Part shown: positions 1 to 64,000 of the stretch, in pieces
How positions within the stretch are numbered: position 1 is the first letter of the stretch
Layout: each line of letters opens with the position of its first letter
Virus record (IMG/VR): IMGVR_UViG_3300020048_000083
Location: 1-64,000 of that record
Direction: 5' to 3' (one strand)
DNA: 64,000 nucleotides
Source: a virus
Taxonomy: Duplodnaviria; Caudoviricetes
Program-made: the position numbers and the translations under genes
The notes under the pieces: model-generated
What the model was told of the DNA's origin: nothing
The model's database searches: none
Seen by the model: only the letters and a program-made list of their open reading frames with translations

Positions 1-2246
1 TCAAAATGGTTTTTGCCGTCGAATTTGGTTTCTTTTCCTTCGAAGATAACGGTAGGCATAGCCAATAGCTGTGCAACTGTCGGACGATCCGATGTATCAA
101 CTGATTCGGTCATTAACCTGAAGTTATTAAGCTGCTGCTCGAAAACAACGTTGTGGTTGTTAGCTGGCTTAGTGTTGGCATAGGTATTGGTGTTGTACCC
201 GAAGAGTGACTTCATACGGTCAATATCTTCGTTTACTTTACGTACAGGTATAGCTTGGTTAGCTGCTTCTTTCGATGCAATTGGTCTATTCTTATCCAAA
301 ACTGGTTTTTCACCTTCATTATCAGACATTTCGTAATAATCTGGCTGATTAGTACCAGTTTTTAATAGATCGCTACCAACTTTAGTCACACCACCTTCAC
401 CTGCCAAACCATCGCCTACGTTAGCATCATTTTTTACAGATTTAGGGTCGCGCTTACCGAAAACACCATTAGCTTGATCTTCATATTTTTCTTTATTGGT
501 ACCGTTTGTCGTCTGGTTCAAAACGTCTATTTGTGTATGCATACCCCTATTTTGGTCTACAATACCATTACGTTCTGTTTTGTCCGTTGTGTCCTGAGCA
601 TCAAACTTCTGATTTTTCATTGCGCGTACCTTTTCTTCGGTAGTTTCCTGCGATTTGCTTGCCTGCTTCATATCGCGATTAAGCTGTTTGGTTTCATTCT
701 TTTTGTTCTGACCCATAACGTCCTGACCACCTATAACAGGATAAGCCATTTCATTTATGGTTTCTTCGTATTCTATTCGCATAGAAACTAAGTCGCCTTC
801 GCAAATACCTGTCAGCACTGCCATATCAGCATAGTCCTGATCGTCGATCATCTGCGGGTCGTTTTCCAAGAACTCAAGTAGAGCAACTTTTTTGTATGGC
901 TCTAACTTGCGTAGCCTATTTTCAAAGATTTTACCCTTTGTTCCAGCGCGTAGCTGTAACTCGGACTTGCCAATGCCTTTTCCGAGCTGTAAATTTTTTG
1001 CTTCTTCCATAGTAGGTTCGAATTGTGAAAATTCTGGTGATTGTATCGGCGGGGCAACTTGGTTGCTCAGCTCCTGCTTTTTACCCTGTAGCGTTTTTTG
1101 CTGCGCTATAAGTGATTTATAAAAGTCGGCAACCTGCCTAACCTCTGGCGATAATGTTGCATAGTTGTTAGGGTTTGAAATAGCCTGACCAAACGTTTGA
1201 GAGTCTGGGTAGCCAGCCTGACGTGCCAGCTCGCCGAATTTCATACTATTTTGCCGCATCTGGCTTGTAATAACGTCCAGTTCCGATTTAGCCTGACCCA
1301 CATTACCAATACCCTTAATATCGTCCAGAATGTCATCGTCTGGGGTGCCACCCATAGTTTCTGGGTTCATATCGGTTTGTTCTGGGTTTTCTTCCTCAGG
1401 GTTGGCTACCTGATCTGTTGGTATGATACCGCCTTCTTCGTCAGCCATTTCATCATTGCCAGCCATAGGCATAGGTTCTGGTTCCATCGCTGTTTTACGT
1501 TCGCTTCTGGCTATAGGAGTATTACCGTACTTCTGGTACTCCCTATTCATATCTTCCAACGACTTAGACCCCGAAAAATTCGTGAATCCTTCACTTTGAA
1601 CCGATATTTGATTATTTTCCACCAACGATTGCAACATTTGTTTTGCAAACTGACCGTCCTTGATCATTTCGTTAAGAACTGCACGTTTTACTTCGTGCGT
1701 AGCGCCTTCGTTCAACGGAACAAAACCTTCGCTCGCCAGTGCAGCGTACATAGTGTCAAATTGCTTTTTATTACGCATCAAGGTTTCCAGCAACGCATTG
1801 AGCTGATTAGGCGAAAGACGTTCAAACACGCCAATTCCCGCTTTTGACGCATCTTTATCAGCGTCATAGTCGGCTGGGGTGTCTTGCTTGCCTTCTGGAT
1901 ATTCTACAGGCTGATCCACTTTTTTAGTGTTATCAACGTCTGTGTTGTCAATTGTTTGTGCATTGTTTTTCATATCATCTATGCTGGATTCATTTATTTT
2001 GCCCGTTCCGTGACAAGATGGGCATTGTTGATGGGTTGATTTACGGATATTTTCAATTATTTTGCCACAGCTTTTGCATTGAGCTATGCCGATCTCGGAA
2101 ATACCTAACGGAACACCTACGGTGCCTTCTGACTGACAGAAAGGGCAGGCATGTAGGTCATATCCAACTCCATTGCATGTAGGGCACTTACCCTCTGATT
2201 TGAAAGTTGATACAGCTTCCTTAATTATTGTACGAATATCGTTCAT
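1..2246 (-). CDS. Large acidic hypothetical protein (>748 aa, 3' end runs off the window). N-terminal DnaJ-type Cys-rich zinc finger; probable head-internal/scaffold protein
   Basis: Not in the ORF track because there is no stop inside the window. My manual translation from ATG 2246 (ATGA overlap with the upstream stop) stays open to base 1: MNDIRTIIKEAVSTFKSEGKCPTCNGVGYDLHACPFC...CKSCG...CPSCHGTGKINE...VNEDIDRMKSLFGY... Confidence 0.85.
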   Translation of the reverse strand, partial: MNDIRTIIKEAVSTFKSEGKCPTCNGVGYDLHACPFCQSEGTVGVPLGISEIGIAQCKSCGKIIENIRKSTHQQCPSCHGTGKINESSIDDMKNNAQTIDNTDVDNTKKVDQPVEYPEGKQDTPADYDADKDASKAGIGVFERLSPNQLNALLETLMRNKKQFDTMYAALASEGFVPLNEGATHEVKRAVLNEMIKDGQFAKQMLQSLVENNQISVQSEGFTNFSGSKSLEDMNREYQKYGNTPIARSERKTAMEPEPMPMAGNDEMADEEGGIIPTDQVANPEEENPEQTDMNPETMGGTPDDDILDDIKGIGNVGQAKSELDVITSQMRQNSMKFGELARQAGYPDSQTFGQAISNPNNYATLSPEVRQVADFYKSLIAQQKTLQGKKQELSNQVAPPIQSPEFSQFEPTMEEAKNLQLGKGIGKSELQLRAGTKGKIFENRLRKLEPYKKVALLEFLENDPQMIDDQDYADMAVLTGICEGDLVSMRIEYEETINEMAYPVIGGQDVMGQNKKNETKQLNRDMKQASKSQETTEEKVRAMKNQKFDAQDTTDKTERNGIVDQNRGMHTQIDVLNQTTNGTNKEKYEDQANGVFGKRDPKSVKNDANVGDGLAGEGGVTKVGSDLLKTGTNQPDYYEMSDNEGEKPVLDKNRPIASKEAANQAIPVRKVNEDIDRMKSLFGYNTNTYANTKPANNHNVVFEQQLNNFRLMTESVDTSDRPTVAQLLAMPTVIFEGKETKFDGKNHF

Positions 2247-2779
2247 TCCGATTCTAATTTTAAATAATGCTCTCTTATTAATTTGGCTATAATCTCAGGG
2301 CTTTTACGTGCTGTTTCAGCTAATACCGTAACGATACCCCAAGAGCATGGGCTTGATTCTTCCCTTGATTCGCCAATAAGTTTTATGGGTTTGTCGGCTG
2401 AGTCGCCTTCGGAACAATACGGAAATGTCATACATTTCGGTTTTATTTCAACAAATTTGCCACCCTTCCAAAATGGCGTGGCGTTTTTACCCTTTACGGT
2501 TTCACGACCGAACCACTCTAATATCATTTGCTCAGTTACCGCCTGACCATTTACTTTGGTAATAATCTGACCACCTTTGAACGATAATCGTTTGTTAAGC
2601 TCTTTTCGCGGAACGTGCCCAAGCGGGCCTATAAAAAAGCCGCCTGTTTGCGCGTTGTCAGCGGAATAACCGCCCATTACGCCGCCAGTTAATGCGCCAG
2701 TGGTCGTTTCGTCGAGAGCTTCCTTTTTACGTAACTCTTCGGCGATCATCTGTAATATTTGAACCTTAGTGTAGCCCAT
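2243..2779 (-). CDS. Hypothetical protein (178 aa), possible head-internal protein
   Basis: ORF track 2243-2812. I prefer ATG 2779 because it forms a TAATG overlap with the upstream stop. Contains KCMTFPYCSEGD and several (I/L/V)-x-E motifs. Confidence 0.75.
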   Translation of the reverse strand: MGYTKVQILQMIAEELRKKEALDETTTGALTGGVMGGYSADNAQTGGFFIGPLGHVPRKELNKRLSFKGGQIITKVNGQAVTEQMILEWFGRETVKGKNATPFWKGGKFVEIKPKCMTFPYCSEGDSADKPIKLIGESREESSPCSWGIVTVLAETARKSPEIIAKLIREHYLKLESE

Positions 2780-3111
2780 TAGTTGCTCGCATTCTTTAAG
2801 TCGCTCATCCAAAAACTTTTCTTTGTCCAGAGCGCTTTATATAACTGAACGAGTACGTTTCTTGCAATTTCAACAACCGAATCCTGCACCGCTTTGTCAG
2901 ATTTTACCATCTGGTGAACAATATCCTTAATCTTATTTTCAAGTGCGATATTACGACCAGATTCAAAGTAGCTTTTTAAGGCTTTTTTTGCTATCTGTTC
3001 TACATCGCCTTTGGATATCTGGTCGCCTTCCGTCAATATATTAGACTCCGACAACGCAGCGTATAAGGCTTTGTCAAATTGTGCTTCAGTTATCTTAATT
3101 TTAGTACCCAT
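2779..3111 (-). CDS. Hypothetical protein (110 aa), possible head-internal protein
   Basis: ORF track. Begins MGTKIKITEAQF...LSE...LTE. TATTTAT motif 6 nt upstream; coupled to the next gene. Confidence 0.8.
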   Translation of the reverse strand: MGTKIKITEAQFDKALYAALSESNILTEGDQISKGDVEQIAKKALKSYFESGRNIALENKIKDIVHQMVKSDKAVQDSVVEIARNVLVQLYKALWTKKSFWMSDLKNASN

Positions 3112-3116
3112 TTTTC

Positions 3117-3123
3117 ATAAATA
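3117..3123 (-). promoter_or_regulatory. TATTTAT putative late-promoter motif (second copy at 3176-3182)
   Basis: Plus-strand ATAAATA; minus-strand context TATATTTATG, 6 nt before ATG 3111. The motif recurs in 8 intergenic gaps. Confidence 0.55.
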
Positions 3124-3194
3124 TACATAAGCGTCACGAAAAACTAACTGTAATCAAATTTTCCACGCCTTTACAATAAATACTTACTAAAAAT

Positions 3195-3233
3195 AAAAAA
3201 ACCAAGCAACTCCGTTAATACGGAATCGCTTGG
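3195..3233 (-). terminator. Rho-independent terminator after gene 3261-4121
   Basis: Minus strand CCAAGCGATTCCGT-ATTA-ACGGAGTTGCTTGG then TTTTTTT: a 14-bp stem with two G-U pairs followed by a U tract. Confidence 0.85.
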
Positions 3234-3260
3234 CTAACATGAACACAACAAAAGAAGATT

Positions 3261-4121
3261 TTATTTATTTCTCACAAGAACTACACTGTATCCTATACCT
3301 ACGGAAGGTATCGCCCAGTTAAATGCTGTTGGTGTGGTGAACGGCGTATACCCTATATTAAGAAAGTTTACCGACAAAGAAAACCCCGTTCGAAGAGAGT
3401 ACTTAGTCTTAGGTATGTTTGGTGGGTTACTAACAGGCTCTACCTTATACGGCACCATTAATAGGTTAGCCCCTCGATAATGCATATCAAGTAGATTCTT
3501 GGATATAGGTTTGGTGTAATTACCAACGGAGTCAATAAAATAAGGTTCAATAGTTAATCGTGTCACCTTTTCCTTTTTATCATCATACTGGGCTATCACT
3601 AATCCAAAATTAAGTGAAAAGTTATCGATAACAGTATTGTTCGGTGTGATTTCCAATTTATCTGGCGTGTTTATAGCTTTGAACCAAGAAGTCGCCCCTA
3701 TCGTGCGTACCGAGTCAAAACTATAAAAAGAAAGTCCGTATCTATCCGCGTCCTTAGGGTCACGCACAAGTTTATTACTGGTAACAACCTCTTTTGGTAT
3801 ATACTCGGGTCTGGCAATATAAATAATTTTTGGGTGTTTCTTTAGAGAATCCAATTCTCTTGTTAGTTTATATAAATTCTTGTCAGCCAACGCTAATTGT
3901 TCACGCGTTACCTTTAAAACGATAGTACTATCGTTAACAGCTTTCAAGTTGTTATCGGCTATGATCTTAGCTTCCGCTGTTTCTTTCTTAGCCTGACGGG
4001 TTGACCCGCATTGGTTGAAGAATAGGAAGATGAACAACAGCATCAATACTGACGCGATCCAACCCCAGTTTTTAATTATAAAACTGACGGTTCCTTTGAT
4101 AAATTGCCAAAATGCTAACAT
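3261..4121 (-). CDS. Membrane-anchored protein (N-terminal TM, coiled coil, C-terminal beta-strands); spanin-like or envelope protein
   Basis: ORF track, 286 aa. Hydrophobic WIASVLMLLFIFLFF, then a helical coiled coil, then a C-terminal amphipathic strand PSVGIGYSVVLV. Function is inferred. Confidence 0.6.
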   Translation of the reverse strand: MLAFWQFIKGTVSFIIKNWGWIASVLMLLFIFLFFNQCGSTRQAKKETAEAKIIADNNLKAVNDSTIVLKVTREQLALADKNLYKLTRELDSLKKHPKIIYIARPEYIPKEVVTSNKLVRDPKDADRYGLSFYSFDSVRTIGATSWFKAINTPDKLEITPNNTVIDNFSLNFGLVIAQYDDKKEKVTRLTIEPYFIDSVGNYTKPISKNLLDMHYRGANLLMVPYKVEPVSNPPNIPKTKYSLRTGFSLSVNFLNIGYTPFTTPTAFNWAIPSVGIGYSVVLVRNK

Positions 4122-4151
4122 AAAAAAAGTGCTTAAATTAACTTATGACAG

Positions 4152-4183
4152 CAAATATAAGCACTAATAATCTAAAAACCAAA
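4152..4183 (-). promoter_or_regulatory. Bacteroidota primary-sigma promoter (-33 TTTG / -7 TAnnTTTG)
   Basis: Minus strand TTTG (4183-4180), 20-nt spacer, TATATTTG (4159-4152), upstream of gene start 4121. Exact match to the established consensus. Confidence 0.75.
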
Positions 4184-4200
4184 TTTTTGCAAAAAAAAAC

Positions 4201-4731
4201 TTACATACCACCCGAAACAGCGCCCTGCAAATGCCCCATTAGCTGGGGATTGAAGTATTTGTACGCACTGGTTAGCATCCCAAGATTCTTTTCGTTAATC
4301 TCAAGGAAATTATCGTATTTAGCCTGTATACTTTTATTGGCACTATTGATATTGAATACCATCGGTTGATTATCCTGCATGGTTACTTTTATTGTTAGCA
4401 CCATAGCCGAATCACTAATGTGTACAGTCATCATATCAATGTTATTAACTGTACCCTGCATAGCTTCCATAAAACCGTTTAGGATTGTTTGTAAACCCAT
4501 AGTGATATTACCTGCCAGTTCGTCCTGAGAGTCAGAAACCACGGTAGCGATCTGATTGTTATCAAGTGTAATTTTTTTATCGTCATTCTGGGTATTTAAA
4601 GACCTGTCAGATAGCTCAGAATCCTGACTACCTATTATATGCGGATTGTTGTACTGCTCTTCTTTTAAGACCTTACGTACACTATCCATATGTTTCTTCA
4701 TAGAAACGTATTCAAAGTCGTGGTTTGGCAT
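4201..4731 (-). CDS. Hypothetical protein (176 aa)
   Basis: ORF track; TAATG overlap with the amidase-fold gene. Confidence 0.75.
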   Translation of the reverse strand: MPNHDFEYVSMKKHMDSVRKVLKEEQYNNPHIIGSQDSELSDRSLNTQNDDKKITLDNNQIATVVSDSQDELAGNITMGLQTILNGFMEAMQGTVNNIDMMTVHISDSAMVLTIKVTMQDNQPMVFNINSANKSIQAKYDNFLEINEKNLGMLTSAYKYFNPQLMGHLQGAVSGGM

Positions 4732-5339
4732 TATTTCATCGTTTTAATAGTATTGTTTATATGTTCAAAGTATGGTAAAGCCGCTGGTGATAGGTCGTAG
4801 TAGCACTTAGCGTAATTACTGCGGTTTAACACCCCTTGGAACTCCTTAGCCTCTTCTATAGGTAGATTAGTACCTGAAAATACTGACTTAATATGGTGCT
4901 CCTTGATTAGCTCACTAATAACCTGTAGCATAGACTCAATTTGGTTGGCATCATACCAAGCCCAACTGTTATGCCCTCGCCACATCATCCCGTGTATCTT
5001 TCCATTATAAATACTTCCTTTCCAATCAAAATGATCCCCGCCGACACTCTTTCTGGTGAGATAACCCACATTCTCTAATCCGATCGATATAATTTGGCTA
5101 TCAATTTCGGGGACGCCAAACAGGTTGCTGTAATGTAGCGGGCTGAAATGCTGATAAATTTGACCGTCAAGACCAATTGTAAATGTAAACGACGCATCGT
5201 ATGCGCCGTTATGCCTGTTTGAAATCTTCGTAAAATAATCTTCAATACTTGAAGCAGTGTGCGCTAAAAGAATTTGCGTCTTAATACTGGGTTTTTTTGA
5301 TACTTGGTTATTGCTAACCATATGGTCTGTGTTAATCAT
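4731..5339 (-). CDS. N-acetylmuramoyl-L-alanine amidase (Amidase_2) fold protein, endolysin-like; second Zn-ligand His appears replaced
   Basis: Motifs LLAHTAS, FTIGLDGQIYQH, ISIGLEN, Q-x-ES-x-x-x-VI and YYDLSP. ATG 5339 (the track uses GTG 5342). Confidence 0.7.
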   Translation of the reverse strand: MINTDHMVSNNQVSKKPSIKTQILLAHTASSIEDYFTKISNRHNGAYDASFTFTIGLDGQIYQHFSPLHYSNLFGVPEIDSQIISIGLENVGYLTRKSVGGDHFDWKGSIYNGKIHGMMWRGHNSWAWYDANQIESMLQVISELIKEHHIKSVFSGTNLPIEEAKEFQGVLNRSNYAKCYYDLSPAALPYFEHINNTIKTMK

Positions 5340-5550
5340 CACCTTTTAAATACCTTAATTCGGGATAAAATCCGATCTTTTATTGGTGTAGATTGCTGCT
5401 CATTACTCTGAATGCTTTGTGGCGCTGGGCTTTGCGGCACAGACACTGGGCGATCTTCTGATAAAGACATTTGCCTATTCCGTTCTGCCTGTTCGGATAT
5501 GTCGTCAACTATTTTCTGGTGGTCTACCTCAGTACTCAGTTTTTTTTTTC
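5339..5550 (-). other. Candidate -1 frameshift site (A10 run, A-AAA-AAC) and 66-codon C-terminal extension of gene 5536-6486
   Basis: Gene ends GAA AAA AAA AAC TGA. The -1 frame from CTG (5539) is open for 66 codons (LSTEVDHQKIVDD...RIKVFKR), and its TGA (5341-5339) overlaps the next ATG. Confidence 0.7.
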
Positions 5551-6486
5551 ATCCTCGAAGACTATAATTCGGTCTTGAGGCGCTGGTGTTTCGTCAACCA
5601 CGGGTGGAACTTCTATCACGGGTACGTCAACAACTGGTGTACTTAATTCGGCAACTGGTGCACTTAATTCGGCAACTGGTGCACTTAATTCGGCAACTGG
5701 GGGATTATCAATGTCAAATAGCTTTAGCTGCGCTGGGTCTTCAACGGGAACGTCTGAATCATCTTTCTTTGGTGTGTATGAATACTCAGGTCTTTTCACC
5801 GCGGCTTGACGTATATCACGTAATATGTCTGGGTGTATGGTAAGCTCAGGTTCTGTTGTAGGTTCTGTTGTAAGCTCAGGTTCTGTTGTAGGTTCTGTTG
5901 TAAGCTCAGGCAAAGTTTCAATAACTGGTGTTACGTCATTTGGCGATGGTAAATTATAATCCTGTTGGAACGGTATTGATTCTTCTGTAACCTTAGCGCC
6001 ATCAGCGTTTTCGGTTGATTCCATCCTCATAGTCCTAATGAAAAAATGGAAGAAGGTAATGGAAATAAGCGGAATCATAGCCCCACTAAAAGTAGCCAAG
6101 ATACGTTTATGTACAATAATGTTTCCAGCGGTTTCCCAGCCGAACCAATTAAATAACGGGTCAAATAGTTCAACCCAGTTTTTGAATAGTGTGCTGGTTA
6201 CATCAATGTTTGTATAGCTGAAAAACACGTTTCCGATGATCTGTATGAGAGTTACTATACTGAAAGGGAACCAAGCCCAGTTTGATAGTTTGCTTGCCGC
6301 TATGGAGCTTAAAACAGCCACCTCGACGGCAACAGAAAGGAAGATAGCCCAGCTTGCTGGATTACTGATCTCCCAGAACGTTACAACGTGAGCCAGTGAC
6401 ACAATTACTGCGAACAGTATTGGCAATAAGTATGACGTCAGCGTTATAGTCCTATAATGCTTTTTAAGATATGGAATAAATTTCAT
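5536..6486 (-). CDS. Multi-pass membrane protein (about 4 TM) with acidic Pro/Thr/Glu-rich repetitive tail; possibly holin-like or lysis-associated
   Basis: ORF track, 316 aa. Four hydrophobic segments in the first ~150 aa; lies directly upstream of the amidase-fold gene. 382 aa if frameshifted. Confidence 0.7.
   Translation of the reverse strand: MKFIPYLKKHYRTITLTSYLLPILFAVIVSLAHVVTFWEISNPASWAIFLSVAVEVAVLSSIAASKLSNWAWFPFSIVTLIQIIGNVFFSYTNIDVTSTLFKNWVELFDPLFNWFGWETAGNIIVHKRILATFSGAMIPLISITFFHFFIRTMRMESTENADGAKVTEESIPFQQDYNLPSPNDVTPVIETLPELTTEPTTEPELTTEPTTEPELTIHPDILRDIRQAAVKRPEYSYTPKKDDSDVPVEDPAQLKLFDIDNPPVAELSAPVAELSAPVAELSTPVVDVPVIEVPPVVDETPAPQDRIIVFEDEKKN
5631..5700 (-). repeat. 21-bp tandem repeat x~3 (PVAELSA/T)
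   Basis: Plus-strand unit acttaattcggcaactggtgc at 5641, 5662 and 5683 (partial), plus a partial unit at 5631. Confidence 0.95.
5841..5910 (-). repeat. 30-bp tandem repeat x2.3 (PELTTEPTTE)
   Basis: Plus-strand unit taagctcaggttctgttgtaggttctgttg, perfect at 5841 and 5871, partial at 5901. Confidence 0.95.
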
Positions 6487-6487
6487 T

Positions 6488-8242
6488 TTACAGTAGTGAT
6501 TTTTTGAGTTCCTTGACTTCAGTTATTGTACGATGTAACCCAATAATACTCATTTCGTACAAAAAGGAAAGGTTTTCTTCTTCCAATTCATTACTATCTG
6601 TGGAACCCGCACCTGTACCCATTTGCTCATTCATCAAAGCGATGATGCCTTTGGCTGTAGTGCTTATAATTTCAAGATTTGCCTTTACAGCCGCGTCATC
6701 ATTACGCCACAAAGAGATATATGCAGCCGAATGCTTCAATTTTTCGGTTGGGATACCAAAATAGCGGAGTACGACAAACGCGCTTCCTTCAGCCTGTAGT
6801 TCTAATACCTGTGTATCGTTACGACCTACGTAAGCGTCTTTAATAATCGTTTCCTTTGAAGTTAAACGGTCTGCTGGGTCAACTTTAATACCCCTTGCCT
6901 CTTTGTCAGCTATAATAGCCAATTTTCGGCTAACCTCTTTCTTTATTTGGTCAGTTAAGAACGTCTGGTGTGTTAAAGAGTGCGCCAGCTCATGTGCTGC
7001 CGTAGACGCCCTGCCGACGCCAGCGTTGGACGCTAACAAAGTAATATCACCCATCATTGACGAGCTACCCTTTGAGCCGCCCATATCTTCCTTTTCTTTA
7101 AAGTTTAGATTGAGTTTTTTAATAACCTCAACCAAAACCTCATAGATTTTGTCAGCTATTTCGTCGGGCTCTGATGTATGCCACTCTGGTGCCGATGGTC
7201 TTGAAGCCACTGGCATGTCCTGTATTTGTTGTACGTCTTCAACGTCCAAATGGGTAAACCGCATTTTGAACGCATGATACCCGCTCATTCGAGAAGATTG
7301 AATACGAACAAATTTATCCAGACTTAATTTTTCAGAATAACCCAAACCAGTTTTTTGAACGGGTTTTAGGTACCATAGGTCTTCCTTCGTCGCATTATCT
7401 GGTAACTTTGGTTTGCGGTAATCCTCGCGCCACTTATTTTCCGCGGCTATAAGCGCACTATCTCCACCACCTACGGTCGAAGGTACCCAAAGACCAATCC
7501 TACCTACGCCAGGATACTTAGCAAGTAGCGTCTGCGGGTCTTTTGGCTCCATATTCAATTTCTTCCAATCACCTGCTGACAGCACCTCTCTCGCATTTCT
7601 ATTTTGCAAGTAAATTAAGAACGTATTGATAAACGAATACCTAAATACGGAAGCAAATTGAAGGTACTGGTTAACCTTAGCTATAAGGTCTGCATCACTA
7701 ACGGCGTCGGCTAATTCGTCAACAAACTTGCCAAGCTGCGCCTCAATATTTTCCCGTGTTTGCGGAAGCTCTATACTCGGGGCAACGGTACCTTCAATAA
7801 AGTCGCGAACCTGTTCAAGTTTTGTCAGGAAGGCATCAAGTTTAGGGTTAGCTTTGGATTCAACCTCTGGGTTGTCTGGGCTATGCGCCTTACCTAGCGC
7901 TATATTTACATCACGCAAAAATAATTGAATAGTGCGAAGCTGGGCTTCAATAAATTCTGGGGTTTTAGTTCGCCAAAAGAAAAAACGCCAGTTCTCACCT
8001 TCCTTAATCGGACTTGGTGGGAACTGGAAGAATGGCTTTCCGTTTGCAACGGGCGGGTTCTGGTTGTAACGCGCATTAAACCAGCCGTTATTATCTTTAT
8101 TAGCCCAAATGAAATTCTGAGCCATAAAATCGATTTCTGGCTTTGACCCAACTATCCATAACCTGAATGTGTCGTTGTGCCCTTGTTTTTGTACGTCCAG
8201 TTCCTCGTCGATAGAAGCATAACTTTCGCTGATCGTTAACAT
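6488..8242 (-). CDS. ardC: ArdC-like anti-restriction protein: ArdC N-terminal ssDNA-binding domain plus zincin-like metallopeptidase (MPTase) domain
   Basis: FRYSFINTFLIYLQN...VLSAGDWKKL is ArdC-N-like. STAAHELAHSLTH is an HExxH motif. ELQAEGSAFVVLRYFGI and HSAAYISLW match the ArdC C-terminal motifs. Confidence 0.8.
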   Translation of the reverse strand: MLTISESYASIDEELDVQKQGHNDTFRLWIVGSKPEIDFMAQNFIWANKDNNGWFNARYNQNPPVANGKPFFQFPPSPIKEGENWRFFFWRTKTPEFIEAQLRTIQLFLRDVNIALGKAHSPDNPEVESKANPKLDAFLTKLEQVRDFIEGTVAPSIELPQTRENIEAQLGKFVDELADAVSDADLIAKVNQYLQFASVFRYSFINTFLIYLQNRNAREVLSAGDWKKLNMEPKDPQTLLAKYPGVGRIGLWVPSTVGGGDSALIAAENKWREDYRKPKLPDNATKEDLWYLKPVQKTGLGYSEKLSLDKFVRIQSSRMSGYHAFKMRFTHLDVEDVQQIQDMPVASRPSAPEWHTSEPDEIADKIYEVLVEVIKKLNLNFKEKEDMGGSKGSSSMMGDITLLASNAGVGRASTAAHELAHSLTHQTFLTDQIKKEVSRKLAIIADKEARGIKVDPADRLTSKETIIKDAYVGRNDTQVLELQAEGSAFVVLRYFGIPTEKLKHSAAYISLWRNDDAAVKANLEIISTTAKGIIALMNEQMGTGAGSTDSNELEEENLSFLYEMSIIGLHRTITEVKELKKSLL

Positions 8243-8244
8243 TG

Positions 8245-8589
8245 TTACTTTTTCTTTACTACCTTATTCCGTCGAACCGTTTCCAGCTCTTTGTTCAATT
8301 TGGCTATTTCCTTATCAATTTCTGTTTGGCGATTAACATCGAGCATTCTACGGTCGGTTGACTGTATCATTCTTTTTTCTGCCTTCAGACCTTCGATTTG
8401 CAGCATTAAGGAGAACTCTTCTGCCGTTACACTACTAACGCTATCAATCCGCTGGGTGTTATTACTAATAGCCTTTGTATTTTTAGCTATTGATTTACTT
8501 TGGTTACAGTTTTGTACTAAGTTGATCATCAAGAAGAAGACCAGCAATACAATACCGTAATCACGTAGCCACTTTAAAGTGTTTTCCAT
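8245..8589 (-). CDS. Small membrane-anchored coiled-coil protein (spanin-like?)
   Basis: ORF track, 114 aa. N-terminal TM GIVLLVFFLMINLV, then a Cys, then a coiled coil. Confidence 0.6.
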   Translation of the reverse strand: MENTLKWLRDYGIVLLVFFLMINLVQNCNQSKSIAKNTKAISNNTQRIDSVSSVTAEEFSLMLQIEGLKAEKRMIQSTDRRMLDVNRQTEIDKEIAKLNKELETVRRNKVVKKK

Positions 8590-8602
8590 AATTGTGTTTA
8601 TT

Positions 8603-8609
8603 ATAAATA
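8603..8609 (-). promoter_or_regulatory. TATTTAT putative late-promoter motif
   Basis: Minus-strand GATATTTATAA, 13 nt before ATG 8589, in the gap after the sigma gene. Confidence 0.55.
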
Positions 8610-8617
8610 TCTATTTA

Positions 8618-9382
8618 TTACTCAAAAAACTTGAACAGCATAGGGGCATTGAACCTCAGCTTCTTAATGGCTTGGTTCTTAACCTGACGCACACGTTCTT
8701 TCGTTAAATCCAGATTATCAGCAATTTGTTGAAGCGTAAGTGGCTCACCATCCAGACCATAATACTGCATGATTATGTCGCGTTCCCTCTTATTGAGAAT
8801 ACTCATAACCTGTTGTAGCGCAGTAGGAAGACCCATACCATCGTCCGAAGGCTGGGTAAATGCCGTATTATCTCCACCGTATAGCGTATTTATCAACTCT
8901 TCGCCGTCAAAACTAATTTGTTGATTAAGACTTTGCGTGCGATTAACACCTTGGTAGACACACCAATCCCCGTATTCCTTTTCAGTCATAGTTTTTTTGT
9001 TATCTTTCATGTCGTTAATAACGTTGACTGGTAACCTAACGGTTCTCGAATGTTCGTTTAATGCCTGTAAAATGGACTGCCTAATCCAGTGAACGGCATA
9101 GGAATAAAATCTGACTTCCCTATCACAATCAAATCTCCTAGCCGCCTTAACAAGACCGTAATTACCCTCGGCAATTAAATCTTGAAAATCTAGCCCCTGA
9201 TTCTGATATTCTTTAGCTACGGTAATAACAAACCGTAAATTAGCACGAATTAATTTTTCTAGCGCTTTAGGGCACCCAGCACGCAACTGCGCTATTACTT
9301 CATTTTCCTCAATCGGAGTGAGTACTTTAATCTTCCTAATGTCCCGTAAGTACGGTGAAATTTCGCTTTCGTTAATCCACAT
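8618..9382 (-). CDS. Phage-encoded sigma70-family (RpoD-like, region 1.1-less) sigma factor
   Basis: Region 1.2 PYLRDI; region 2 ANLRFVITVAKEY...DLIAEGNYGLVKAARRFD...SYAVHWIRQSI; region 4 HTH LTLQQIADNLDLTKERVRQVKNQAIKKLR. Confidence 0.95.
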   Translation of the reverse strand: MWINESEISPYLRDIRKIKVLTPIEENEVIAQLRAGCPKALEKLIRANLRFVITVAKEYQNQGLDFQDLIAEGNYGLVKAARRFDCDREVRFYSYAVHWIRQSILQALNEHSRTVRLPVNVINDMKDNKKTMTEKEYGDWCVYQGVNRTQSLNQQISFDGEELINTLYGGDNTAFTQPSDDGMGLPTALQQVMSILNKRERDIIMQYYGLDGEPLTLQQIADNLDLTKERVRQVKNQAIKKLRFNAPMLFKFFE

Positions 9383-9962
9383 CGTTTTCGTTGTTTTGGT
9401 TATCTTTTCTGTGTTTATCTTTATAACTTTTCAAAAAATCTAGCTCTGCTGGGGATAGTGAAGAATACCCAGTATTTCTCATTTTAATTAGAAGTTCATT
9501 AATAATGTCGTTGTCGGACAACGAAGGCTCTTCAACTTCTCTCGGTGGTATGGGTATAGCCTCTACAGGAGAAACTTGTCGCGTATATGGCATCCTATTA
9601 CCTATCGCGGTTAAAACATCGCGAAAAGCCTTAATATCGCTCCCAATCATATTATTTCTTTCCGACGAGGCATCTTCCATTTTTAACTTTAAATGTGGAG
9701 CCATATACCGTATGGATTTTTTTGTGGTCGGAAACACAAAGATCATATCAACCTGATCTTTCAGAGTGGCTAAAAACACTTCTTCTATATCTTTTATAGA
9801 TTTTTTACTATAAAAGTATACAACAAATATGTTAAAACCATAGATAAAGCTTAAACGTTTCCGCTTATCAGCGACAAGCTCCATAGCTCTATCTGCATGT
9901 GTAGGGTGACCGCCCAGCAAAATAGTTACATATTGTTTACTTCTGTTTGGTAGTAGGTTCAT
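9372..9962 (-). CDS. Hypothetical protein (196 aa) with a C-terminal helical hairpin resembling DUF6576
   Basis: ORF track. INELLIKMRNTGYSSLSPAELDFL resembles the ID-x-ILDKI...GY-x-SL-T-x-x-E motif (recalled, not searched). Confidence 0.65.
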   Translation of the reverse strand: MNLLPNRSKQYVTILLGGHPTHADRAMELVADKRKRLSFIYGFNIFVVYFYSKKSIKDIEEVFLATLKDQVDMIFVFPTTKKSIRYMAPHLKLKMEDASSERNNMIGSDIKAFRDVLTAIGNRMPYTRQVSPVEAIPIPPREVEEPSLSDNDIINELLIKMRNTGYSSLSPAELDFLKSYKDKHRKDNQNNENDVD

Positions 9963-12297
9963 TGGTAGATAAATAAGTTAAATCGTCAACTTTTCTGACA
10001 TTTATTATGTGATCAGCCCAATCCATCATAACTGGATTATGGGTTATGATAAATATTGAGTCGAAGTATTCTTTCATTCTTTCGAAAAATGCGCCCAGTA
10101 ACGACATATTTTCGTTGCCAACCTGTCCGAAAACTTCGTCAAATACAACGATGTTTGGCTTCGGTAATGAGCATACCTTGGAAAGAACACAACGTAAAGC
10201 AAGCAAAGATATTGTGGACTCATAGCCGCTGCCAGCCATTAATTTCTTTTCAATACCACCTTCATTATCCACCATCCAAAATTCAACCTCATTCTTATCG
10301 TTAAGCCTGATTTCAAGCTTAAACGGAACTGTATCAAACATCATCTGGTTAAGGTAAGAGTTAATGATCGGGATCATCGTTCCGAGTATCATCTTTGAAA
10401 TACCGTTCTTGCCGAATATAGCGATGTACGTGTTGTAAATCTTGTTGATAATTTCGTCGCGGGCAACTTCCTTTTTGGTATCTTTTAACCTTTCTATGGT
10501 GTTGGTAGTAGCCTCAATATCCTTTTCGTAACCCTTGAGCGTGAGTTTTTTACCGTCCCGATCTTCATTAAGATCAGACAACTGACGTTTTAAAGAAGCT
10601 ATTTGTGTGTCTATCTGACGGTTATCTTCAATAAATGTTTTATTGCTACGGTATTTTTCAAGCTTTTCATTGCCGCGAAGCAAATTGCCTCGGTAAGCGT
10701 CCAGCTCTACTTCGTTACGTTGAATTACCAATACAGCTTTGTCGTGGGTAGCCCAAGCGTCCTTAGTTTTTTCGTGCGATTCAATATCCGTATTCAGTGC
10801 GGTTATTGTTTTTCCGAGAGTATCAATTTCCGCACCAAAATCTGCAATCTCTTTGGTTTTCGAAGCAATCTCTCCGCTATGGTCAACGCCTTCCAATGGA
10901 CGCTTACAGGTAGGGCAGAACTCGCCGTTTTTAAGCTGTTCAATAACCCGCTCCCCCATACCCTTTTTAGTTCTGGCGGCACTGATCAGGTTGTTTGCTT
11001 CCTGAAGCTCACCCTTGATAGCGTTGTACGTATCAATATCAAAGTTGTCCTTCGGTACAACCAAATCCTTTTTAAGTGAAGTTATACTCGCTTCCTTATT
11101 CGTGATAGTTGATTCAAGCTTTGCGATACCGTCCAATATCTCTTCTTCCTGCACTTTGTACAATTCCTCGTCCACATTTTGATGTTTTTTCAGACCAGCT
11201 ATTTCAATATCTTTGGTCTGATTAAGTATTTTACCCTCAACATCAGTAAGTTGCATCTGAACGGCAGCGGCAAGCGATTTGTAGTCTTCTAGCTTAACAC
11301 CTTCGTCCACAATTTGTTGATCCAATGCCGCCGTGTTGGTTATATTCAATTTTGACGTCTTAACCCACTCGGATTGCATAACCTTGCACATATCAGCTTT
11401 CTCGGCTAACACTTCCACGCCGATGAAACGTGTAAATATTCTACCGCGCTCGGTAGGCTTAGAGTCTATCAGTGAGTAAAAATTCTTGATCGTGGTGATT
11501 ATGGTTAACAGGAAATCATCATATTCACCAATGTACTCGGTGATCTTTTTATCTGTAGCCTGACGTTTTTCACCCTTCAAGTTTTCCCACCCGCCATCAG
11601 CCAGCGGCATATAAAACTCAAGGCTACTCTTGACGGTATACCCAGATTTATCACGTTTGAGCGTTCTGGTAACAAGTCGCTCGATCATATAGCGCTCGCT
11701 GTCCACTTTAATGGCGGCTTTAACCGAAACTTTATCAGAATTCGTATACTTGTTAAACACATCTTCCAATGTTTCCATTTTAGTACATTTACCGAAGAAC
11801 ACAAACGTTAGCGCATCAACGATTCCAGACGTTTTTCCAGCTTTATTCTGTGGCTCCGACTTAACTACATTCAAACCCCTGTGCTTTTCCAAGTCCAGAA
11901 CCTGATCTTTGTCGGCATACGATAAAAAGTTGTTTAGTATAATCTGGTCAATATCAAACTTCTTGTAACGCATATTCAACTCCTTACTGGATTCAATCTT
12001 CGAATTAACGTTGTCATCCAGCTTGATAAGGTGTTGCCAGTTTACTTCAATCTGGTTATCCTCAATGTATTTCTTCATTAGCCTGCGCTGGTACTGGGTG
12101 TCCATTACCTGATCTGTCGCATCAGCCTGAATATCTTTCATATCTTCGGAGCTGGCGTTCTTTATTGCGCGGAACACAACATTGACTCTCGCCGTGTACT
12201 TCTTTTCGAAATACCGTTGTATCTCGCGTTCGCGGGCTATACTGTAGTTATCCAGAATGTCGTCCCAATATACTTTGATATAAGTAGTATTTAGCAT
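9937..12297 (-). CDS. sbcC: SbcC/Rad50/gp46-like SMC ATPase of the recombination nuclease
   Basis: LNNFLSY, Walker A NKAGKTS, long coiled coil with zinc hook CPTC, signature AGSGYE, Walker B VVFDEVFG, H-loop IITH. Confidence 0.93.
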   Translation of the reverse strand: MLNTTYIKVYWDDILDNYSIAREREIQRYFEKKYTARVNVVFRAIKNASSEDMKDIQADATDQVMDTQYQRRLMKKYIEDNQIEVNWQHLIKLDDNVNSKIESSKELNMRYKKFDIDQIILNNFLSYADKDQVLDLEKHRGLNVVKSEPQNKAGKTSGIVDALTFVFFGKCTKMETLEDVFNKYTNSDKVSVKAAIKVDSERYMIERLVTRTLKRDKSGYTVKSSLEFYMPLADGGWENLKGEKRQATDKKITEYIGEYDDFLLTIITTIKNFYSLIDSKPTERGRIFTRFIGVEVLAEKADMCKVMQSEWVKTSKLNITNTAALDQQIVDEGVKLEDYKSLAAAVQMQLTDVEGKILNQTKDIEIAGLKKHQNVDEELYKVQEEEILDGIAKLESTITNKEASITSLKKDLVVPKDNFDIDTYNAIKGELQEANNLISAARTKKGMGERVIEQLKNGEFCPTCKRPLEGVDHSGEIASKTKEIADFGAEIDTLGKTITALNTDIESHEKTKDAWATHDKAVLVIQRNEVELDAYRGNLLRGNEKLEKYRSNKTFIEDNRQIDTQIASLKRQLSDLNEDRDGKKLTLKGYEKDIEATTNTIERLKDTKKEVARDEIINKIYNTYIAIFGKNGISKMILGTMIPIINSYLNQMMFDTVPFKLEIRLNDKNEVEFWMVDNEGGIEKKLMAGSGYESTISLLALRCVLSKVCSLPKPNIVVFDEVFGQVGNENMSLLGAFFERMKEYFDSIFIITHNPVMMDWADHIINVRKVDDLTYLSTNEPTTKQK

Positions 12298-12314
12298 AAG
12301 GTTTCCTTTATCAA

Positions 12315-13100
12315 TTATTTATTCAGTAATTTTTCGGCGCCGTTGGCAATGTCTTCGAAGTCCATAATCTGAAACGTCATATACTTGACATTCGGCTCAA
12401 TATTCACAAATTCGTAGGTGTTACCCTTCGTGTTGAATACACAGTACCCGTGCTCATATAAACTTTCACGGTATGCTTGCTGAAGGAAACTGCCAACCAT
12501 AATGATCGGCGCACCTATGTTATTCTTAACCACAAATCGGTTATGAAGGTCACCGCAAAAAACGGCGTCCAGATCGTCGAATATGCGGGTGTTAACGCCT
12601 TCGTCAAACTGATAGTCGGTATTAGTTTTGGCGCCCTGTATCTTCCCGTGGAATAGCCCGTAGTAACGTTGGTCTGGGTCTTTAGCTTCCACAGCGGGTA
12701 TGATACCATCGTATATGCTGTAGACCAACCAGTTTACGTTTTCGTCCTTATAAACGCCGCTATCCTTGTAAAATTTGATTCTTGGGTTCTTTAATCGGTT
12801 AATGATCGGGGTGATAGCGTCCATCCTGTCTTTATTTTCTTCCACGAAGTCGTGGTTGCCTAATATGGCGACGGTAACGGCAATTTCGGCGCATTCTTCC
12901 AAGAACCAACCAGCCAAATCCATAGCCTCAGGTGATGGTTGATTCTTGGCGTGAATAAGGTCACCTGTGATCACAATGCGGTCTGGGTGGACTACCTCTC
13001 TCATATCGTAAATGAACCTGTCCATAGAAGCCCTGCATTCGTCCAGCTTCTGGTAGTTCATTATATGAATGTCCGATAAATGTACAATCTTTTCTATCAT
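12315..13100 (-). CDS. sbcD: SbcD/Mre11/gp47-like metallophosphoesterase nuclease
   Basis: Motifs HLSDIH, GDLIH, GNHD, FHG and GDLH; adjacent to sbcC. Confidence 0.93.
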   Translation of the reverse strand: MIEKIVHLSDIHIMNYQKLDECRASMDRFIYDMREVVHPDRIVITGDLIHAKNQPSPEAMDLAGWFLEECAEIAVTVAILGNHDFVEENKDRMDAITPIINRLKNPRIKFYKDSGVYKDENVNWLVYSIYDGIIPAVEAKDPDQRYYGLFHGKIQGAKTNTDYQFDEGVNTRIFDDLDAVFCGDLHNRFVVKNNIGAPIIMVGSFLQQAYRESLYEHGYCVFNTKGNTYEFVNIEPNVKYMTFQIMDFEDIANGAEKLLNK

Positions 13101-13387
13101 AGGAATTTTAGTTTTTTAAGTTTAAACTTAACGTAATTTTTATGTATTATCTCTATTCCATTAAAGCTATCTAAGCAAGGTAGTATTAGGTGACCCAATT
13201 CGGAGTGTAAAAACTCTTCGTATATATTGTCGTCCTGTACTATAATTTTATCTATTCTGAACCCGCGAATTCTATCGGATGGAACAGTTCTGCTTCTATT
13301 ACCTTCCACCAAATATATGGACGACCCGAAAGATTTCCAACCCTCGCTCACTATAATAGTTCTCGCAGGTTTATCCCAAGTTATCAT
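13097..13387 (-). CDS. Hypothetical protein (96 aa)
   Basis: ORF track; fills the gap with 4-nt overlaps on both sides. Confidence 0.7.
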   Translation of the reverse strand: MITWDKPARTIIVSEGWKSFGSSIYLVEGNRSRTVPSDRIRGFRIDKIIVQDDNIYEEFLHSELGHLILPCLDSFNGIEIIHKNYVKFKLKKLKFL

Positions 13388-14124
13388 AGTGAATTTGAAA
13401 AATGGTCAATCATTCTCATTACGTCAGTCTTTAGGTACGGCAGGTACATCACCTTCCATACACCAGTTTGTGCTTCAATCTCGTTACCCCTGTCCCAGTA
13501 CAAAATACCAAGCGTGCCTACCTTCTTTCCTGTTTCCAGTTCGTAAAAGTAAGCATAAGTTGATATCTGCATACAATAAATGTTATATTTTGTCTGGCTC
13601 AGGTGCGATAGCGGGAATTTAAGCCACGTATCATAGTCATTCATAAACGTCATTTCCCTGTTGGTCTTGAAGTCCCAGACGTTGAATTTCTTCTCGTCCA
13701 CGTCTTCAATAAGGTCGCCGCACCCAGCTATACCCTTTGCTTTTGTTATGGGATGCGTTAGTACATACTCGGGCTTAATGATTCTATGGTTATTAATCAT
13801 TTTGAGCTTGGCGAACTCTTCAATTACGGTGCGCTCAAAATCATCCCGCGGGATATACATATTCTGTTGGTTCAAAAAATGCCGCTCCATAATAGAGTGA
13901 ACCATTTTACCGTACACTATGGCTATCCTGTTTATTTCCTTCCATTCGTCCAGAATATCCTGCTGCTCCCTGCCGTCACGCAAAGCTATGCGCTTCGAAT
14001 GGAAGTCAGCGTCAAACGGCACCTCGTACTTGTGTAATACCGTTGTAACCGACGTATACAGGTAGTCGAGATTATCTAAATTAATGTACTTGTGATCTTC
14101 TTCTCTTAAAATTACTCTACCCAT
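13384..14124 (-). CDS. PD-(D/E)XK family exonuclease (RecB/Cas4-like fold, no Fe-S cysteines)
   Basis: YTSVTTVL, GKMVHSIME, GIAGCGDLI, VWDFKTN and QISTYAY. Confidence 0.88.
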   Translation of the reverse strand: MGRVILREEDHKYINLDNLDYLYTSVTTVLHKYEVPFDADFHSKRIALRDGREQQDILDEWKEINRIAIVYGKMVHSIMERHFLNQQNMYIPRDDFERTVIEEFAKLKMINNHRIIKPEYVLTHPITKAKGIAGCGDLIEDVDEKKFNVWDFKTNREMTFMNDYDTWLKFPLSHLSQTKYNIYCMQISTYAYFYELETGKKVGTLGILYWDRGNEIEAQTGVWKVMYLPYLKTDVMRMIDHFSNSL

Positions 14125-15092
14125 CAGTCTTTTAGTCTATAGCTTTGCATTAGCTGCTTTTTATAGTTTTCGAACCCGAACTTTTCAAAATACTTGGCTG
14201 GGTCATAATACTTAGGCATAAAGTTAATAAGTATTTTACCAAGTAGTCTTCCGCCATCTAACTGCCTATAAAATTCAACACCTTCGTCAACGGCGTCGGG
14301 GTCAGTTAGTATAACTATTTTATTTTTAGCTTTTTCGTATATGGTTTGATGTAGCAGAGGGTAAATACCCTTCCCGAGCATAGGGATAGAATTGGGGGTT
14401 GCGACGTGATCAAACGGGCCTTCGACTAAAAATACCCATTTATCCCAATCAATAAGCGCTTCATTAAATATGATCATTTCCTTATCGGCGTCGCAGTTCA
14501 TGTACTTCGGCTTCGCGTTCTTATCTATAGCCCGCGTCACAAAGTAGTTCCAGTTATCTTCCTCGTCCAAGGAAGGTATAACAATTTTGTCGGCGTACTT
14601 ACCATCGTAGCACCAACCGATATGATATTTTTTTATGAGTTCGTTTGTGATGCCTCTACCGTTTAAATACTGATAAGCCCTGCGGTAAACCCCAAGGCTT
14701 TGTTTATCAGCTAATGAAATGTATTCTGACGGTATAATGATTTTTCGGTCTACCCGCTCAATTTTTTCACCGTCTTTGTTGACGTATTCGTATTCCATAC
14801 CAAGCGTCTGGTATATAACCAAGTCGCGTTGGTCGCCGAATCTGTAGAATAGGTCGTATATTGTGCCGTGCGTACCTTCGGTTTTACCGCACGACCAGCA
14901 ATTGTATACACCTTTACCGTAATGAACTTCTAGATTATACTTGTTGTCACTGACCACGTTCTTTAATGCCGCACAAGTTGGGCAATTAAACGCCATGTGC
15001 ATTTGCGATTCGTGGTGCTTGCGAAAATCACCCAATACCTTCGTGAGTAGGTTAACCAATATAGGGTACTTTCCTTCGTTCGGTGAGTCCAT
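14124..15092 (-). CDS. dnaG: DNA primase (zinc finger plus TOPRIM)
   Basis: CPTC...CWSC zinc finger, KPKYMN, TOPRIM LVEGPFD and TDPDA. ATG 15092 (MDSPNEG) chosen because it lies just downstream of a promoter; the track extends to 15230. Confidence 0.88.
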   Translation of the reverse strand: MDSPNEGKYPILVNLLTKVLGDFRKHHESQMHMAFNCPTCAALKNVVSDNKYNLEVHYGKGVYNCWSCGKTEGTHGTIYDLFYRFGDQRDLVIYQTLGMEYEYVNKDGEKIERVDRKIIIPSEYISLADKQSLGVYRRAYQYLNGRGITNELIKKYHIGWCYDGKYADKIVIPSLDEEDNWNYFVTRAIDKNAKPKYMNCDADKEMIIFNEALIDWDKWVFLVEGPFDHVATPNSIPMLGKGIYPLLHQTIYEKAKNKIVILTDPDAVDEGVEFYRQLDGGRLLGKILINFMPKYYDPAKYFEKFGFENYKKQLMQSYRLKD

Positions 15093-15107
15093 CCAAGTAA
15101 TTTTCCG

Positions 15108-15138
15108 CAAATATACACATATAATCGGGAAATCCAAA
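15108..15138 (-). promoter_or_regulatory. Bacteroidota primary-sigma promoter (-33/-7) upstream of primase
   Basis: Minus strand TTTG (15138-15135), 19-nt spacer, TATATTTG (15115-15108). Confidence 0.8.
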
Positions 15139-15157
15139 AGAAAATGAAAAAAAATAG

Positions 15158-15811
15158 TTAAATAGATTTTAGAACACCATTTTGAACTATCCAGTACCCA
15201 TACTTTCTCATTTCCCCGATAGCCGCGCAAGCCGCGTCGCTCATATCAAAGTTCTCTTTCATTAGGTTACCCTTCTTGCCGTAAAGCCATTTGATATTCG
15301 GAAATAATTTAGATAGCATTTCCCACACAACCTGTTTTTTGTCAGTATCTTTCGGATACCCGCCAAACAATACAATGTTGCCGCCCGAATTAGGCTGCAT
15401 CAGCTCTGGAAAACCATTTTTACGGGCTTCATATGTGGAAATATAGGTTGGAACTACGTGGAACTTATCATAGATGATCTTCGATATAATTCCGTTAAAT
15501 CGTAGCAGCACAGCCACTGTATTCAGGTTGTTCGACCTTAATAGCGGCTCTTCAATAATGACTCGGGTAATAGGAAATCCGTCGTACTTGCTAATGAACT
15601 TAGCAAATAGATCAGCCTTCAGCATAACTTCCTCTGTCTTAGTGGTAGGCAATGGTTTTGCCTTAGGAGAAATATGGGTCAGCTCATAGAGCGACCCATC
15701 ATCCCTGAATAATGCAACTCCGATGGTCTTGGTGGACACGTCCAGTCCAAGTATGAAGTTGTCTTTGTGTTTTTCTATCGGATTATCCGACGTCGTTCCC
15801 GTTATCGACAT
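15158..15811 (-). CDS. ruvC: RuvC-like Holliday junction resolvase
   Basis: RNase H-fold catalytic motifs ILGLDVSTKTIGVA, VIIEEP and FDMSDAACAA. Confidence 0.8.
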   Translation of the reverse strand: MSITGTTSDNPIEKHKDNFILGLDVSTKTIGVALFRDDGSLYELTHISPKAKPLPTTKTEEVMLKADLFAKFISKYDGFPITRVIIEEPLLRSNNLNTVAVLLRFNGIISKIIYDKFHVVPTYISTYEARKNGFPELMQPNSGGNIVLFGGYPKDTDKKQVVWEMLSKLFPNIKWLYGKKGNLMKENFDMSDAACAAIGEMRKYGYWIVQNGVLKSI

Positions 15812-16157
15812 TTTCGCCCCCTTCGCGTTTTTTCTTTTCCGCTAACAATCCATCGTACAGCTTACGCTCACGTGCATTAAGTTTCTTGAGAATATTTATA
15901 TCCTCGGCTTCAATAGCGGTTTTTATAAGATGAATCCTGCGTTGCTCAAACGGCGACAGGTTCATATGGAAAACAGTTTTCTTTATTGTATATGGTTTAC
16001 CCAAGTTCAATTTACCCTTTTTCTCTGGGTCTGGGTCTAACATAGTTATAATCTGAGTGTGCGCCATACGCCCCTCAAGGTGCCCCCGATTGTTGTGGGG
16101 AATTGGAGTAAGATTCTTTTTTGGTGTCTTACTCTTAATTCTTCTGCTCTTTGCCAT
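15783..16157 (-). CDS. Basic hypothetical protein (124 aa)
   Basis: ORF track; Lys/Arg-rich; preceded by a -7-type element. Confidence 0.7.
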   Translation of the reverse strand: MAKSRRIKSKTPKKNLTPIPHNNRGHLEGRMAHTQIITMLDPDPEKKGKLNLGKPYTIKKTVFHMNLSPFEQRRIHLIKTAIEAEDINILKKLNARERKLYDGLLAEKKKREGGENVDNGNDVG

Positions 16158-16183
16158 AGTATAATGGTTTAGTGATTATGCTA

Positions 16184-16213
16184 CAAAAATAGACATAGAA
16201 GAAAAAAAGTAAA
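16184..16213 (-). promoter_or_regulatory. Possible Bacteroidota-type promoter (-7 TATTTTTG)
   Basis: TAnnTTTG match at 16191-16184. The -33 position has TTTA rather than TTTG. Confidence 0.5.
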
Positions 16214-16681
16214 TTAAAAGCCCCAAACTAATAAATAAATTATGGTTGTTGCTATCGTTACTACCGTGTATATGAATTTGATAGTGGGTAAATATTTCCC
16301 GATCGCCAAATCAATTTTTGAATAAGTTCCTGTCTTCTGGCTTCCCGAATAAAAGAATTTACGAAGCCACTTGAATCGATCCTGTTTAATGTATGGGTTA
16401 AGGTTTCTCGTTATATTTGACCACCCGTCATAACCTACCCACGCGAACCATAACGTGATAAACGACCAAAATGCAAACTCATACCAATTAGGTATAACCT
16501 GTACCACCAACGCCAACCCAAGTGCTATACGTTGCCAGAAGCCAAAGGTATGCCATTTCTCTTGGCACATTTTATAATCTACCGTATCGGTAGTAGAAAG
16601 CTGGCGTAACCACCAGCCTTCTTTCTTACCAGTAAAATATAACGCCGCCAGTATGAGGGCGATAGATAAATATAAAAGCAT
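16214..16681 (-). CDS. Membrane protein (155 aa, about 4 TM)
   Basis: ORF track; several hydrophobic, Trp-rich segments. Confidence 0.75.
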   Translation of the reverse strand: MLLYLSIALILAALYFTGKKEGWWLRQLSTTDTVDYKMCQEKWHTFGFWQRIALGLALVVQVIPNWYEFAFWSFITLWFAWVGYDGWSNITRNLNPYIKQDRFKWLRKFFYSGSQKTGTYSKIDLAIGKYLPTIKFIYTVVTIATTIIYLLVWGF

Positions 16682-17280
16682 TATAATGATTGACTTAATA
16701 ATTTATTACGCCTACGCGTTTCCTTCATTTGCTCAATCGACGCTATAGTGTGCCGCTTACCAAGCCTTGGGTGGGCGTGCGTTGCATAGTACCCAGACAT
16801 TTGTTTAGATTTTGCTTCTTTGAACTCGTCTGTATGTTTAACCTTTGGTTTCGGTCTATTGGCAGTTTTCAGCGTTAATATCAATTTTTGTTTAGCTTCT
16901 GAAGACATTGGAGTATTTTTGTTCCAAGGTGTTTGACCTTTTTTAATACCAGACATATTTTCCCTCATTTCGGCTGTCCAAATAACTGTGCCATCACCGC
17001 CATCCGTCCCATTTACTAAATCAAATCCCCATGCTCTGAATTGTGATATCCAATACCGTTCATAAAGCTCCCAGCCTTTCGACGGAGCCACGTCCAGTAT
17101 TTCAATAATAGGTCGTTTTCCAGATGCTACTATATTATTAATCCACCTAGCTCTACGATGTTTTTCATTTTTACATTCCAAAATATGCATTGTTAACCTT
17201 CTTACTAGGTTATTAGCTTTCCCTATATAACGAACATCGCCAGTATCGGGATCGGATAACGTATAAATAAAAGTATCCAT
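16681..17280 (-). CDS. Free-standing GIY-YIG homing endonuclease with NUMOD3-like C-terminal motifs
   Basis: FIYTL...RYIGKANNLVRRLTMH, ELYERYWI...DLVNGTDGGDG, and KHTDEFKE / RHTIASIEQM repeats. ATG 17280 preferred over the track start 17340. Confidence 0.88.
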   Translation of the reverse strand: MDTFIYTLSDPDTGDVRYIGKANNLVRRLTMHILECKNEKHRRARWINNIVASGKRPIIEILDVAPSKGWELYERYWISQFRAWGFDLVNGTDGGDGTVIWTAEMRENMSGIKKGQTPWNKNTPMSSEAKQKLILTLKTANRPKPKVKHTDEFKEAKSKQMSGYYATHAHPRLGKRHTIASIEQMKETRRRNKLLSQSL

Positions 17281-17297
17281 AAATAATTCCTTAGTAA

Positions 17298-19058
17298 TTA
17301 CAAACGTATTTTTATGGAAAAACTCACGACATCGTACCAATATTTCTTTATTGGCTCGGTAGGCTTCACAATAGCCAATAGATTTCCATACTGATCGTGG
17401 AGCCCAAGCTCGGTAATGACGATCGGGTATAGATTCCCTGATATAGGGTTCTTGAACTCGGCAAAGTCCTGATCTGTTGCATTGTCCAGAACCTTAGCGG
17501 TATCGTTAGTTGTGCGGTAGAACTCGTTAGCCGACGCCAGACAAACCACATTAAGCGATTTTTCTGTATTGTAACTCAAATATTCTACGAATGTATTAAC
17601 CGTTGGGTTTGTGATATAGGAACTCTTGAATAAGAATTGTGAATTATTACGGTCAAGGTTCATGCCATCAAAGTTGGTGATAATATTGGCTGCATATGTT
17701 ACATTGTTATACGAGCTACCAGTGTATTGGTTGTACACGGCACTTACAATGGTCGGGTCTGTAATAACCACGAATCCTTTATCCAGATAAGCTATACCCA
17801 CTGGCGTATCTTCGTAGAAGTCAAAGAATTTCTTCTTTACGACCGACGTAGGATTGTAACATTTTTCACCCTGCATAACTTCGTCGTGACCTGTAGCCCA
17901 AGAACCCGTGCTGGCAGGAGCGGCTATATCATCATTAAATAATAATACTACGTTACTTTCGTAGGCGGTATTTGTTAACACCGCAGGCATACCGAAATAA
18001 GCCGCACTAAAGTCGTGCTCAGACATATAGTTGTCCATCTTTCCAAGCTCATACTCCGTGTTGTTGTTTTTATACGCCCCGTAAATATCGTAGAACGTAG
18101 CGCCACCAGCTTTTGGTAGTCTAACTTTCAACGACTTGCCGTCAATTATTTCCCCATATTGCGTCTGAGGGATTTCCATAACCAGAATCCTGTTTTGATA
18201 CAGGGCTTCGTATGCCGTATTATAAAACATACCAGTATACCCTGTAACTGGGTGTGTGATAGTTGTACCAGTTAAAATACCCTGAGTCCACTTACCTTTT
18301 TTACCATTATAATATAACGTCCCCGATGTATCATCTTTCCACTCGCCCAACGGACTTTGCGTGAACTCTTCAATTTCACCCGCCGTGATTGGTAGATTAA
18401 AGCTTTTGAATAGGTTAGAGAATACCGTATTGGAATCCCCGCGGTCAACAAACAGCATTGGTGCTACGTCTGTACGTGTTTGAGTTGTTGCGCTTGATGC
18501 CCCTATCAGGTAATTATCTCCTTCGCTCAAGTCATACGGAACCCTTTCAGTAACAACCACGTTACTCTCAATAGGTTTCAGAATATCGTAGTTAAGTGGG
18601 CTCACGTCATACTCAATCATGCCATCGCAATCGCCAGCTATATAGCCTAACACGTCGTCGTCATACATAACGTCCAAAGCATACGTAAAACCATCCCTCG
18701 AAGCTGGCGGTGTAGCTGTGTTGCCCATAATGGCTAGCCGAACAAAAGAACCAACAGCTACGTTTGTAGACTGATCCACAAAATAATTATTTATCGCGCT
18801 GCTAATTGGTAAATCTGCATGGTGAATCAATACCTTTTGGTTTACGTTTGGTAGATAGGCTGGTCGCTCCGCTAAGAAGAATAAAAACCTTTTACCGCTT
18901 TCTGAAACGCGCTTTTGGAAGGGAACCTTCATTTTCACAATAGATAGGTTCGTACCCGCAGCAGTTGTAATCGCGGTTATCCCCCTTGTGTTTGTTACAG
19001 TTGTGCCCGACGTAACTATATTAATCGTTGAGCTTGTTGATCCTACTAATGTAGCCAT
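17298..19058 (-). CDS. Virion structural protein (baseplate/tail region), 586 aa
   Basis: ORF track. C-terminal ITELGLHDQYGNLLAIVKPTEPIKK module is shared with gene 20644-23295. Thr/Gly-rich; lies in the structural block. Confidence 0.65.
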   Translation of the reverse strand: MATLVGSTSSTINIVTSGTTVTNTRGITAITTAAGTNLSIVKMKVPFQKRVSESGKRFLFFLAERPAYLPNVNQKVLIHHADLPISSAINNYFVDQSTNVAVGSFVRLAIMGNTATPPASRDGFTYALDVMYDDDVLGYIAGDCDGMIEYDVSPLNYDILKPIESNVVVTERVPYDLSEGDNYLIGASSATTQTRTDVAPMLFVDRGDSNTVFSNLFKSFNLPITAGEIEEFTQSPLGEWKDDTSGTLYYNGKKGKWTQGILTGTTITHPVTGYTGMFYNTAYEALYQNRILVMEIPQTQYGEIIDGKSLKVRLPKAGGATFYDIYGAYKNNNTEYELGKMDNYMSEHDFSAAYFGMPAVLTNTAYESNVVLLFNDDIAAPASTGSWATGHDEVMQGEKCYNPTSVVKKKFFDFYEDTPVGIAYLDKGFVVITDPTIVSAVYNQYTGSSYNNVTYAANIITNFDGMNLDRNNSQFLFKSSYITNPTVNTFVEYLSYNTEKSLNVVCLASANEFYRTTNDTAKVLDNATDQDFAEFKNPISGNLYPIVITELGLHDQYGNLLAIVKPTEPIKKYWYDVVSFSIKIRL

Positions 19059-19084
19059 TTTTCTTTTCTTTTCTTTTTATATTA

Positions 19085-19414
19085 TTAATCAGCCAGCGGC
19101 TGTTCCTCAGCTGGTGCTGTAATTGAAGCAAGCTCGCCCGAAATAGGTACTATTCCACCAGTAGACGTAGTTGTAACTCGGCGAATAATTGACCCGCCAA
19201 TATTTTGCCATTTAGACAGCGAAAATATATTGTCGTCGTAATCACCACTTACATCAACAACAGCTTTAGTCATCACTGTGTTAGTCAGGTAGTTAACATC
19301 TGAATCATTCAGCGTGAACTGCATAGGGTGAAAGCTTTGTTCAAGCATTTTTTTCTTCCCATATTCGGTAAGATAAATCTGCATTTCCGTTGAGCCTGTC
19401 TTTAAAAATCCCAT
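19085..19414 (-). CDS. Small structural-block protein (109 aa), paralogous N-terminal module
   Basis: IYLTEYGKKKML...FTLNDSDVNY resembles the N-termini of the two upstream genes. Confidence 0.65.
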   Translation of the reverse strand: MGFLKTGSTEMQIYLTEYGKKKMLEQSFHPMQFTLNDSDVNYLTNTVMTKAVVDVSGDYDDNIFSLSKWQNIGGSIIRRVTTTSTGGIVPISGELASITAPAEEQPLAD

Positions 19415-19441
19415 TGTATTATGTGTTAGGTTTTATTTATA

Positions 19442-19448
19442 ATAAATA
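19442..19448 (-). promoter_or_regulatory. TATTTAT putative late-promoter motif
   Basis: Minus-strand CTATTTATT, 27 nt before ATG 19414; part of the palindrome TATTTAT-A-ATAAATA (19434-19448). Confidence 0.5.
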
Positions 19449-19463
19449 GTTTATTCTTTTGTT

Positions 19464-20642
19464 TTAACCTTCAAGCGGAATAAACCCACCCGTGCCAATT
19501 ATTTCCCAAACACTGCCGCCAGTACCACCGCCAGGTATTGGTGTGGGTACTATATAAGTATTCGGGTTGTAAGCGCTATCCTTAACCTTTGTTATAACTT
19601 TCATCGTCGAACTATAAATAGTTGTTGAATCCAATTCTGGTTTTGATGTAAGAACTAAATCAAATTCATACTGTCCTTCGCGAGCGGATTGGTCACTATA
19701 ATTCTGACCACGCCAGTGAGTTACCACAGAGCCAGCTTCATAAATTTCAAAGCTTACACCGAAACGGACAATCTCATACGGTAATAATACAATTCTACTT
19801 TTGTTATAAATAAATTTAGGTATGTACACACTAAGTGCGCAGTCTATGTAACGCTTGCCGTCTTTAACTGACTCCCAATCCAAGTAGTATGTTTGTTTTA
19901 CGAACTCGGAAGAGTAATATTCATCCACAGTTGTATTGATTATGGTATGGGTAACTGGTAGTATATTTTGAAGACTAAACGCATCCAGAAACATATGCAC
20001 GTTAGTTTTATTCAGGTAATAAAAATATTGTATCTCAGTAAATGATCGTCTACCATCGTTTACTGATACACCTGGAAATGGAACATAATCAGTAGCACCT
20101 GTTGTAACAGCCCCGAGCGTTGGCTCCAAAGTATTTGTATAGTCTTGAGTTAAATGCGACGGTGGTAAATAGTAAAGAAAACCCTCTGCGGTATTTCCGC
20201 TTGTGGTCATACCCGTATGCCACATATTGCGACCGCCCAATACTATTGGCTTCTCGAAATATTTGTCGCCGTCTGACTCTTTATACGAAGTCAGTATCTC
20301 TTCAACTGGTTCCACTGTCGGGTACCGCCATACTGGACTACGTAAGGACATTAGATTGGTAGATAACGTTTTTCGTGGAATAATTTGATTACGATCAACC
20401 GTACCGCGAAGGTTTAGTATGTGTCCGAGCGTAGGTAAAGTTGGTGAATACGTACCACCGCTCAACATATCATAATTATACGTCAAGCCGCTGTATACTA
20501 AATAATTGGCGCCAGAATCGCTAATTGAAAAGTATTTTGTACCATCAATTAATCCGCGATTGTAAAATTTTTCAACTCCAAGCGGGGTTAAATAAACCAA
20601 CATATCGTATTCCGTCATACCTGTTGTTTTCTCGAAACCCAT
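19464..20642 (-). CDS. Structural-block protein (392 aa)
   Basis: ORF track; N-terminal VYLTPLG...FSISDSGANY module. Confidence 0.7.
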   Translation of the reverse strand: MGFEKTTGMTEYDMLVYLTPLGVEKFYNRGLIDGTKYFSISDSGANYLVYSGLTYNYDMLSGGTYSPTLPTLGHILNLRGTVDRNQIIPRKTLSTNLMSLRSPVWRYPTVEPVEEILTSYKESDGDKYFEKPIVLGGRNMWHTGMTTSGNTAEGFLYYLPPSHLTQDYTNTLEPTLGAVTTGATDYVPFPGVSVNDGRRSFTEIQYFYYLNKTNVHMFLDAFSLQNILPVTHTIINTTVDEYYSSEFVKQTYYLDWESVKDGKRYIDCALSVYIPKFIYNKSRIVLLPYEIVRFGVSFEIYEAGSVVTHWRGQNYSDQSAREGQYEFDLVLTSKPELDSTTIYSSTMKVITKVKDSAYNPNTYIVPTPIPGGGTGGSVWEIIGTGGFIPLEG

Positions 20643-20643
20643 C

Positions 20644-23295
20644 TTAAAAGTCTATTACAGCATTGATTATCTGAACATCACTATTCAATTTTCGTTGTAA
20701 CGGCTGGCTGAATTTACCTACCGCAACAACATTACCCTCGTCGTCGTAAACATCTACCTCGGTAAACGCTACCTTGTGAATGTTTTCGTTAAACGTTGGG
20801 TTATTCGATTTAATATACCTATTCGGAAGAACGGTCATATTCATAATCGATTTATAAGTTGTTGATTTTATTTTGGTATTAAGGTTGCCGAAAAAGAAAG
20901 TTTCATCACCAAATGTTATACCCGTGCTGCTTAACGTCGGTATACGAATAAAGTCCTGAAGCCTATATAGGTCGGTAGCCTGAACAGCAAACGTCTGGTC
21001 ATTAAGTGTAACCCTAAGGTCATTGACCTGAATAGGTTGATAGTCTGTTTGTACTACAACACTACCACCACCCGTATTATTCAAATACAGTATGGTTATA
21101 CGGGAGCCCGCTACAGGAATAAAATTATATATAACCCTATAAGGAAAACCAAGATTTACGCCAGCAACTACTGAATACATTGTATCGTTCAATACAAGTC
21201 CATTATAGAACAGGTATACGTCGCCGTCAGGGACTTCATTTAGGTCAGAATAATAGTTACCACCACTCGTATAAATATCCCCAGTTGACGTGATGGTTGT
21301 AGGTACAAATATATCTTGTCTTATTGTGGTAGCTAAGATAACGGTGCCGATCAGGTAGCTAAACTGAAGTATATCACCAACAACTAAATCGGTTGTTGTA
21401 CCACCCGATAAACCGAAGAATATTTGGTCGCCAGACTGTACATAGTCACCGCAACTTGTACACCCAGTATTAGTATTTATGTCGCCGATAGTTGCAGCTT
21501 CTTTCAATACTAAACCGCCGAAGTTAGCAGCCTTTTTACGGGAAACAATAACATTGCCAATCGGCGTGTGCGTAAGGTTGTATGTAGTCTTGGATATATT
21601 GCTTACAACAACCGATTCAACAAATAATTCATAATTATTTGTTGTCGGCATAGCGATAGGTATACACCCGTTAGAGCCTATATACGCATTAGCACTAAAG
21701 TAGTACCAGCTATCGGCATCGGGGCGGCTACCCTTATCAGTTTTTTGTACAATAAGTATGATATTATCGGCACTAAATCCCGTGCCGTCTGAACGCCTTT
21801 TAAGGTATGGAAACTCACTATACGTAGGGTCTGTAGAATCATTAGGGAACCTAAACAATACATCGGCGGTATCCTTATCGGTACCTATACTTGCATAGTC
21901 TTCACAGTGTACACCAGTGAACCCGTTAACACTATCAATAAGTGCATATGTAACGTGTAATTCTTGGTCTTTGGTTATAACCCCAGCTGAACCAGAACCT
22001 GAGCACCTTCCAGCGTCCATATCCTGTAATATTGGTTTAGGTAATGTCCAGTTCCTGTTGGATTTCAACGACATAGCAGTAATAAGCTCTTCGTTTTCAA
22101 TAACAACAATCTTCAGGTCTATGAATACTTTACCAACCGCTGTAGGTATTACCTCGGCATCTACCAGATCATAGTAACGTAAGTTGCCAGCCCAGTATTT
22201 CAATGTAGTATCGCATACAAATGTATACCCGATTGTATCGCCGAATCCAGCGCCGCCAAATTGCTTCTTATGCCACATTAATGTTGGTATATATAGCTCA
22301 AGAGTGGTTGAATAAAAGCCCTCTGCATAGTAGTTGTTAACGGTATTGTTGGTATAGTGTATTATACCCACTTTGTCCTGATGGTGGTTATCGGCGGCAT
22401 ATCGAAGGTATGGATATAAACCCATATAATTGGTGCCGATAATATGATCGTGACCCTTATACGTTACATGATCCAGCCCGACTATATCCGATACATAGAA
22501 TACATTCATATTCCACATAGGTACATCGTGTGAACCATTGCTGCAAGTATCAGTGAAATCAAGTAATCCCTGTGACCAGTAAGCGGATGGGTTAGACTCG
22601 TCAAACACATCTTCGATCATATTGTTCGCATAGAAATATGCATATCCCGTACTACCAGTAGTAGACCCCGTAAGGTTTAAGTCTGGTAATAACCTATCTA
22701 CACCAACCGTAAAACCAGTGGCTGTGCTTCCCGTAATACTTGTAATTTGATACCATAGATACGGCACCGCATCATCGTCTATAACCCAAGGCGAAAGTGT
22801 ACCAGTATACCCAGTTTTAGGATACTTAACCAGCATAAGGTCGCCAATGGAAGGGGTAAGACCGCTTGGGTTTATCGGGGTTCCTGTAATTGTTGAACCA
22901 GCCTCATATACTATATCTATCGAAGTTCCGCCAGTAATATTTTCCTGCGGAACTGCGTAACCACCACAAAGTGTATAGCCAGACATTATAGTACTACCAG
23001 TAAAGAAACCTCGCTCCTTGGCATCAGCATACTGAACCATAGGGTATGATACAATAGACGTAATAGGTAAAATGTAATTGGTTCCCTCGCTGGGGATTAA
23101 ATAGGTTGCAGCGGGTTGGTTATCGGCTGGGCGAAGTATATTCAAATACTCGGTATTGTCATTTGTGTACACCATTTCCCCATCACTTAACGAAAAATTA
23201 GTGAACTTCAATTGCCCGATAGATAGTTGTTCCCTACCTTTGTCAGTTAACTTTACGTTAACCAATGGTTCTGTTTTTTTAATAATATAACTCAT
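20644..23295 (-). CDS. Virion structural protein (883 aa), baseplate/tail-associated
   Basis: N-terminal VKLTDKGREQL...FSLSDGEMVY and C-terminal EVDVYDDEGNVVAVGKFSQPLQR modules; many (S/T)GxT motifs. Confidence 0.7.
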   Translation of the reverse strand: MSYIIKKTEPLVNVKLTDKGREQLSIGQLKFTNFSLSDGEMVYTNDNTEYLNILRPADNQPAATYLIPSEGTNYILPITSIVSYPMVQYADAKERGFFTGSTIMSGYTLCGGYAVPQENITGGTSIDIVYEAGSTITGTPINPSGLTPSIGDLMLVKYPKTGYTGTLSPWVIDDDAVPYLWYQITSITGSTATGFTVGVDRLLPDLNLTGSTTGSTGYAYFYANNMIEDVFDESNPSAYWSQGLLDFTDTCSNGSHDVPMWNMNVFYVSDIVGLDHVTYKGHDHIIGTNYMGLYPYLRYAADNHHQDKVGIIHYTNNTVNNYYAEGFYSTTLELYIPTLMWHKKQFGGAGFGDTIGYTFVCDTTLKYWAGNLRYYDLVDAEVIPTAVGKVFIDLKIVVIENEELITAMSLKSNRNWTLPKPILQDMDAGRCSGSGSAGVITKDQELHVTYALIDSVNGFTGVHCEDYASIGTDKDTADVLFRFPNDSTDPTYSEFPYLKRRSDGTGFSADNIILIVQKTDKGSRPDADSWYYFSANAYIGSNGCIPIAMPTTNNYELFVESVVVSNISKTTYNLTHTPIGNVIVSRKKAANFGGLVLKEAATIGDINTNTGCTSCGDYVQSGDQIFFGLSGGTTTDLVVGDILQFSYLIGTVILATTIRQDIFVPTTITSTGDIYTSGGNYYSDLNEVPDGDVYLFYNGLVLNDTMYSVVAGVNLGFPYRVIYNFIPVAGSRITILYLNNTGGGSVVVQTDYQPIQVNDLRVTLNDQTFAVQATDLYRLQDFIRIPTLSSTGITFGDETFFFGNLNTKIKSTTYKSIMNMTVLPNRYIKSNNPTFNENIHKVAFTEVDVYDDEGNVVAVGKFSQPLQRKLNSDVQIINAVIDF

Positions 23296-23309
23296 TCTAC
23301 CTATTTTTC

Positions 23310-23316
23310 ATAAATA
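23310..23316 (-). promoter_or_regulatory. TATTTAT putative late-promoter motif
   Basis: Minus-strand AATATTTATG, 14 nt before ATG 23295. Confidence 0.55.
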
Positions 23317-23321
23317 TTTTA

Positions 23322-26300
23322 TTATTCCGATTGCGTTGTAATTACTGCTTGGGCTTGCGAAGTACTTACTGTATTAAACTTAATCACAGACGCGTTGCTT
23401 TTTACATTTGTACATAATAGCATGTAAATAGTAACAAAGTTGCCGCATGGGTCTTTAGCAGTTAACCTACCAATAAATTCTCCTGTAATCGGGTACCCAG
23501 CTAAATCCTTTGCGAAATCATAAACCAGATGTATTCCATCCGATTCATATTGAGCAGTCGCAGACCCATAGGCAAATACTTCTCTGGACGTTGCGTCCGA
23601 CGCCGTATAAAACCTATTGATAGGGTCATCAAAAAAGTATTTGTTATACCCGTCCCTGAAATATAAATACCCATCTTTTTTATAAAACGCGACCAGTAAC
23701 TGTTCCAACCTACTATCTATTCCAGTAACATCGCTTTCGTAAACTTTTACATAACTTTTACGCATAATACTATACGTTGTGCCAGTTAATGTGTTAGATT
23801 GATCTGGAACTGGTGTTCCGTTATCTGTATAACCAGTCCATGTGACGCCTGTAAATGGTGCTGGTAATTGATATACACCGTAAAGAAAAGCATTGCCATT
23901 ATAAAACTGCGACCTATCAATGGCGTTCGACATTAATGTTATGGTTCTACCAGTATCACTAATAGTTTTACCAGAAACAAACGCCATATAATATTCGTGT
24001 TCAAAATCATAAACTTCTGTTGGCGCCGATGTATGACCAGATACACCACTCGGCGTAAATCTTATTGTGTCATATACATTATTAATCATATATTGATATG
24101 TGTCGCCAGTAAACATAGTATAAACCCATTTACTTGTCATACCATCCCATAACTTATCGGCTTTAAAGTGAGAGTATGTGGAAGATGTTGATCCACTCAG
24201 CATATACCCGCCAACACAGTCAATACGCTCTTCCTTTTTAAATGCACAATTAAAAGATTTTGGTTGTACTGTCAAATATATTTCATCGTTAATATAGTAA
24301 AACCCTTCAAATACATAATCAAGAGTTCTACTTTGTACGGTTGAATACGAAGAGTTCGCAGAGCCGCCAACAATATACGATTTTTGATTGTAAACAAACC
24401 CATTAGCTCCCATTAATTTAATTATAACAGTCTGTTCAGTATCAATATCACTGTTATAAATTAAAGAAGCTTCTACTTTGATTAAATTATATCTGTTAAC
24501 AATAAGGTAATTGTTATTGGTTCTATTAGCCAATGAAACAGTCGGTAACTCTGTATGGAAATCATCTGGTATATGATGATGTGTAGACGTATACCCACTA
24601 TCTGCACGCAAATACTCCCAATTGGAGCCATAGCTATTGATAATCGGAAGTCGTGTATTTACATTTTTAGGACACGGTATATCGTCCGTTCCTACATTGG
24701 CATAAATACCATATACAGTTTTTGACGAGTAAAACGGGCCTAACCCTGCTAGCGTAGAGCCAGTGAGCGGGTAGAAACCTTCAAACTGAAAATCCAAAGC
24801 CCCGCTCATAAATAATTGGTTTTCTATCGTCGACCCGCGCGGCGTAATACAAAGCGTCGGTAACGTAGTGCCAGTTAAATAAAACTGGTACCCAAGACCA
24901 CAAGTTTGAGTTAAATTAATATCAATTGTAGAATTGGTAGTATCAAGATCGAACTTATCTACATAAGTTGTATTCACATGCATTAACGGCGTAGTCATAC
25001 CAGTAGTTAAACCAGACCTATTACCAACATACTGGTCATACATACCCGAAACATCACCAGTTTGACCCGTCATTCCAGTGGGAATAAATGGAATAGCCCA
25101 AGCCCCAGCTGTACCCCCAACGGCATACTCTGGCGCCAAAGGGTTAGTGTTCATAGAGTAACCAAATGCATGCGGTTGTTTATACCAAAATAATACACCG
25201 CTATCGCTAATGTAATACGCGTCTACCTTTGCAAGTACGAAATTAGAAAGGTTAACAGTATAATTAGCAGTAAGTGGTGTTTCATTCTGAATAACAACAA
25301 CCGTTTCGGTACTAGCTGATATTGACGTCGGGTAATAATAACACTCAAACTTAGTTTTTCCATGAGTTAAATCACCCTTAAATTTAAAAGGGTATGACGC
25401 TAATGTTTCGTTATTAATATCATTACAAAACGGGTGGACATAAATAGTTGGTTGGTCTTGGTAGTCTATAGCTGATCCAGTATAAATTATATCTAAATCA
25501 TAACTGCAATAATACAAAGTATCTTTTTCTGGCGTGGTTGTATACGTGTTATTTCGCATACTGAATAGTTTAATACCATTGTTTACAGATTCATCAAACA
25601 ACGCTGTAGCTAAATCCTCGGTTACACTAAAGTCTATCTGGTTAGGGCTAAGCGGTAACATCCAGCTTGTTGTCGCAAAAAGAAACTCTGGGTTTGTTAT
25701 CATGCCAGTTAATAATGGGGCTCTGTATCCATCGTAATCATAATAACATACATGTGGCAGGGGCGGCGGAGTTATGAAATTAATATTTGTAGGTGATTTA
25801 GTAACCTTAAAGTCTTTTAGCCTTAACGTACATTCACCAGAATAAGAAACATCCTTAGCTAGAATACCTATGTGTACGTGTTGTTTGTTAGTCCTAAATT
25901 TAGTTTTTACGTGAATCCAATTGTACTTGTCATACAACTTTGCGCCAAAACTACCTTCCATTAAATCCCTATCCGTAACATAACCATCTGGCGTTGTAGA
26001 ACCAGTAAATAGCGGCATAATACCGACATACGAGTAAGCAGTGTTACCAGATACTTGCGTATCAAACATTATATCGCATTCAGCTTCATAATACTCATTG
26101 GCATTTATAGGAACATTCCGCAAACCGAAGACCATTAAATCTATTAATGGGTATAATGTATCGCCTGACGTAGGCAACGCTGCGAGTACTATTTTTATGC
26201 TACCAGTTGTACCCGTTGATACTAAACCAGCATAATACCCTACACCCAAATTTTCATCAAAGGTTACACCAGAAGTTGCCGTTATAATATGTGCACCAGA

Positions 26301-29081
26301 AATATCTGTACTACCAGCTATAGATGCTATGGTAGGGAAATACATGTAATCTGTTGTTGTAGAAGACGTCATACCAGTAGTGGTACCATAATTAGCATGC
26401 GCGGCTTCCAGCACGTTTTGCTGGCTCGCATAATGTCGGTAGAAGTCATAACTGTCTGCACTGAAATAGCCGCCTCTGGTTAAATATGAATGAGCCTTAT
26501 CAGATAGTTTAGCCTGTGTGAGAAAAATTATATTATTTCCATGCAGGTCTGGGCTTAATACACCGTCACAGTGAAATACGTCCAAATAACCGCTTGGGGA
26601 CGGCTTCAGGGCTTCATCTTGGAATTCTGACCCATCTGTACCAGTCCAGCCCGTAGAGCTCCTTAAACCGTGCTTATACTGAAATTTTGTGGTTGTTATA
26701 TTTGCATTAGCATATTTTCTCCCAGCAAGAAAAATTGTTGTGGCTGGAATAAATTGTTGAAGTAACTTAACCCAATACGTATCAAACGTATTCATAAAAC
26801 TTAAAGTCTTAACATAATCTATGGCTTTAAGGTTTAAAGTACCTGCATAATTCAGGTAATCCCAGTAAATTTTACTTAATACTGGGTATGTTTTTATAAC
26901 CTTTCGGTTCTTAGGGTCGACCAGTTTACTGGTTATCTCCCTGATGTAATCATTGAACGTTAACTTAGAAGGTTCAACCGTCGCAGTAGACGTAGATATG
27001 TCATAATCATACTTGTTGTAGAATGAATACACATAATAATCTAACGTCATCTGGCTTGAAATAGCCGCGTCAGCCTCTTTCGAGTTTATGACCAATCGGC
27101 TATCCTTGATAATGTAATTGGTATCGCGAAGTAAAAAATCGTAGGACTGTTGAGTTTCGCCCGTAACTACTACCCAAGATTTTTTATTGTCTATGGTGCG
27201 ATTAAGATCAAACGCTTTAATAGCACCAAACTTGCGGAACGTATCTAAATAGGTTTTACCGTTATCATAAGCTCCTATGTTTTGCGCGTTATTGAGCATA
27301 CTACCACCATTAGCCTGAAAATATGTGTACGGCGGCGTTGTCGGATACCCGTCTGTATCAATAGGGTAATCGGTTATACTTTGATTGAATATATTGTATA
27401 GATCATCGTATGGTAACTGGTGATCGGCAACATAAACATACTCGTTTATATCCATAATTTCCAACGGAATACCGACCAATTCTAATGCAAATTCGATAGA
27501 TTTTCTTGTACCCTTGGACTTGAATAAATAGAATGAGTTAATGATAATGCGGCGCCATAGCTCTATGTCTATTTCCGCTGGTGTATCATCGCCCTGCCTA
27601 TCAGCCGAAACGTCAAACAGCGACTCGATTAATGTGTCGTCCTGTTCAATCTCATACGTCTTCCAGCCAAGCATATGCGCAAAGTTTTTCAGTAAAACAT
27701 CGGGCACGTTGTCAAGCTTATCGTAAGATACTTTTGTCATATACGATATACCATCGGCATACTTCTTTACATTGTCGAACATAGCCCCGTATGTCTGCCA
27801 CGTAACATATGTTTTACGCTCAGGTGTATCAAACTCCTGCAAAGACTCGGCGGTTAAGAACCTCGAAATAAGGTCTGTTTTGAACCTGTCAAACTCGTCG
27901 GCAATGAACTGAAGATCGGTTGTATATTTATCGAACGGGTCGTTAAAAATATCCAAATTGTAATCATCATACATCGGGAATCGCATTGTCTGCGGTATAA
28001 TTTGGAACGTACCATCTTCCAGTCGGTGCGGAACATCCAATACGGCGGTATATAGTGGGTTACTCTTAGGGTTTAGTAAGTATGCCGTTAAATCCGACGT
28101 TGTAGAATAAAAATCATCCCACACCTTCTTTATCGGCTTGATATAAAAATTAGTATTTGCGGTTCCATTGACAGAAACAACGGAAGCAAATGGATCACCC
28201 TGTACAATAAGAACCAGCCCGTTAGGGTCATTCCTACGCGTAGGTAAAACGACGCTTACAATCTGGTACGATGCCCCGTTGTAATATACTTCATATTTTT
28301 TATAATTCTTAGCAAAATTACGCAACGGAGATATATATTCCTGCTGAGTTGCGGTTAAACCCGTCTTGTAGTAATCTATGGTAAACGGGTTGTTTATGGT
28401 AGCTATGCGTACCTTGAACATAGCCGATCTACCCTCGTTCTGTGAAAAATAATCGAATACCGATGTTTCTGTAATAGAAAACGGTACAACGTGCATAGAC
28501 GCTGGGAACGTTTCTGCGATTTCTTGTAAGGTAACACGAAATCTTTCCGATAATGACGCGTATGTAACATACTTTTCAAGATTAGATTTATCAAACCTAA
28601 CCTTGGCTGTCACATTTTGTGTTACCTGAGCCTTTAGAGCCTCAATGCCGTCAAACGTAAAGTCTAAACCAACATAACCCTTTTTACTGTCAGCCAGAGT
28701 AAATATAGCGTCCTGTTTTTGGTTAATACTTGTTGTAATAGTAAAGTTACCAAGAGTAAAGATAGGATCACCAGCAACAGCGTCCGTCTGTGCAAATTGG
28801 TACCCGACTAACTTATCACCAAAAACCTCTTTACCCTGCGCCACAATCTCTCCCTGATGAATAGTGAGTTGCGTAGCCTGCTGGTAATCGGCGGCAGTAG
28901 CACAAGGTATGTACTTAATTGTACCATTTACCAAATATGCCCGATACCCGTCAAAGCCCCAGATTTTAGCTTGGTTAACGGCTTCTGCGGCTGTATCAAA
29001 CATATACTCCAACAGTGGGTCTGTTGAGTATGTGGTTTGGTTTACCATACTAAAATCAATACTCCCTAAATCAGTATTCAT
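23322..29081 (-). CDS. Very large virion protein (1919 aa), baseplate wedge or tail-associated
   Basis: ORF track. Central DNVPDVLLKNFAHMLGWK...WRRIIINSFYLFKSKGTRKSIEFALELVG resembles phage tail P2-I/baseplate wedge motifs. The C-terminal half is beta-rich and Thr/Gly-rich. Confidence 0.7.
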   Translation of the reverse strand: MNTDLGSIDFSMVNQTTYSTDPLLEYMFDTAAEAVNQAKIWGFDGYRAYLVNGTIKYIPCATAADYQQATQLTIHQGEIVAQGKEVFGDKLVGYQFAQTDAVAGDPIFTLGNFTITTSINQKQDAIFTLADSKKGYVGLDFTFDGIEALKAQVTQNVTAKVRFDKSNLEKYVTYASLSERFRVTLQEIAETFPASMHVVPFSITETSVFDYFSQNEGRSAMFKVRIATINNPFTIDYYKTGLTATQQEYISPLRNFAKNYKKYEVYYNGASYQIVSVVLPTRRNDPNGLVLIVQGDPFASVVSVNGTANTNFYIKPIKKVWDDFYSTTSDLTAYLLNPKSNPLYTAVLDVPHRLEDGTFQIIPQTMRFPMYDDYNLDIFNDPFDKYTTDLQFIADEFDRFKTDLISRFLTAESLQEFDTPERKTYVTWQTYGAMFDNVKKYADGISYMTKVSYDKLDNVPDVLLKNFAHMLGWKTYEIEQDDTLIESLFDVSADRQGDDTPAEIDIELWRRIIINSFYLFKSKGTRKSIEFALELVGIPLEIMDINEYVYVADHQLPYDDLYNIFNQSITDYPIDTDGYPTTPPYTYFQANGGSMLNNAQNIGAYDNGKTYLDTFRKFGAIKAFDLNRTIDNKKSWVVVTGETQQSYDFLLRDTNYIIKDSRLVINSKEADAAISSQMTLDYYVYSFYNKYDYDISTSTATVEPSKLTFNDYIREITSKLVDPKNRKVIKTYPVLSKIYWDYLNYAGTLNLKAIDYVKTLSFMNTFDTYWVKLLQQFIPATTIFLAGRKYANANITTTKFQYKHGLRSSTGWTGTDGSEFQDEALKPSPSGYLDVFHCDGVLSPDLHGNNIIFLTQAKLSDKAHSYLTRGGYFSADSYDFYRHYASQQNVLEAAHANYGTTTGMTSSTTTDYMYFPTIASIAGSTDISGAHIITATSGVTFDENLGVGYYAGLVSTGTTGSIKIVLAALPTSGDTLYPLIDLMVFGLRNVPINANEYYEAECDIMFDTQVSGNTAYSYVGIMPLFTGSTTPDGYVTDRDLMEGSFGAKLYDKYNWIHVKTKFRTNKQHVHIGILAKDVSYSGECTLRLKDFKVTKSPTNINFITPPPLPHVCYYDYDGYRAPLLTGMITNPEFLFATTSWMLPLSPNQIDFSVTEDLATALFDESVNNGIKLFSMRNNTYTTTPEKDTLYYCSYDLDIIYTGSAIDYQDQPTIYVHPFCNDINNETLASYPFKFKGDLTHGKTKFECYYYPTSISASTETVVVIQNETPLTANYTVNLSNFVLAKVDAYYISDSGVLFWYKQPHAFGYSMNTNPLAPEYAVGGTAGAWAIPFIPTGMTGQTGDVSGMYDQYVGNRSGLTTGMTTPLMHVNTTYVDKFDLDTTNSTIDINLTQTCGLGYQFYLTGTTLPTLCITPRGSTIENQLFMSGALDFQFEGFYPLTGSTLAGLGPFYSSKTVYGIYANVGTDDIPCPKNVNTRLPIINSYGSNWEYLRADSGYTSTHHHIPDDFHTELPTVSLANRTNNNYLIVNRYNLIKVEASLIYNSDIDTEQTVIIKLMGANGFVYNQKSYIVGGSANSSYSTVQSRTLDYVFEGFYYINDEIYLTVQPKSFNCAFKKEERIDCVGGYMLSGSTSSTYSHFKADKLWDGMTSKWVYTMFTGDTYQYMINNVYDTIRFTPSGVSGHTSAPTEVYDFEHEYYMAFVSGKTISDTGRTITLMSNAIDRSQFYNGNAFLYGVYQLPAPFTGVTWTGYTDNGTPVPDQSNTLTGTTYSIMRKSYVKVYESDVTGIDSRLEQLLVAFYKKDGYLYFRDGYNKYFFDDPINRFYTASDATSREVFAYGSATAQYESDGIHLVYDFAKDLAGYPITGEFIGRLTAKDPCGNFVTIYMLLCTNVKSNASVIKFNTVSTSQAQAVITTQSE

Positions 29082-29986
29082 TATTTAATCACGTTAGCTC
29101 GGCTTTTATTGTAATCTATTTCTGTTCTGCGTTTTCGAACTTCAAAAAGTTTGGCACCAGTATTATCCCTGACCTCATACAGGTCATACTGCGCAAAGAT
29201 GTTGTTTTCAAAATCGTACAATGTGTAAATACCATCGTCAATTGACTTGCTTTGTTCGCCATATAGTGCAATGTTCAAGGTTTCCATATCGTAGTCAACC
29301 ATTTCAATTTCCATATACATTGGGTTGAAATTGGTGTTGGTGATAATTACGGTCTGACCCTTCTGACCAATGAACGGCGGCGAAGTTGGCTTATAGCTTG
29401 GGGCTATATTTGGCGTAACCGTCACAAACAACTTGGTACCCGAATTGGTGTACTTATACCTAATCGTTTTCTGATTGGCGTTTGAGCTTGTTTCGGTTAC
29501 AGCCTCAGCTAAAAATGATGAAGTTACTATACGGAATAGGTTTGGTATTTTTGCCTTATTAGACGGCGATATGTACTCGATGCGATACCCATCCAGACCG
29601 TTATTAATAAACTTTGTTACAAATTCTGTTGGAACAGCCTGTGTATCAAATACTAATCCAGCAATGTCTGGAAACGCAGCTAAGCTACCGCAATCCTCTA
29701 TGGTCATACGTATTTGCGCTGGACGTATGTAAACCCCATAGATACCTTTTTTCGTGAATATACTATTAGGTAGCTCTAAGTTGTACAAACCACCCATAAT
29801 TTCGACCGTTGACACGGCGCCAGTGGAACTGACGTTGAATAGTGGTTTTATTACGTCCGTACCAGCAAACCGCTGGAACGTTTGTTGCTCACCTGCGTTG
29901 CGGCTTGCGCTATATGCCACTATTACCTCAATATCTACTGGGGCAACATCGGCTGGTCTTTTTGTACCGTAAACTCCTACTGACAT
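29081..29986 (-). CDS. Hypothetical structural-block protein (301 aa)
   Basis: ORF track; TAATG overlap with the downstream gene. Confidence 0.75.
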   Translation of the reverse strand: MSVGVYGTKRPADVAPVDIEVIVAYSASRNAGEQQTFQRFAGTDVIKPLFNVSSTGAVSTVEIMGGLYNLELPNSIFTKKGIYGVYIRPAQIRMTIEDCGSLAAFPDIAGLVFDTQAVPTEFVTKFINNGLDGYRIEYISPSNKAKIPNLFRIVTSSFLAEAVTETSSNANQKTIRYKYTNSGTKLFVTVTPNIAPSYKPTSPPFIGQKGQTVIITNTNFNPMYMEIEMVDYDMETLNIALYGEQSKSIDDGIYTLYDFENNIFAQYDLYEVRDNTGAKLFEVRKRRTEIDYNKSRANVIK

Positions 29987-30000
29987 ACTATTAATATTTT

Positions 30001-30609
30001 TTAAATTATTCCGCCGCTATACAGTTTAAAGAATCCGAACCCAGTTTTCTCTAATTCCTGTATATTGGTAACTGTTTTTAACCGTTTAAACGATTCAAAG
30101 ACGTTATTTACACCCCTATTGATAAATAGATTACTATCCAGAATTGGTTCATCAATTATACCCCAGTGCTGTAATATAAATGCTGTTCCACTCGGATACC
30201 CTGTCGCTTTAGGCACTTTGTACCTATAAGTGGTTACCCCGTTCTTCTCTTCGTACCAAATTGACGGGTACTCATATTCATCGGTTGTACTTTGTGGGTC
30301 ATAGTCATCCACCAAATACATCCTGTATGCTTTATACTCTGGATCGTCAGCTGTTATAACCGCTTTAATATCAGTCCCACGAATAGTTACTGTCTTTCCT
30401 ACGGCATAATCTTTGGCTGCAAAAGACTTTAATATAAACGATAATTTGCTGGTTGTAGTACCAGTAATAAAATCAGTTAAATCTGTATAGTCTACCGACT
30501 CGGTTGTGCCAGATAACGGCTTCAACAAGCCCATAGCCTTGCCGTCGCATTCTAACGGTATGATAAACGATACCTTATCCGTTAGCTTATTTATGTTCAT
30601 CTGTATCAT
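30001..30609 (-). CDS. Hypothetical protein (202 aa), structural block
   Basis: ORF track; coupled to the upstream gene. Confidence 0.7.
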   Translation of the reverse strand: MIQMNINKLTDKVSFIIPLECDGKAMGLLKPLSGTTESVDYTDLTDFITGTTTSKLSFILKSFAAKDYAVGKTVTIRGTDIKAVITADDPEYKAYRMYLVDDYDPQSTTDEYEYPSIWYEEKNGVTTYRYKVPKATGYPSGTAFILQHWGIIDEPILDSNLFINRGVNNVFESFKRLKTVTNIQELEKTGFGFFKLYSGGII

Positions 30610-32525
30610 TATTCGCCCCCTTCATCTTCTGGCTTATTACTGCTACCGCCGTTTTTAATGTATTGAAATTGGAAGTATGGCTTAACGGTAAATGTTAATT
30701 TATTCGCGTATTCTGGTAACGTGTTACGTAAATTATTAAAATATAGAGTAACCTCGTAATCCAAATTTACATTATAATCTTTACTCGGGAACGTGTTTGA
30801 GTTACTGCACATCTGGTAAAACATAGGTTCAACATTCGCATACCCATATTTATTACCGAACAACCAGTTTATTGCTAAACTCATTTCCCCATTTGCGGGT
30901 ATCTCGGATAGGTCGTCGCCGATATACGAAATTCTTAACTGTTCACCAAGCTCCTGACCCCATATCGTAAAGTTATAATTATTGAGTGGATAAGACCACC
31001 CAACCCAAGCTGCACTTTCCCAAGGGTTCACTTTATCTTTATCCAGAACTTTTACTGCCACTGTCCTACCGTATAATGGGTTGTTACTTGGGTCGTATTC
31101 ACCTTCATTTCTCTCTGGGTACCAAAAAGAATCAAAATTAAGCTGCCTACCGTTTTCCAAGTTATAATCTGGAACGCTGGATAATATATATATAGACCTA
31201 ACACCACCGTCAGTAGAAGTAATATTTTTAAATTGACCAGTTAATCTGTTATGCCTATCCGAGCCAGAGTCGTTTAATAGCTTTATCTCAATATTTTTTA
31301 AGTAAACTGGTACGTCACCGTCATTAAATATTTTTATAGTGTCTTCGTATGTATTAACCACCCGAGCCGCGGCGCTGTTCCACTCCGACCTAAGGTCTTG
31401 AAAACTATTGTACCCAATAAACCCATTAAAGATATACGGCGCAACACCAGAATCAACGTTAAGGTCAAAATCTGTAGTAGTCGTAGATAATCTTAAATCA
31501 AAATTACTAACAGTGCCACCCGTTGTAATGGTTGTAGTTGTTGGGGTTGGTACTCCGTTAGAAACACTAATTAACGGATTTTTCTGTGCAAATGCATCAT
31601 CAAATACCAGTTCATATAGCAAAATCCTATTAGGTTTTACCGCCCATTTTTTGCTTATAGGGTCAAATATTCGTATAATATACTTTTTACTGGAATAATT
31701 TATTTTATACTCAACATAAAGCATACGGGAATCAAAACCGTTATCCAGATTTGTATTCACACTTTGTACCCAGTGCTTATTTGGTTCATACGGGTGGCTC
31801 GGCAACAGATTTATCATCCTGCCGTTTAATGCGTCCCAGAACTGAAACGAGGCATAAAACGTATCGATATTATACTTATTCAACCAATATAGATAATACC
31901 CATCCGTAGTTTCATCTAAATTAAATGTTGGTCTGTGCCAAGCACCATTTGCGTCGCCTTCTAACTGACACCACCTCGGGTTAACATATACAACATTTTG
32001 AAACAACGACTCTTGCGTAGCGGTGTACGGCGACGTATAAAAATTCATTTTAATGAAAGAGTTATATAAGTACGGCTGGGTATCAAACCTCTTAGATAAT
32101 AACTGACTTGACGGCGTACCGTCTGCATTAGGCTCAAACCAAGTTTCCTTTTGTGTGTAAAACGGATATCCGAAAGAATTCCAAAATGTTGGGTATTCAG
32201 ATACTAACGTGTTTCCTGTTATACTGTAAAACTTGCTTTGCATTTTGTCGTAATACTCTACATATGGAGTACTTAACATAGTTCGAATGTCCTTATTCAA
32301 CCTTATGTCAATACGTTTATGGAAAAATATATCAAATATCAGTTTCTGATACTGAGATTTGAATGCCGTCATTTCGTAATCGTTTATCTGCTGTATTTCG
32401 CCGTCCAATACGCTTTTGACAATATCAGCCTTACGAATCTCTTTCATAGAGTCGTCGTAGTCAGACGTTAGGTTGAACGGTAAACGAACAAATCCAAGGC
32501 TTTTATTTATTTTATAATTTTCCAT
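30609..32525 (-). CDS. Hypothetical structural-block protein (about 638 aa)
   Basis: ORF track starts at TTG 32531; ATG 32525 gives a TAATG overlap. Internal TPTTTTITTGGT linker. Confidence 0.75.
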   Translation of the reverse strand: MENYKINKSLGFVRLPFNLTSDYDDSMKEIRKADIVKSVLDGEIQQINDYEMTAFKSQYQKLIFDIFFHKRIDIRLNKDIRTMLSTPYVEYYDKMQSKFYSITGNTLVSEYPTFWNSFGYPFYTQKETWFEPNADGTPSSQLLSKRFDTQPYLYNSFIKMNFYTSPYTATQESLFQNVVYVNPRWCQLEGDANGAWHRPTFNLDETTDGYYLYWLNKYNIDTFYASFQFWDALNGRMINLLPSHPYEPNKHWVQSVNTNLDNGFDSRMLYVEYKINYSSKKYIIRIFDPISKKWAVKPNRILLYELVFDDAFAQKNPLISVSNGVPTPTTTTITTGGTVSNFDLRLSTTTTDFDLNVDSGVAPYIFNGFIGYNSFQDLRSEWNSAAARVVNTYEDTIKIFNDGDVPVYLKNIEIKLLNDSGSDRHNRLTGQFKNITSTDGGVRSIYILSSVPDYNLENGRQLNFDSFWYPERNEGEYDPSNNPLYGRTVAVKVLDKDKVNPWESAAWVGWSYPLNNYNFTIWGQELGEQLRISYIGDDLSEIPANGEMSLAINWLFGNKYGYANVEPMFYQMCSNSNTFPSKDYNVNLDYEVTLYFNNLRNTLPEYANKLTFTVKPYFQFQYIKNGGSSNKPEDEGGE

Positions 32526-34405
32526 TAGCAAACGATTCCACTAAATTCTTCGAACGGTTTATCGTTCTTATTACTACCCAATAAAGAATCATCTAACGCC
32601 GAATTTCCTGTTGTGGCGGTATTAGACTGACTCTGTGTAAGCGTATCAGTATATGAACTAATTAAATATCCGCCAGTTAGCAAAGAATTAACCTTCGGAC
32701 TCGAATAATTTTTTATATTAAATAGCAAGTGTGAAAACACATAAAATGCGTCATTCATATACGGAAAGTCTATGCCGTTACCACCTACTTCAAAGTACCC
32801 TATTTCCAAGATATGGCGCCAACGGTACGTTTGATACTTCTCGCTGTATACGGCGTAATTAGGTATACCAAAATATATATCCCACTCTTCAACGTTGTTA
32901 GAAAATTTTCGAATCGGTATATGGTGAAACGGATTGTACCCGAACCGCATATGATTGTCCTGAATATCGGTAATATTACATATAAATGTATGTTCTATAT
33001 GATTAATTTCAACTTCTGTAAGAGTTTCATTTGTATACTCTACCAAGCTGTGGTATAGAAAATTATTAGTGTCGTTATAGTCTATATATATTCCGAATTC
33101 ATCTGTGAAATGTTCACTAACAGTCTGAATACCTTTATTACTCGAACCGCCAGTTTTTGACACATAAACGGCACCAGATCGGCGTGACCAAGCGCCTATT
33201 CCATCCTTAGCAACGTCGCCGTCCAACAGTGTAAAGTTGCTGGAAAGTAATACAAATACATTCTCTTCCTGAGCTTCATAAATCATTGATCCCTCTGGCA
33301 TTAACAGAACTTCTGCCTTGGTATTACTAAAATAATAATCTTTAACCGCATTTTGATCAAACGTACTCTGTATAAAATTGGTAAAATTAGCCTGTACTGT
33401 CGTCATTTTAAGGTCTTCGCTTACCAATTTTACAAACGTCATATATAAATCAGTAACGGGTGCTTTATTATTTGATAATACGCCCTCAAAATAACTCTTA
33501 CCCTCGTTGGTGAAGGAAAACGTTTTTTGGTTATAACTATTATTCGAATACCCGCAATTAGTAATGCTACCAATTTTTCCTACTGATTGCAATTTTTTCA
33601 TATAATATTCGCAAGGTATTTTGTTGACCAACTTTTTCACAAATATGTGTGGGGAAATTACCGACAACCAGTTTACGTTTGTCCTACCAGTTAATGAAGC
33701 ATAATATTCTGGTGTAATGCCAAGCTCAATTTCACCGTCGCCGATCTTTACATAGTTGGTAACGGTGCCTGACGTTGTAGCGCCGCTGGTAGAAGTAGAA
33801 ACCGCTATTTCTTGAAGGTATACTTTATTACCTGTTACATAAGCTACGCGGTATGTTCCGTTTTTAGATGGGGAGTCGTTATCTACGAGTGAAAGTAAAT
33901 CACCCGCTTGATAGTTATGACCTAAATACAACAGTAAACCAGTTCTGGTTTTATTATTAATAACCTCGCTCTTAATAGAAAGAGCTGGTAGCCCAGCATT
34001 AAAATCTATGGTTTTAGTAACCCCGTCAAACGTGGTTTTAATGGTATAATCTCCCCTATCAGCTGAAGTGGGTGTTGATCCCGTACTAAAGCTTAAAGGC
34101 GACATAAGAAACACATCCCAATTACCAACAGTACTAATATCAAAATATGTAAAGTCTGGTTTAACTATTGGCTGCGTGGCGAGATCGAACTTTAAATTAA
34201 CTACCTCATTAATATGACCATAAAACCTATAGTTTTTACAATTCAATTTATCTACATAAAACTGGTCAAGCTGATTTATACGTTTAAATACATTATACTC
34301 AGTATATGTTTGTTTTTCCGATTCAAGTAATACAGGCACAGTTAATCCCCTATCCTTGGCGTTAACCACTTTTTTAGACCTCAATATTTGTTCCGTATTA
34401 CTCAT
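32525..34405 (-). CDS. Hypothetical structural-block protein (626 aa)
   Basis: ORF track; beta-rich and overlaps both neighbours. Confidence 0.75.
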   Translation of the reverse strand: MSNTEQILRSKKVVNAKDRGLTVPVLLESEKQTYTEYNVFKRINQLDQFYVDKLNCKNYRFYGHINEVVNLKFDLATQPIVKPDFTYFDISTVGNWDVFLMSPLSFSTGSTPTSADRGDYTIKTTFDGVTKTIDFNAGLPALSIKSEVINNKTRTGLLLYLGHNYQAGDLLSLVDNDSPSKNGTYRVAYVTGNKVYLQEIAVSTSTSGATTSGTVTNYVKIGDGEIELGITPEYYASLTGRTNVNWLSVISPHIFVKKLVNKIPCEYYMKKLQSVGKIGSITNCGYSNNSYNQKTFSFTNEGKSYFEGVLSNNKAPVTDLYMTFVKLVSEDLKMTTVQANFTNFIQSTFDQNAVKDYYFSNTKAEVLLMPEGSMIYEAQEENVFVLLSSNFTLLDGDVAKDGIGAWSRRSGAVYVSKTGGSSNKGIQTVSEHFTDEFGIYIDYNDTNNFLYHSLVEYTNETLTEVEINHIEHTFICNITDIQDNHMRFGYNPFHHIPIRKFSNNVEEWDIYFGIPNYAVYSEKYQTYRWRHILEIGYFEVGGNGIDFPYMNDAFYVFSHLLFNIKNYSSPKVNSLLTGGYLISSYTDTLTQSQSNTATTGNSALDDSLLGSNKNDKPFEEFSGIVC

Positions 34406-36569
34406 TGAAATACCTTTCTTTTATAATGTTTAATGCGTTCTGCGTCTTATCGTTGCGACCAAACAAATAATACTTACCTTCATATAAGTTATCGGTTCCA
34501 ACCTTGTATGAAGAGTAAACACTATCTTTTACCAGATTCTGAACGGTGTCGGTAACATCGACAACTGAAGTTTCAAATAGAACTTTGCTTGACCCATAAT
34601 TTATTGATGAAACAAATAATCCAGCTGTGAATTGATCACTTACGGCTAAATTGAATCTATTATGTATAGCATTAATATTTCTATTGGTTGCCTCTGGCTT
34701 TTGTGATAATAACTGGGCATAATAATTAGCTGTGGGGACATTTTCGCCGTCCCAAGGATTATCACCAAAGAACCAAGTCTGAACCGCTGCGTGCAATGAT
34801 ATATCATTGTCCGAACTACCGCTACCCTGAGGATATAACTCATTATAAGCGTCACCCCTATTAACACCTTCCATTCTTCTCACACCAATACCGTATATCC
34901 AATCCCAAATTTTAGTTTGATAAAATGCTGTATCAGTTTTTGGATACCAAGGTATCCAAGTTACTTCATTAGAATAAATTAACGTCACTTGGTCTTGATA
35001 ATCCTGCATCCAAAAACGTGGGGCTATTAGTGTTCCAAGTAAGTTTGGTTCCAGCGATGGATTTTTACCGTCGATAGGAATGTTATATGCAAGATCGGAG
35101 TTTATCTTTGGTATATACGCTATTATACCATTCCCCGCTACATTATTTGGAGCGTACCTAACATCTATATCGCTAAATCCGTTCGCGTAAACCTTTCCTT
35201 GGTGCGGTCTAAAGTTAGTCTGCACAGTATAGAACCTTGGTGTACCAGTTAGTATATTATATTCAAATAACGTACTACCGTCATACCTGTTTGAAGTCCA
35301 TCCGCCTAACATAAGGTGCCCGTTTCGGTCAGCAGGTACCCTAATACCTACCGATAGATTACCATCAGAGCCGCCAACTAATGTTCGTCTTCCGTTGCCG
35401 TAAACTCCTTCGTAGTCGTCAAAAAATTCAAATACATAATGCCCTTTGGTAGGTACACCCCTTTTTGTTTTTGACGGAACCAACTGACCAAACTCGTCGG
35501 TAACATAATAGTCTTCATACATAGGAAGATTTAAGACAAAAACACCCGTAGGTTGTCCATTAATATCTGGTACCTGAGAATACACGCCATACCTCTCTAA
35601 TACCTGTGGCGCTAAGTGTTTATATGCTACAACCTTTAAATCCTTCGCAACTTCCTGCTTTGTAATATCCCAGCCCGCGTCACCGTTTCCAATATCCACA
35701 CTGGAATCTGGTTTAATGGTTGACCAGTAACTCATATTCAAGAATGACCCAAATAAAATTGACGTTGGCACGTATTGATAGTTTAATTCAAAGTCGCACC
35801 GTGTAATACCTATTTCGTGAAGGGTCTTGTCGCCCCAAAATGGAACCACATTAACCAGTTTGTTATCACCAAATATGTTTGGCATAGCATCCAGATCAGA
35901 CTTCACCTTTACACTATAAGTCCCACCCGTGGTTAACTCGAAATTAGGGTTGATAGCCTGTGTAAGTTCTTCACTTAATTGAGCTGAAACGGTAGCACTT
36001 GTCTTGATTTCTGTTACCAGATCGTCAGCGGTAATATAGAACGATTTAGTGTCAAATAAATCGAAGTCCATATGCACATACTGGGCTCCAAGCGGAACGC
36101 CGAAGATCATATAGTCGCCAGAGTCATTTGTTGTTGTTGTAAACTTGTAGTATTTTTCGTATATTTCTAAATAGATCGGGTAATATGTAAGGTCACTAAC
36201 ATCTGGGAAGCAACCTATCGGCTGGTGGCTAAAATTAGGTTGCTTGATCCTTGGGAATAAATTATACCGTACACCATTGGGCAGTTTATCGGCTGGCGAT
36301 TTGAACGGGTATAGCTGCGTAATTTCATTCCTCAGCTCGTCGTCACTTGTAATTGGTACGAATATACTAACCTTGGCGTTCTGTACGCCGAAACCACCGT
36401 TAACGTTGACCCTTCCTACAACCACACCGAAGTCAGCGGTCATTTGAGCATACACATCGTATGCACTGACCTTTAGACTCAGTACTTCTAACTGCTCAAA
36501 ATCTTGTTCTAACTTAAACGTAACATTTTGAGCCGTATTAAGATCAATAGGAATGCGTATATTTTCCAT
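34398..36569 (-). CDS. Baseplate-associated protein (723 aa) with a carboxypeptidase-regulatory-like beta-sandwich module
   Basis: GVVVGRVNVNGGFGVQNAKVSIF ... TTTTNDSGDYMIFGVPLG; lies immediately after the baseplate wedge gene. Confidence 0.65.
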   Translation of the reverse strand: MENIRIPIDLNTAQNVTFKLEQDFEQLEVLSLKVSAYDVYAQMTADFGVVVGRVNVNGGFGVQNAKVSIFVPITSDDELRNEITQLYPFKSPADKLPNGVRYNLFPRIKQPNFSHQPIGCFPDVSDLTYYPIYLEIYEKYYKFTTTTNDSGDYMIFGVPLGAQYVHMDFDLFDTKSFYITADDLVTEIKTSATVSAQLSEELTQAINPNFELTTGGTYSVKVKSDLDAMPNIFGDNKLVNVVPFWGDKTLHEIGITRCDFELNYQYVPTSILFGSFLNMSYWSTIKPDSSVDIGNGDAGWDITKQEVAKDLKVVAYKHLAPQVLERYGVYSQVPDINGQPTGVFVLNLPMYEDYYVTDEFGQLVPSKTKRGVPTKGHYVFEFFDDYEGVYGNGRRTLVGGSDGNLSVGIRVPADRNGHLMLGGWTSNRYDGSTLFEYNILTGTPRFYTVQTNFRPHQGKVYANGFSDIDVRYAPNNVAGNGIIAYIPKINSDLAYNIPIDGKNPSLEPNLLGTLIAPRFWMQDYQDQVTLIYSNEVTWIPWYPKTDTAFYQTKIWDWIYGIGVRRMEGVNRGDAYNELYPQGSGSSDNDISLHAAVQTWFFGDNPWDGENVPTANYYAQLLSQKPEATNRNINAIHNRFNLAVSDQFTAGLFVSSINYGSSKVLFETSVVDVTDTVQNLVKDSVYSSYKVGTDNLYEGKYYLFGRNDKTQNALNIIKERYFNE

Positions 36570-38395
36570 TAGGCTCTAATCGCCGTTGCGAATTTTGGTC
36601 TTATTGTAATATCTTTGTCTGGGAATCGCATTTGTAGTACCTGATTTTCCTCAGCGAATATGATTCCGTCAGTTGTATCTATTACTCGGTTCTGAACGTC
36701 TGAATACGGCTGCGATGTTGTGTTGAATGAATAATTGTCGCCAACCTTGTTAATAACTTTCATATAGCCGATATTTAGTACACCGCTAACGCTGTTGATA
36801 GCTTTCATTATATCGCCAGTGTACATACTCTTACCCATAGCCATTTTCTGCGTGTTGAATATATCGCTCACGTTGGTAATAATATTGGCTACCACGTTAA
36901 GGTAATTATCTTCGTTCATAAGCACCTCGGCTTCAATTGCAAGGTCTATAACCTGACCAGCTTGTACCAGCATAAAGTCGTTCATCATCCTGTATTCTGA
37001 CATATAAACGGCAATGTTTTCCATTAACGTAGAGTGTATTGTACTGTTTAATCTACCAGAGCTATCAAAAGATAATAGGTTAACTACTACTTTGTTTTGC
37101 TCCTGTGTAACACCTACTCTGGCGGGCGACCCGAACTTGGACGGCATAAGCGCTATCATAGTCTTGTAGTCTTCCAAACTAACAGCCCTTTCCTGAGCAG
37201 CAAAGTTATACCCAATGTAATACCTTAATTCTTCGATACTTGGTGCATCGGCGCCGCCAACAGCTGGTGTGACGTTAATACATTTAAGCGACGCTTGCAC
37301 GCCGCGAACGATCTGAGAATTCGGGCCTTTGTTGCTCATTATCGGGTTCGATATGTTGGTAATAACCCCGACACCAACGTTAGACTCAATACCGCCGCCA
37401 GTTCTATATTTCACATACATTGTGGTGTTAGGTCTTGGAGCCAGACCAAGGCTTTTGTTGTTTAAGAAAGACTTCAGGTCAACCACTCCGTTATACTGAA
37501 TAAATTCGTCCAGTATATCGGTGCTATCATCCGTAGCCGATCCAAAAGTAAGCACGCAATAACCTGTAGGGGTGTACTCGTAAATGAATCGTTTGTCAAC
37601 ACGCAGGTACTTTCCGTAGTATAAACCATTAGAAGACACAGGGCGCGACTTATCAACAACAAACACCTTATTTTCAGCTAACGACTTAACTGGGTACCAC
37701 CTCAAACTATCATTATTAAATTCATCATATGTGGGCTGATTGCTGTACCCGACGCCAGATTTTGATATAACACCGTCTACGCTCAATACATTTGTATCTG
37801 GAAGAATCAATTTGAAAAATGGATCAACCTGAGTTTCGCCAAACGTATAAGTATAAATCTTTGAGCTACCGTTAACAACCACGGCATTTTTCTTTATCGT
37901 ATAGCTTGTTAGCTTGCCGTTGTTATAGTTAGGTATCTTAACCCTATCATAGGCTCCCGTGGCACCGATCGGCGAAGAAAAATCTACGTCGAATATAGTT
38001 TCAAATACCTGCCCGTTACCTGTAAATTGACTCCCAGCTTTTAATATCGGTAAGTACCTTTCGTCTTCCGCGTCGCCGAATACAGGCACGTCTACGGCAA
38101 ACTCACAAATAGCCATACTTGCACTTCTGGTAGGAATTCGCAAACCGTAGGTCTTGGCTATATTATACAATGAACTACGCTGCTGAGCATAATCCAGTAC
38201 TGTTTCCTGCAAACTTCGGTCAATATTTTGGTGAAGGTTGTCAGCAATAGCGGCGTTCAGGTCAATGTAGACCGACATTATAGATGCGTCATTAAAGTTC
38301 TGAATTACTTCAGGATAATAACGCTTGATAAACGCCCGTTCCTCTTCTTGCAACGAAGCGAAATCTCTCTTAGAATATGAAATTTGTTTTGCCAT
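36569..38395 (-). CDS. Baseplate wedge protein (T4 gp6 / baseplate-J-like)
   Basis: SYSKRDFASL...ETVLDYAQQRSSLYNIAKTYG and GGADAPSIEELR...AQERAVSLEDY; follows the gp25-like gene. Confidence 0.88.
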   Translation of the reverse strand: MAKQISYSKRDFASLQEEERAFIKRYYPEVIQNFNDASIMSVYIDLNAAIADNLHQNIDRSLQETVLDYAQQRSSLYNIAKTYGLRIPTRSASMAICEFAVDVPVFGDAEDERYLPILKAGSQFTGNGQVFETIFDVDFSSPIGATGAYDRVKIPNYNNGKLTSYTIKKNAVVVNGSSKIYTYTFGETQVDPFFKLILPDTNVLSVDGVISKSGVGYSNQPTYDEFNNDSLRWYPVKSLAENKVFVVDKSRPVSSNGLYYGKYLRVDKRFIYEYTPTGYCVLTFGSATDDSTDILDEFIQYNGVVDLKSFLNNKSLGLAPRPNTTMYVKYRTGGGIESNVGVGVITNISNPIMSNKGPNSQIVRGVQASLKCINVTPAVGGADAPSIEELRYYIGYNFAAQERAVSLEDYKTMIALMPSKFGSPARVGVTQEQNKVVVNLLSFDSSGRLNSTIHSTLMENIAVYMSEYRMMNDFMLVQAGQVIDLAIEAEVLMNEDNYLNVVANIITNVSDIFNTQKMAMGKSMYTGDIMKAINSVSGVLNIGYMKVINKVGDNYSFNTTSQPYSDVQNRVIDTTDGIIFAEENQVLQMRFPDKDITIRPKFATAIRA

Positions 38396-38396
38396 T

Positions 38397-38807
38397 TTAC
38401 AAATTTAGTGTTACATTATCGGTAAAGTCAAAATTACCACTTACTACGCGGTAATCAATCGAAATAACTATTCGATACTTTTTATTTTCTGGTAGCTCAA
38501 TATCGTCGCCGTAATGGGTGATATTAATCGTTTTTATCTTAATATTGGGCATAAATTCGGTGGCAGCATCAGTAATCTCCTTCCTGATATCGTCGTCGTT
38601 CTCTGTGCTCTGCGGGTCAAACAAATATTGCCGCAAATTAGTGCCAAATTGTGGTAGAAAATATCGTTCACCCTTCATCGTCATTAGCAGGTGCACGAAA
38701 TTCGACTTTACCTCTTCGGACGCGGACTTGGTGAGCTTCAGGTAGTCACCCTCTGTGCTATCCTGAAACGGGAAGCTAACGCCTATGGTTTTTTTTCGTA
38801 TGGGCAT
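38397..38807 (-). CDS. Baseplate wedge subunit gp25-like (sheath initiator), 136 aa
   Basis: GVSFPF...VKSNFVHLLMTMKGERYFLPQFGTNLRQYLFDP. ATG 38807 chosen; the track extends to 38882 across the promoter motif. Confidence 0.9.
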   Translation of the reverse strand: MPIRKKTIGVSFPFQDSTEGDYLKLTKSASEEVKSNFVHLLMTMKGERYFLPQFGTNLRQYLFDPQSTENDDDIRKEITDAATEFMPNIKIKTINITHYGDDIELPENKKYRIVISIDYRVVSGNFDFTDNVTLNL

Positions 38808-38822
38808 CTTAAAGTATTTCCT

Positions 38823-38829
38823 ATAAATA
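38823..38829 (-). promoter_or_regulatory. TATTTAT putative late-promoter motif at the head of the baseplate operon
   Basis: Minus-strand CTATTTATAG, 15 nt before ATG 38807 and just downstream of the nrdJ terminator. Confidence 0.6.
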
Positions 38830-38887
38830 GTTTTGCGATCGATTTTATTACATAAAAGTAGCCAGAATATCGTAAAAGTCAATGCAT

Positions 38888-38914
38888 AAAAAAAGGGAGC
38901 CGTAAAGCCCCCTT
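38888..38914 (-). terminator. Rho-independent terminator after nrdJ
   Basis: Minus strand AAGGGGGC-TTTACG-GCTCCCTT followed by a U tract; includes one G-U pair. Confidence 0.75.
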
Positions 38915-38936
38915 CTTTTTTGATACGTGTTTAACG

Positions 38937-41462
38937 TTAACCGCACTTACTATATTCACCGCAGGTACACGTCAGGCAACCCTCTACGTACTGTAGCGTA
39001 GCGTCACAAACTGGACATTTACCTTCTTTTTTATCCTCGGTGCCATCCTTTATGTACCTTTTTAGTGTACGAACCACACCATTGAACCAAGTGTTAATAA
39101 CGTCGTCTTCGTGATTCAACGACTGAATAGTATGGATAAGGCTTACCAGATGCATACGGTTGCGTAATAAACCCGATATGAGCTTAGCGTATGTCCAGTA
39201 TGTAGGGTTAAATACTCGGTTCAAACCCCGTATTTCCTGTTCCATACCACCTTTATCGATGTATAGTACGTCATAACGTGATCCGTGTCCATTATCCTTT
39301 ACGCGGCGAATCTTACCCTTTTCAACATAGCTCGGAATAGGGAACTCTTCGGCTAAGCCCGTGAATATTTCATAAGGATATCCGCCAACGAAGCCAAGAA
39401 ATGCCACCCATTTCTCACTGTTATTCATAAATCTGATAACATCGCATTCCACAGTTTTTGGTCTGGGTAGTGCGTGAGTTTCAGCTACGTGAACGTGTTC
39501 CTTCGGTTTGTCGTTAGATATCAGCACACCGCTTCTACTGCCGTCACGGTACACCGTAACGCCTTTACAGCCACTTTCCCACGCAGTAAGGTAAACGTCG
39601 CTCACAAGCGCCTCAGTGACGTCTGCGGGCAAGTTTACAGTTACACTAATAGAATGGTCAACCCATTTTTGTATAGCACCCTGCATTTTAACCTTGGCTA
39701 CCCAGTCAATATCGTTGCTGGTAGCTTTGTAATATGGCGACTTTCTGATAATTTCGGTCAACATTTCATCCTTTAGGCTTGCCGCATTCTCAATGTCGTA
39801 ACCGTTAATACGCATCCAGTCAATAAACTTCGGGTGGAACACATTAAACTCTTCCCAAGAATCGCCAACTTCGTCCACGAATACAACCTTTACGTTTTTA
39901 TCGTTCGGATTTACCTTGCGGCGGCGTTTGTAGCTTACCATAAACACGGGCTCAATACCTGATGCAGTCTGGGTACATATACTTACACTACCTGTTGGGG
40001 CTATTGTAAGCATACTTATATTTCGGCGACCCTGCTTCTCAATTTTAGCGTATACTTCTGGCGCGGCTTCTTTGATACGGTTCATTAACGGGTTGTTGCG
40101 TTCGCGCTCTATATCAAAGATCGGGAATGCTCCACGTTCTGCGGCAAGGTCTGACGATGCGTCATACACGTTGATAGCCAGCATTTTGTGTACCATAACA
40201 CTAAACGCGGTTGCTTCATCAGTACCGTAACGCAATCCTAACGCAGCCAACATATCACCCTCGGCGGTTATACCGATACCTGTACGCCTGCCCTGAATAG
40301 ACTTCTCGCGAATCTTTATCCACAAGTTCCTTTCAATAGCTTTGGTTTCGTCGTCCTCTGGGTCGGCGTCAATCTTAGCCAAAATGCGGTCAACCTTTTC
40401 AATTTCCAAATCCACGATGTTATCCATAATGCGCAATGCGTAGTGTGCGTGTTTGGCGAATAATTCAAGGTCAAATACAGCGTGCGGGGTGAACGGGTTC
40501 TCAACATAGCTGTACAGGTTGATAGCGATCAATCGGCAACTATCATATGGGCATAAAGGTATCTCACCGCAAGGATTGGTTGAGAGTGTTTTAAAACCAT
40601 AGTCGGTATAACAATCAGGGATGGACTCTCGGATTATCGTGTCCCAGAATAATACTCCAGGTTCGGCGGACTTCCAAGCATTATGTATAATTTTATTCCA
40701 TAACCCCAAAGCGGCGACTTCCTTGGTTGTCGTTGGGTTGTCCGAGTCAATAGGATACTGTTGGGTATACTGTCCGCCAGATTTAACAGCATGCATAAAA
40801 TCATCGTCCAATTTAACAGAAACGTTGGCGCCAGTTACTTTACCCTGTTCCATTTTAGCATTAATGAAATTTTCACTATCAGGGTGTTTGATTGAAACAG
40901 ACAACATTAAAGCCCCGCGTCGTCCATCCTGAGCAACTTCGCGTGTCGAATTACTGTACCTCTCCATAAATGGCACTATACCAGTCGACGTGAGAGCGCT
41001 ATTAAGTACTCGGCTACCCGAAGGTCGTATGTGTGATAGATCGTGACCCACACCACCGCGACGTTTCATTAATTGAACCTGCTCCTGATCAACTTTCATT
41101 ATACCGCCATAGGAATCGTGATTGCCGTCGCCACCTATAACAAAACAGTTGGATAATGAAGAAACCTGAAAATTATTACCGATACCCGCCATAGGGCTAC
41201 CTTGGGGGATAATGTATCGAAAATTACGAAATAGTTCGAAGAATTCATCCTCACTCATTGGATTGGGATAATTTGCGTCTATTCTCGCAACTTCCGAGGC
41301 TAAACGACGATGCATATCGTTTGGATTGAGTTCGTAAATATTTCCGTCACTATCTTTCAGCGCGTACTTGTTCATCCACACACTAGCGGCAAGTGCATCA
41401 CCATCAAAATAGGTCGTGGCTGTAGCCAGCACCTCTTCGGGGGTGTATTTTTTTACTTCCAT
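38937..41462 (-). CDS. nrdJ: Adenosylcobalamin-dependent (class II) ribonucleoside-diphosphate reductase
   Basis: IPQGSPMAG, SLSNCFV, RRGGVG, TNPCGEIPL, TIAPTGS, GCKGVTVYRDGSR; C-terminal TSCPD-like domain and Cys ribbon; Bacteroides-style N-terminus YFDGDALAASVWMNKYALKD. Confidence 0.96.
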   Translation of the reverse strand: MEVKKYTPEEVLATATTYFDGDALAASVWMNKYALKDSDGNIYELNPNDMHRRLASEVARIDANYPNPMSEDEFFELFRNFRYIIPQGSPMAGIGNNFQVSSLSNCFVIGGDGNHDSYGGIMKVDQEQVQLMKRRGGVGHDLSHIRPSGSRVLNSALTSTGIVPFMERYSNSTREVAQDGRRGALMLSVSIKHPDSENFINAKMEQGKVTGANVSVKLDDDFMHAVKSGGQYTQQYPIDSDNPTTTKEVAALGLWNKIIHNAWKSAEPGVLFWDTIIRESIPDCYTDYGFKTLSTNPCGEIPLCPYDSCRLIAINLYSYVENPFTPHAVFDLELFAKHAHYALRIMDNIVDLEIEKVDRILAKIDADPEDDETKAIERNLWIKIREKSIQGRRTGIGITAEGDMLAALGLRYGTDEATAFSVMVHKMLAINVYDASSDLAAERGAFPIFDIERERNNPLMNRIKEAAPEVYAKIEKQGRRNISMLTIAPTGSVSICTQTASGIEPVFMVSYKRRRKVNPNDKNVKVVFVDEVGDSWEEFNVFHPKFIDWMRINGYDIENAASLKDEMLTEIIRKSPYYKATSNDIDWVAKVKMQGAIQKWVDHSISVTVNLPADVTEALVSDVYLTAWESGCKGVTVYRDGSRSGVLISNDKPKEHVHVAETHALPRPKTVECDVIRFMNNSEKWVAFLGFVGGYPYEIFTGLAEEFPIPSYVEKGKIRRVKDNGHGSRYDVLYIDKGGMEQEIRGLNRVFNPTYWTYAKLISGLLRNRMHLVSLIHTIQSLNHEDDVINTWFNGVVRTLKRYIKDGTEDKKEGKCPVCDATLQYVEGCLTCTCGEYSKCG

Positions 41463-41483
41463 TGTTGTATTTGTTTTATTGAG

Positions 41484-42935
41484 TTACACTTTATTAAATT
41501 CTTGGTTCACTGGTAGTGTATTGGCTGCATGTCGTGCGGCGTCTTCACGCCTCACTTGTGCAACTACTTCAAGTATACGCTCAGATTGTCTATGCGTTTG
41601 ATTTGCGGAAAATGTGTCAAACGATTCTTCTTCCGTGGTATCAATAAGCATTCTGGAATTATTGAATACACAATTTTCGAATACCTTCCCGTCGTCACCA
41701 AACCTACTTTTTAATATAGCAATTGTAGCAAGCTTTTGATCACGTTGCTGAAGCGTCTTTGCGATTGACATAATAAAGTGAGCTACCTGAGCTTTCTTAA
41801 TATTTCCGCCAATCATATCAACTTCAACAACGGCGGCTGTTGTACTCTTACGTCCACCTTGTACCGCTGTCCACATTGCAACATTAAATTCCTCAGCCAT
41901 ACCTTCAAGCTGGCGCATAGTTTTACCTTCACCTGTCCACTCTTCGGAATCTTTACCTTGCTCGCCAACAATACAATCGGCATAATCAATGATAACCAAA
42001 TCCAGTTTACCGCCTAGCTTATTCTTTTCTCGTTTTATAATGCGACGAAGTTTGGCTACATTTACGGTGTCGGCATGCAGTTTTTCAAATATAAGCCTAC
42101 CGTTAGGTAGACTTTCTTTAATTTCCGTGGCTTTACGTAGAATGAAGTCTTTATTTTCGTTAAGTTTCTCAAGCTCTATATTAGACCAATGGCACAGGTA
42201 TTTACGACGGACTTCATCTAATTTATCTTCAAAAAAGATATGCAGCACGTTAAACCCAGCTTTGTATGCGTTTGAACCAATAATCGATAAGTATGTAGTT
42301 TTACCGACACCAAGAGGGGCAATTACAACAGCAAGCTCCTGCCTGCCTAGCCCACCGTTGGTTATTTTATCGATACCAGCAATACCTGTTGGAATCACCT
42401 CTCGGTAATTTTCGTCCAGAGCATGCTCTAACCCACTAAAAAAGTCAACACCTTCATCCGACTCTTTAAAGGTTATAGCCTTACGAATAATATCCTCAAT
42501 GTCGTCGTACTCTTTGTAGTAACCGTTATCCAGTTTTTTCTTAACAGCGTCTACAGTATTCCTAACCTTTTGAAATTTACAAAAAGTTAAGGCAATTTTC
42601 GGTATATCCAAACTAACCAATTCACAATTCTTTATACCAGCTAAGGTATCTGTCAGCGTTTTCTTGGTTTCTGGTACATCACCATAATTATCATCAATAG
42701 ATACTTGGATTCCAGCGTAGCTAGGTATTACTTCGTGTCTGCCATGGTAGTCTTTAATCAATTTGACGATATATCCAAAGTAATTATTTTTGAAATAATC
42801 TTTGTCTATAAGGTCAATGATTTCAATACCAAATTTATGATTGGTGATGATTTCAGCAATCAAAGACTGCTGAAATTCAACACCAAAATCTGTAATACTT
42901 TTAGGCTTTTGCGGTAAGTCCTGTGTTTTCTGCAT
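41484..42935 (-). CDS. dnaB: Replicative DNA helicase (DnaB/gp41-like)
   Basis: Walker A APLGVGKTT, Walker B IIDYADCI, WTAVQGGR and ILKSRFG. Confidence 0.93.
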   Translation of the reverse strand: MQKTQDLPQKPKSITDFGVEFQQSLIAEIITNHKFGIEIIDLIDKDYFKNNYFGYIVKLIKDYHGRHEVIPSYAGIQVSIDDNYGDVPETKKTLTDTLAGIKNCELVSLDIPKIALTFCKFQKVRNTVDAVKKKLDNGYYKEYDDIEDIIRKAITFKESDEGVDFFSGLEHALDENYREVIPTGIAGIDKITNGGLGRQELAVVIAPLGVGKTTYLSIIGSNAYKAGFNVLHIFFEDKLDEVRRKYLCHWSNIELEKLNENKDFILRKATEIKESLPNGRLIFEKLHADTVNVAKLRRIIKREKNKLGGKLDLVIIDYADCIVGEQGKDSEEWTGEGKTMRQLEGMAEEFNVAMWTAVQGGRKSTTAAVVEVDMIGGNIKKAQVAHFIMSIAKTLQQRDQKLATIAILKSRFGDDGKVFENCVFNNSRMLIDTTEEESFDTFSANQTHRQSERILEVVAQVRREDAARHAANTLPVNQEFNKV

Positions 42936-43461
42936 CTGCTTGTAATATTAGGTTATAACGTGCAAACACAATGTTATCTTTCTTGCTTCTGGTTACAAAC
43001 TCTGTAGTAAGCATTCTGCTTGGTAGTGACAGTGCGTTCTGTATTTGGCTAATAATACGGGCAATATACTTTTTAATATTGACGTCGTAACGAATTTTGG
43101 CTGGATAAATATTAGCCGACCAACCGCTTTCGATAACTACTTTACCATTCACTTTTACCTGAAAAGTGTATCGGTCATCGTTCGTGTTGCGGTCAAAATT
43201 TGGATCATCAGCAAAGTAGTACTTATACTCGTCCATAAAGTCGAGCGTCCTGCTTTTCATTTCACCTTGGATAATTTCTACGCAATCATCCACCGCGTAT
43301 TTAAGTTCCAAGCTTGAACAGGCTTCAGGGTTATATTTATTAACTGTGAAGAACCTCTGAACAATGATATTATCATTTATTTTGAACAGAAATTCATAAG
43401 GCTCTTTGAAGCTTCTTGAACGTTCAACGAGCGTTTGCGATAAATTAGGGTTTCCCATCAT
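42901..43461 (-). CDS. Hypothetical protein (186 aa) in the replication cluster
   Basis: ORF track; lies between the exonuclease and the helicase. Confidence 0.75.
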   Translation of the reverse strand: MMGNPNLSQTLVERSRSFKEPYEFLFKINDNIIVQRFFTVNKYNPEACSSLELKYAVDDCVEIIQGEMKSRTLDFMDEYKYYFADDPNFDRNTNDDRYTFQVKVNGKVVIESGWSANIYPAKIRYDVNIKKYIARIISQIQNALSLPSRMLTTEFVTRSKKDNIVFARYNLILQADAENTGLTAKA

Positions 43462-43468
43462 CGTATAA

Positions 43469-44527
43469 TTATTTGGTTAGTAAGCATTGTTTATAATAAT
43501 CCAACTCTTTTTTTATAATGGTGTTAAACGGTTGCCAATATTCAAAAAAAGCCTCGTCATTATTGCTATTATTGATTCTTATCCCATCTTCCAAAAACAT
43601 ATTAAGTACTTTCTTTACACCGCCCCTGCCTTCTGGGTCGATTGGCGAATCCTTAACATCTTCCAAGTCCTGAATGCCAACATCTGTTAGGTGCGGCGGA
43701 TTAAGGCTGATGATAGTTTTCATCACAGCGAAGTAATCGGCGCCGTAGGTTCCCCACTTTGTTTGACCGTCTACGATCTTGGTTACAGCATTGTTGTTTG
43801 GTTGTTCTGTTAGTAGTTGCTGGGCTCTTTCTTGAACCCATTCAATATCTTTGGCTTCTGTTTTTAGCTCAGGGAATATGTTAAGTACGGTCTTTTCCGC
43901 TATGCCCTCGATCCCAGATATATTATCCGCTGGATCGCCCCCAATCATCTTGATTAACGCCACATTCCTGTGATGGTAGGGGAAGTGTTGATGAAAGTTC
44001 TTTTGCGTTACTATAAACTTTCTGGTAAAGTCAGCCAAATATACCTCAGTATCTTCGGATAGTAACTGCAATAAGTCTTTATCGTTTGTGAAAACTATTT
44101 TGTGTTCGTTGGGTGAGTTTTGTACGTAGTATGCGATACAGTCGTCGGCTTCGGATTCGTTTTCCTGAATCTGCCGTATATGCAGTTCTTCTAGGTATTC
44201 TTTAATGCGTCTACGCTGAAATTGTAAATCGGAATATTCGTCGTCTGATAGGTTATACAGCGCGTCCCTATTCGCTTTGTAATACGGATAAAAGCTTTGT
44301 CGATAAGCCCGCGAATTATCCCCTTCCCAAAACACCACAACCTTAGTTATAGCATATTCCATATAAAACTTCCGAATTGTGTTCAGAAAATTATATATTG
44401 TGTATACCCTACCCCTTTCGGTTATGGTGTTTTTCGTGCCGAAGAAGCTTATTTTTAGTAATACTTCCCCATCAATAAGAAGAGTTTTTGTTTTAACAAC
44501 TCGCTTGTTAATCGTCCGATGAATCAT
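43469..44527 (-). CDS. 5'-3' exonuclease / RNase H (T4 rnh, PolI 5'-nuclease family)
   Basis: LLIDG, EADDCIAY, NDKDLLQL and H3TH motif GDPADNISGIEGIAEKT. Confidence 0.92.
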   Translation of the reverse strand: MIHRTINKRVVKTKTLLIDGEVLLKISFFGTKNTITERGRVYTIYNFLNTIRKFYMEYAITKVVVFWEGDNSRAYRQSFYPYYKANRDALYNLSDDEYSDLQFQRRRIKEYLEELHIRQIQENESEADDCIAYYVQNSPNEHKIVFTNDKDLLQLLSEDTEVYLADFTRKFIVTQKNFHQHFPYHHRNVALIKMIGGDPADNISGIEGIAEKTVLNIFPELKTEAKDIEWVQERAQQLLTEQPNNNAVTKIVDGQTKWGTYGADYFAVMKTIISLNPPHLTDVGIQDLEDVKDSPIDPEGRGGVKKVLNMFLEDGIRINNSNNDEAFFEYWQPFNTIIKKELDYYKQCLLTK

Positions 44528-45581
44528 CTGCTTGATTCTTATAGGATGAAAGATCGGCTATTTGTTTCGATAGCTTGTTGGCTTCCGAAGCATTTTCGTC
44601 GATTAAGTCAAAATCGGTACCAGTGTCGATGCCAAGAAATTCTTTCCAGTATTCATTGTAATCTTCCTTGTACTTTTTAATAGCGGCGTCGCTATTTAGA
44701 ATAAAGTCGTGCGGCGTGATGATAATATAACCATCCTCGTAGCCCAGACCGTTTATGTGGTTCTTTTTAACCGAAACTTTAGTTCGGGTTGCAAATTTGA
44801 TTTTACGTCCCGCTTTGGTTGCGCTTACGGCTGATGTGCCAGCGTTTTCAATATTACCAAATTGGAACACCAGTGTTGCGTTAAGGTATACAGCGTTACC
44901 GCCTTTACCCTGCATTCTGGATTTAGACATAGGGTTGCTCATATCTTTCCATACCCACGGTTGTACAACCAGTGTTAATGTATTAGCATATGGCTTGCTT
45001 AGTTTTCTTGAAGACGTAATCCTACGGTTCAAACCCATACCGATTTTGTCAGCAAGTACACCAGCCGTATGCTGTTTACCGCCCTTACCTTCCCATGTTA
45101 ATTTGCAAGGTACAGAGCCAATAGAATCCCAAAAGAAGTCTAAGCCCCAAGGCAAATCGCCTTTTTCCTGCTTATCAAGCATAGCGTTAATAAAGTCTGT
45201 AATTTTTTCAACATACTCGAAATCGTCACGGAAGACGAATTTACCTTTCCATTTGTCTGGCTCATATTCTTCGCAGTCAAAACCCATTAGTTTAGCGTGC
45301 GCAAAGCTCCACTTTTCTTCTGTGACAATGAGAATAGGTAATCGACCCATTTTCTGGGAAGCGATCATAGCTTTTATCAGAGCAGCGGTTTTCCCGCTAT
45401 CGGAGTGACCAATGAACTCATTGATATGTCCGATAGCAGGGCCCGCCAGTCCTGTCACCTCAGCAAAAGCTTCACCACAGTTCAAATATTCCTGTGGTTT
45501 GTATTCGGTGCTTGAGCTAAGCTCTGCGAACAGCGCGTCAGCATCAAACTCTTTCTTTTTCAAAGCAGTTTTGTTAGGCAT
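44508..45581 (-). CDS. recA: RecA/UvsX-like recombinase
   Basis: Walker A GHSDSGKT, Walker B FFWDSIGS, KGGNAV and VKKNHI. Confidence 0.9.
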   Translation of the reverse strand: MPNKTALKKKEFDADALFAELSSSTEYKPQEYLNCGEAFAEVTGLAGPAIGHINEFIGHSDSGKTAALIKAMIASQKMGRLPILIVTEEKWSFAHAKLMGFDCEEYEPDKWKGKFVFRDDFEYVEKITDFINAMLDKQEKGDLPWGLDFFWDSIGSVPCKLTWEGKGGKQHTAGVLADKIGMGLNRRITSSRKLSKPYANTLTLVVQPWVWKDMSNPMSKSRMQGKGGNAVYLNATLVFQFGNIENAGTSAVSATKAGRKIKFATRTKVSVKKNHINGLGYEDGYIIITPHDFILNSDAAIKKYKEDYNEYWKEFLGIDTGTDFDLIDENASEANKLSKQIADLSSYKNQADDSSDD

Positions 45582-45586
45582 AAGTT

Positions 45587-46117
45587 CTACTTTTCTTTGT
45601 TTTTTAATTTTGTTAACAATTCAATGTGTTTTTCTTTACTATCTAAAATACAACCGTCTAAATTTTGAAACAACATCGTTTTTTGGTCGTACTTAATATG
45701 TCGGTGTAGTAAATAATGGTCTTTTAGTGTTAATTCTAAAACATCCAACCAATCTTTTTGATTATACGACCAATGATGCGAATTAAACCCAGCAGTCTTT
45801 GTTAAGTATATTTCAACATATTTTGCTGCCAGAGCTTTTTCTGGATATTTTTGGTTATACTTTCTTATTTGTTCTCGTTTCTGTTCACGTGTAGGTTTAT
45901 ATTTTTTATAACCTAAACGATAGTACTTATCACGACCTCGCTTTCGTTCTCCCTCAACCCACGTTTCATCATTTCTTAATTCCCTTTGTCTTGTTGTTAC
46001 GTCGTTCTTTGTACAAGAAATGCATTTATTCAAATGCCCATCTGACATTTTTTTATGTTCGTAGAACTCAGATAGCGGGTAATCTTTTCCACATTTAAAA
46101 CATAATTTCATTTTCAT
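45587..46117 (-). CDS. Free-standing putative HNH-type (zinc-finger) homing endonuclease
   Basis: CFKC...LSEFY...DGHLNKCISC zinc finger, basic helical region, C-terminal HHWSY...LKDHYLLHR. Confidence 0.65.
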   Translation of the reverse strand: MKMKLCFKCGKDYPLSEFYEHKKMSDGHLNKCISCTKNDVTTRQRELRNDETWVEGERKRGRDKYYRLGYKKYKPTREQKREQIRKYNQKYPEKALAAKYVEIYLTKTAGFNSHHWSYNQKDWLDVLELTLKDHYLLHRHIKYDQKTMLFQNLDGCILDSKEKHIELLTKLKNKEK

Positions 46118-46147
46118 ATCTTTTTAACTTTTCGAAATATTATAGTT

Positions 46148-46154
46148 ATAAATA
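46148..46154 (-). promoter_or_regulatory. TATTTAT putative late-promoter motif
   Basis: Minus-strand GATATTTATAA, 30 nt before ATG 46117. Confidence 0.5.
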
Positions 46155-46166
46155 TCTCGAAAAGTT

Positions 46167-46193
46167 AAAAAGGTAGAAACTTTTTTTTTTACC
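46167..46193 (-). terminator. Weak possible terminator after the SSB gene
   Basis: Minus strand GGTAAAAA...TTTCTACC followed by TTTTT; one mismatch and an AT-rich stem. Confidence 0.35.
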
Positions 46194-46196
46194 GTT

Positions 46197-47099
46197 CTAA
46201 AACGGTAAATCAGAAGGATCGATATCATCACCTGCCACTGGGTCTGTGTCAACCGCAGGATGATCAGTCTGGGTTGCAGGTGGTGTAGATGTATTAGCTT
46301 CGCCAACGGCGCTGCCAATGTTATCCTGTGTACCAGAACCTTCGGTATCATCCGAATCGATTTTTGGAATCCATTTATTTTCCGATTCTGACCAAGTTGG
46401 TGTTTTACCTTCGGCTACGATATACAGGTATTCTGTATCGTATTTCTTGTAAACATTTTCCCATGTCATTGTGTCGTCAACCCACTGCTGTGAAAGCTGT
46501 TCGTTGGTTGACAATGCTGATGGGTCATTCGGAAGAATTGCGGAAATGGCGGTGTATTCACCGTTATTCTGTTTATTTTTCACCTTGGTAAGTGTGATAC
46601 TCAGGTCGCGACCAGTTTTAGGGTCGGTAATATCCCCAAATTTCTTGAAGATAGGGCTGATCAAATCGAAAATTCCACCACCTTTGTCGTCATGAGGAAA
46701 TCTCCAGAATTTTACTCCTTCGTTTTCCTTTTCACGTTCGATACCTTTGACCACGTAGAATAAACGCGGGCGGTAATTACGTGCCAGCGCTTTATCTGCT
46801 GGGTCATTGGACGCCTTTAGCAAATTGTAAACGTCGCTAAGCGGCGAAGATTTACCTTCGTTCTTACCTGGATCGTACAGTTTGCGATGGTTGTTACCAA
46901 CCTTGATAGAGTGGAACCAAATTTCGGTGAAAACCAATTGGTCGGGTTTCGGGGGAAGCATACGGAATGTTTTTTCCCCACGTGATACACCCTGTGGAAG
47001 GGCGATTGTGAAATACTTTGTCAAGTCTGTCGACTCGAACTGACTCTGTGATGCTCTTTTGGCTTGTTGTGCCAGCACCTGATCTACTACATTGCTCAT
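46197..47099 (-). CDS. Single-stranded DNA-binding protein (T4 gp32-like)
   Basis: KTFRMLPP, WFHSIKV, DPGKNEG...SPL, VKFWRF, GDITDPKTGRDL; acidic tail ending DDIDPSDLPF. Confidence 0.88.
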   Translation of the reverse strand: MSNVVDQVLAQQAKRASQSQFESTDLTKYFTIALPQGVSRGEKTFRMLPPKPDQLVFTEIWFHSIKVGNNHRKLYDPGKNEGKSSPLSDVYNLLKASNDPADKALARNYRPRLFYVVKGIEREKENEGVKFWRFPHDDKGGGIFDLISPIFKKFGDITDPKTGRDLSITLTKVKNKQNNGEYTAISAILPNDPSALSTNEQLSQQWVDDTMTWENVYKKYDTEYLYIVAEGKTPTWSESENKWIPKIDSDDTEGSGTQDNIGSAVGEANTSTPPATQTDHPAVDTDPVAGDDIDPSDLPF

Positions 47100-47200
47100 A
47101 GTTTGATTTGTGTTTGATTTATTTATTGATTTATTTATTGCTTAGTAACTGACTTTGAACGACCTACGAACTTCGTGCAATTTAAAGTTACTTAATTGAA
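47100..47200 (-). promoter_or_regulatory. Structured/unstructured 5' leader of the SSB gene; candidate translational operator
   Basis: Inverted repeat AGTAACT/AGTTACT (47192-47186 and 47150-47144), followed by an A-rich, G-free repeated tract CAATAAATAAATCAATAAATAAATCAAACACAAATCAAACT before ATG. Confidence 0.45.
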
Positions 47201-47203
47201 CCT

Positions 47204-47235
47204 TAAATATACACATTCACCTTGAAAAAGACAAG
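47204..47235 (-). promoter_or_regulatory. Variant Bacteroidota-type promoter for the SSB/RecA block
   Basis: CTTG (47235-47232), 20-nt spacer, TATATTTA (47211-47204); one mismatch in each element. Confidence 0.55.
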
Positions 47236-47252
47236 GTTTTGAAAAAATAATT

Positions 47253-47576
47253 TTACGTTAACCCTTCCGAAGAAGAACTAAATTGACCAAACATAGTCTT
47301 TTGTGATTTAACCCCGTGCAGATAAACCTGACCGTTATGGACTACACAAGACCATATAGGCATATCCACAACAATTGAGTCGGGAGCTGTAACAATACCG
47401 CCCCAAGTGCCTCTAACGCCATTTACAGTTACGTCTGTGGCTGTAGCCGCTGGGTTTCCTGAAACACTCATACGATAATACCTATAATCGTGAGTAGCAT
47501 CACCAAAATTGACTGTAACGCCAGATGTTACTTTGATCATAATATTCTCACCTGATAAATTTGTGATATCTGCCAT
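47253..47576 (-). CDS. Hypothetical beta-rich protein (107 aa)
   Basis: ORF track. Confidence 0.7.
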   Translation of the reverse strand: MADITNLSGENIMIKVTSGVTVNFGDATHDYRYYRMSVSGNPAATATDVTVNGVRGTWGGIVTAPDSIVVDMPIWSCVVHNGQVYLHGVKSQKTMFGQFSSSSEGLT

Positions 47577-47598
47577 TTTAATTCATTGTTATATATTA

Positions 47599-48417
47599 TT
47601 ACATTCTGTATGCTGGCAGTGAGCGAGCAACTTTATCTTCGAATGGGTCTGGCGGATTAAACGAATTACGAATATCCCTTTCATTGAAATCGCTCAGAAG
47701 GTTCGACAAAGATAATTTATTTTTCTTCATTTCCATTTCTGTTTGATTTTTCTCTACACCTTCTTTTCCGTAATCACTCAACGGAACATTAAACGGGTAG
47801 GAGTTTTGAGCCATAGCCTGCTTAACTTCCTCTGGGGAAGGTGGTTTCGATAGCTCGAAATCTTTGTATATGGCATCAATTTTGGCTAACGCTTGATCCA
47901 TTTTTGTTACATTGCTCTCCATACCGTTGATTTTCATCATCAGCTGGTTTACCATTTCCAATGTTTTATCAGCCTTGCTGTTCATTTCGTCAGCTTTTTG
48001 GTTGGCTGCTTTGGTGTCGTTAACAATGTCGGTTACGTCAACTTCCTGAGCCGCATCACCTGCTGGTGCCGCTGCGTCGGGTGCCGCCATAGGGTCTGCT
48101 GCTGCATCTGGTGCTCCACCTGCTGCAAAAGGGTCTTCGGCTGGTGCTGCTGCGTCTGGTGCACCACCTGCTGGTGGCATACCACCTGCGTCAGGAGCGC
48201 CGCCTGCTGGGGGAGCGCCTGCTGGGGGTGCTCCGCCTGCGTCTGGTGCGCCACCTGCTGGGGGAGCCTGTGAAGAAAAGTCATCCATAGTCAACTGATC
48301 AACTTTGTTGTCGTCTTCTTCAGATAATCCCTGATCGAAGTATGCATATTCGGCAATACGGTTCAATCGTTTTACTTCTTCATTTAGCAGCTGCGGGCTG
48401 ACGTATTTATTTTTCAT
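47599..48417 (-). CDS. Acidic protein with Ala/Gly/Pro low-complexity linker and coiled coil; probable prohead scaffold/internal protein
   Basis: LLNEEVKRLNRIAEY motif, (A)GGAP(D/P)A repeats, heptad region ANQKADEMNSKADKTLEMVNQLMMKINGMESNVTKM. Confidence 0.7.
   Translation of the reverse strand: MKNKYVSPQLLNEEVKRLNRIAEYAYFDQGLSEEDDNKVDQLTMDDFSSQAPPAGGAPDAGGAPPAGAPPAGGAPDAGGMPPAGGAPDAAAPAEDPFAAGGAPDAAADPMAAPDAAAPAGDAAQEVDVTDIVNDTKAANQKADEMNSKADKTLEMVNQLMMKINGMESNVTKMDQALAKIDAIYKDFELSKPPSPEEVKQAMAQNSYPFNVPLSDYGKEGVEKNQTEMEMKKNKLSLSNLLSDFNERDIRNSFNPPDPFEDKVARSLPAYRM
48041..48270 (-). repeat. Imperfect GC-rich coding repeats (GGAPDA/GGAPPA)
   Basis: Recurrent plus-strand ccacctgctgg / gcgtctggtgc units. 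Confidence 0.8.
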
Positions 48418-48419
48418 TG

Positions 48420-48623
48420 TTATACTATTGAGCTATGTGTTATAGGTCTTTCTTCGACTAAGAGCTGGCGTCCATCTTCAACGATGAGCTTTTTCTCAAT
48501 CAGGGTAGTTCTTTCGATCAAACCGTCGTTTTCAACGATTCGTTTCGCCGATTTTTCTGCCAATTGATCAGGTGTCTGAGTCTGGGCAAGAAATTGATCT
48601 AACGCTTCTGGGTTAAATTCCAT
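48420..48623 (-). CDS. Small hypothetical protein (67 aa)
   Basis: ORF track; preceded by TATTTAT and an AAGGAG-like sequence; IVEDGRQLLVE. Confidence 0.75.
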   Translation of the reverse strand: MEFNPEALDQFLAQTQTPDQLAEKSAKRIVENDGLIERTTLIEKKLIVEDGRQLLVEERPITHSSIV

Positions 48624-48644
48624 AGTGAATCTCCTTATTTTTAT

Positions 48645-48651
48645 ATAAATA
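48645..48651 (-). promoter_or_regulatory. TATTTAT putative late-promoter motif
   Basis: Minus-strand GTATATTTATAT, 21 nt before ATG 48623. Confidence 0.55.
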
Positions 48652-48684
48652 TACAGCTAATGTAGAAAAAACTGGTCGTTAGGT

Positions 48685-51600
48685 TTAAAACTTAATGTTA
48701 TTCCACATACGTATAGCCGTGTTGTATATAGCGAGTTTTTGCGGAAACATCTTGTCGTATTTAGCCTTATCTTTTTGACTTAAATTTTTAAACACCCAAT
48801 TATTCAAATAACGCTCTGTCCACAATTGACCGTCACTCCCGTCAAACCCTTTTGCTTTAACTCTGTTAAATAGAAAAGTTAAAAAGGTTTCGTTGCTTGC
48901 AAATTGTGCGAATTCTCTTAATTTTACAGCATCTTTCCGTATAAACCTACCTATAAATAACTCCCCACCTGTCCACCTGCCAGCGTCAGTTTGAACACCA
49001 GCATAGTTGTATCCGCCAGCTGAAGAAAAAGACATATTTTTCTTCGAAGCCTCAGCAAATAATATAGCAAATACAGCTTTACCTATACTTTCATTAGTGT
49101 TTTTTAATAGTATTCTTTTAGCTTCTTTATAAGGAAGAAGTGTCGGCGGTGGCGGCGGCGAAATTAACGGCAACTCTGGGTAATACGTTTTAATTACATT
49201 ATTACCACTTCCAGCAGTTCCAGCGCCACTTTGCACTGATGTGCCAGTTCCAGTTGTACCAGCCGATTGGTTTATAGCCGCAACACCAAGCAAGCTGCTA
49301 ATGTTGGAGTCTGAAAGTTGTAATAATACATCTTTCTGAGAAGGAAGTACTGCCATTGGTTGCCTTACACCTTTAAACGTTGTTTTTATATCGTTCGGGG
49401 TTATAGTATGTTTCACGTTTGTGATCCAGTACGTACCATAAAATAATGGAATATTAGTTAGTTCAAAGAACATTAACGGTTGAATCATCATATTGCCAAG
49501 AGAATCAACCTGTGCAGTATACGACCTCTCAGTAAATAACGAAAATAAGTCGCCGCCCTGCGTTTGTGTTCTATTTTTTGCGTATTGGGTGATACCTTTG
49601 TACCATTCTTCGGTATTTTGATATTCACTTTGATCAAGCTGTAGGTTACTAAATATTTGTTGGTGTTGTTCACCAAAATCTACCACAAAAGCCATAGCCG
49701 TAGCACCATCTTGCATTAAGTCGCGCGGTATATTAACCCCATTCCCTATGTTCGAAGATATATTAGATTTAGTATTACCTCTGGATGATAATAAAGAAAA
49801 TGATTTAGACGCCGATCGTAGGGTTTTATTTTGCGGCGTGTTAAGTACGGTATTAGTATTTCCAATAAATTGAAACAGAAATTTAGGATTTGCCGCGGCT
49901 ATATCAACATAGTCGAACGTACCAAACAAATCCCGAGCCGAATTATCACCTTCGCCAGTTTGATAAACACCAAAGTTAATAAACGCTGGTAATGCGTGAA
50001 TTAATGAAGCGTGCTGCTTAGCTAATTCACTTAAAAATGTATAAAGAGATATGTCGGTATTTACACCTTTATACCCGTAATTATTTTCGAAATACGATTT
50101 TAACCAGTCTATATTAGCCAGCATATTATGCCCAACATCCCTATTGGCTCTATCGACAAATAAAAAGTGACTTATTAACGAATCGCTTGGCTCTGGTATA
50201 GAATTTGGTGATGTAAAATGTGTATACGAATATTGAAGCTGTAATCTCTTCTTATCTGAACTCACACTGATCCAATTATCAAACAGCGCCTTAATATTGT
50301 AATAAGTTTTCTGTTTCATAAGGTTTATATCGTCTTTACTACCTTCTTTGAAATCTTTCAGCTGTTCTTCCACGATAGCTTTTTCACCGTCTGCTAAGTT
50401 TCTACTTACACTTTCTAAGCAAGCTGTAATATGCTTATCGGAATTAGTTAACCAACCCCTAACAATTGTAGCCATTTTACCAAAACTCGGGTCTTTTTCT
50501 GTATCAGGTCTACCTAACACCGAAGTTTGCTTAAAATATAGCATCATAAAATCTTTAGCTATCTGAATTGTGGGTAGTGTTGGCGCCACGTCAATTTTCT
50601 GGAAGAAATAATTAGCCCAGTCAACCACGTCGTCCTCTGACATAGAGTACCTATAATAATATTTTAAATACCGATCACGAACAAGCGCGTCACTTGTTGA
50701 TTCAGCCCACGTTTTCAAAGACTGCTTACCAAATAAAGCTAATTTTATGAATTTAGCGTCGTCAGTTTCACTTAACGCATTGTTAGCTAAAGCCCTATCA
50801 AACATATTAGTTACGGTTTCGAAAACAAAATTAGCTTCGCCAAAATCAAATACGCTACCAACATTGAAAAGGCTTCTTTGATTAAGTAATGTTTGTATAA
50901 CATATTTAATCTTGTTTGTTTGAGCCTGAGTAAGACTGGCGTTCATTACCTTGCAGATATTTACCGCTTGTTTACCTGAGCCAGCCTTTATAAAACCGCT
51001 ACCCCTAACGAAACCATCAGTAAGCCAAGCGTTATACGTTAACAAAAATTGTATTTGCTCATCAGTGCTATACTTATTTCCATCCACGGTTAGCTCCGAA
51101 AAATTGGATTTATCCACCACAAGCAATGATAATAATATATTTTTAGCCGCCGTAAGCCTATCTTTACTATCAACCGTTTCGTCATATTTGCCTTGAAATA
51201 CGTCGAGCGCACCAAGACCGATGTAGTCTATTACGTCGTTATACCGTAAAAGGCTATTAACCCTATCTTCAGTAAACCTATCTGGGTCTAAAATGTAGAC
51301 TCTACCATCTTTTTTGGTATGAATGTTTTTATCGTATAAGAAATCCCTATCCAAAGTATTCAGTAGTAGTTTACTACCAATTACGTCAAAATCTTCATTT
51401 TTTAATACCGAATCCATATTATATGGCGCATCACCGACGAACGGGCCTGAGCCCCATACGTACCTCGAAGAGTTCAATATTATGTTAATAATTGTCGCGG
51501 TAAATTCGTTGCTATAATCACGATTGTTACTAATATATTTATCAATATCAAACCCATCAGCGGTACCCTTTACTAACGATTTTGATAAGCTACTTAACAC

Positions 51601-53127
51601 GTACTGCAAGCCAGCTACGCCACCAGCAGACGGATACATTACACAAGTAAATGAATCATCCTTTACATAATAGTTAGTTAAATCAACTTGGTTATACGGG
51701 TCTGCAACAGATATAAATTCTAACACCTGTAACCCAATTAAATCAATAAACTTTATAAGCTCTTGAGCCCCAGCGAATAAATTATTTTCAGAAACAATAT
51801 CGTTGCTTGAATTATAGGTAACAATTGGCTGCGTGTTGGCTGGTAATACTGGGTTAACATTAAATAATTCCGCTTCGATAGCCCATATTTGTTGGTCGGT
51901 AAACACGCCGTCATAATATTCAACCAAATTATCGCGAATTGTGTCATATAAAACCGACCCATCATTTTGGTTTAAATGGTAAAAAATATAATTCCATATT
52001 GACGAATATAGATCGAAAGACGATTTTACCGCATTTGCGTCCGACGTATCAAGAATTTTAACCAACGAAGACGTTTCACCAGCAAGGTCTGACAACCCAG
52101 TGTAGTTACATACACTATAAGTTGCGTATAGAGTCAACGCTTTCGTGTAAGATAAGTCATAGGAATATGTCGGGAACGTTCTTAATTTATTTTCTATATT
52201 CCAATTTAAAATCGTTTGATTTGTGTTGGTAGGTAGTAACGTACCATATATAGCATTATGAACACTATTGAATAACGCTTCGTAGCTACCAATACCATTT
52301 AGGGAATCAATACCGTATACGTTATTTACATCAGAATATACGCCAGTTGTTATGGACACCGAATCTTGAGCAAATTTAGACTTAGATTTAATAAATTTAC
52401 GTGTGTCTACCACTAACGTGGGTATGCCTGCTCGCCCTATTATTTTTGGAAAATCGAACGGTATAAAGTAATCGGTATATTGAGTATTATTACATATAGG
52501 AAAGCTTACACTCTTCCACCCGTTAGCTGGATCGCCTTCAAAATTCACATATGATAAATCTGGTAGGGTAGGTAGATTATAATTCCTGTATTTCCATACT
52601 CCGCCAAGCCACCATATATAAGGGTCTGGAAGACTGTACACGCCAGCATTATTTTTGAATAGTATTGCGGGGTTTGGCTCAAATGTTTCACCGTTTTGTT
52701 GTGGTTTATCGGTATCCAAAATAGGTGTCGGCGGATTTAACGGTAATGAGTGCAGAAAATAGTAGAAACTGGTGTCAACTACACTGCTTACCGATTTTAA
52801 GTCGTTAAAAAGCCGAATCGAAAATTCGGGCGTGTTTAGTAGAGAAGCAAAATTAACTCGTTCTTTACTAAGCTCATACCCCATAAAATAACCTTCAAGC
52901 GGTAATATATTTTCTTTTTTACCGCCCCATACATTAGTATTAGACCGAGTAAGGTCTTTGTTTGCTGGTTTTGATTCAATAGCAGGATAAAAAAATAAAT
53001 TAGTTTCATTAAACATTTTCCAGCTGCCATCTTTAATAACACCCAATATACCATCATTATTATCTTTAGCTTCCTGTAGGTTAGCTGGATAATTTATTAT
53101 CTTGTCTATTCTGTCCTGAAATTTCAT
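48685..53127 (-). CDS. Baseplate hub-like protein (1480 aa) with a C-terminal lysozyme-fold (GH73-like) peptidoglycan hydrolase
   Basis: gpD/gp27-like end SYTAQVDSLGNMMIQP...GTYWITNVKHTITPNDIKTTFKGVR, then an S/T/G linker and a poly-Pro, then ILFAEAS...NYAGVQ...FAQFASNETF. Confidence 0.65.
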   Translation of the reverse strand: MKFQDRIDKIINYPANLQEAKDNNDGILGVIKDGSWKMFNETNLFFYPAIESKPANKDLTRSNTNVWGGKKENILPLEGYFMGYELSKERVNFASLLNTPEFSIRLFNDLKSVSSVVDTSFYYFLHSLPLNPPTPILDTDKPQQNGETFEPNPAILFKNNAGVYSLPDPYIWWLGGVWKYRNYNLPTLPDLSYVNFEGDPANGWKSVSFPICNNTQYTDYFIPFDFPKIIGRAGIPTLVVDTRKFIKSKSKFAQDSVSITTGVYSDVNNVYGIDSLNGIGSYEALFNSVHNAIYGTLLPTNTNQTILNWNIENKLRTFPTYSYDLSYTKALTLYATYSVCNYTGLSDLAGETSSLVKILDTSDANAVKSSFDLYSSIWNYIFYHLNQNDGSVLYDTIRDNLVEYYDGVFTDQQIWAIEAELFNVNPVLPANTQPIVTYNSSNDIVSENNLFAGAQELIKFIDLIGLQVLEFISVADPYNQVDLTNYYVKDDSFTCVMYPSAGGVAGLQYVLSSLSKSLVKGTADGFDIDKYISNNRDYSNEFTATIINIILNSSRYVWGSGPFVGDAPYNMDSVLKNEDFDVIGSKLLLNTLDRDFLYDKNIHTKKDGRVYILDPDRFTEDRVNSLLRYNDVIDYIGLGALDVFQGKYDETVDSKDRLTAAKNILLSLLVVDKSNFSELTVDGNKYSTDEQIQFLLTYNAWLTDGFVRGSGFIKAGSGKQAVNICKVMNASLTQAQTNKIKYVIQTLLNQRSLFNVGSVFDFGEANFVFETVTNMFDRALANNALSETDDAKFIKLALFGKQSLKTWAESTSDALVRDRYLKYYYRYSMSEDDVVDWANYFFQKIDVAPTLPTIQIAKDFMMLYFKQTSVLGRPDTEKDPSFGKMATIVRGWLTNSDKHITACLESVSRNLADGEKAIVEEQLKDFKEGSKDDINLMKQKTYYNIKALFDNWISVSSDKKRLQLQYSYTHFTSPNSIPEPSDSLISHFLFVDRANRDVGHNMLANIDWLKSYFENNYGYKGVNTDISLYTFLSELAKQHASLIHALPAFINFGVYQTGEGDNSARDLFGTFDYVDIAAANPKFLFQFIGNTNTVLNTPQNKTLRSASKSFSLLSSRGNTKSNISSNIGNGVNIPRDLMQDGATAMAFVVDFGEQHQQIFSNLQLDQSEYQNTEEWYKGITQYAKNRTQTQGGDLFSLFTERSYTAQVDSLGNMMIQPLMFFELTNIPLFYGTYWITNVKHTITPNDIKTTFKGVRQPMAVLPSQKDVLLQLSDSNISSLLGVAAINQSAGTTGTGTSVQSGAGTAGSGNNVIKTYYPELPLISPPPPPTLLPYKEAKRILLKNTNESIGKAVFAILFAEASKKNMSFSSAGGYNYAGVQTDAGRWTGGELFIGRFIRKDAVKLREFAQFASNETFLTFLFNRVKAKGFDGSDGQLWTERYLNNWVFKNLSQKDKAKYDKMFPQKLAIYNTAIRMWNNIKF

Positions 53128-55457
53128 ACTATTGGTCGTGTTATAAAGATATCCCCAGCTGGTTCAAGATAATTATTTGTAAAAGTTAATGCGGCGGTTG
53201 GTTGACCAGCCACAAGTGTTGTTGTGTTAAAACTTGTTAAGTCCAATGTAGATTCCCACGCACCTAAATACGGTAATTCTTGTACGCCGAACTTATTTTT
53301 ATCACCATCACCTTTGTATATATCCTTGAAATGGTCAAAATCAGCATTTCCAGCACTAAAAGTTTGAGCAGAAACATATGAATGAGCCGTTGTGACGAAT
53401 TTTAAGTGATTGGCTATAGACGAGCCTTTATTTATATACTCTTTATCAAATGCATCGGCATTTTTACTGATATAATCAGCCATTTGCTTTGAATTTGATA
53501 TTGAGATTAACTGGTTTTTTAACAAATTAAGCGTATTCCACCCATTTTCATTGGATTTAAGCTCCGCGTTCATTAATGCTACCACGTTTTTAACCATAAT
53601 ATCGTAAATACCGCTTTGAAATAGGTCGCTCTCTTTCATATTTTTATACAACAACCCATTATGGAAAACGGAATCCAGAATTTGTTGAAATAACCTGTTT
53701 AATACGGTAACTGGATCAGTTTTACTTATGCTTAAATTACCCAATAAATCTGGTACGGTCAATGGTGTCAGTAAAAATATATTTGTTGCCGATTCAGCGC
53801 TACTAACCCACGATTCAGCCAGCGAATTATGTAATAATTCTGAGGCTTTATACATTTCGTCTATGAACTCAACCTCGCCCCACGACATTTGTTCAGAATT
53901 ACCACTACCTGGGTATGCTTTTACTAATCCGCCGTCATTTTTTGCTGGTTCATAGAATTCAGGCCAAGGCATACGGCGGTAATCTCCCACAGCTTTTTCA
54001 ATAACTTCATATGTCGGCGCTGGGTCTTTTTTAGCGTTAGCGTCAGCTATTTTATTCAGTACTAACTCCGATTTCTCTTTAAGTAACTCCATAAAAGCGT
54101 CCATATGGATAACAACTGCTTTTACGATGTTTTTAACGCTCGGGTAAAAATGAAATTGTGCGATAAATTTATCCTTAAATGTTTTGGAATCCTCTTCCTG
54201 ACGCGCTCTCTCGAATACAATAATATCAGTTCTAAATTTATTATATTCTTCGTCGGTCATAGGTATTATTTTTCCATCTTCCACATTTATGTAGGTGTCA
54301 GTCATTAAAGTAATATTAAAAACATCAGTACTTAACGTTGAGCTGACTAACTTCGTTATTACGTCCTTTTGCGCTTTAAAAAAATTATTTGTACTGTCAA
54401 CAAGTTGTTCCAGTAGTGCTGTTTGCGGATTTTCTTCACTTTTAGCTAAAGATTCGACACCAAATTTGAAAGCCGATAACTGTTCTAAAAATGATTGCAC
54501 CGCCGACCCACGTAATTTCGTGTTGGTTAATAAATCATCGTTATATAATTTTGTTCCCATATCGCTCGACAACAGGAACATACGGTAAAGGGATAGTACT
54601 TGGTCTAACGGTCTAACCGACTCCGTTCCATCAGAATTTACATTAACATTAGCATACCCGAGGTCTTTCATTTCATTAATGTCGGCAATTCCCTGCGGGC
54701 TTTTATAATATTCTTGGTATTTTTGATTAACAATTTCTTTTCCGCGAAATGTTTCACCCTTTGGGTACATTTTATCCACCAGAAGCGCGTACAGTAATAC
54801 CACGTCATTAAGCATAGCAAAGGTAAACGACTTGAAGTCGGCGCTTATGATATAACTACCAGTGGAAGGGTCGAAGCGTGTAATAGCCTTCTCCATAACC
54901 AGCGGTAATTGAATAGCTTTGCCGAAATACCCTTTGACAGTAAGCTGAAATAGTGGATACGGAAATACGTAGAATACGTTATACGGATTCGATAAATCAT
55001 CACCGCGTTCCAGTAAGTTTTTTCCCCGAACGTCAATAAATTCAATGTGTATTTTTGGTACCAGTGACGCATTTATTTCAATTTCAATGTTACTAATACC
55101 GAAACCTTCTATATCCGCTGGTCTATTTGCATCATACATTTCAGTCCACGCCGTGGTGAAGTGCGTCATATCCGTGTCGCTCATAAAATCACTCTTTAAC
55201 GCTTCGGCAATGTTCTTAGCCGTAGAGTTATAGAATTTGCCAGAAGCTACATTTATCACTTTGGTTCCTTCGGATTCGTTATACACCTGTGTCTTGGAAT
55301 TCATCTGAGCCTGTACGCTCACGTAAATCATAAGGTCTTCTGGTTTAACATAACGATACTCCGCGACACCGTTTTTTACAACACCGTTCGGATCAACAAT
55401 AATAATACCTTCCGTGCCGTCAACTTTTTCGGCATATATGTGCTCGTTATTCACCAT
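53124..55457 (-). CDS. Baseplate hub-associated protein (777 aa)
   Basis: GFGISNIEIEINASLVPKIHIEFIDVRGKNL...PYPLFQLTVKGYFG resembles the N-terminal barrel of gp27/gpD-type hubs; lies between the gp53-like and hub genes. Confidence 0.6.
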   Translation of the reverse strand: MVNNEHIYAEKVDGTEGIIIVDPNGVVKNGVAEYRYVKPEDLMIYVSVQAQMNSKTQVYNESEGTKVINVASGKFYNSTAKNIAEALKSDFMSDTDMTHFTTAWTEMYDANRPADIEGFGISNIEIEINASLVPKIHIEFIDVRGKNLLERGDDLSNPYNVFYVFPYPLFQLTVKGYFGKAIQLPLVMEKAITRFDPSTGSYIISADFKSFTFAMLNDVVLLYALLVDKMYPKGETFRGKEIVNQKYQEYYKSPQGIADINEMKDLGYANVNVNSDGTESVRPLDQVLSLYRMFLLSSDMGTKLYNDDLLTNTKLRGSAVQSFLEQLSAFKFGVESLAKSEENPQTALLEQLVDSTNNFFKAQKDVITKLVSSTLSTDVFNITLMTDTYINVEDGKIIPMTDEEYNKFRTDIIVFERARQEEDSKTFKDKFIAQFHFYPSVKNIVKAVVIHMDAFMELLKEKSELVLNKIADANAKKDPAPTYEVIEKAVGDYRRMPWPEFYEPAKNDGGLVKAYPGSGNSEQMSWGEVEFIDEMYKASELLHNSLAESWVSSAESATNIFLLTPLTVPDLLGNLSISKTDPVTVLNRLFQQILDSVFHNGLLYKNMKESDLFQSGIYDIMVKNVVALMNAELKSNENGWNTLNLLKNQLISISNSKQMADYISKNADAFDKEYINKGSSIANHLKFVTTAHSYVSAQTFSAGNADFDHFKDIYKGDGDKNKFGVQELPYLGAWESTLDLTSFNTTTLVAGQPTAALTFTNNYLEPAGDIFITRPIV

Positions 55458-55764
55458 AAAGTTTCTTGTGTGTATTCAATGCGTCGTTATAATCCTTTTT
55501 GCTCTGGCTCAGCGGATACGGCACACGAAGAATGGAATTATCAATTATTTCGTTTTCAATACGAAACTCTGGGTTTGCCAGAAGTATAATCCACCCGTGG
55601 TACGGATCGCCGTAAAACGATAGGCTCATTTTATCCAAACGGCTTTTACCTATCGTATACACTGGGTATTTGTCGGTAGGTTTAATTGGTACCTCTACAA
55701 ATGGTACCGTTCGCGGAACTTCATTTTCCACGAAATTAGCATATCTGTTTGTGTATGTCGCCAT
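55447..55764 (-). CDS. LysM-like baseplate protein (T4 gp53 / P2 gpX-like)
   Basis: RLDKMSLSFYGDPYHGWIILLANP...ILRVP. Confidence 0.85.
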   Translation of the reverse strand: MATYTNRYANFVENEVPRTVPFVEVPIKPTDKYPVYTIGKSRLDKMSLSFYGDPYHGWIILLANPEFRIENEIIDNSILRVPYPLSQSKKDYNDALNTHKKLYGE

Positions 55765-55773
55765 ATCCGTAAT

Positions 55774-55780
55774 ATAAATA
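55774..55780 (-). promoter_or_regulatory. TATTTAT putative late-promoter motif
   Basis: Minus-strand AATATTTATAT, 9 nt before ATG 55764. Confidence 0.55.
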
Positions 55781-55814
55781 TTTTACGCTGAAATTCAAGC
55801 GTTGTTTATTGATT

Positions 55815-58800
55815 TTATAGCAACGTGGTATCAACGTTGGGTTCTGGTTGCGTATTATTAATATCCTTAGGGTTCGCGCTTTTGAACTTCAAGTACTCTT
55901 TGAAGGCTTTTCGACCGTGAACATTAGCTCTACTTTCCGAAACTTCAAACATTTTCATCTTGTAGCTACCTTTGGATTTAATCGCAGACATAACTGGCGT
56001 AATTACGTCTGACGCAACATTCGATAGACTTTGTTTTAGATCAGACATTAAAGCATCTGTAATAGCCGTAATATTAGTGTCCGCCGTAGCAAACTTAACA
56101 GCCCTGAGGTGAGTAATAAATTTATCAATCTGACCCAGTTCCTGAAGCGCTTTAGTTGAATCTATCGCAGCCATCATAGTAGGCGTTAGTTCGTCAATCC
56201 ACTCTTTACTTATGAATTTAGTAATGAAGCCATAGAAAATAATATCTTCCAGCTTAACCCTATAATTTTGTAATGTACGAACAGCACTGGTAACTTTGTC
56301 ATTATTACCAGTGTATTTTATCGCATTATATTCATAGCTTCTTACCCCGCCAGTATTAGTTGTCGGAACACCTACAACAGCAATCCAGTTTTTTATACTA
56401 TCGGTATATACCCAGTTTATTAAGTCTTTTTTCTTAGTTTCAGAAGTAAACTTTTTCAGTTCCGCGCTCAATATATCGTCGTTTATTAAAGCTTGGCTTA
56501 TTTGACCGAAATATAAACGTTCAAAATTTAACTTTTCAAAAACCGTTTTACAGGATACGTTTGTAACAGCTACCCCGCCGACCTTCCAATCGCCAGTTGT
56601 AAAGTCATAGCAAAGTTTATTATGATCAAACCAGATAGTATTTTCAGCACAGGACATTTGGTTATACAGATAATTGAATAACCCTCTCTGAAAATCATCA
56701 GGAAGATTATATATATCTGTATATGATAATACGTTGATCGGTGTTTTAGGGTATTGGTTTAAGCAATCGCTAACCGTAAAATTAAAGAAATCAGTTAGAT
56801 TAAACTCATTAGCCGTAGTTCCAGTGTAGTTAGGTACAACTTCCAGATAACGCAAATTAGCCCCGTCCTTTGTTGTTCCGCCGTCAATACCATTACATAT
56901 ACTATTTGTTGCCAAAACATTATAATACAGATCGGTAAATTGCTTGCGTAATTCACCAGACATACTAAGTTTAGATATTATTAATTCGTTATAATAATCA
57001 ACGAATTTATTTAGCGCAAAATTTCTGAATGCTTCCAGAATAGCTGGTGACATTTTGTATAGCTCATCACGAAGCGGTGAGTTTTCTTCAAATAAATACC
57101 ATTCTTCACACTGTAAGTATTTAACAAACATACTATGGTATTGAGCCATAGATCGTTGAACATAATCCAAATCTACATACTTTGGAACTGAAATACCAGC
57201 AAAATCCTGTAAATTGTATTCAACTGGATCAACAATACGATCATCGAACTGCGGATAAAGATGTAGCTTCGGTGTTATAGCTGGTGAGTTTGATTTATTA
57301 AACGAATCATACCCAATTGTAAAATAGTTCATACTTTTAGTAGTATCACTTTTAAGGTTCGGGTATTCTGTATGGTCAAACTGGGTGCCGTCCTTTTTGT
57401 TACCAAAATCCATACGCGTAGTATCTTTAACCACTGGCGTTGAAAATGCCCCATATTCCAAAGCAAAGAAATCATACGGAGTATCTAAAACATCAAATAT
57501 AGAGTTAAAGTATGACCCAACATAAGTGTTAAACGAATGATATAACTCTTTGAATAAGTCCGTATAATCAACTTCGTAGTATTGAACAATATCCAACCCT
57601 TCCTGTATTTTATGAGCGGCATTGAAGTCTGGATTTGAAATTGATATCGAATCGTACTTCTTAGGGTCTTCAATTTTACCCAGCTGGTCAAAATTGGTGA
57701 TTTCCTCAGGATTTATTTGCAGTAATGCCTCAAAATTAAGATCAGCAATATCAAGAATATCACTATCATACGCCAGCTCTAAGTTTTCCAGATACCTTTC
57801 GTCAATATCGGTCTGCCCGAACGACCTACTTTCGTAAATGTCGGCGTTTGCATAGTAGTTGTAAGAAAGTGCGTTCTGTAACTGGGCTACTGGTTCTCTT
57901 AAACCAGCTCCACCTACATATTTAACCGTCATATCTATTTGTGCGATCATTGGTTGAACACCTATTCCCTCAGGATTCAAGTCATACGTTATTGAACCAC
58001 CAACAACAGAATAATTAATACTTAAATTCTCAATAATCATTCTGGTATTGAAGAAATCACCTATTCTTAGGATACAAACAGGCGGCTTGCCGAATGCTGT
58101 ATTAACAATATCATAGCTATCGGTTCCAACGGTCTTAATTGTATCTCCAGGTCGTACACACTGCTGCAAAAAGGTTAACCTACTGTTTAAACCTTCTGGC
58201 GTCATAGAGTGGAACGCTGGCGAGAAGTATTTAAGCTTTTCTTTCAACGTATCAAACACGACTGGCGAATTTTCCCGTAAAAACTCGAAATATTCGTTTT
58301 CACCGATCAATTTGTTTAATATACGGGTTGCAACGTCACGCTTGTTTATTACATTATAGCGTTCAACCGTTTTACCTTGGTATTCGGCAGCTTGCGGGTC
58401 TTCCGTAGCTGTTACTTCGGTTTTTGTAGTAGTTTTTGTCTGGTCAAACAGTTCTGTGTCAACGTTAAGAGTTACCCGCCTTGCGTAGGAAGCAGGATAG
58501 CTCAAAATAGCGTAATACCTGTCGTCCCATTTATCACTTGTAAACTGGGCTTCTGTATAACCCAATTTCTCTTGTATCGCCGAACCGTCGTTGTATATAA
58601 TTGGCGTTGTTCCGAACGTAAATCCTACGTCGGAAAACATATCAGCAACACTTTTCTCACCAATTCTTTCCGTAAAGTTAGCTTTAAAGATAACCGCTGG
58701 TATTTGGCTTTCTCTTGTTAATGTAATAGTGAAATCCGTAGTATTATCTTCGGTGTCAATCTGAGTTACACCTAACTGGCTTGCATACCAATTAGCCACA

Positions 58801-61787
58801 GATAAAGCTCTTCTCTTGGCAAGTTTCTTGTTATATTCTTTGTCGGCTATACTACTTGCAGAAGCATCAAAATTAATATTAACCGTGGCGTCTGGGTGAT
58901 TTGTAATATAGTTCCTGATCAGAGTAGCGCTTTTGTCAATATTATCCCACTCTGTATTGATGTTCACACTTTCTTTGCCTTCTCCCTTCGGAGTTGTAAC
59001 AAAGTATTGTGCAAACTCTTCATTACTAAACCCTATTGTATTAAAATAATCGTATTTATTTTCCTGAAGTGCGCCAAATGATAGCCAACTTGAATACTCA
59101 ATAAATATAGCCTCATATGATCGTGTATCGTCTGCTCTCGGGACGTCATTAGGGAAGAAGAATCTAAGCTTTGATAAATCAGCTTTGAGCTGTTCATCGT
59201 CCTGACCCTTAGGAATTGTTTTAGTGTCCGTAGAAACCTTGTAATTATAAGACCTCTTTTTTTCGTTGGTCATATTAGCTGGGTAAGGGTATTGCCCATT
59301 AATAACATCCTTAAAGAATGAAATATCAGCGTTTGAGAACATACCCCAGATACGAGCTAATTCGAATATATCATACTCCACACAGCCAGCAAAGAATGCC
59401 GCCAGTATATCGTCAACCTCTTCGTCTGACATGCTAGCCAGTTCTTTCTGAACAAGCACGTTTAATACGGTAGGGTGATCCACAATAACCTTCCAGCTGA
59501 TCGTGCCAGATCGTTCTGTGTTGTTGTAGGTATAAATCGGCTCAGGACGACCCAAAAAGTCGTGCTTAGTCCAGTTAGCCGTGGACGATTCATTGAAGGT
59601 TAATCCGTATGGCGGGAACCACATTACACGACCGCCGTTTGAGCCCTGCTCGTATGTAGGTAGGTCGTTGTATTTGTCCGAGTCTTTCCACGCAAGGTTC
59701 TCAATTGAAAACATATACTTGCGGGCTCTGGTCTTATCAAAATTTTTGTCGGCAAACCTATCGCGAATACCATCCTGCCCAAGCATATTCTGGTCATAGA
59801 TAGTACCAACGTTTAATTTTGTAGGGTAAATGTTATAGTTTGCGTTTCGGTCTATAACCGAGTTTCGCTCACGGCGAATAAGCTCACCATAGCGCACCAA
59901 GTGATTAACCTTTGCATAAGGTTTCAATTTTGTCCACGTGCGGCAAAAGCCGTTTTCCCACGGGTCTTGAACAACATACTTGTTTCTGTTGTTTACAAGC
60001 GATACATCAACCTTTTTGATCGCAGCTCCCTTTGAATATACCATTTTTCCATCACGGAATTTGGTTTTCAAACTACGTATAGGTGAATCAATACCACCAA
60101 CATACAGTAATTTCTGTGTAATATCCATCAAAGAACCTGGTCGGAAATTAAACCCTGTTGAAAACTCTTCGTCGCGTGACGTAAAATCACCAAAATCACT
60201 ACTCTCTATTCCTTCGGCATCCGATTCGTTATTAGCCCATACAAGGTCAACGGTATTTTTTTCATACCCGTCATAATCATCGTAGCCTTTGTTGAACGCT
60301 GAAGCTAGTGCGTTGTTGTTGATAATACTAATACCGTCCCGAGCCTGTAAAATATCGATCGGCGGTCTTTCTTCTGCGCCAAGGTAATAATTACCCTTAG
60401 GTTTCTTCTGGAAGCCAATAAGTTCGGCTGATGTGTCAAACTTAGGGCTGTATTTGTTCATTAATAAGTTTTCATACAAAGACCACCTTTGACCACCACC
60501 AGTTTTTTTCAGTAGGGCATCATCATCCTTAGTGTTTTTGTTGGTAGCTTTCGCTGTGCCGTCTTTAGTATTTTGCGGAGAGTTGCTACCTGTTGGGTCT
60601 AACTCTTTCATTGCGTCCAAACCTTCATTTGAAGCTAAGAAATTAGGTGTTAAATCCTTACCGCCCAAATCAACACTTTCCCATAGATCAAAAGGTGAAA
60701 TAACCCCTTCCAACCCCAATAAAAACTGAGCTGCTTTGCCGACAAAGTTACGCGGGGTCGTAATGGTATAATTTTTCTCAATCAGATTGTTAAGCGGGTC
60801 TTTTGCTATCTTAATAAGTTCCAGTGGGTCTACCGACACAGGGAAATCACTATTATAGTTTTTATTGACCAGATTAAGCCTTCCTATGGTTTGCGAGTAT
60901 AAATTTTGCTCAAATCGGGCTTGTAAGTTATAATTTAACATATACGCCCCGATATTCATCAGCGCCGTATCATTTTCCAGTAAGGTTGTATTCTTTTCCA
61001 ACAAGTCGCTCATCGACGTCTTGTTATTCAGGTTGTAAAAGCTAAAATAACTGTAATCAATCGGTGTTTTACTTTTTAGGCTATTTGTGTATTCGTCAAC
61101 ATATGTTGTCCTTTTGTATACTTCATTCAAAATATTCTCACGAATATTAGCTGGTTGGTATTCATCTGGTATGTATCTGTTTATTTTTAAGTCTAAAGCA
61201 CGGGCAGCCTGATTAACTTTGTTTGTTGTGGAGCTAATCGACTGAACGTTGGGAACAATAAAGTTATTAATCTGGGCTGGGCTACCCAAAGTTTGTAATA
61301 ACGAAGTATAGTTATACGCTTCGCCGATTACCTCATTATTTGATTCGGATGGGTCGGTAAGATCGCGTGGCTTGTTTCGGCTCAAATTAGCCTCTCTGGT
61401 GACCATAGCGGCATTATCTATGGTTCCAGCGTCTACTACTACCGATCGCCAGTTAATGTTTGCATCGGTGCCTATAGAGCCCATATTACGCATTGTTTCG
61501 GATTGGTTAGCCGAAAGGTCAATAATAGCCGCTTCGATATCGGAAGGTGTCTGAAGATTTCTCTTAAACAGGAATTTACGAATATCTGTCGCAATATCTA
61601 ATACGTTGCCAGCGTCTGTCACTGGTGAACTATGAATTGTTGCGTCTGTTCCGCGGGAATCTTTGTACGCAGAATACGACAGCGACCCGCCTAAATCGGT
61701 TAATCCAACTACAACGTCAGGCGGAGTCTGTAGATTAATCCGCAGTAAGTCTTCCCTGAATTGTTCCGAAAATGTTTTTAATCCCAT
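55815..61787 (-). CDS. Giant baseplate/tail-tube-initiator-like protein (1990 aa) with an internal OmpA-like domain
   Basis: MWFPPYGLTFNESSTANW...FLGRPEPIYTYNNTERSGTISWKV and FGKPPVCILRIGDFFNTRMIIENLSINY are tube-initiator-like. Between them lies FFFPNDVP...ASASS...YNKKLAKRRALSV...ARRVTL (OmpA-like). Confidence 0.7.
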   Translation of the reverse strand: MGLKTFSEQFREDLLRINLQTPPDVVVGLTDLGGSLSYSAYKDSRGTDATIHSSPVTDAGNVLDIATDIRKFLFKRNLQTPSDIEAAIIDLSANQSETMRNMGSIGTDANINWRSVVVDAGTIDNAAMVTREANLSRNKPRDLTDPSESNNEVIGEAYNYTSLLQTLGSPAQINNFIVPNVQSISSTTNKVNQAARALDLKINRYIPDEYQPANIRENILNEVYKRTTYVDEYTNSLKSKTPIDYSYFSFYNLNNKTSMSDLLEKNTTLLENDTALMNIGAYMLNYNLQARFEQNLYSQTIGRLNLVNKNYNSDFPVSVDPLELIKIAKDPLNNLIEKNYTITTPRNFVGKAAQFLLGLEGVISPFDLWESVDLGGKDLTPNFLASNEGLDAMKELDPTGSNSPQNTKDGTAKATNKNTKDDDALLKKTGGGQRWSLYENLLMNKYSPKFDTSAELIGFQKKPKGNYYLGAEERPPIDILQARDGISIINNNALASAFNKGYDDYDGYEKNTVDLVWANNESDAEGIESSDFGDFTSRDEEFSTGFNFRPGSLMDITQKLLYVGGIDSPIRSLKTKFRDGKMVYSKGAAIKKVDVSLVNNRNKYVVQDPWENGFCRTWTKLKPYAKVNHLVRYGELIRRERNSVIDRNANYNIYPTKLNVGTIYDQNMLGQDGIRDRFADKNFDKTRARKYMFSIENLAWKDSDKYNDLPTYEQGSNGGRVMWFPPYGLTFNESSTANWTKHDFLGRPEPIYTYNNTERSGTISWKVIVDHPTVLNVLVQKELASMSDEEVDDILAAFFAGCVEYDIFELARIWGMFSNADISFFKDVINGQYPYPANMTNEKKRSYNYKVSTDTKTIPKGQDDEQLKADLSKLRFFFPNDVPRADDTRSYEAIFIEYSSWLSFGALQENKYDYFNTIGFSNEEFAQYFVTTPKGEGKESVNINTEWDNIDKSATLIRNYITNHPDATVNINFDASASSIADKEYNKKLAKRRALSVANWYASQLGVTQIDTEDNTTDFTITLTRESQIPAVIFKANFTERIGEKSVADMFSDVGFTFGTTPIIYNDGSAIQEKLGYTEAQFTSDKWDDRYYAILSYPASYARRVTLNVDTELFDQTKTTTKTEVTATEDPQAAEYQGKTVERYNVINKRDVATRILNKLIGENEYFEFLRENSPVVFDTLKEKLKYFSPAFHSMTPEGLNSRLTFLQQCVRPGDTIKTVGTDSYDIVNTAFGKPPVCILRIGDFFNTRMIIENLSINYSVVGGSITYDLNPEGIGVQPMIAQIDMTVKYVGGAGLREPVAQLQNALSYNYYANADIYESRSFGQTDIDERYLENLELAYDSDILDIADLNFEALLQINPEEITNFDQLGKIEDPKKYDSISISNPDFNAAHKIQEGLDIVQYYEVDYTDLFKELYHSFNTYVGSYFNSIFDVLDTPYDFFALEYGAFSTPVVKDTTRMDFGNKKDGTQFDHTEYPNLKSDTTKSMNYFTIGYDSFNKSNSPAITPKLHLYPQFDDRIVDPVEYNLQDFAGISVPKYVDLDYVQRSMAQYHSMFVKYLQCEEWYLFEENSPLRDELYKMSPAILEAFRNFALNKFVDYYNELIISKLSMSGELRKQFTDLYYNVLATNSICNGIDGGTTKDGANLRYLEVVPNYTGTTANEFNLTDFFNFTVSDCLNQYPKTPINVLSYTDIYNLPDDFQRGLFNYLYNQMSCAENTIWFDHNKLCYDFTTGDWKVGGVAVTNVSCKTVFEKLNFERLYFGQISQALINDDILSAELKKFTSETKKKDLINWVYTDSIKNWIAVVGVPTTNTGGVRSYEYNAIKYTGNNDKVTSAVRTLQNYRVKLEDIIFYGFITKFISKEWIDELTPTMMAAIDSTKALQELGQIDKFITHLRAVKFATADTNITAITDALMSDLKQSLSNVASDVITPVMSAIKSKGSYKMKMFEVSESRANVHGRKAFKEYLKFKSANPKDINNTQPEPNVDTTLL

Positions 61788-61788
61788 T

Positions 61789-64000
61789 TTATGTCGATCG
61801 AATTGGTGTTATTATTTCGTTTGGTAATTTTTTACCACTTTGGTGATTTCTATACCTATCTGATTCGTTAAGTATTAATCCTGTTAATTGTTGCAGACCA
61901 ATATTCTTTAAGTCTGTACTGGTTAGATATGCAGTATTTCCATCGCCCTTGACTTCTAACACGCCTGTAATGTTTAGCGTTATGTTCTGTGGCGTGTTAT
62001 TGCCACCGCCACCACCGTAAGCGTTAAGCGGAGCATATTTCTCTTTTGGATACATAGGCACCTGAGTCATAATATCCTTGCTCGGCGTCATATTTCCCTT
62101 ATTGTTTTGACCGTCTAAATTGGTTCCACCGATTACTACGTCATTCTTGTTGAATTTTTGAATTCCACCATTAGACCTCATAATAAAATCATCCGCGGTT
62201 CCACCCATACTTTTTTCAGCAAGATTATGCCCAAGCCAAGCAGCTAACGGAATAGCTAATAAACTTAAACCAGCAGATGGTATTGCCGCCGATATAGCCG
62301 CTGGCGCGACAGCTAATGCACCAGCTACTGCACCAGCTGTTCCAGCCCCACTTTTAACCTTTTCCTTAATAGGGTTAAATAATTCTTTAAGCCTTGGTTC
62401 TATGGCATCCCACATTTTACTAACTAAATATACCGCCATTTTTGCTATTGCGTCAAATATACCATTACTTCCCTTTAGCACGCCAGCAACACCTTCAATA
62501 ATAGTTTTAAGCTCTGCACCCAATTTATACATCCATTCATAAACGCCACTCCCTGAGCTGAATAGCGGCACAAGTTTGCTGGCTATGAATTGACCAAGAT
62601 CAGCCATAGTGCGTTGCAGTGCAGCCATAAACCCACTGTCCCTGAATAATGCTTCCAGTGGTCTGAAAAGTGGCTGTAGTGAGAACAGGAACATATTGTA
62701 CATATTCCTAAGTTGTTCTATAAGGTTCATTCTGTTTGAAGCAACCTTCTGCTCGTCACGAACCACTCCGCGGGCTTTATCAATTAAACCTTGGTTAAGC
62801 TCGCCGATAGCCTTCTGCGTTCCCAGCATATCAACCTTAACCATATACTTGCCAGTAATTTCATCGCGTTCGGCTAAATTAGCTATAGCGGTTAAGTCTT
62901 CTTTGTTGAAAACGCCCTGCGAACGAAGCTCGTTCATAATATCGTTCTGTTTTGCCGACTGAAGAGTAGCTTTTACCAAGTTATCTACACTTTCACCCGT
63001 TGCAGCGGCAAATTCACGTAATAACCCCTGCTGGGCTGGCGGAATACTGAATATACCATCTTTTCCCTTGACAGCTAACCCAGAAACCGCTCCAACAACG
63101 TCGTCAATTAAACCTGCCGCGTCGGTTTGAGCCTTCAACATTAAGCTGAACGGGTCAGCCATTTTAGCGAAATTGCCACCTAAAACCCTTAATTTAGCTG
63201 ATAATTCGATAGCGCCTTCTGGATTGAAAATTTGTACCGCAAGATTACGCATATTATCCAATTCAAAACGTAAGCCCTGAGTTTTGATAACCAACGCGGT
63301 TAAACCCTTGATACCATCCTTAAAGTTCAATGCGTTATACGCTGGCAGGAGTTTGTTTACCGTAGTAAGAACCTTGGTGATGTTTATACCAAGCTCAGCC
63401 GACGTTTTACGGGTACCTTCAACGTACTTATGGAACATACTGGTTGAATAACCAATAAGCTCCAAGTTTGCGTACATTTCGCCAGTTGTCTGTACACCTA
63501 AGCCAGTAGCTTTCGCTATAGCGGATAGGTCACTGATCTGCTGTACAAGCAAAATATGATTTAATCCCGTAATTTGCGAAAATTGCGTGATAAAAGATAG
63601 GGCTTCTTCGATATTTACACCCCATTGTGCGGCGGCAATACCAATTTGACCAATATTATTGTTGAGTTGCTGCGTTTGAATCTCGGTTTGACCCATATCA
63701 GCGGCAATATTACCTGTAATTGTCTGTATTTTCATCCAAAGGTTCCACGAATCTCGCAAAACGCTTGTAATAGTATTAAATATACCTTTTCCAATCGACA
63801 CTAATCCATTGAATATATTACTAAATATTTTAGCAAGCGTACCAGCCATACCAATCATACTCTGCACCATAGCGCTTGACATAATTTTACCCATTCTGGC
63901 GCCTAACGGGTAAGCGTTTTCCATTCCAGCGGCGGTAAGCTTATTTATGCCAAGTGCCTGCTGTTTATCTCTGATAGTCTTGGCTAATTGTTTTTCAACC
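61789..64000 (-). CDS. Tape measure protein (5' end beyond the window)
   Basis: Long Ala/Gly-rich amphipathic helical protein with a C-terminal DDFIMRSNG...FNKNDVVIGGTNL motif, directly upstream of the baseplate genes. The frame stays open from ATG 63924 to the window edge (VEKQLAKTIRD...), so the gene is partial. Confidence 0.8.
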   Translation of the reverse strand, partial: VEKQLAKTIRDKQQALGINKLTAAGMENAYPLGARMGKIMSSAMVQSMIGMAGTLAKIFSNIFNGLVSIGKGIFNTITSVLRDSWNLWMKIQTITGNIAADMGQTEIQTQQLNNNIGQIGIAAAQWGVNIEEALSFITQFSQITGLNHILLVQQISDLSAIAKATGLGVQTTGEMYANLELIGYSTSMFHKYVEGTRKTSAELGINITKVLTTVNKLLPAYNALNFKDGIKGLTALVIKTQGLRFELDNMRNLAVQIFNPEGAIELSAKLRVLGGNFAKMADPFSLMLKAQTDAAGLIDDVVGAVSGLAVKGKDGIFSIPPAQQGLLREFAAATGESVDNLVKATLQSAKQNDIMNELRSQGVFNKEDLTAIANLAERDEITGKYMVKVDMLGTQKAIGELNQGLIDKARGVVRDEQKVASNRMNLIEQLRNMYNMFLFSLQPLFRPLEALFRDSGFMAALQRTMADLGQFIASKLVPLFSSGSGVYEWMYKLGAELKTIIEGVAGVLKGSNGIFDAIAKMAVYLVSKMWDAIEPRLKELFNPIKEKVKSGAGTAGAVAGALAVAPAAISAAIPSAGLSLLAIPLAAWLGHNLAEKSMGGTADDFIMRSNGGIQKFNKNDVVIGGTNLDGQNNKGNMTPSKDIMTQVPMYPKEKYAPLNAYGGGGGNNTPQNITLNITGVLEVKGDGNTAYLTSTDLKNIGLQQLTGLILNESDRYRNHQSGKKLPNEIITPIRST

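Follow-up and report, generated by a model that had tools for sequence, protein, structure and literature searches.

A conserved A10 run at the 3' end of a membrane-protein gene in an uncultured giant phage is a probable programmed slippage site

A handful of bacterial genes provide well-documented cases of programmed slippage on A-runs, and recoding in phages is textbook knowledge for tail chaperones and capsid proteins. The known phage -1 cassettes include the lambda G/GT tail chaperone and T7 gene 10, while Escherichia coli dnaX uses the heptamer A-AAA-AAG. Two forms of a membrane protein are produced in a different way by the lambda holin/antiholin pair S105/S107, namely from dual starts at the N-terminus. 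In many bacteria, transcriptional slippage becomes evident once a run reaches nine nucleotides (PMC1088944). Thermus thermophilus dnaX (A9) and Shigella mxiE and spa13 have heterogeneous mRNA and two functional products, and slippage in spa13 also affects the expression of an overlapping downstream gene (PMC1088944, PMC5009743). The tssM1 gene of Citrobacter rodentium carries an out-of-frame A11 and makes about 20-25% of the long form, whereas the run in Yersinia pseudotuberculosis tssM3 is in frame and slippage yields the short form (PMC4256274). For a Roseiflexus IS, the work of Penno et al. 2015, in the form in which it is reviewed in PMC5009743, describes a nascent stem-loop directly 5' of the slippery motif as a stimulator of slippage. 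In the literature we found no description of recoding in a phage membrane-protein gene or in a gene beside a cell-wall enzyme gene, nor any published description of the membrane-protein gene family considered here. In other words, the kind of recoding is already known, and the family that carries it is one for which we found no description.

The DNA that we analysed is the first 64 kb (hereafter, the window) of an 83.8-kb metagenomic viral contig from IMG/VR. Since the completeness of this contig is estimated at 26%, the phage represented by the window is a giant one. The features of the window that are central to our analysis are as follows:

6486..5536, minus strand: zero-frame gene for the short isoform, 316 aa, from an ORF call; 37 homologs
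5580..5553, minus strand: sense-RNA hairpin CCUCAAGAC..GUCUUCGAGG, 9 bp with one bulge, about -9.6 kcal/mol, a proposed stimulator of slippage
5549..5540, minus strand: A10 slippery run, abutting the zero-frame TGA at 5538..5536
5539..5342, minus strand: -1-frame extension of 66 codons, which would complete a long isoform of 382 aa
5341..5339, minus strand: TGA stop of the extension, sharing TGATG with the ATG of the next gene at 5339..5337
5339..4731, minus strand: downstream gene for a 202-aa protein of the Amidase_2/PGRP fold, putatively coupled in translation

The 316-aa gene ends GAT GAA AAA AAA AAC TGA, so that the run (GAA AAA AAA AAC) holds two heptamers in phase, A-AAA-AAA and A-AAA-AAC. 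A preliminary description of the window had placed A10 and A-AAA-AAC directly against the stop codon. It had also claimed a -1 frame open for 66 codons up to a TGA overlapping the amidase ATG, rapid closure of the other frames and a 193-bp intergenic gap filled by the extension. Our analysis bears out each of these points. The -1 frame reads LSTEVDHQK...RIKVFKR, the +1 frame is closed within 2 codons after the run, and the gap between the 316-aa gene and the amidase-fold gene measures 193 nt. As predicted from sequence, the templated A10 mRNA encodes the 316-aa protein with the C-terminus DEKKN, mRNA with one extra A encodes 382 aa with the junction DEKKK-LSTEV, and mRNA with one A fewer encodes 318 aa ending in DEKKTEY. 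Within coding sequence of the window this run is the sole A/T run of at least 9, and the number of A10 runs expected in 64 kb from base composition is about 0.1. The remaining two A/T runs of this length (4191-4199 and 46181-46190) are both intergenic. The one at 4191-4199 reads as A9 on the plus strand and as T9 on the strand of the genes, lies in a 79-nt spacer between a 176-aa and a 286-aa gene and might belong to the region of a terminator or promoter.

The protein collections contain 37 relatives of the 316-aa protein, and its own clade comprises 16 protein clusters. Fourteen of these clusters terminate at ..(D/G)(E/Q)KK(K/N) or at most 4 residues beyond, and none of the 16 is a fused 382-aa allele. 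P0006 has no EKK(K/N) terminus and runs on in frame to ..ERVLNQMQVFKK; its locus (L126) lacks the A-run, keeps the basic C-terminal motif in frame and again overlaps the next ATG. P0016 reads DEKKKL.. in frame. Its locus (L131), which we term the outgroup, has GAT GAA AAA AAA AAA CTG, that is, A11 in frame with window-like flanks, and here, too, the motif is in frame. Exactly A10 is found in eight loci: the window and L002, L003, L125, L127, L128, L129 and L130, which share about 45-95% protein identity with the window and come from differing samples and assemblers. In all eight the zero-frame stop (TGA, TAA or TAG) lies 0-2 codons past the run, and the length of the -1 frame varies across the A10 relatives from 15 to 66 codons. 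Their -1 tails end in (I/L)(K/R/E)(D/E)x(I/V)LSx(I/V)(K/N)(V/I)F(K/R)(K/R), represented in the window by ..ILSRIKVFKR, and the window extension terminates in a conserved basic helix motif, ..PIKDRILSRIKVFKR. In every close relative the stop of the extension overlaps the next ATG, at a distance of -1 or -4, and across the family the stop of the membrane-protein gene overlaps the ATG of an Amidase_2-fold gene. The coupling layout proposed earlier for the window is confirmed by this overlap. Conservation of the slip site and of an open -1 frame in homologs had been named in advance as a test, and it turned out positive in 7 of the 7 close relatives that have the A-run.

The main alternative foreseen at the outset was a homopolymer error, with a true A11 and a single 382-aa ORF. 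The window comes from a metagenomic contig, and errors are frequent in homopolymers. However, the same A10 was recovered in the seven diverged relatives and in independent assemblies from different assemblers and samples (ENA k141, SPAdes NODE, Logan). The short protein P0004 occurs in identical form on 6 contigs and P0015 on 8. In addition, out-of-frame and in-frame runs of A9, A10 and A11 coexist in the same kinds of assembly data, which rules out a systematic miscount of homopolymers, including the under-calling of A11. We give hardly any credence to a sequencing or assembly error as the explanation of the A10 run.

In the window, L003 and L125, pN/pS of the tail is 0.17-0.38 in the -1 frame versus 0.7-2.3 in the other two frames, and the last 15 tail codons of the eight loci have a pS of 0.68 and a pN of 0.22. 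Only in the -1 frame does the tail show purifying selection. Such a frame might also belong to a separate small gene with its own start; the window extension has an internal ATG (at 5470, giving 43 aa), and a 51-aa ORF was predicted by a gene caller in L127. However, Met is absent from the extensions of L128, L129 and L130, and that of L129 is only 15 codons long, which excludes an independent small gene in such loci. Furthermore, in L126, L131 and the wider family the membrane protein itself ends with the motif in frame. These observations make a separate gene very improbable. Ordinary family members (190-330 aa) have the basic C-terminal motif in frame (e.g. IKRLSYTKRD) and in most cases abut or overlap the next gene, at about -17 to +23 nt; in shifted members the distance to the next gene equals the length of the -1 tail. 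Stop-codon readthrough or reassignment was also considered and rejected, as the tail is not in the zero frame and the stops that follow the run include TGA, TAA and TAG alike.

The same arrangement recurs across the family. Alignment-based scans of IMG/VR, where single-protein scans gave none, identified 427 relatives, and a metagenome scan gave distant family members only. No close DNA relatives were detected among GenBank phages by blastn, and the sole tblastn match was one uncultured 462-kb phage at 33% identity, with no cultured relative. We sampled 149 unique family genes, of which 59 have a terminal A9 (3 genes), A10 (48) or A11 (8) followed by a -1 tail (median 74 aa); of the rest, 11 have in-frame runs of at least 9 and 79 have no run. 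All 59 shifted genes require the identical shift, one extra A. Where run length differs (9, 10, 11), the change is at the 5' edge and leaves the frame relation intact, and terminal runs of A7-A8 in the family have no tail. The median length of shifted genes is 473 aa including the tail versus 253 aa for run-less genes. Of the 57 unique genes in a second clade, 47 are shifted, with ..RNVxNxxRRxxR closing the tail in 39 of them; the five in-frame members of this clade have this motif as their C-terminus in frame. The shifted state is found in at least 3-4 clades, an approximate count of independent origins obtained from a quick tree only, in which the support for the clade of the window is 100%. 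Five loci of the second clade (L163, L190, L201, L202 and L207) have A11 and then shortened -1 tails (33-71 aa) without the basic motif, and four of them end in ..DDKK(S) at a short A6 run; these may be decaying or differently organised variants.

Based on these data, the A10 run is most likely a conserved frame-switch site, and the gene most likely makes proteins of 316 and 382 residues. The earlier proposal of two isoforms produced by recoding is thus supported by the conserved A10 and stop, by the selected -1 extension and by the 59 shifted genes of the family. A different explanation would be phase variation at a hypermutable DNA tract, or else a frameshift that is tolerated, with the long form made from A11 genomes only and the assembled A10 being either the commoner allele or a decaying gene end. 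Replication slippage is common on long A-runs, in-frame (L010, L024, L131) and out-of-frame states are both present in the family, and the few truncated, motif-less tails of L163, L190, L201, L202 and L207 would fit as well. Nonetheless, the lineages of the window's clade that keep the run are out of frame, with an in-frame A11 only in the outgroup L131/P0016, and purifying selection on the tail requires its translation from out-of-frame genomes. The constant frame relation of runs that change in length at their 5' edge also speaks against this explanation, and the association with a hairpin, to which we turn below, would be left unexplained. We consider phase variation or a tolerated frameshift improbable.

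The hairpin of the window ends 3 nt ahead of the A10 run. A locus was counted as having a match if a terminal hairpin of -5 kcal/mol or better ended 0-4 nt before the run. With these thresholds, which were set after the first set had been seen, hairpins are present in 8 of 13 independent shifted lineages of that set versus 9% of random positions within those loci (P ~7e-6). Across a grid of thresholds the enrichment in the first set has P values from ~7e-6 to 5e-3, and at the tightest settings (end within 2-3 nt, -8 kcal/mol or better) it is not significant. In the second clade, for which the same thresholds were reused and 4 of the 32 lineages are shared with the first set, a hairpin is present in 15 of 32 sequence clusters versus 8% of controls (P ~7e-9). 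At in-frame runs such a hairpin was found in 0 of 18 cases. At the -5 kcal/mol threshold, 5 of the 13 and 17 of the 32 lineages have no hairpin. Several loci have GAGG or GGAG, a candidate Shine-Dalgarno-like stimulator, 3-6 nt before the run, but within the 3' arm of the hairpin. An intrinsic terminator was rejected as an interpretation of the hairpin, which in the sense RNA is followed by A's, not U's. A second hairpin-plus-A10 element lies at 46181-46206 (minus strand), where ACCGTTTTAGAACGGT covers the TAG stop of the gene 47099..46197 and A10 follows directly, in a 79-nt spacer ahead of the next gene. No long alternative frame follows this element, and therefore it is not a recoding site like that at 5540-5549.

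The hairpin and the A10 run together probably constitute a programmed transcriptional slippage cassette, a reading drawn from sequence comparison to which we assign a probability of roughly 60%. After transcription of ten A's the whole RNA-DNA hybrid would consist of rA:dT pairs, and a hairpin just behind the polymerase would form at the upstream edge of the hybrid. The resulting geometry would be that of an intrinsic terminator with A's replacing U's. In a fraction of transcripts the RNA would realign and one A would be added. The A10 mRNA would then be translated into the 316-aa membrane protein, whereas A11 mRNA would give the 382-aa protein, whose cytoplasmic tail would have the conserved basic helix of the family at its end. 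Only ribosomes on A11 mRNA would terminate on the ATG of the amidase-fold gene, and slip frequency may therefore also set the level of the amidase-fold protein through coupling. We infer both that the shift occurs at transcription and that there is a ratio of isoforms.

The long isoform might instead be made from the templated mRNA by -1 ribosomal frameshifting on A-AAA-AAC or A-AAA-AAA, perhaps aided by the adjacent stop. All cases have an X-XXY-YYZ heptamer in phase, since A10 always contains A-AAA-AAN, and in L127, L128, L130 and L092 it is A-AAA-AAG, the most shift-prone bacterial heptamer. The position of the zero-frame stop 0-2 codons past the site and the GAGG-like purine stretch just upstream of it would also suit the ribosome. 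However, seven A's would suffice for this mechanism, yet 59 of the 59 shifted genes have 9-11, and A7-A8 termini are tail-less. Within 100 nt downstream of the run we found no conserved or unusually stable structure (the z-score in the window is +0.9 and the relatives share no fold), be it a stem-loop or a pseudoknot, and no match to an Rfam element. The enriched structure stands upstream of the site, and upstream hairpins are known as attenuators rather than stimulators of -1 frameshifting. Thus, the run length that is always at least 9 and the location of the hairpin upstream, not downstream, favour slippage by RNA polymerase over a ribosomal heptamer mechanism. Ribosomal frameshifting seems to us possible, although clearly less probable than transcriptional slippage, and both could contribute. 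The preliminary description had left -1 frameshifting and A10 slippage side by side; recoding as such is upheld, and the evidence now favours slippage over the ribosomal heptamer.

As for the products, the membrane protein has no significant match in Pfam, PHROGs or NCBIfam, including holin families, and no fold match in the PDB. The Atlas search returned only unnamed viral hypothetical clusters and a faint DUF2637 look-alike. In the AF2 model of P0006, a natural full-length relative, residues 3-158 form helices (pLDDT ~60-96, best over residues 80-150), residues 159-316 are disordered and residues 317-329 form a C-terminal helix. Judging by this model, the N-terminal bundle (about residues 1-158) consists of four to five membrane helices. 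Past the helices, the 316-aa protein has an acidic, proline-rich, repeat-bearing disordered linker ending in ..FEDEKKN before the stop. By the positive-inside rule, KKHYR ahead of TM1 and RTMR behind the final TM suggest an N-in, C-in topology with a cytoplasmic tail. In comparison with P0001-P0004, the linker (window 5620-5960, minus strand) contains the short tandem repeats PELTTEPTTE and PVAELSA, and the number of repeat copies in the window (316 aa) is not the same as in the 95%-identical P0001 (299 aa).

The downstream 202-aa protein scores 28.5 bits with Pfam PF01510, for which the cut-off is 26. Its AF2 model has a pLDDT of 83, and with Foldseek it matches AmiD, PGRP-SA, LytA amidase, T7 lysozyme and phage endolysins (E 4.5e-5 to 3e-4). 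In alignment A5 both L125 and L130 have Asn in place of the LLAHT His, a candidate zinc ligand, and the region near the C-terminus shows no evident GH...C motif of the typical kind. As judged from these residues, the amidase-fold protein may bind the cell wall without cleaving it. Close-clade synteny comprises genes for a sigma factor, a small TM and coiled-coil protein, an ArdC-like protein, the membrane protein and the amidase-fold protein, followed by a 176-aa gene and then a 286-aa TM protein; the ArdC-like gene is missing from two close-clade relatives. The 584-aa gene upstream in the window (6488-8242) has weak matches to an anti-restriction PHROG and to zincin/PolyVal metallopeptidases, and it is absent in the otherwise syntenic P0010 and P0011 loci. 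Two other conserved neighbours on the minus strand have no family match: one, of 114 aa (8245-8589), combines an N-terminal TM with a coiled coil, and in the other, of 286 aa (3261-4121), an N-terminal TM precedes a Cys, a coiled coil and, at the end, a beta-rich part. By sequence, both products have an envelope-directed look with a spanin-like flavour.

A lysis-cassette role of the locus is plausible. One might speculate that the hairpin and A10 are a device for both the timing and the dosage of lysis, in which slippage sets the ratio of tail-less to tail-bearing forms of a new large holin-like protein. Since slipped transcripts alone would bring ribosomes to the coupled start, the amidase-fold protein would be metered too, and the basic tail may bind it. 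We regard this proposal as rather doubtful; if true, it would mean a holin/antiholin-type pair obtained by recoding instead of dual starts. If the membrane protein is the holin of the phage, this would be a new way to produce two holin forms. The recoding layout is conserved over a very large family of phages that are uncultured and in many cases giant. The shifted genes come out of gene callers split or truncated, as with the separate ORF in L127, and as a result annotations of the family are systematically wrong. In addition, a hairpin that is paired with the A-run yet absent at in-frame runs provides natural comparative material on hairpin-driven realignment of RNA polymerase.

Compared with known systems, the phage gene would resemble lambda S105/S107 in having two membrane-protein isoforms that differ in one charged terminus and are encoded beside a cell-wall enzyme gene. 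However, the phage protein is far larger and has no holin-family match, and its lysis role is a conjecture. As in lambda G/GT and T7 gene 10, a C-terminally extended minor isoform would come from one gene and a slippery heptamer is present; unlike in those cassettes, no downstream stimulator was found, the run is longer than a heptamer and the gene encodes a membrane rather than a structural protein. A coding homopolymer of at least 9 is shared with T. thermophilus dnaX, mxiE and spa13, which are other genes, and slippage in dnaX leads to the short product. The stem-loop directly 5' of the slippery motif and the terminator-like geometry are shared with the Roseiflexus IS as it is presented in the review; there, however, the motif is T5C5 with a one-base deletion, whereas the phage has A9-A11 and needs a one-base insertion or a two-base deletion (PMC5009743). 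A direct precedent is C. rodentium tssM1, where poly-A also precedes a premature stop in a membrane-protein gene and A's added to the mRNA restore the frame, giving a long C-terminal variant besides the short one (PMC4256274). It differs in being a bacterial secretion-system gene whose run precedes the stop by 28 nt and for which no hairpin upstream is described (PMC4256274). Slippage in tssM1 and tssM3 has been shown experimentally, whereas the phage family is known here by sequence comparison across dozens of lineages (PMC4256274). The out-of-frame and in-frame pair formed by tssM1 and tssM3 (PMC4256274) is mirrored within the phage family itself by the clade of the window, on the one hand, and L010, L024 and L131, on the other.
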